From an uncultured virus (IMG/VR IMGVR_UViG_3300006127_000002) (Duplodnaviria > Heunggongvirae > Uroviricota > Caudoviricetes): a stretch of DNA of 20,000 nt. The position numbers and the translations under genes were made by a program. The notes beneath the pieces were generated by a model. That model worked only from the letters and a program-made list of their open reading frames with translations. It had not been told where the DNA came from and searched no databases. Shown piece by piece: positions 1 to 20,000 of this stretch (within the stretch, counting starts at the first letter, position 1; every line of letters starts with the position of its first letter). The DNA is taken from IMG/VR virus record IMGVR_UViG_3300006127_000002, one strand, 5' to 3'.

Positions 1-3000
1 GTTGATGAAGGAGAAGGACTTCAGCCAAGTGCATTAGCACCAGAAGTATCCGAAGTAGATGCAAAAGCTGCGCAGTTAAGAGAAGCTGAAATAAAGCTTG
101 TAGAAGCAGATACGCCTGAAATTAAGAAAGAAGCGCAGGTTGAAGTTAACAAGGCTAGACAAGAGCTAAAGAAGGCGGAAGCTAAACTAGAAAAAGCTGA
201 AACCACAACTGAGGTAACTCCAGTAACTGCAATACCAACCGCACCAGAAGAAGTTGCGGCTACCCCGCCAGTAGCCCAAGTTACACCAAAAAATGCGCAA
301 CAAGAAGAAGTTGCTCCCGCCACAGAAACCGCAATAAACCCATCAACTAAAAAATGGTTTGGTAATAGTAAAGCTGTAGATAGTGAGGGTAAACCATTAG
401 TTTTATATCGGGGGTTAGTAGGTGGGGCAGTTGACCCGTTTTCTGGGAGACCCGGATATGCAATTTTTACTTCAGACAACCCATACATAGCTTCGTCTTA
501 TGCAGGAGACCCTACCGCAGAATTTGGGGTAACTGGTGGGGTTGTATACCCCATGTACGCTAAAGTTGACAACGTAACTGAGTTTCAATTAGATAGGAAT
601 GGGTTATTTGATAAATTTGAATTCGATAAAAAAGCACGTACCTTAAAACCCGGAGAAGCATTAGTAGCCAGAAATGTAATGGATACTGGACCACGTATGT
701 CTTCAAGTATGGCGCAAGGATATGCCAAAAAAAGTGGGGATGTTTGGGCATTTGGTAACGGTACTAAATTTCAATCAGCTATAGCTGAGCCAGTTGTAGA
801 AAAGAAAGCAAGAACGCCGTTACAAAAAGCACAAGCAAAGACTGCTAATGCAGAAAGCCGATACGCAGACAAGCTAATAAGTGACCTTGCGGTTGAACCA
901 AACAATCTAGAAGAGGCCGAAAGCCTTGAGCAAGCTGCTTCTTGGGATAAAACAAATAAAACCCAACGTAACAATCTGGTTGAAGGTTTGGTTGAGCTTA
1001 CACAAAGACCTCACAAAGCGGCAAAAGAAAAAGCTGCCGCTGCACTGACTGCAAATAATGTAACCCCAGAAGAGGTAGCCCTAGCCAAGGATCGTATCGC
1101 TGCTAAGAAAAAAGCAAATATCCCGACGGTTCTTGAACAGCATAGGATTGATAATCCACCACGTAAACGGAAAGCAAAAGAACTTGCACCTAACGCCAAA
1201 TTATCAGATAGAGTTTCTCTTGCTGCGCAGTTAGTAGATTTGGTAAGGGGCGCTAGGCTTGCAGCTTATAAGACCGCAACGGCTGCTATAGATCATATAG
1301 TAAAGACCGGGAATGCTTTTGAAAGGACTCTTGCCCAACGCCTAAAACCATTCCTAAAAGATGTCAATTACATAGTTGCACAATCAGAAGCAGACTTACC
1401 TGATATCTCCCTGCGTGACGGACAAAGTTTAAAAGACAAGTTTAAAGACGCCAACGGTATTTACTTTACGACCGAAGATGGCAAAAAGTATTTGATTTTA
1501 CGGGGCGATAAGTTTGAAGGTGGTGGCGGGTTAACCTTTAAAACATTCCTGCATGAAGCCGTGCATGGTGCAACCATTGAGCAGATTGCAGAATACGAAA
1601 GAGCAGTTGCAGAAGGACTCCCAGTAGACCCACGCCTTGAACGGTTAATAACTGAGCTTAAAGATATCGTCGATGAGACGGCAGCAGCGTATACAGAAGC
1701 CAAAATGATGGGGCAAGAAGTCCCTGCTGCACTAGATAGATTGTTCTCTGCTCGCAAAAAAGGCGGCGTAGGCATATTAGACGACTTAAAAGAATTTGTT
1801 GCCTATGGTATGACTGAGCCTGATGTGCAAGAGTTCTTAGCTAATACCCAAGGTAAAGCAAAGCAAGGTGCGCCGGGGTTCTTTAAGAATCTGTTTACTA
1901 AATTTGTACGTGCGCTAGCTAACGCATTCGGTATGCCCGAAGGAAGTGTTAACGCTTTCCAAGACTTGATGCTTGTTACCGAAGGGCTGATGCAGTATAC
2001 GCCTAAAGATGTCAAGGCTGTAGAAGGTGCGGCAGAAAAACTTGATAAGGTTCAAGAAAAAGTAGATGCGGACCTAAAAAAGCTGGAGCTATCAAAAGAC
2101 GCTACGGAAATGACGGGGCTATTAGGTGGCCTTGCACGTTCACGTAATGCACAAGATTTTAATGACTTAATGAACGCCAGCCTCCCTGCTATGGGTAATG
2201 CGTTTATAACTAAGTTATTAGGTGCTATGCAATCGGTGGATATCGTGCGTTGGATGGGGGATAAGATACCTGCGCTTAAACGCATAGACGATACAACCCA
2301 ACATATGTCTGCAATGCGTATCAATATGCGGGCGGCTTTTTCTAAGAAGGCTGAACAAATAAGCAAGTTTATTCGTAGTGCTAAAAATGCTAAGAATACT
2401 CTTGCTGATGCCATGCACTTAGCTCGTCTAGTAGGTATAAGTCCTGTAGAACATGCGAATGCTAATGACGCTATTAAGAACGATAGCCAACTGAATTCCC
2501 TTAGGGCTACTCTAAATGACCCCAACATAAACGAAGCTACCCGTAAAGCTACCCAATCAGAAATAGATACTCGCACTGCAGGTATCCAAGAGGTCTATAA
2601 AAAATGGGATGCGCTAGGTGAGTTTAAGGGTGGACATGATATTTATAAAATGGTTCGTAAGTTCTACAAAGACAACTACGAATTAACTAGACATCTGCTT
2701 GACCGTAGAATCAACTCGATGCAAATTGAAGGCAGTATAAATGACCCTAATACGCCAAAAGGAAAGTTGATGGCAGCGGTTCGCCAAATGCAAGAAGAGG
2801 CGGATAAAAAGGGTGAGTACTTTCCATTTATGCGTGAAGGCAACTACTGGTTGCGGGTGAACGGACCTAAAGGTAGAGAATTTTATTTATTCGAATCTGG
2901 TACTGCACGTAACTTATTCTTGCTCAAACGTGCTAGAGATTTGGGCGTAGACAATAAGAGCGATATATTTAAAGCTGGCGACAACATGGGCGCATTGCGC

Positions 3001-5058
3001 AACGAATTCAGTGGCGAGAGTAAGATGCTAACTGATATGTTCTCTGCAATCGATGCGGCTACTGCAAAGACGGACTTTGATAAAGAAGCTCTTAAGGATC
3101 AGTTATACCAGACGTACTTGATGACTCTTCCAGAAAAGAGCTTCCGTAAGCAATTCTTACATGCTGACAAAGTAACTGGTTTCAGTTCGGATGTGTTGCG
3201 CAACTTTAAAGTATCTGCAACCCGTATGGCTAACCAAGCTGCTAAGTTGCGTTATGGTTCTGACCTAGAAAATGAATTGCAAAGCGGTCGTGACAACCTA
3301 GAAGGCATGCCCGCACAAGCTCGTGCTAAATATGAGCTGTTTATAAACGAGTTCAAGCAAAGAGCTATGCAAGAAATGAACCCTCCTGAGCAGGGCTTCT
3401 TAACAACGAAGATAAACCAATTTGCTTACTACTGGCTTCTTACCAGCGCAGCGTCTGCAGCTACGCAACTTGCGTCTGTCCCCATCATGGTTATGCCAAC
3501 ACTAAACCAACAGTATGGTTATGGCGCTGCCGCTAAGAAGTTTGCCAAGTACGCTAACATATTTAAAGCCGTTGGGGTTAACAAAGTAGAAGCTAACGGA
3601 GACGTTACCCATACATCACCTTCAATAGGTTCTTCTTCGATTGTTAGGGGTAGCGATCTAGCCCAACGTGCATTCCAAGAGGCGGTGGATAGAGGGCTTA
3701 CTACAACTACTAATACGTCTATCCTTACAAATCGTAACCGTACTCCGTCTAATATTGCAGAGAGCGTTGCCGGTGCAGCACTACAAAAGACTGCCCGTGT
3801 TATGTCTGCTTTGTTTAACGGAGCTGAACGTCTTAGCCGTGAAATGACTTACATGATGACGTTCGAGCTTGAATACGAAAAGACCAAAGACTTCGAAGCG
3901 TCGGTACAAAAAGCTATTGATACCACTCAAGAATTGCTAGGCCGTTACGACAACTTTAACCGTCCTCGCTATATGCAGAACTTTGTAGGTAAAACGCTTG
4001 GGCAGTTTAAGATGTATGCAGTTAACATGACTTCGTTCTTTGTACGTAATATGTACCACGCAATGAATGTGACTAATCCTAAGGAAATGCTGCCAGCTCT
4101 CCATCGCTTAAGTGGGGTACTGGTTATGGGTGGTATGTTCCACGGGTTAGTTGGTATGCCTCTGTACAGCACAATATGTGCAGCAATTGATGCCGCTATG
4201 GATATGTTTGGCGACGAAGAAGAAAAGAAAAAGCGCCGCCGCAAGAATCCGTTAACCGCTGATAATTCCGATTTACGGTTCCGTTATGAATTCTTACCAA
4301 AAATGTTCGGTACACCTACAATTACTGGGCTGGACGGTAAAGAGCATACACTAGCTAAAATATTAGAAAAAGGTGCAATTTCTGAGCTGACTGACATGAA
4401 CATCGGTTCACGTACCTCTTTTGATGGTTTATGGTTCCGTGGTGCAAAGGAAGGCAAAACTGCTTTAGAGACCGTACAGAACTATGTACTAGCTAACTTA
4501 GGCCCCGGTGTATCAACTGGTATTAATATGGTAGGGGCATTAGATGATTTCCATAACGGGCAGATATTGCGTGGGTTAGAGAAGCTCGTACCTGCGTTCT
4601 TCCGTGGTGCAGTAACTGCTGAGAGACTAAGAGAAGAGGGTGCTACAACCAAAACAGGATTGCCGGTACTAAAAAAAGACGAAATAACTCCAATTACATT
4701 AGCTGCTCAAACGCTAGGATTTCAAAGCACTCGATTATCTAGTCGCCAAGAGGCTAACTTCAATCTAATGAAAGAAGAGATAAAAGCCTCCAGAGAACGC
4801 ACGGATGTGCTTAAGCAATTAGACACAGCGCTGCTTGAAAAAAATAAAGATAACAAAGATATCCAAAAAGCAATTAATCAGATACGACAGTTTAATAATA
4901 GGTATCCCGCAGAGAAATATATTATTACGCCGGACACTATAACAAATTCTATCAAAGCCGCTGTGGAGAAAAGAGGGTTATCGTTCCACGGAATGCAGAT
5001 AGATAAAAAATTAGCTCCGTACCTGATACCAACGCTCAAGAACGCTTCTCCCAAATAA
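1..5058 (+). CDS. Large polyvalent (internal virion/ejection-type) protein, 5'-truncated; ART-PolyVal-like domain, HExxH zincin domain, PLxRFG-like region
   Basis: Frame 1 has no stop from base 1 (VDEGEGLQP...) through ATG 553 to TAA 5056-5058. Motifs: KKWFGNSKAVDSEGKPLVLYRG...IFTSDNPYIASSYA...GVVYPMY (349-558); TFLHEAVHG (HEAVH 1552-1566) with downstream KEFVAY; GEYFPFMREGNYW (about 2812-2850); helical C-terminus. Confidence 0.85.
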   Translation, partial: VDEGEGLQPSALAPEVSEVDAKAAQLREAEIKLVEADTPEIKKEAQVEVNKARQELKKAEAKLEKAETTTEVTPVTAIPTAPEEVAATPPVAQVTPKNAQQEEVAPATETAINPSTKKWFGNSKAVDSEGKPLVLYRGLVGGAVDPFSGRPGYAIFTSDNPYIASSYAGDPTAEFGVTGGVVYPMYAKVDNVTEFQLDRNGLFDKFEFDKKARTLKPGEALVARNVMDTGPRMSSSMAQGYAKKSGDVWAFGNGTKFQSAIAEPVVEKKARTPLQKAQAKTANAESRYADKLISDLAVEPNNLEEAESLEQAASWDKTNKTQRNNLVEGLVELTQRPHKAAKEKAAAALTANNVTPEEVALAKDRIAAKKKANIPTVLEQHRIDNPPRKRKAKELAPNAKLSDRVSLAAQLVDLVRGARLAAYKTATAAIDHIVKTGNAFERTLAQRLKPFLKDVNYIVAQSEADLPDISLRDGQSLKDKFKDANGIYFTTEDGKKYLILRGDKFEGGGGLTFKTFLHEAVHGATIEQIAEYERAVAEGLPVDPRLERLITELKDIVDETAAAYTEAKMMGQEVPAALDRLFSARKKGGVGILDDLKEFVAYGMTEPDVQEFLANTQGKAKQGAPGFFKNLFTKFVRALANAFGMPEGSVNAFQDLMLVTEGLMQYTPKDVKAVEGAAEKLDKVQEKVDADLKKLELSKDATEMTGLLGGLARSRNAQDFNDLMNASLPAMGNAFITKLLGAMQSVDIVRWMGDKIPALKRIDDTTQHMSAMRINMRAAFSKKAEQISKFIRSAKNAKNTLADAMHLARLVGISPVEHANANDAIKNDSQLNSLRATLNDPNINEATRKATQSEIDTRTAGIQEVYKKWDALGEFKGGHDIYKMVRKFYKDNYELTRHLLDRRINSMQIEGSINDPNTPKGKLMAAVRQMQEEADKKGEYFPFMREGNYWLRVNGPKGREFYLFESGTARNLFLLKRARDLGVDNKSDIFKAGDNMGALRNEFSGESKMLTDMFSAIDAATAKTDFDKEALKDQLYQTYLMTLPEKSFRKQFLHADKVTGFSSDVLRNFKVSATRMANQAAKLRYGSDLENELQSGRDNLEGMPAQARAKYELFINEFKQRAMQEMNPPEQGFLTTKINQFAYYWLLTSAASAATQLASVPIMVMPTLNQQYGYGAAAKKFAKYANIFKAVGVNKVEANGDVTHTSPSIGSSSIVRGSDLAQRAFQEAVDRGLTTTTNTSILTNRNRTPSNIAESVAGAALQKTARVMSALFNGAERLSREMTYMMTFELEYEKTKDFEASVQKAIDTTQELLGRYDNFNRPRYMQNFVGKTLGQFKMYAVNMTSFFVRNMYHAMNVTNPKEMLPALHRLSGVLVMGGMFHGLVGMPLYSTICAAIDAAMDMFGDEEEKKKRRRKNPLTADNSDLRFRYEFLPKMFGTPTITGLDGKEHTLAKILEKGAISELTDMNIGSRTSFDGLWFRGAKEGKTALETVQNYVLANLGPGVSTGINMVGALDDFHNGQILRGLEKLVPAFFRGAVTAERLREEGATTKTGLPVLKKDEITPITLAAQTLGFQSTRLSSRQEANFNLMKEEIKASRERTDVLKQLDTALLEKNKDNKDIQKAINQIRQFNNRYPAEKYIITPDTITNSIKAAVEKRGLSFHGMQIDKKLAPYLIPTLKNASPK

Positions 5059-5082
5059 AAAAACCCCCGCACTGAGCGGGGG
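5057..5082 (-). terminator. Rho-independent terminator for the - strand operon
   Basis: On the - strand: CCCCCGC-TCAGT-GCGGGGG (7-bp GC stem) followed by TTTTTTT. It lies between convergent genes. Confidence 0.85.
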
Positions 5083-5116
5083 AAAGCACTTCCAAGGAAA
5101 ACAAAGCTATTATAGC

Positions 5117-5311
5117 TTAGACACGCCACACTCGTATGCCTCGAATGCCCTCTTCAATCACGGTCTTCATAACTATGTTCATCTTAGATTTCCTAGCTAC
5201 TTCTCTCAAAGTCTTTTTAGCCTCGGTGCAAGCTATGCAGGGTATAAAAAAAGAATACCCCGGTTTAAACTTGCGCCAGTTAATGTTGTAGTCAACTTGG
5301 TCGATTTTCAT
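5117..5311 (-). CDS. Small hypothetical phage protein (FKPGYSFFIPC...GIRVWRV), possibly DNA-binding
   Basis: 64 aa ORF overlapping the primase stop and ending just before the terminator. Confidence 0.7.
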   Translation of the reverse strand: MKIDQVDYNINWRKFKPGYSFFIPCIACTEAKKTLREVARKSKMNIVMKTVIEEGIRGIRVWRV

Positions 5312-8105
5312 TCGGTAGCTGCGGGGCTATCAAACCGTCCATATCCAAGAACCCCGGATCGGAGCAATCAAAGACTAGCGTGTTAACTGCAGGGGAAACG
5401 ATCTTCATGCCTTTGGACATACGCTTATTCATCGTCTCCTTAAAGAACCCACGGCGTCTCAACTCCTGCAGGGTATCCTTATAGTTAATCTGCCGCTCCA
5501 CGCAATCCGAACGGAAATCACGGGTAACAACATATAGCTGCTTGGTGTCAGGCTCATATCGGATAAGTAGTTGTCCTTTTGGTTCAAGGCTCGGCAACGA
5601 TGCGGTTGACGTGCGGTTATCATTGTCGGCTTTCACTACCAAGATGTTTTGCATGTGCCGGTTGATATAGTCGCCCAGAATGCTAGGTGCATCGTCGAGT
5701 GGGGGTTTAATCTCATGGCGCATACCCTTAACTGCTTCAGCGGCCCAGTTAAATATGGCGTTCATATCGTAGTCATGCAGCTTCAAGCGCTTAGCAATAA
5801 CGCCACCGGCTATGTTACATGCAACCAAACCAGACCAGAAACGCTCAGGGGCAGTAAGTCTTAGTGCTTGGTCGATCATGGATTGGGCTTTATCGAAAAT
5901 CCTCTTGGCCTCATCCTTGTTGTTAACCAACCATTGCAGATATATTTCCCCTGCATGCCCATAGTTTTCACGTAGCTGGTGGTCGAACATGCGCTTACCT
6001 TCTTCTACGGAAATAATATCAGTCGGGGCAATCTCATATTCAAACAACCGAAGCATCTCAGCGTTAGCACCGGCTTTAGCACTACTTAGTTTTTCATAGA
6101 AGCTGGCGTTTGAACTTGCTAGGGATATGGTTTGCCATGTTGTAGAGTTGTCACGTAATTCGTTGGTCGCCCCCTTCATACGATCTTTACCACGACCTTG
6201 TGACATACCGTAGGCCAAGTCAGAGAAGTCCTCTGCGGATATGTTAGTGATCTCATCCACGGTGTAGGGCAAGTTATTCAGTAAGCCCAAGCGTTGCATC
6301 TTAGCGTTGTTGGTGTCCTTCCAGATAGAACATAATGCCTCAGGTGCGCCGTATACGCTGTTACACATAAACAATGCGGTTGACTTACCCGAACCACCTT
6401 TCTTGAACATTACGTTAATGATTGCGCCTTTCAACCCAGTAAGTTTAAATAGTGGCGCACCAAAAGCAGTCAGCGCAGCGAAAGCATTACCCTCAAGTCC
6501 GGGCTTGGCGTACAGATTAAATACTTCTTTCCACTTCTCTAACGTACCTGCGGGTTGCAAATAGTGGGCTAGAGCTTTCGTAACCGATGACGGAGGACTA
6601 CCAAATATACCGTCCTTGCTAATTTCCCTGTCACCAAGAATAAACTTGGTATCGTTTTCTACCCATCCGAATTGAGTTCTCATAATTTCTGCCTTGTGCT
6701 TATACTGAAGTGTCTTAACAAATATGTTCATATATGTCGCTAGGTGTGCCATTTGTGACGTAGAACCTGCTACACCATTTTTAGCTAACACTTTGCGTAA
6801 TTCATCTTTAACTGTAATTATTGAATTGGGTACTACAAACTCCTTAACACCATCCATAGGTAAGTGCAATCTAACCAAAGCTGATAAACCATCAGCAGGG
6901 TCTTCCATAAGTTTTACTACGTACAAGTCATGCTCGTACACACAAATAGGTTCGGCTTCATCTTTGCCCGGAGGTAAATAAATTCCACCGCCAGCCCCTC
7001 GTTTATATGGGGACGGATACTTAGGTATAACTATTGTTGGTTCGTCGGTAAACTCAAGTTCGCCTGATTCTTCTTCAGGTTCTTCTGCTTCTACCACTTC
7101 CTTGCTAAGTGCAATCGGTCCGGGGATTTTCCCTTTCCATTTACATCCATCACAGCCACCGGGATTATGCTTCTCAAACGTCTCGCATTTATGTGGCCCT
7201 GCGCTATCTCCACCTTGGCTAGCCTTACGTTCGGTAGCAATAGGGTCGTAGTCTGGATGCTTGTTAGACATCATGTGAATAGCCTTTTCCCTATCGATGC
7301 ACTGATTAGCAACGGTAAGTGATGACCACCACAAAGGCTCGGGCGTTTCTTCTTGGTTTAGAAAAGCGTAGTTAAGCTGTTGACATCCGTTCTCCCCACG
7401 GATCATTATGTTTTTGAAACGCTGCACGGTGTTGCCCATAGCCGCAAGCGTGATTTCATTCGGTTCAAATTTTGGATCGATCGTGCCAAAAATTGGTGAT
7501 AGTTCCTTTACCCCGATAAGAGACTTGAATGTCTCGAATTCTACAGGCGCACCTACCTCCATGATCTCAACCGGCAACGGCGGGTCTTGCTTAAAATTTA
7601 ACGTACCGGGTATACGTAATATGCGAGATGCTTCCATCACCGCATGGTCAACCATAAACTTGTGGGTACTGCAGAGTTCCTTCAACCGGGCAGCGAGAGG
7701 CTCCCATTGTTGTCTTGTTACATTTTCGGTGAACGTCCAGTAGACATGTAGCCCACGACCTGAGCTAACTATGATGGGTGCAGGGAGTCCTACAAGATCA
7801 ATAAACTCCCTCAATGCAACCAGTCCGGCGGCTTGATCGGCATAGGGTTTTCCCTCACCGCAATCTATATCTAGCCAGACGCTCTTAAGTGCTAAAACAT
7901 TATCCTTAGTGCGTGATTTGTTTGTAGCGTATTTTGCGCATCCAAAAAATACATTGTTATTGTTATCTACGAATTCCTTGGCAACTGCATCTACTTCTTC
8001 CCGAGTTTGAACAAACTTCTGCTTGGTACTTGTACCCTTTATCCCAACCACAGCGTACCACCCTTCTTCAGGAAGTACTGTATTCAAAAGGTCAATCGTA
8101 ACCAT
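5292..8105 (-). CDS. Primase-helicase: N-terminal RepB-like/AEP primase, Cys-rich linker, C-terminal DUF927/P-loop helicase
   Basis: AEP motifs WLDIDCG, SSGRGLHVYW and RILRIPGTLN; FGW...FILG DUF927-like segment; Walker A GGSGKST; Walker B YTVDE; GRGKDR. ATG 8105 is preferred because the 8150 start would run through a hairpin region. Confidence 0.88.
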   Translation of the reverse strand: MVTIDLLNTVLPEEGWYAVVGIKGTSTKQKFVQTREEVDAVAKEFVDNNNNVFFGCAKYATNKSRTKDNVLALKSVWLDIDCGEGKPYADQAAGLVALREFIDLVGLPAPIIVSSGRGLHVYWTFTENVTRQQWEPLAARLKELCSTHKFMVDHAVMEASRILRIPGTLNFKQDPPLPVEIMEVGAPVEFETFKSLIGVKELSPIFGTIDPKFEPNEITLAAMGNTVQRFKNIMIRGENGCQQLNYAFLNQEETPEPLWWSSLTVANQCIDREKAIHMMSNKHPDYDPIATERKASQGGDSAGPHKCETFEKHNPGGCDGCKWKGKIPGPIALSKEVVEAEEPEEESGELEFTDEPTIVIPKYPSPYKRGAGGGIYLPPGKDEAEPICVYEHDLYVVKLMEDPADGLSALVRLHLPMDGVKEFVVPNSIITVKDELRKVLAKNGVAGSTSQMAHLATYMNIFVKTLQYKHKAEIMRTQFGWVENDTKFILGDREISKDGIFGSPPSSVTKALAHYLQPAGTLEKWKEVFNLYAKPGLEGNAFAALTAFGAPLFKLTGLKGAIINVMFKKGGSGKSTALFMCNSVYGAPEALCSIWKDTNNAKMQRLGLLNNLPYTVDEITNISAEDFSDLAYGMSQGRGKDRMKGATNELRDNSTTWQTISLASSNASFYEKLSSAKAGANAEMLRLFEYEIAPTDIISVEEGKRMFDHQLRENYGHAGEIYLQWLVNNKDEAKRIFDKAQSMIDQALRLTAPERFWSGLVACNIAGGVIAKRLKLHDYDMNAIFNWAAEAVKGMRHEIKPPLDDAPSILGDYINRHMQNILVVKADNDNRTSTASLPSLEPKGQLLIRYEPDTKQLYVVTRDFRSDCVERQINYKDTLQELRRRGFFKETMNKRMSKGMKIVSPAVNTLVFDCSDPGFLDMDGLIAPQLPNENRPS

Positions 8106-8120
8106 CGTATGTTCCAGAGA

Positions 8121-8144
8121 CGGCAAAGCCGGGGGCGAACCCCC
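8121..8144 (-). promoter_or_regulatory. Tandem hairpins upstream of primase (GGGGG-TTCG-CCCCC, then CGGC-TTT-GCCG)
   Basis: Perfect 5-bp GC stem with a UUCG loop on the - strand, abutting a 4-bp stem, in the gap between the HTH and primase genes. Confidence 0.5.
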
Positions 8145-8159
8145 TAGCATAAGCCAATA

Positions 8160-8396
8160 TTATTTTTGCTTAAACGAGTCGAGCAATTCTTTAATCAGCG
8201 CAGCGCATGCAGCGTGTGGGGTATGCAAACCAGTAAACCAGTTATACACAGTCATACGACTAACCCCTAACTGCTTCGCTATCTGACTAACAGGAATGTC
8301 GTGCTTGATGCACTTACGCCCTAGAGAAACCCCAAGGTGTGATACATCAGCCTTCCTATTCGCCTCGATAAGCCTCGAACTATATCCGTAGCTCAT
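8160..8396 (-). CDS. Cro/XRE-type helix-turn-helix transcriptional regulator
   Basis: VSQIAKQLGVSRMTVYNWFTG is a classic HTH; 78 aa; 1-nt overlap (TAATG) with the upstream gene. Confidence 0.85.
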   Translation of the reverse strand: MSYGYSSRLIEANRKADVSHLGVSLGRKCIKHDIPVSQIAKQLGVSRMTVYNWFTGLHTPHAACAALIKELLDSFKQK

Positions 8397-9289
8397 TATT
8401 CCAAATCACCCCAAGCGCTAATGACAGAGGCTAAGTCCTGCTTACCAGTAGTACCAATTTCAGGTTTCTTAGACACACGCTTGACAGGCTCAGGGATAAC
8501 TTCGTCCGGCTCTGATTCAACAACTACTTTTGGCTTTGCTGCAACGGGAGCGGTTGGTTGAGGCAATGCTGTTTTAACCCCATCAACTTGTGCAACAGTC
8601 ATCAAAATTGCATTCTTAGCTTCTTGTGACGAACTAGCTTTTTCCACAACTGCCCATTCTTCAGCATTGATATGGCGTACAGGTGAGAACAACAACTTAG
8701 GTGTATCACTATCCATATCCAATTCAATTTGCGTTACAACCTGATTGATGTTACGACCGTTGTTAGCCAAGTATTTACCATAACTCTCAAAAGGATGGAC
8801 ATTGCCCTCGCCCTTACCAAAGATCGACTTAGATGGGAGCATTAACTGATATACGTCACCAGACATATCGCCCTCTAGGATTACTGCGACCCTACGTTGA
8901 TAACGGCAAGCACGGCTAGTACCACTACCAGACCCAGAAATGTTCTGAGGGCAAGTCGCACAGCTATCTGCCTGTCTATCTTCAACTTTAGCATCGGGTG
9001 AAATTCCTTCAGTAGACCAACATGTTGGAGGTACAACCTCGTCAGGATTGTATTTACCTGCGTAGAAAATACGAGATATGTTCTTGTTTGCATTGACGAT
9101 AATTACGTTAAGCTCACGGCCTTTAATCTTCGCAATCTCTTCACCATTGACAACCTTACGGAATACACCGCCACGAATAGAAATGCGTCTGCTACCACCC
9201 GCACCACCTGCAAGTGCTTTGGTTAATTCGTTAATGCCGCCTTTGAGGAAGTCGGGAACTTCTTGATTGAAAATAGAAATGTTACTCAT
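8396..9289 (-). CDS. Conserved replication-module protein, putative ssDNA-binding/recombination protein with Cys cluster
   Basis: RRISIRGGVFR, CWS...CATCPQN...ACRYQRR, Pro/Lys-rich linker and acidic WGDLE tail. SD-like AGGTGAG upstream. Function is inferred from context and the tail. Confidence 0.6.
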   Translation of the reverse strand: MSNISIFNQEVPDFLKGGINELTKALAGGAGGSRRISIRGGVFRKVVNGEEIAKIKGRELNVIIVNANKNISRIFYAGKYNPDEVVPPTCWSTEGISPDAKVEDRQADSCATCPQNISGSGSGTSRACRYQRRVAVILEGDMSGDVYQLMLPSKSIFGKGEGNVHPFESYGKYLANNGRNINQVVTQIELDMDSDTPKLLFSPVRHINAEEWAVVEKASSSQEAKNAILMTVAQVDGVKTALPQPTAPVAAKPKVVVESEPDEVIPEPVKRVSKKPEIGTTGKQDLASVISAWGDLE

Positions 9290-9313
9290 TTGCTCTCACC
9301 TATTAGAGGAAAA

Positions 9314-9709
9314 TTAACTTCTGCGTACTACGATTGTGTATTGACTATCCGACCACAGCCCGGGAGGGTGCAATTCAGGATTCTCTTCTAGAAACTGCTT
9401 CACGTTGTTTTGATGCAGTCGTTGCTGTAATAGTCCGTATGCGTCATTCTCTTTAATGAACTGAAACATCGAACCCCAATCATTTGTGTCAAAGCGTGTA
9501 GTTACTTTGCGTATGATTGTCCCTGCGCCTGTACGTATGCTACTGGCGTTTTGTTCCTTACAGATGTCTAGCAACTCTGCGGATATTGCTTCGAGTTGCT
9601 CATTGAATACAGCAATTTCTTGCTTGTGACGTTCAGCCGCTGCTTCCTTGGCGTCACGTATTTTGATATAGACTTTGGCTAGCTCTTCAGCCGATATTTT
9701 CTCAGTCAC
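9314..9709 (-). CDS. Hypothetical phage protein with coiled-coil N-terminus
   Basis: GTG start with AGGAG SD 6 nt upstream; 131 aa; first gene after a promoter. Confidence 0.8.
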   Translation of the reverse strand: MTEKISAEELAKVYIKIRDAKEAAAERHKQEIAVFNEQLEAISAELLDICKEQNASSIRTGAGTIIRKVTTRFDTNDWGSMFQFIKENDAYGLLQQRLHQNNVKQFLEENPELHPPGLWSDSQYTIVVRRS

Positions 9710-9739
9710 TGCATGCTCCTAATTAAAGGGGGAATTACT

Positions 9740-9768
9740 ATTATAAGGCTTCTTTTTACTTTGTCAAG
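9740..9768 (-). promoter_or_regulatory. Sigma70-type promoter (TTGACA-16 nt-TATAAT) with shared 16-bp motif
   Basis: TTGACA at 9762-9767 and TATAAT at 9740-9745 on the - strand, intergenic and upstream of an SD. Confidence 0.75.
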
Positions 9769-11137
9769 AAGGTTCAGCGATTTCTTGACGGTACAAATCA
9801 ATTATTTTTGTATGGTTGTTGATGTTGTTGCTCAACATATGATATAGCTTACGCTCTACATCACTACCACGAATATGCACGATGGTCATTGCGTTCTTTT
9901 GTCCGGGTCTGTTAATACGTGCATTAGCTTGAAGATAAGTTTCGACAGACATAACAGGTGCATACCAAATAACTGTGTTAGCTGCGGTTAGGGTTAACCC
10001 ATGTGAAGCAGCTTGTGGTTGAATGATAAGCACTTTAATTCTATCTGTGGTTTGAAAGTCTGTAACGATATCACTTCTACGATTTACTGCAACTGCGCCG
10101 TTAATGATATCGCATGATACGCCATGTTTCGTTAAGTAATCTTTTAGTAACTCGATGGTGTGCGTAAAGGGAACAAAGATCAACACCTTATGCGAACTTT
10201 CTTCCACAACTTCTAGAATAACCTGTAGCCTATTAGATACATCGAACTCCACAACCTCTCTAGTATCCGTATAGACTGCACCGCCTGACAACTGTAGAAG
10301 TTTGTTGATGCTCGTTGCTGCATTGGCAGAGCTGACTTCTTCTCCCGCTGCGCTAATCATCATCTGCTCTTTAAGAATTTTGTAGTACTTTAATTGCTGA
10401 GCAGTTAGTGGCGCTTCTCTTTCCAGATACGTTACTTCAGGTAAGTCTAGGCATTGGTCTTTCTCAAACCGAATAGCAGGTTGCAGAACTTTATGCACTA
10501 TATCTTTTGCGTTAGGCTTAGGTATCCATCGGTACATGTTAATCTTGGTCATTACCTGCTCCCTGAACTGCCCGTAAAACGGAGCTACGCCTTTGGGGTT
10601 GACCAACTTAGCTAAACCATAAGCATCCACCGGAGACTGTGCAGCAGGTGTACCTGTAAGCATCCAAAGACCCTTAACAGATTTGTTAATATCCCTAAGT
10701 ACTTTCCATCGTTCGGTAGTAGGGTTCTTATAAGCGGATGCCTCATCAACAACAATAAGATCAAAGCCTCCGGCTATCACTTCATCCTTTACGATAGCTA
10801 ACCCATCAAAGTTAATAATGACAAACTGCGCATCGCCACCGATAATCTTTGCCCGTTTCTTCCTATCACCATAAGCCACATCGCATGAACGATGTACAGC
10901 AAATTTAAACAAATCGTTTTGCCATGCAGACTTCATAATAGACAACGGGCATACTACTAATACTCTGCGTACAACACCAAGGTTCATCAAGTAATCAGCA
11001 GCCCATATAACCGATGCAGTCTTTCCCGTGCCTTGCTCGTTAAAGCAAAATGCTTTGGGTCTTTCCGCTAAAAATGCGGCTGTGATTTTCTGGTGAGCAA
11101 AGGGTGTAAATTGCCCCGGCCAGTCATAATCTTTCAT
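9764..11137 (-). CDS. SNF2-family (SF2) helicase
   Basis: Motif I EQGTGKT, Ia VVCPLSI, II VVDEAS, III LTGTP, V HGLTLT, VI QANARINRPGQ; ATGA overlap with the upstream gene. Confidence 0.93.
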   Translation of the reverse strand: MKDYDWPGQFTPFAHQKITAAFLAERPKAFCFNEQGTGKTASVIWAADYLMNLGVVRRVLVVCPLSIMKSAWQNDLFKFAVHRSCDVAYGDRKKRAKIIGGDAQFVIINFDGLAIVKDEVIAGGFDLIVVDEASAYKNPTTERWKVLRDINKSVKGLWMLTGTPAAQSPVDAYGLAKLVNPKGVAPFYGQFREQVMTKINMYRWIPKPNAKDIVHKVLQPAIRFEKDQCLDLPEVTYLEREAPLTAQQLKYYKILKEQMMISAAGEEVSSANAATSINKLLQLSGGAVYTDTREVVEFDVSNRLQVILEVVEESSHKVLIFVPFTHTIELLKDYLTKHGVSCDIINGAVAVNRRSDIVTDFQTTDRIKVLIIQPQAASHGLTLTAANTVIWYAPVMSVETYLQANARINRPGQKNAMTIVHIRGSDVERKLYHMLSNNINNHTKIIDLYRQEIAEPS

Positions 11138-11430
11138 TTTGTTTTGCGTTCTCTTTTGCTAACTTCAGAAACTAAGTTGCGCTTCGAGTCACGCTTAAAT
11201 GAACGATTAGCACTTGCGCTTTCTACCTTAATACCATCTTTAGCTGAACCGCCTTTATCAATAGCTTTAATATGTGCAGCGTCCATGCCATCCCCTTTGT
11301 GCAGCTTGCCTTCTTTTATTAGTTTACGACGGGCTTTATTGCGCTCTTCCCGGTGCTTAACTTGTTCGGGGGTATCTTCATAAGCTACTGCGGTATTGTA
11401 TTTACGATCTGCTTTATTTTTATATGCCAT
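11134..11430 (-). CDS. HNH-like small basic protein
   Basis: GDGMDAAHIKAIDKGGS...ANRS resembles the phage HNH pattern D.DH.KPLSKGG...NR. Start moved to ATG 11430 because of the AGGAG SD. Confidence 0.65.
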   Translation of the reverse strand: MAYKNKADRKYNTAVAYEDTPEQVKHREERNKARRKLIKEGKLHKGDGMDAAHIKAIDKGGSAKDGIKVESASANRSFKRDSKRNLVSEVSKRERKTK

Positions 11431-11731
11431 CTTTGACTCCTGATATATTGTGAGTATTAGTAACGGGGGGAAACCCAAGCTCCCCTATATCGGTTTCCCA
11501 TAATGGCTTACGGTTTTCATCCGACGCCCGACCTAATATTTTACCTGCGGTAATGGCGACTTCCATCAACATCTTTTCCTTCTCGACGTTGAACCGCTTA
11601 TCAAACTCCATCGATATTAGCTTGCCTAATACTTCACCTAAATAAATATTAGTTATATTCTTAACTCGCTCGTTTACTTTTTCATCTAAGATAACTGCGG
11701 TGTCAATCGAAACTTGATCTAAATCTTCCAT
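11420..11731 (-). CDS. Hypothetical protein
   Basis: 103 aa ORF that fills the gap between neighbours; AAGGA SD upstream. Confidence 0.65.
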   Translation of the reverse strand: MEDLDQVSIDTAVILDEKVNERVKNITNIYLGEVLGKLISMEFDKRFNVEKEKMLMEVAITAGKILGRASDENRKPLWETDIGELGFPPVTNTHNISGVKDGI

Positions 11732-11733
11732 GT

Positions 11734-12396
11734 TTATCCTTTGTGGTGTGCGCAGCTAGTAACTGGGCAAAACTTACATAGTGGGCCTGAAACTGGATTC
11801 CATACTTTGTTAGCCATAGCAGCTTCAAGGCGGTCAAGCTCGGGCTTCATAACGTGCATATAATCTTCCTTATAAAAACTATGATGCTCCTTCGTCACGA
11901 ACTCGTTACTAATAACAAATGCTAGTGCGGACTTAATCTCAAGCACCATAGGGAACGCAAGGAACACCCCCGCCGCTAATAGATCAAGCTGTTTAGTATC
12001 CGCATACTTTGCATTTTTGCTAGTCTTATAGTCCACCAGATACGCCGCACCGCCATCCACGATAAGCAAGTCTGCTATACCATGCCACCAATGATTAGGG
12101 TCATCAAACTTACAAGATATATATTTCCCTTGCTTGTTCTTTATTATCCCTAACTCAATCTCACAGTATTTTTTACCGGGGATTTTGTTAAGCGTATCTA
12201 ACGTCTTTTCAGCAAACTTAAATTCCTTTGGTAAGGGTTTACCATCCCTTATGTAGAACTCAGCCGCTTCATGGAACTTCTTACCGTAGTCTGCCGCCGC
12301 ACCGCCGACATTTTCTACGTCCTTTGTTACCTTTAAATGGTAGTACTTCTTAGGACATTGTTGGAACGTCTTTAGACTACTGTAAGACCAACCCAT
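11734..12396 (-). CDS. PD-(D/E)XK Cas4/RecB-like exonuclease with Fe-S staple cysteines
   Basis: WSYSSLKTFQQCPKKY, GKKFHEAAE, GIADLL, VDYKT, QL, and C-terminal LCKFCPVTSC. Confidence 0.9.
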   Translation of the reverse strand: MGWSYSSLKTFQQCPKKYYHLKVTKDVENVGGAAADYGKKFHEAAEFYIRDGKPLPKEFKFAEKTLDTLNKIPGKKYCEIELGIIKNKQGKYISCKFDDPNHWWHGIADLLIVDGGAAYLVDYKTSKNAKYADTKQLDLLAAGVFLAFPMVLEIKSALAFVISNEFVTKEHHSFYKEDYMHVMKPELDRLEAAMANKVWNPVSGPLCKFCPVTSCAHHKG

Positions 12397-12701
12397 TATT
12401 TTTTCCTTAACACTTCTAATAGTTTCTCAATGTAATGCTGACCCTTGGCGATCTCTTGGGGGTTCTCATCCTTTGTGCCCATACGCATGATGTACTTGAG
12501 CGCCCCACCACGGTAGTAACCAATTTGCTGATCGATAGGCCAAGTATCCACAACATCCCAAGGCTCGATACCCATAGTCTTGTAGTGATTGCCGCCTACC
12601 TGCTTATCACCTGCGGTTGCTTCTATGTACACACCTGCTTTTCGTCGTTCTTCCATGATTACGTCTTTAAGATTAAGTGGGGGATATGCTGCTTCAGCCA
12701 T
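12396..12701 (-). CDS. DUF3310 / SaV-like (T7 gp1.7 nucleotide-kinase-related) protein
   Basis: QVGGNHYK...IEPWDVV...GALKYIMRMGTK...EIAKGQHY. Start moved to ATG 12701, which overlaps the upstream stop. Confidence 0.85.
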   Translation of the reverse strand: MAEAAYPPLNLKDVIMEERRKAGVYIEATAGDKQVGGNHYKTMGIEPWDVVDTWPIDQQIGYYRGGALKYIMRMGTKDENPQEIAKGQHYIEKLLEVLRKK

Positions 12702-12912
12702 TACTTTTTTGCCTTTTAGCTTTTTCTTCGTGTTCGATTGCGACCATTCCTTCAAATATTTTAAATGCTTTACCAAACCGCATCTCGTATACTTCTGCAA
12801 GCCCTACAACGACTGGGTCATTTATTTCTTCATTAAGTGTACGTAAGTCATCAACAACATTCCAACATTGCATGATTGCTTGTTCTAGCTCAAAGCGGTT
12901 AAACTTTTTCAT
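12694..12912 (-). CDS. Hypothetical phage protein
   Basis: 72 aa (RFELEQAIMQCWNVVDDL); overlaps both neighbours. Confidence 0.7.
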   Translation of the reverse strand: MKKFNRFELEQAIMQCWNVVDDLRTLNEEINDPVVVGLAEVYEMRFGKAFKIFEGMVAIEHEEKAKRQKSNG

Positions 12913-13052
12913 TTTGCTTCCAAAAATAAACCTACGTTACCAAGAGCATAGCCTAGAAAAGCGATGCCCAACCCTACCTGTCCTTTGTGAAGCAAGTCTG
13001 CTGCTACTGCAAGATATACAAAGCCGATAATGGCGATTAACCAACTACTCAT
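12909..13052 (-). CDS. Small two-TM membrane protein (47 aa; not in ORF track)
   Basis: MSSWLIAIIGFVYLAVAADLLHKGQVGLGIAFLGYALGNVGLFLEAK; GAGGA SD; ATGA overlaps at both ends. Confidence 0.8.
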   Translation of the reverse strand: MSSWLIAIIGFVYLAVAADLLHKGQVGLGIAFLGYALGNVGLFLEAK

Positions 13053-13237
13053 AGTGTCCTCTTTCGTTTAGGTTTAGCTGCGGTAATACCAATTTCTTTT
13101 TCTGCGTGTTTAGCTCTAAGCATCGCATCCGCTAGTGCGTAGCATTCTTTTGCATCTTCATCTTCTGCACCTGTTTTCCATGTAATATTCAACATAGCAA
13201 ACGCCGCAAACAAATCTCTCAAATCTTCGTCATTCAT
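13049..13237 (-). CDS. Conserved small phage protein (LRD.FA..AM...AY..ADAML type)
   Basis: LRDLFAAFAML...AKECYALADAMLRAK is a motif familiar from phage early regions. Confidence 0.8.
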   Translation of the reverse strand: MNDEDLRDLFAAFAMLNITWKTGAEDEDAKECYALADAMLRAKHAEKEIGITAAKPKRKRTL

Positions 13238-13541
13238 TTGGGTATATTCTCTTTAACATATATTCTGCCATCCTTTCCTTGGTATTTACCATAGCCTCGC
13301 CTAGCATATCGAGAAACGATAAATCTTTTTCTTCCTCTTCCAGTAGCTTGCGCATAACTGCCTTGTGGAATTCTCCATCCCCAAACAATCTTACATTTAC
13401 GTAAGTGCTAGCGTCATCAAGGTCAATACTCCATAACTCTAAAAAATCTACCCATTTAGAATAGAACCTATCTCTACGCCGCATAAACTCTTCGGGGTAC
13501 ATCTTTCTGCGTTCTAGAAGTAATTTAATGCCTTCATCCAT
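13230..13541 (-). CDS. Hypothetical protein, PEEF-family paralog 1
   Basis: ATG 13541 with GAGG SD; MDEGIKLLLERRKMYPEEF. The longer 13634 start overlaps another gene. Confidence 0.7.
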   Translation of the reverse strand: MDEGIKLLLERRKMYPEEFMRRRDRFYSKWVDFLELWSIDLDDASTYVNVRLFGDGEFHKAVMRKLLEEEEKDLSFLDMLGEAMVNTKERMAEYMLKRIYPNE

Positions 13542-13548
13542 AGCGGCC

Positions 13549-13704
13549 TCACATGCAGGTAGTGACACAGTTATTGTTGTCTGTGCAGCAGGTAGTACAT
13601 ACTGTGTTAGTGCCATCCCGGTTGACAATAACATTTGTTATACAGTTAGCTGCCGCTGCGGTAGCAATCACCGCAAATAATGCACCGATTAGATATTTGT
13701 TCAT
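13549..13704 (-). CDS. Secreted cysteine-rich peptide (51 aa; not in ORF track)
   Basis: MNKYLIGALFAVIATAAAA|NCITNVIVNRDGTNTVCTTCCTDNNNCVTTCM: signal peptide plus 6 Cys; fills the gap between neighbours. Confidence 0.8.
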   Translation of the reverse strand: MNKYLIGALFAVIATAAAANCITNVIVNRDGTNTVCTTCCTDNNNCVTTCM

Positions 13705-13706
13705 AA

Positions 13707-13973
13707 TTAGTTTTGTTCCCTTATAAAACCTTCGTTTAAGTATTTACCCTTAGTACGGAATTCAATCTCAGGGTGAGCGCATCTGCCTTGCGCAATCATC
13801 TTGGCTTGGTATTGCTTCGTACAATCCGTACAAAACCCAAACCTCGATAACTCTGCCACCCGTGCTGCTTCTTTCCATGCCTTGTATTGCTTAGCAGTTA
13901 CGCACTTTGGGGTGCGCTTAAAAATAATTACTATGTTTTCACTAGGTTCGTCTGGCACTTTTTCGTTAACCAT
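13707..13973 (-). CDS. Hypothetical 4-Cys (putative metal-binding) protein
   Basis: PKC...FCTDCT...GRCAHP. Start moved to ATG 13973 (GAAGGG upstream) to avoid overlapping the polymerase. Confidence 0.7.
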   Translation of the reverse strand: MVNEKVPDEPSENIVIIFKRTPKCVTAKQYKAWKEAARVAELSRFGFCTDCTKQYQAKMIAQGRCAHPEIEFRTKGKYLNEGFIREQN

Positions 13974-14010
13974 AACGTGCCCTTCTCGCTTAACCCTCTT
14001 AACCCTAGGT

Positions 14011-15837
14011 TTAACATTCCCCGTAAGAACGCCCATGTCCACTCTCACAATTCAAAGGTAAGCCCAACGCCCAAGCGGGGCGCATTCTCATGCAAATCTC
14101 AACATACTCTTGTGCTACTTCAACTTCGTTCTCCGGTACGATACAAGCAATCGCATCATGCACCGTCATTACAACCCTGTACTTTTTGGCAATCTGTAAC
14201 ATCTGTTCGCCGATAATGATACGGGCTAAGCCTTGGCAAAGATTTTCTACTACCTTGCCTCCGTATATCCTGTTAGGGATAACCGCTTTACCACGCTTGG
14301 TATCGTAAACGTATTCAACACCGCCGCCTTCCTTGTCCTGAGTGCGTAGATTGGGATACTTGATATACAGTCCGTTTGGCATGCGGATACCACGCTTGGG
14401 GTCAACTACTAATACGCCATCTCTACCGAGTTCGCACGTTTGTTCGCTAAGGATAGCTTCAAGAGCGTTCGACGCTTGCTTCCATAGTTGCGGTATTTTG
14501 GGGTATGTTTCCCTGTAGACTTGTATGATGCGCTTTGCTTCATCTTCTTCAATATCCACTCCAAATGTTTTGAGTTGCGCCTTGAACTTTGCAGCGCCCA
14601 TACCATAACCAGCACCGAGAATTGTTGTCTTACCAACAAAGCGTTCTTCATTAGTAATTTCTGATTCCGCCTTGCCATAGATAGCAGCAGCCATGATTTT
14701 GTATACGTCCTGCCCATTTTCAAATGCCTCCACTAAGTCGTCTTGTCCTGCTAACCATGCCACAGTACGTGCTTCGATCTGTGACGAATCCGAATCAATC
14801 ATTAAATACCCTGTAGGCGCATGGATTGCATACTTTAAAGGAGATGTACGCCCTAGGTTTTGCATGTTTACCTTATCGTCCCCACCCCATCGCCCCGTAT
14901 GTGCAGCGTAATAACGTAATGGGATAGGTAACGTGCCACGCTCTGATATATCTATGAATCTTTGAGTGCGTGTTTCTTCCTGCGTAGATTTCAATCCTAA
15001 CCTTGCGGATACTAAAATCTGTATAAGAGTACTTTCATGCTCCAGTAACGCTTTAAATGCTTCGTCAGTTTTAGAGAACGCCCATGTTTCTTTGCCTGTA
15101 ATCGGGCTAATCTTACGTGGCGGTTCAACCCCGGCAAGGCGTAGCATCTCGGCAAACTTGTCATTACTCATTAGATTTTCACGATCCGCTAGCCCTGCGG
15201 CATTAAGAAGTTTTGCCTTCTTATCAGCTATAATCATCATGTGCGCTTCTAGCTTGCCTTGATCCAGTTCTAACACCGGCTCACTAAACATGCGTATAGT
15301 CAGATCAATTAGGCGTAGCTCAGTAGGGGGAAAGTCTGGGCGCATACAGTTAAACAGTTTCCATGTCAACTCTACATCGTTCTTGCAATACTCCCCGTAC
15401 TGCGCCATTTCTTCGGCGGTAAAGTCTAAGCGCCTTTTGCCCAACGCCTTAAGGACTTCCGTACCTTTAGCACCCAATCCATAAAACTCTGTAAGTTTTG
15501 CGAGGCTACCTCCAACTTCTGTGCTATGTATTGCACGAGCCATGCTAAGTGTATCCAACCAACCACGAGGATTAACCCCAAAATGCCAACCCAATATAGC
15601 AGCGTCAAACATAGCGTTATGAGCCAATGCAAGGTTGTTTTCGAAATCAAAACTCTTAAGGAAGTTCTTTGTGTTGTCATACGTTCCTGAGAAAAACTGC
15701 GTCTCGCCATCATTGACCTTTACCGCTACTCCGATAACCTCAAACTCCTTACTACGGATATATTCCTCAGTTGTAAGTTTAGATAGGCTATAAGACTGCG
15801 AGTAAAAAGTCTCCATGTCTATTGTAATTATTTTCAT
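14011..15837 (-). CDS. polA: Family A DNA polymerase with 3'-5' exonuclease and no 5'-3' exonuclease; Leu762 type
   Basis: ExoI IDMET, ExoII HNAMFD, ExoIII YCKND; HTGRWGG, NMQNL; motif A DSSQIEAR; motif B RFVGKTTILGAGYG; motif C TVHDA. Confidence 0.96.
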   Translation of the reverse strand: MKIITIDMETFYSQSYSLSKLTTEEYIRSKEFEVIGVAVKVNDGETQFFSGTYDNTKNFLKSFDFENNLALAHNAMFDAAILGWHFGVNPRGWLDTLSMARAIHSTEVGGSLAKLTEFYGLGAKGTEVLKALGKRRLDFTAEEMAQYGEYCKNDVELTWKLFNCMRPDFPPTELRLIDLTIRMFSEPVLELDQGKLEAHMMIIADKKAKLLNAAGLADRENLMSNDKFAEMLRLAGVEPPRKISPITGKETWAFSKTDEAFKALLEHESTLIQILVSARLGLKSTQEETRTQRFIDISERGTLPIPLRYYAAHTGRWGGDDKVNMQNLGRTSPLKYAIHAPTGYLMIDSDSSQIEARTVAWLAGQDDLVEAFENGQDVYKIMAAAIYGKAESEITNEERFVGKTTILGAGYGMGAAKFKAQLKTFGVDIEEDEAKRIIQVYRETYPKIPQLWKQASNALEAILSEQTCELGRDGVLVVDPKRGIRMPNGLYIKYPNLRTQDKEGGGVEYVYDTKRGKAVIPNRIYGGKVVENLCQGLARIIIGEQMLQIAKKYRVVMTVHDAIACIVPENEVEVAQEYVEICMRMRPAWALGLPLNCESGHGRSYGEC

Positions 15838-16256
15838 CTTGTTTGTGGGTTGATAGGTATTTGTGCTAAACGGTCGTATCGTGGGGCTTGTGCAGCAGCT
15901 ATTGAGTTCGCCGCCCCAAGTTGTTTCTCTGCATACTGTTGGTATAGAGAATTTTGTTGTTGTTGTTGATGCAAAGTATCTATACGGTCTTCTTTTTCTT
16001 CCGATTGTGGGTCTAGTTTTTCTTGCAGTATTGCACTTAACATTTTTTTCCGTCTATATGTCTTACGCACCCGGGCTTCAACTGATCTGGCAACGGTTTG
16101 TTCTATAAACGTACCCCTGCGTTGCACTTCGTCTAATAAGTATTCCCATCGGCCTACGGCAGTCATACCTGTAAAATCCTCAGGATTTTCTTCTAAGTGT
16201 TTAAGTAATACCTTGACTTCGTTAGAGCAAAACCTACGCAATAATTTAGTTATCAT
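15834..16256 (-). CDS. Hypothetical protein, PEEF-family paralog 2
   Basis: EVKVLLKHLEENPEDF; ATGA overlap with the polA start. Confidence 0.7.
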   Translation of the reverse strand: MITKLLRRFCSNEVKVLLKHLEENPEDFTGMTAVGRWEYLLDEVQRRGTFIEQTVARSVEARVRKTYRRKKMLSAILQEKLDPQSEEKEDRIDTLHQQQQQNSLYQQYAEKQLGAANSIAAAQAPRYDRLAQIPINPQTR

Positions 16257-16674
16257 TTTGCAGACTCAGTTTGGGGGAGGGGAAAGTTAACTCGTTCTCT
16301 AATATCCGCAACGCCTCGTTTGTTATGGACGCCATAGTCATAAGTTTAGTTGGATGCTTTATATTCTTTAGCGCTACCCCATCGCCTTCCTTCGGGTCTA
16401 GAATCTGCGACATAACATAGTCATCGAACGCCTTGCGCCTAATCTTGCTATACCCCTCAAAGAGTGCATCAAGTTCAGCCTGAGAAAAGCACGGCACTAT
16501 AGAGTTTGGGGGAAGCGAATTACCGATCTTACGGTTAACAATTCCTTCCATCACACCTTCAAATTTGGCAGATGCTCTTAGTGACCTGTGATCTTCCGGG
16601 CTAAAAAATTCTTCGGGGTTTGTTTCCATGCGCTGTAGAAGTATTTTTACTCCCGCGCTAAATTCTTCATTCAT
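16246..16674 (-). CDS. Hypothetical protein, PEEF-family paralog 3
   Basis: GVKILLQRMETNPEEFF; ATGA overlap with the VRR-NUC gene. Confidence 0.75.
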   Translation of the reverse strand: MNEEFSAGVKILLQRMETNPEEFFSPEDHRSLRASAKFEGVMEGIVNRKIGNSLPPNSIVPCFSQAELDALFEGYSKIRRKAFDDYVMSQILDPKEGDGVALKNIKHPTKLMTMASITNEALRILENELTFPSPKLSLQNDN

Positions 16675-16970
16675 AATAGTTGTAGTCCTTCTATGGTTTG
16701 CTCTAGCTCTGCTAGGTTATCTTCATTTACTACAAGCGCCGACCCCATTGCAGCACGTATCGCAGCTAACTCTCTATCTTGAAGTACTGTGGTCTTGCCT
16801 TTACCGGCCTTACATTCCACCGCTAAGAAATATCCATTGACACAACATATCAAATCGGGTATACCTGCCCTACCTAACCCATTCATACTCGGAGAGAAGT
16901 GCCAAACACCGTGCTTCTTGAATATGTCCTTACATTTCTGTTTGACCTTTGCTTCGGGGGTTGATGCCAT
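16671..16970 (-). CDS. VRR-NUC domain nuclease (Holliday junction resolvase-like)
   Basis: PEAKVK...AGIPDLICC...FLAVECKAG.GKTT.LQ..EL..I...G, a PD-(D/E)XK VRR-NUC pattern. Confidence 0.9.
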   Translation of the reverse strand: MASTPEAKVKQKCKDIFKKHGVWHFSPSMNGLGRAGIPDLICCVNGYFLAVECKAGKGKTTVLQDRELAAIRAAMGSALVVNEDNLAELEQTIEGLQLL

Positions 16971-16999
16971 TATATGATGTCTATTTTTACTTTGTCAAG
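16969..16999 (-). promoter_or_regulatory. Sigma70-type promoter (TTGACA-18 nt-TATAAT) with shared 16-bp motif
   Basis: TTGACA at 16993-16998 and TATAAT at 16969-16974; 16984-16999 is identical to 9753-9768. Confidence 0.6.
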
Positions 17000-17003
17000 G
17001 TGT

Positions 17004-17145
17004 GGGGGGTTATGTATATTCCACGCCCCCCTTCGTGTTAGGGAGTGGTGTAAGCAGACAAACTTCTTTACGCCTAGCAACTTACACCAACGCTACAGAA
17101 CACATATACAAGGCGTTACTGTTTGCGTAAATACCATGCTAGGCG
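17004..17145 (-). ncRNA. Candidate structured RNA: H-type pseudoknot followed by a G6/C6 hairpin
   Basis: Interleaved perfect 9-bp stems 17137-17145/17071-17079 and 17081-17089/17046-17054; hairpin 17004-17009/17026-17031; lies in the largest intergenic gap. Confidence 0.5.
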
Positions 17146-17148
17146 GCA

Positions 17149-17550
17149 TCAAAATAAACTTTTAAAGAACCCACCGACTTTCTGAAAGAATGATAGTTTC
17201 TGCTGCGGTAAAAAGTTAGGCAGTTCACGTTCCGGCAAAAAGTTGTGCATCTCGTAAGTTTGTCCGCTTACACCAGTAACCGTATGTTTTGGCTGCTCGC
17301 TCAGAGGGATATGCGGTGTTGTTTCTAACTTCTCAATCTTCTTTTGCAGACGGGCTTTCTTTATGCGTAACCTAGCCACGGCAGCTTTCTGCTGTACTTT
17401 CTTAGGCACTACACCTTTCTTATTTTGCGAGAGTATGTAGTACACATAATTCACACTTACACCCGTATCAAGCGCAACTGTTGACGGCTTTGCTTCTGGA
17501 TACTTAGCCATGTATTTACGAATCTTATCTGCTTTGTTTTGCTTCTTCAT
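17149..17550 (-). CDS. Basic HTH-containing protein
   Basis: KADKIRKYMAKYPEAKPSTVALDTGVSVNYVYYILS is HTH-like; ATGA overlap. Confidence 0.7.
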   Translation of the reverse strand: MKKQNKADKIRKYMAKYPEAKPSTVALDTGVSVNYVYYILSQNKKGVVPKKVQQKAAVARLRIKKARLQKKIEKLETTPHIPLSEQPKHTVTGVSGQTYEMHNFLPERELPNFLPQQKLSFFQKVGGFFKSLF

Positions 17551-17747
17551 TTTGTTTCCCTTCCTTCCATATAACCACGAATAAACCCTAACTCAAACGC
17601 CTTGCGTAATGTATAGATACCAAGCTCTTGTCCTGTCTCTTCTACAAACTGCTGCGCCCTAGTCGCCGCATGCAATGCACCTACTACCCTTGGTGCGTTA
17701 CGCATCCTTTCTTCCATCTCTTTAAACGCTTCATCCTCAGTCATCAT
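17547..17747 (-). CDS. Hypothetical protein
   Basis: MMTEDEAFKEME...; GGAG SD; ATGA overlap at 17744-17747. Confidence 0.7.
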   Translation of the reverse strand: MMTEDEAFKEMEERMRNAPRVVGALHAATRAQQFVEETGQELGIYTLRKAFELGFIRGYMEGRETK

Positions 17748-17998
17748 GTACTCCAGTAGAGTTGACCCCAAACTCCGGGGTATTTTTTGGCTAAGGCTAT
17801 TGGTGTATCAACATCTATAAGTTTGGCATACTTGCATCTTGTCCTGAATGCCGCTTTCATTTTGTACTCGACACCTTTAACCCGATTTACTACTTGATGA
17901 ACATTGGCCTGTGTTTCGCCTATTGCTTTGGCTATATCACTCATACGATGCCATCTACCGTCTGACAAAATCTGCTTTGCCATCTCGGTTTTGTTCAT
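17744..17998 (-). CDS. Putative winged-HTH protein
   Basis: QILSDGRWHRMSDIAKAIGETQANVHQVV; ATGA overlaps. Confidence 0.65.
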   Translation of the reverse strand: MNKTEMAKQILSDGRWHRMSDIAKAIGETQANVHQVVNRVKGVEYKMKAAFRTRCKYAKLIDVDTPIALAKKYPGVWGQLYWST

Positions 17999-18252
17999 AG
18001 TTCACCTGTACGAATCTCACTAAGGGGAACACTTTTACGTAGTCGTCTGTCACGCCACCGATTCGACTTGATCTTATACTCAGGATCATCGTCACTCCAA
18101 AACTTATCGGGCTGTGCTGCTTTCCACTCTGCGACTACTGCATCTATTTCCTCGATCTTCTTTGCAAACCGTACAGATAATAGGCCATACTTACTTCTGT
18201 ATATCCCTGCTTGCTTGCCAAGTTCAACGAGTTTATTTCTATATTCGTCCAT
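17995..18252 (-). CDS. Hypothetical protein
   Basis: 85 aa; TAAGGA SD. Confidence 0.7.
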   Translation of the reverse strand: MDEYRNKLVELGKQAGIYRSKYGLLSVRFAKKIEEIDAVVAEWKAAQPDKFWSDDDPEYKIKSNRWRDRRLRKSVPLSEIRTGEL

Positions 18253-18261
18253 TGTTGTTCC

Positions 18262-18426
18262 TTAGAGTTTAACTACCCGACCGTCTGGATAAAAATAGGT
18301 ATTGCTAACACGGCTTGGATACTTCAGTACATCTAGTGCCCCCGGCCTATGCACAACGTCTGCTATTTTGAATCCTTTATATAGGGGTCGTTTCCAATAC
18401 TCAACTACTTCTTTTTTCTTTTTCAT
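18262..18426 (-). CDS. Hypothetical protein (RPGA.D.L.YPSR motif)
   Basis: ATG 18426 with GGAG SD and ATGA overlap; HRPGALDVLKYPSRV. Confidence 0.7.
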   Translation of the reverse strand: MKKKKEVVEYWKRPLYKGFKIADVVHRPGALDVLKYPSRVSNTYFYPDGRVVKL

Positions 18427-18662
18427 TTGAACACTCCATAAGCCCATGCAAAGTAGAGTATTGTGACGATACTAACAACTGTTATCGTCATCTTTGTTTT
18501 CCAATAAGTTGGTACTCTACCACCAAGTAGTGCATTTTGCAACCACATTTGGTCATTGTCAAGTGGAATATTTTTAGCGCTATAAGTTCCTTGGGTAGCC
18601 CTACGTTCAAACCACTTAGGTTCGTATGCAGAACCGATCTTTACTTTGCATTCTTGTTTCAT
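18423..18662 (-). CDS. Hypothetical protein with C-terminal TM helix
   Basis: ITVVSIVTILYFAWAYGVF hydrophobic tail; coupled to neighbours. Confidence 0.7.
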   Translation of the reverse strand: MKQECKVKIGSAYEPKWFERRATQGTYSAKNIPLDNDQMWLQNALLGGRVPTYWKTKMTITVVSIVTILYFAWAYGVFK

Positions 18663-19045
18663 TATTGCATCCTTACGTCTGGAATAATTGTTGATGGTTT
18701 AAACGTAACCCGGTAGTAATGGGGGCTTGCTTTGTTTGGGTCTAGCTGCTCTACAAAGTACGTCACGTTATCTGACAATCCAAGGAAATGCTTTTTATAT
18801 TCTGTCGCACCTACCTTGCAGATCACCGCAACTCTGCTTGGTTGTAGTAATGGTTCGATAGAGCATAGCCCTTCAATAGATAACAAATAATCACTTGTAA
18901 TGCCGTTATAAAACACAACCCTTCTGTTAACCTCAAAGTTGTCCGCCGCCTTGCTTAGATTTTGGGATACAACTCTTGCATCATCTGAGCATCCACTCAG
19001 TAAAGTTGTTGCCACTACGCTAGTAGCTATTAAAAACTTCTTCAT
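18662..19045 (-). CDS. Conserved phage lipoprotein
   Basis: Signal peptide II with lipobox LSGC; NLSKAADNFEVNRRVVFYNGIT...YKKHFLGLSDNVTYFVEQ; TAAGGA SD. Confidence 0.85.
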   Translation of the reverse strand: MKKFLIATSVVATTLLSGCSDDARVVSQNLSKAADNFEVNRRVVFYNGITSDYLLSIEGLCSIEPLLQPSRVAVICKVGATEYKKHFLGLSDNVTYFVEQLDPNKASPHYYRVTFKPSTIIPDVRMQ

Positions 19046-19054
19046 TTGTTTTCC

Positions 19055-19183
19055 TTAAAATGGTATTGATTTATCAAACAAGTCCTTCGGTACACCTTCC
19101 TTCCACATCTGAATCTGCTTACGCTCTGCATCTGTTTTGAAAGGCCAGTTCCATCGTTCAAGTGTCAGTCCTGACGGGTGCAT
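19055..19183 (-). CDS. Small hypothetical protein (42 aa; not in ORF track)
   Basis: MHPSGLTLERWNWPFKTDAERKQIQMWKEGVPKDLFDKSIPF; AAGGAG SD; its stop overlaps the next gene's SD. Confidence 0.65.
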   Translation of the reverse strand: MHPSGLTLERWNWPFKTDAERKQIQMWKEGVPKDLFDKSIPF

Positions 19184-19499
19184 CGTTCTTCTCCTTTAGT
19201 TTGGCTTCTATTGCTTTTGCGTTAAACCAAAAACCGTTTTCATAGTCTTTTATGTGACTTAGTTCCTCATCCGTCAGACCTACCCATTCTTTTTTCGGAG
19301 TTACGACTTTCACTGTTAATTCGTTTATTACGGGGCTGTAGCTGTAGCTTATGACCTGTTGCGCTGCCTGCAGCACGATGTCTTCCATTTCTCTTAGCAG
19401 TCTGATTCTAATTTCTTCCTCAACCTCTCGCCGCAACGCTGGCACCAGTATTGTGAGCAGATCATCTGCCTTTGCCTTACCAGATTTAAACAGGCCCAT
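19158..19499 (-). CDS. Cassette protein with C-terminal EWVGLTDEE...AIEAKLKEKN module
   Basis: AAGGAG SD; shares its C-terminal module with the two upstream genes. Confidence 0.75.
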   Translation of the reverse strand: MGLFKSGKAKADDLLTILVPALRREVEEEIRIRLLREMEDIVLQAAQQVISYSYSPVINELTVKVVTPKKEWVGLTDEELSHIKDYENGFWFNAKAIEAKLKEKNDAPVRTDT

Positions 19500-19899
19500 T
19501 ATTTTTCTCCTTTAGTTTGGCTTCGATTGCACGGGCAAATTTTAAATAATCATCAATAGTTGGTGTTGAATACATTGGAATATGTATATCTTTTAATTGA
19601 CGGATTGTTATTGATTCAAGAGATAACCATTCTTTGCGTGGTATAAGTTCGCTTCTTGGTATCGGATTGTTCGGTAAAACATAACCATTTATTGTAGTAA
19701 AGTACACAGGTTCTTGTTCAGGATTGCAACTACAACTACTCACAAGCGGATGACCAATAGCGTAACCACAAGTGCATCTCATGTGTTTTTCTCCTTGAGT
19801 TTGGCTTCTGCTTTTTTAATATCGACTAAACCACCACGACCACAATCAAGTATGTTTTTTATTTCCTCATCCGTCAGACCTACCCATTCTTTGCGTGGT
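19189..19899. repeat. Dispersed direct repeats within the cassette genes
   Basis: 30-bp identity 19263-19292 = 19863-19892; 20-bp TTCTCCTT(T/G)AGTTTGGCTTC at 19189, 19505 and 19789; 16-bp CCATTCTTTGCGTGGT at 19627 and 19884. Confidence 0.9.
19486..19782 (-). CDS. Cassette protein (Cys-rich N-terminus) with EW..L...FARAIEAKLKEKN module
   Basis: AAGGAG SD; ATGA overlap; CTC...CSC N-terminus, then EQEPV. Confidence 0.75.
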   Translation of the reverse strand: MRCTCGYAIGHPLVSSCSCNPEQEPVYFTTINGYVLPNNPIPRSELIPRKEWLSLESITIRQLKDIHIPMYSTPTIDDYLKFARAIEAKLKEKNNGPV

Positions 19900-20000
19900 G
19901 GTGCGGTGTAGAGTGGGCTTACATCAAGATTTGCTAAATCTTCAAGCGGGATGTCCGCAATCCAATAACAAGCTTTTGTATCACGCCAGTAATACGCAAC
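19779..20000 (-). CDS. 5'-truncated cassette protein (PLYTAPPRKEWVGLTDEE...EAKLKEKNT)
   Basis: Frame is open from the window end to TGA 19779-19781: VAYYWRDTKACYWIADIPLEDLANLDVSPLYTAPPRKEWVGLTDEEIKNILDCGRGGLVDIKKAEAKLKEKNT. Confidence 0.8.
   Translation of the reverse strand, partial: VAYYWRDTKACYWIADIPLEDLANLDVSPLYTAPPRKEWVGLTDEEIKNILDCGRGGLVDIKKAEAKLKEKNT

What the first reader, a model, noticed from the sequence alone, without database searches (positions are those of the whole stretch)
17046..17148. Intergenic H-type pseudoknot RNA candidate of unknown class
Seen on the - strand, 3 nt after the 17149 stop: S1 CGCCUAGCA (17145-17137) pairs with UGCUAGGCG (17079-17071). S2 UGGUGUAAG (17089-17081) pairs with CUUACACCA (17054-17046), with a 1-nt L2, which is classic coaxial H-type geometry. 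L1 holds a further helix (AACGC/GCGUU, partly competing with S2) and GCAAAC, which could pair with GUUUGU in L3. An alternative pairing, UUUACGC/GCGUAAA, competes with S1, suggesting a switch. Two interleaved perfect 9-bp stems in about 100 nt look non-random. Inference: an undescribed phage ncRNA (riboswitch-like leader, ribozyme, nuclease-resistant RNA or antitoxin-mimic sRNA) at the early/replication operon boundary.
Basis: partly seen in the sequence, partly recalled or inferred. Interest (0 to 1): 0.75.

Follow-up and report, generated by a model that had tools for sequence, protein, structure and literature searches.

The report
Conserved double-pseudoknot RNA in phages
The two interleaved stems are real and form part of a roughly 142-base, intricately folded RNA that dozens of uncultured phages keep just ahead of their DNA-replication genes; it matches no described RNA family and its job is still unknown.

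Summary
S1 (17145-17137/17079-17071) and S2 (17089-17081/17054-17046) are exact. Only 1 of 5000 shuffles of the spacer gives two interleaved 9-bp stems.

They belong to a ~142-nt element (17145-17004, minus strand) with six helices:
- pseudoknot S1/S2;
- hairpin P2 in its first loop;
- a second pseudoknot, PK2/P3;
- a P2-P3 kissing loop.

I found 76 distinct copies in viral and metagenome contigs. All stems differ in sequence yet stay complementary. Cognate arms beat non-cognate arms (p = 9e-24 for S1, 8e-23 for S2). Structure-blind alignments show 95-96% of cells paired, against 33-49% when the partners are slid. Seven virus records hold one copy each. None of the Rfam 15 searches gave a credible match.

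The element sits between early genes and the VRR-NUC-like/polymerase module. 41 of 76 copies have a ribosome-binding site about 13 nt downstream. In the window's clade a consensus sigma-70 promoter is inserted instead.

Function is inferred, not shown. A cis-acting leader or operator for the replication module is most likely (~0.35). Rivals are a stability element, a riboswitch and a trans-acting RNA.

One lead: the major-class loops resemble the two halves of the Cas12a crRNA handle.

The parts
17004..17145 (-). Whole conserved RNA element, from the S1 5' arm to the P3 3' arm (142 nt)
   Evidence: Covariance model R1, built from 10 relatives without the window, hits 17000-17148 (-) at 53.6 bits, E 3.6e-9.
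17137..17145 (-). S1 5' arm (CGCCUAGCA)
   Evidence: S1 covaries: C-G/U-A at one pair in A5. Cognate arms -20.1 vs non-cognate -12.7 kcal/mol, p 9e-24, 56 representatives.
17071..17079 (-). S1 3' arm (UGCUAGGCG)
17090..17128 (-). P2 hairpin inside loop 1 of the pseudoknot. Outer stem 17128-17125/17093-17090, middle 17122-17119/17098-17095, inner 17117-17114/17102-17099. Apical loop CUUGUAUAUG at 17112-17103.
   Evidence: MFE, RNAalifold. P2 pairs with double changes: 3 in A5 and 5 in A6. The loop was required by every pattern used to collect members, so its invariance is partly by construction.
17080..17089 (-). S2 5' arm (UGGUGUAAG plus U17080)
   Evidence: It abuts the S1 3' arm with no spacer in 24 of 25 members and 61 of 76.
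17046..17055 (-). S2 3' arm (G17055 plus CUUACACCA)
   Evidence: Two compensatory changes against L003. 2 covarying pairs in A5 and 3 in A6. Cognate vs non-cognate p 8e-23.
17056..17070 (-). L3, the variable linker between the S1 3' arm and the S2 3' arm
   Evidence: Length 8-15 nt in the 25 members; mostly 8-15 nt among the 76 elements, with outliers at 3, 7 and 25 nt. Sequence is not conserved.
17038..17045 (-). J5, a pyrimidine-rich linker (CUCCCUAA)
   Evidence: C/U-rich in most members. Pairing with the P3 5' arm was tested and shows no covariation (p 0.235).
17034..17037 (-). PK2 5' arm (CACG)
   Evidence: Pairs with CGUG in the P3 loop. 2 covarying pairs in A5. At least 15 different arm sequences across the family. 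Cognate vs non-cognate p 3e-17.
17026..17031 (-). P3 5' arm (GGGGGG)
   Evidence: Variants in relatives include GAGGGG/CCCCUC, GAUGGG/CCCAUC, GGUGGG/CCCACC and GGCGGG/CCCGCC.
17022..17025 (-). PK2 3' arm (CGUG), directly 3' of the P3 5' arm
   Evidence: No spacer between the two in 73 of 76 members.
17014..17019 (-). Loop 2 kissing sequence (AUAUAC), complementary to GUAUAU at 17109-17104 in the P2 loop
   Evidence: The centre pair across 76 members is G-C 43, U-A 24, A-U 3, U.U 4, U.C 2. The other five pairs are invariant, partly because the search patterns required them.
17004..17009 (-). P3 3' arm (CCCCCC)
   Evidence: Here it is followed by ACACC and then the -35 box, with no U-run.
16969..16998 (-). 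Sigma-70 consensus promoter, TTGACA-18-TATAAT. The -10 overlaps the ATG at 16970.
   Evidence: 12 of 12 consensus positions. A promoter-like site lies between P3 and the downstream gene in 18 of 19 members of clades A and C.
16671..16970 (-). Downstream gene, a VRR-NUC-like nuclease (99 aa)
   Evidence: PHROG 93 'endonuclease', E 2.9e-17. No Pfam hit at E 0.001. Relatives of its L355 homologue are annotated as VRR-NUC or Holliday-junction resolvase.
17149..17550 (-). Upstream gene (133 aa, no family hit). Its stop codon ends 3 nt before S1.
17256..17275 (-). Lineage-specific 20-nt complement of 17065-17046 inside the upstream ORF. It competes with S2.
   Evidence: 20/20 pairs (one G-U) in the window and 17/20 in L003. 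Duplex -32.9 kcal/mol, matched by 0 of 200 shuffles. Seen only in the window lineage, out of 24 members tested.

Best explanation
What it is (near certain). The stems belong to a genuine, conserved, ~142-nt structured RNA, read on the same strand as the genes. Its architecture has six helices:
- S1 and S2 form an H-type pseudoknot. S2-5' stacks directly on S1-3'.
- A hairpin, P2, sits in loop 1 of that pseudoknot.
- A pyrimidine-rich linker, J5, follows.
- A second H-type pseudoknot, PK2/P3, comes next.
- The P3 loop base-pairs with the P2 loop (a kissing loop).

What it most likely does (inferred). It is a cis-acting leader or operator on the early transcript. It sits at the entry to the VRR-NUC-like/DNA-polymerase module and sets how much of that module is expressed from read-through early mRNA.
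- In most members a Shine-Dalgarno site lies about 13 nt 3' of P3 and the start codon about 24 nt. A rigid fold there, alone or held by a phage or host protein as in the T4 gene 32 pseudoknot operator, would gate 30S loading.
- In the window's clade a consensus sigma-70 promoter has been inserted between the element and a leaderless or overlapping start. There the element would act only on read-through transcripts, or as the structured 3' end of the early operon.
For: Shown:
- Exact stems in the window. 1 of 5000 shuffles reproduces two interleaved 9-bp helices.
- R1, trained without the window, finds it at E 3.6e-9.
- Structure-blind alignments: 94.9% and 96.3% of cells paired against 33-49% when slid; 8 pairs with double changes in each; 0 of 500 shuffles reach the covariation score.
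- My architecture detector finds 76 unique elements. For 56 representatives, cognate arms pair better than non-cognate arms: S1 9e-24, S2 8e-23, PK2 3e-17, P3 5e-9.
- The kissing-loop centre pair takes three Watson-Crick forms in 70 of 76 members. None of 29 pattern hits carrying the seven mismatched letter pairs in which no member was found is a member.
- G-U exceeds A-C (25 vs 12 and 11 vs 4), which favours the gene-sense strand.
- One copy per record in 7 virus records.

Context:
- The element lies between early genes and the VRR-NUC-like to PolA array.
- 46 of 76 have a VRR-NUC-like start within 110 nt.
- 41 of 76 have an SD plus start within 70 nt. The median distance is 13 nt from P3 to the SD and 24 nt from P3 to the start.

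Inferred only: that it acts on translation or read-through, and that a protein partner exists.
Against: - No transcript data, so the RNA, its ends and any processing are unseen.
- In 31 of 76 members, including this window, a promoter(-like) site lies between the element and the gene. In clades A and C the start lies 5-7 nt after the -10, which suggests a leaderless mRNA. A transcript from that promoter lacks the element.
- In the window the -10 overlaps the ATG.
- Downstream genes are not uniform. In 30 of 76 no VRR-NUC-like start lies within 110 nt, and clade B has unrelated small ORFs.
- The one alternative pairing that could make a switch, J5 with the P3 5' arm, shows no covariation (p 0.235).
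- The SD itself is outside every supported helix.
- The near-invariant 10-nt loops suggest sequence-specific recognition that a purely steric operator does not require.
- Six of 76 members carry U.U or U.C at the kissing-loop centre.
Confidence: 0.35

Rival explanations
1. RNA stability, processing or insulator module. The compact knot is the protected 3' end (or a defined processing site) of the early operon. It shields early mRNA from 3' exonucleases and separates early transcription from replication-gene transcription.
For: It begins within about 20 nt of the stop codon of the preceding ORF, or overlaps it, in the loci with long flanks (offsets -22 to +37, mostly -1 to -9). In clades A and C a fresh promoter follows it in 18 of 19 members. 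In some members P3 is followed by a U-run, like a terminator (12 of 76).
Against: Only 12 of 76 have a U-run after P3, and the window has none. Ordinary terminator hairpins do this job in related loci (L005, L009, L019, L064), so six covarying helices and invariant loops look excessive. In 41 of 76 the next gene's SD follows within 70 nt with no promoter, so transcription evidently continues.
Confidence: 0.2
2. Small-molecule or ion riboswitch. The double-pseudoknot and kissing-loop fold is an aptamer, and ligand binding changes translation or termination of the replication module.
For: The complexity is typical of aptamers: multiple pseudoknots, a loop-loop contact, invariant unpaired nucleotides and fully variable stems. 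What follows varies between members, as expression platforms do: a U-run, an SD or a promoter.
Against: No alternative (anti-terminator or anti-SD) pairing is supported. The conserved nucleotides are almost all in the two mutually complementary loops, not in junctions. The neighbouring genes (nuclease, polymerase, small unknown ORFs) point to no metabolite. There is no Rfam match.
Confidence: 0.15
3. Trans-acting non-coding RNA released from the early transcript. It could be a protein sponge or decoy, or a self-assembling RNA whose two complementary loops pair between molecules rather than within one.
For: The loops are 9-10 nt, nearly invariant and exposed, while every stem varies freely. That pattern fits a sequence-specific partner. 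The element keeps its form whether an SD, a promoter or unrelated genes follow. It is single-copy and lies in the early region. Major-class loop 1 is identical to the 3' nine bases of a printed Cas12a crRNA handle.
Against: No promoter of its own was seen upstream; an ORF runs up to it. No terminator follows in most members. No expression data. Intra- and intermolecular loop pairing cannot be told apart by covariation.
Confidence: 0.13
4. Self-cleaving ribozyme that cuts the polycistronic early/replication transcript.
For: Nested pseudoknots plus a tertiary loop-loop contact in about 140 nt resemble the general build of small self-cleaving ribozymes (recalled, not tested). The intercistronic position would suit processing.
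Against: No match to any ribozyme family in Rfam 15, even at permissive E-values. Apart from the two complementary loops there is no strictly conserved junction core of the kind catalytic sites show.
Confidence: 0.06
5. DNA-level element, such as an origin of replication or a single-strand initiation site next to the replication genes. The stems would be DNA hairpins or protein-binding inverted repeats.
For: It lies at the head of the replication module beside a strong promoter. Inverted repeats in DNA covary symmetrically too.
Against: G-U pairs outnumber A-C (36 vs 16 cells), so the pairing is strand-specific and wobble-tolerant. The arms are 25-60 nt apart and interleaved, unlike operator palindromes. 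The cumulative GC-skew extremes in two complete genomes lie at the gene-strand switch (29 kb and 41 kb), not at the element (15.9 kb and 54.7 kb).
Confidence: 0.05

Closest known systems
T4 gene 32 mRNA pseudoknot translational operator. Recalled from general knowledge; its existence 5' of gp32 genes is also stated in a passage of PMC10690425.
   Same: A phage H-type pseudoknot placed 5' of the ribosome-binding site of a replication or recombination gene, followed by an unstructured A-rich stretch that holds the SD.
   Different: The present element is about 142 nt, with two pseudoknots, an embedded hairpin and a kissing loop. There is no sequence similarity, the protein partner is unknown, and in 31 of 76 members a promoter(-like) site separates it from the gene.
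Pseudoknotted riboswitch aptamers and loop-loop ligand sensors (recalled classes; no member matched)
   Same: Compact multi-helix folds with pseudoknots, invariant unpaired bases and freely covarying stems. Downstream expression signals vary between members.
   Different: No Rfam family matches. No supported alternative pairing. No metabolic gene association. The ligand cannot be tested here.
RNA anti-CRISPRs / solitary repeat units that mimic type V-A repeats (RacrVA1-3; passages of PMC10651486) and viral crRNA-like RNAs (abstract of bioRxiv 10.1101/2024.10.29.618823)
   Same: Small phage-encoded RNA in an early, anti-defence-type position. Major-class loop 1 (CUUGUAGAU) equals the last nine bases of the Cas12a crRNA handle AAUUUCUACUCUUGUAGAU printed in PMC12715751 Table 1. 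Loop 2 (AAUCUAC) carries the other strand of that handle's stem.
   Different: The repeat-like halves sit in two separate loops about 85 nt apart and would have to join by kissing. Two U of the handle are missing. No promoter lies immediately upstream. The window's own class has U-A rather than G-C at the centre pair. Nothing was tested.
phi29-type packaging RNA (recalled)
   Same: A phage RNA whose function depends on two complementary loops that covary between relatives.
   Different: A different genome type and position: here the early/replication boundary of ~64-67-kb genomes, not next to packaging genes. There is no similarity, and intermolecular pairing is untested.
Catalogue of 8495 candidate structured RNAs from IMG/VR (PMC10690425; abstract, passages and three tables read)
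   Same: The same data source (IMG/VR intergenic regions) and the same kind of object. A fragment of this motif could be among them, since their maximum length is 151 nt.
   Different: I found no entry. 'VRR', the loop motif and two UViG numbers gave no hit in supplementary files 3, 5 and 6, and six UViG numbers gave none in file 4. The alignment archives (mmc4, mmc5) could not be read, so prior listing is not excluded.

Membership tests
Any Rfam 15 family | A covariance-model match at or near the family's gathering score | tested here: not met
   Window 16500-17700 at E up to 10: one irrelevant 14-bit hit elsewhere. Seven member loci at gathering score: 0 hits. Eighteen major-class members at E up to 1: one 22-bit snoRNA chance hit.
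H-type RNA pseudoknot (structural class) | Two helices whose arms interleave, a short or absent loop 2, and crossing loops long enough to span the helices | tested here: met
   The order is S1-5', S2-5', S1-3', S2-3'. The spacer is 0 nt in 61 of 76 members and 1 nt in 15 of 76. Loop 1 is 42-66 nt and loop 3 mostly 8-15 nt.
H-type RNA pseudoknot (structural class) | Both helices maintained by compensatory change | tested here: met
   (double changes in S1 and S2); cognate vs non-cognate p 9e-24 (S1) and 8e-23 (S2).
Intrinsic (Rho-independent) terminator | A G+C-rich hairpin immediately followed by a U-run | tested here: not met
   In the window P3 is followed by ACACCUUGAC, and the terminator scan reports nothing there. 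Across the family, 12 of 76 have at least 6 T in the 12 nt after P3.
Riboswitch | Mutually exclusive pairing between the aptamer and an expression platform | tested here: not met
J5 with the P3 5' arm: cognate -6.2 vs non-cognate -5.9 kcal/mol, p 0.235.
Riboswitch | Specific ligand binding | not testable with these tools
   Needs in-line probing or ITC.
Protein-bound translational operator (T4 gene 32 type) | A structured element just 5' of the SD and start of the regulated gene | tested here: inconclusive
   Met in 41 of 76 members (median 13 nt from P3 to the SD). Not met in the window or in 31 of 76, where a promoter(-like) site intervenes.
Protein-bound translational operator (T4 gene 32 type) | Binding by the product of the regulated gene, or another protein | not testable with these tools
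   The complex predictor takes proteins only. EMSA is needed.
RNA anti-CRISPR (solitary repeat unit, type V-A) | A contiguous copy of a CRISPR repeat hairpin downstream of its own promoter | tested here: not met
   The repeat-like halves are split between the P2 and P3 loops. An ORF, not a promoter, lies directly upstream.
RNA anti-CRISPR (solitary repeat unit, type V-A) | Inhibition of Cas12a, or binding to it | not tested
   Needs phage or plasmid interference assays, or binding assays.
VRR-NUC nuclease (downstream gene, context only) | A profile match to the family | tested here: inconclusive
   PHROG 93 'endonuclease', E 2.9e-17. Pfam gives no hit at E 0.001. tblastn relatives of the L355 homologue carry VRR-NUC annotations.

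The most novel reading that the evidence does not exclude
The two near-invariant loops are the business end. When they kiss, they rebuild in trans a look-alike of the type V-A (Cas12a) crRNA handle.
- Major-class loop 1, CUUGUAGAU, is identical to the 3' nine bases of the handle printed in PMC12715751.
- Loop 2, AAUCUAC, supplies the opposite stem strand.
- The surrounding double pseudoknot is a scaffold that presents this mimic.

On this reading the element is a new, structurally assembled kind of RNA anti-CRISPR, or a Cas12a-hijacking RNA, made early in infection. The covarying centre pair (G-C, U-A, A-U) would track different host repeat variants.
Probability: 0.07. Interest if true: 0.92.

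Novelty: new variant of a known kind. Interest (0 to 1): 0.75.

Why it matters
A ~142-nt RNA with two pseudoknots and a covarying kissing loop has the structural complexity usually seen in riboswitches, ribozymes and other RNAs with a demanding function. Here it is single-copy, found as 76 distinct sequences in uncultured ~64-67-kb phages and other viral contigs, and absent from Rfam 15.

If it controls entry into the replication module, it would be a new phage gene-timing device. If it binds a protein or ligand, it is a new recognition fold.

It is short enough for probing, crystallography or cryo-EM, and there is enough natural covariation to design clean compensatory mutants. The resemblance of its loops to the Cas12a crRNA handle, if functional, would extend RNA-based anti-CRISPRs to a split, scaffolded architecture.

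Tried and rejected
- **Expression.** The look-up of sequencing runs listed 14 DNA runs and no RNA holder.
- **Known families.** Rfam searches and ARAGORN on 8 loci found nothing relevant.
- **INPHARED phages.** blastn of the 1-kb region gave no match. The nearest cultured phages by PolA or VRR-NUC are only 31-41% identical. I looked at 2 of the 40 VRR-NUC hits. Pseudomonas phage Rollin has an unannotated ORF in the gap, and Rhizobium phage RHph_TM3_14A has no gap. Neither has the element.
- **Species genomes.** The genome contigs pattern scan gave 12 loci, and 0 were confirmed by R1.
- **Anti-terminator idea (J5 pairs with the P3 5' arm).** Several by-eye compensations looked promising, but there is no covariation overall (p 0.235). 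Dropped.
- **Terminator reading of P3.** Only 12 of 76 have a U-run.
- **Origin reading.** The GC-skew extremes lie elsewhere.
- **Small peptide in the element.** ATGGUA is conserved, but the reading frame relative to the invariant loop differs between L043 and L012 (my reading). Not a conserved ORF.
Not conserved.
- **Long-range helix 17275-17256 with 17065-17046.** Real in the window lineage only, so it is not a family feature.
- **Methods that failed.** Per-sequence duplexfold with bulges ran S1 into S2 and was uninformative. The R1-guided alignment A7 misaligned divergent members and was not used for counts. R1 misses L069 at E up to 1 and scores L118 and L139 only at E 1.1 and 0.18 with filters off. 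I did not run R1 on the 116 loci.
- **Upstream stop-codon offsets.** For loci with 120-nt flanks these are unreliable, because a 20-codon open frame arises by chance.
- **Literature.** The first two of five full-text searches looked for a prior description of the motif and found none. The other three concerned the Cas12a lead or returned Cas12a guide papers. The alignment archives of PMC10690425 were unreadable.
- **Earlier findings of this scan.** None.
Full report
**1. The observation**

On the minus strand the spacer between the ORF ending at 17149 and the ORF starting at 16970 is 178 nt. The stems are exactly as described:
- S1 is 17145-17137 with 17079-17071.
- S2 is 17089-17081 with 17054-17046.
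- Each is nine perfect pairs, and the arms interleave.
- The single base between S2-5' and S1-3' (U17080) can pair with G17055. That makes S2 10 bp and lets it abut S1 directly.

Nested folding cannot see a pseudoknot and is unremarkable: z = -1.40, and 19 of 200 shuffles fold as well. A direct test is more telling. Of 5000 dinucleotide shuffles of the spacer, 291 contain a perfect 9-bp helix and only 1 contains two interleaved ones.

**2. Surroundings in the window**

- The window carries a phage replication module on the minus strand:
  - a PHROG-93 endonuclease (VRR-NUC-like, 16970-16671);
  - family A DNA polymerase (15837-14011);
  - a PD-(D/E)XK exonuclease;
  - an SNF2 helicase;
  - a DUF927 primase/helicase.
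- Upstream of the spacer lie small ORFs without family hits.
- A perfect sigma-70 consensus (TTGACA-18-TATAAT, 12 of 12 positions) lies at 16998-16969. Its -10 overlaps the ATG of the nuclease gene.
- Rfam 15 at E up to 10 gives nothing in the spacer.
- The INPHARED phage collection has no nucleotide match.

**3. Relatives**

*How members were collected.*
- The nuclease protein retrieved 558 related viral loci, of which 80 were kept. The upstream 133-aa protein retrieved only the same phage and one relative.
- blastn of the spacer against these loci showed that the whole spacer is conserved in L003 at 87.5% identity. The 3' third is conserved in several loci whose nuclease is only 60-70% identical.
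- Reading those loci showed that the entire element is conserved in architecture, from the stop codon of the upstream gene to a G-run/C-run hairpin. Two loop sequences are invariant while the stems differ.
- Pattern scans built on the two loops then collected further members:

| Scan | Loci returned | Members |
|---|---|---|
| Viral, strict pattern | 13 | all 13 |
| Metagenome | 59 | 19 (15 by model R1, 4 by architecture) |
| One-genome-per-species collection | 12 | 0 confirmed |
| Viral, second pattern | 24 | 8 new |
| Three loop-variant scans | 17 + 13 + 7 | see kissing loop, section 4 |

*Checks on membership.*
- Covariance model R1 was built from ten clade-A sequences without the window. 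It finds the window at 17000-17148 (-), 53.6 bits, E 3.6e-9. It finds none of the chance pattern hits.
- It also found L068, which no pattern had required.
- My architecture detector uses loops with a free centre letter plus minimum S1, S2, PK2 and P3 helices. It finds 76 distinct elements, 133-156 nt long (median 142), in all fetched loci.

**4. Structure and its support**

*The six helices (window coordinates).*
- S1.
- P2, a three-part hairpin at 17128-17090 whose apical loop is CUUGUAUAUG.
- S2.
- PK2, 17037-17034 with 17025-17022.
- P3, 17031-17026 with 17009-17004.
- A loop-loop helix, 17109-17104 with 17019-17014.

*Structure-blind MAFFT alignments.*

| Alignment | Cells paired | Paired when slid | Pairs with double changes | Shuffles reaching the covariation score |
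|---|---|---|---|---|
| A5 (10 rows) | 94.9% | 33-46% | 8 | 0 of 500 |
| A6 (6 rows) | 96.3% | 33-49% | 8 | 0 of 500 |

S2 has 2 and 3 covarying pairs in the two alignments. S1 has 1. PK2 has 2. P2 has 3 and 5.

*Window against L003.* All 10 S2 pairs are kept, with two double changes. S1 loses its terminal pair. With only two rows the shuffle control is weak: 73 of 500 shuffles reach the observed score.

*An alignment-free test.* I took windows defined only by their distance from the loops. I then compared duplex energies of arms from the same element with arms from different elements, over 56 representatives. A pilot on 12 representatives agreed.

| Helix | Cognate (kcal/mol) | Non-cognate (kcal/mol) | p |
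|---|---|---|---|
| S1 | -20.1 | -12.7 | 9e-24 |
| S2 | -18.7 | -11.4 | 8e-23 |
| PK2 | -6.5 | -3.6 | 3e-17 |
| P3 | -14.1 | -11.8 | 5e-9 |

*Geometry.*
- S2-5' abuts S1-3' with no spacer in 61 of 76 members and 1 nt in 15 of 76.
- PK2-3' follows P3-5' directly in 73 of 76.
- One or two nucleotides separate PK2-5' from P3-5' in 58 of 76.
- Both knots therefore have classical H-type geometry.

*Kissing loop.*
- Five of its six pairs are invariant. The search patterns required them, so they carry no test.
- The centre pair is G-C in 43, U-A in 24 (the window's class), A-U in 3, U.U in 4 and U.C in 2 of 76 members.
- In the free-centre scan, the 29 hits carrying the seven mismatched letter pairs in which no member was found included no member.
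- The six mismatched members all belong to one clade (S1 GUCGGGC/GCCCGAC).
- I therefore rate the loop-loop contact as well supported but not universal.

*Strand.* G-U cells outnumber A-C cells, 25 to 12 and 11 to 4. The element is always co-oriented with the flanking genes.

**5. Distribution and context**

- Seven virus records hold exactly one copy each. Five of them are 96-100% complete and 42-67 kb long.
- In two complete genomes the element lies 12-16 kb from a genome end, inside a 25-kb co-directional array. Early genes lie before it and the nuclease-to-polymerase genes after it.
- The preceding ORF ends within about 20 nt of S1, or runs into the element, in the loci with long flanks.
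- The upstream gene varies: a BrnA/RHH-like protein, an HTH protein homologous to the window's 133-aa ORF, or others.
- Downstream:
  - 46 of 76 have a VRR-NUC-like start (M..TPE) within 110 nt.
  - 41 of 76 have an SD plus start within 70 nt. The median distance is 13 nt from P3 to the SD and 24 nt to the start.
  - 31 of 76 have a sigma-70(-like) promoter instead. Among the clade A and C members read, the -10 box usually lies 5-7 nt before the start, which suggests a leaderless mRNA.
  - 4 of 76 have neither.
- A U-run follows P3 in only 12 of 76.
- The nearest cultured phages (Rhizobium RHph_TM3_14A, Pseudomonas phiR18, KPP25 and Rollin) share 31-41% protein identity. The two whose VRR-NUC regions I inspected, RHph_TM3_14A and Rollin, lack the element.

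**6. How it most likely works**

*Shown.*
- It is a conserved, strand-specific, single-copy, highly structured element.
- It sits at the early/replication boundary.
- In the majority it lies immediately 5' of a ribosome-binding site.

*Inferred.*
- My preferred reading (about 0.35) is a cis-acting leader or operator on read-through early mRNA. A rigid double knot 13 nt from the SD could gate 30S access. It could do so by itself or when bound by a protein, as in the T4 gene 32 operator.
- In the window's clade the inserted promoter means it can act only on read-through transcripts, or serve as the 3' cap of the early operon.

*Against this reading.*
- The promoters.
- The non-uniform downstream genes.
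- No supported alternative pairing.
- No transcript data.

*Rivals.*
- Stability or processing module: 0.20.
- Riboswitch: 0.15.
- Trans-acting or multimerising RNA: 0.13.
- Ribozyme: 0.06.
- DNA-level element: 0.05. It is disfavoured by the G-U excess and by GC skew.

**7. Comparison with what is known**

- None of the four Rfam 15 searches gave a credible match. The only rows were chance-level (a 14-bit hit at E 4.2, two hits at E 0.64 and 0.88, and a 22-bit snoRNA hit at E 0.62) and lay elsewhere in the searched stretches.
- The first two of my five full-text searches looked for a prior description of the motif and found none. The other three served the Cas12a lead below.
- The IMG/VR catalogue of candidate structured RNAs (PMC10690425; I read the abstract, passages and three tables) gave no hit for the loop motif, 'VRR' or the contig numbers I searched. 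Its alignment archives could not be read, so prior listing of part of the motif is not excluded.
- The element works like known pseudoknot leaders, but it fails or cannot be given the membership tests for a terminator, a riboswitch or a solitary-repeat anti-CRISPR.

**8. A lead**

- In the major class loop 1 reads CUUGUAGAU and loop 2 reads AAUCUAC.
- The first is identical to the last nine bases of the Cas12a crRNA handle printed in PMC12715751 Table 1. The second supplies the opposite strand of that handle's stem.
- RNA anti-CRISPRs that mimic type V-A repeats are documented (passages of PMC10651486; abstract of bioRxiv 10.1101/2024.10.29.618823).
- A kissing complex that rebuilds such a handle would explain why the loops are invariant while everything else drifts.
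- The halves are split, two U are missing, and the window's own class differs at the centre pair. Nothing was tested. I give it about 0.07.

**9. Verdict**

- The object is a new family of structured phage RNA with unknown function.
- Interest: 0.75.

Noticed in passing
window 16969-16998 (-) and 16970: The perfect sigma-70 consensus promoter has a -10 (TATAAT) that overlaps the ATG of the nuclease gene. A transcript from it would start inside the ORF. Relatives have the -10, then 5-7 nt, then ATG, which suggests leaderless mRNAs.
   Followed up: partly
window 17256-17275 (-) with 17046-17065 (-): A 20-nt stretch inside the upstream ORF is fully complementary (one G-U) to L3 plus the S2 3' arm, and would compete with S2. 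It is 17/20 in L003, with one compensatory change. It is absent from the 22 other members tested.
   Followed up: yes
L207 ~60-560 and L215 (IMG/VR contigs): The ~480 nt directly 5' of the element have no credible ORF. They are about 97% identical between two loci whose elements are only about 60% alike. They fold with z = -4.3 and have no Rfam hit. This is a candidate large non-coding RNA or a mobile non-coding insert.
   Followed up: partly
window 16992-17020 (+): A promoter-like site on the opposite strand (TTGTCA-17-TATATT, 10 of 12 positions) has its -10 in the P3 loop. It would give an antisense transcript across the element. The spacing is not kept in relatives, by my reading.
   Followed up: no
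L090/L092/L115, just 3' of P3: Three tandem copies of CAUUUAACCCCC follow the P3 3' arm. They offer three alternative C-runs for the G-run.
   Followed up: no
window 1-5058 (+): A very large ORF (more than 1685 aa, open at the window edge) matches DarB-like antirestriction PHROG 10089 (E 2.6e-52) and Pfam LPD39. It is transcribed opposite to the replication genes.
   Followed up: no
window 18662-19045 (-): A 127-aa ORF gives a strong match to PHROG 478 'recombination directionality factor' and Pfam Phage_VG64 (E about 1e-52), among the early genes.
   Followed up: no
L220, L224, L226, L230, L231, L271, L290: One clade (S1 GUCGGGC/GCCCGAC) carries U.U or U.C at the centre of the kissing helix. 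In this clade loop 2 changed without compensation in loop 1.
   Followed up: yes
L068 2045-2189: Here the upstream 112-aa ORF runs through S1 and P2. It stops at a UAA created by the U-to-A change in loop 1, so the 5' half of the element is also coding.
   Followed up: partly
3' of P3 in many members (e.g. L182, L207, L220, L359): A short conserved tail of the form AC-pyrimidines-UA-(A/U)-UAAC follows P3 in several clades, before the SD or promoter. It may belong to the motif.
   Followed up: no
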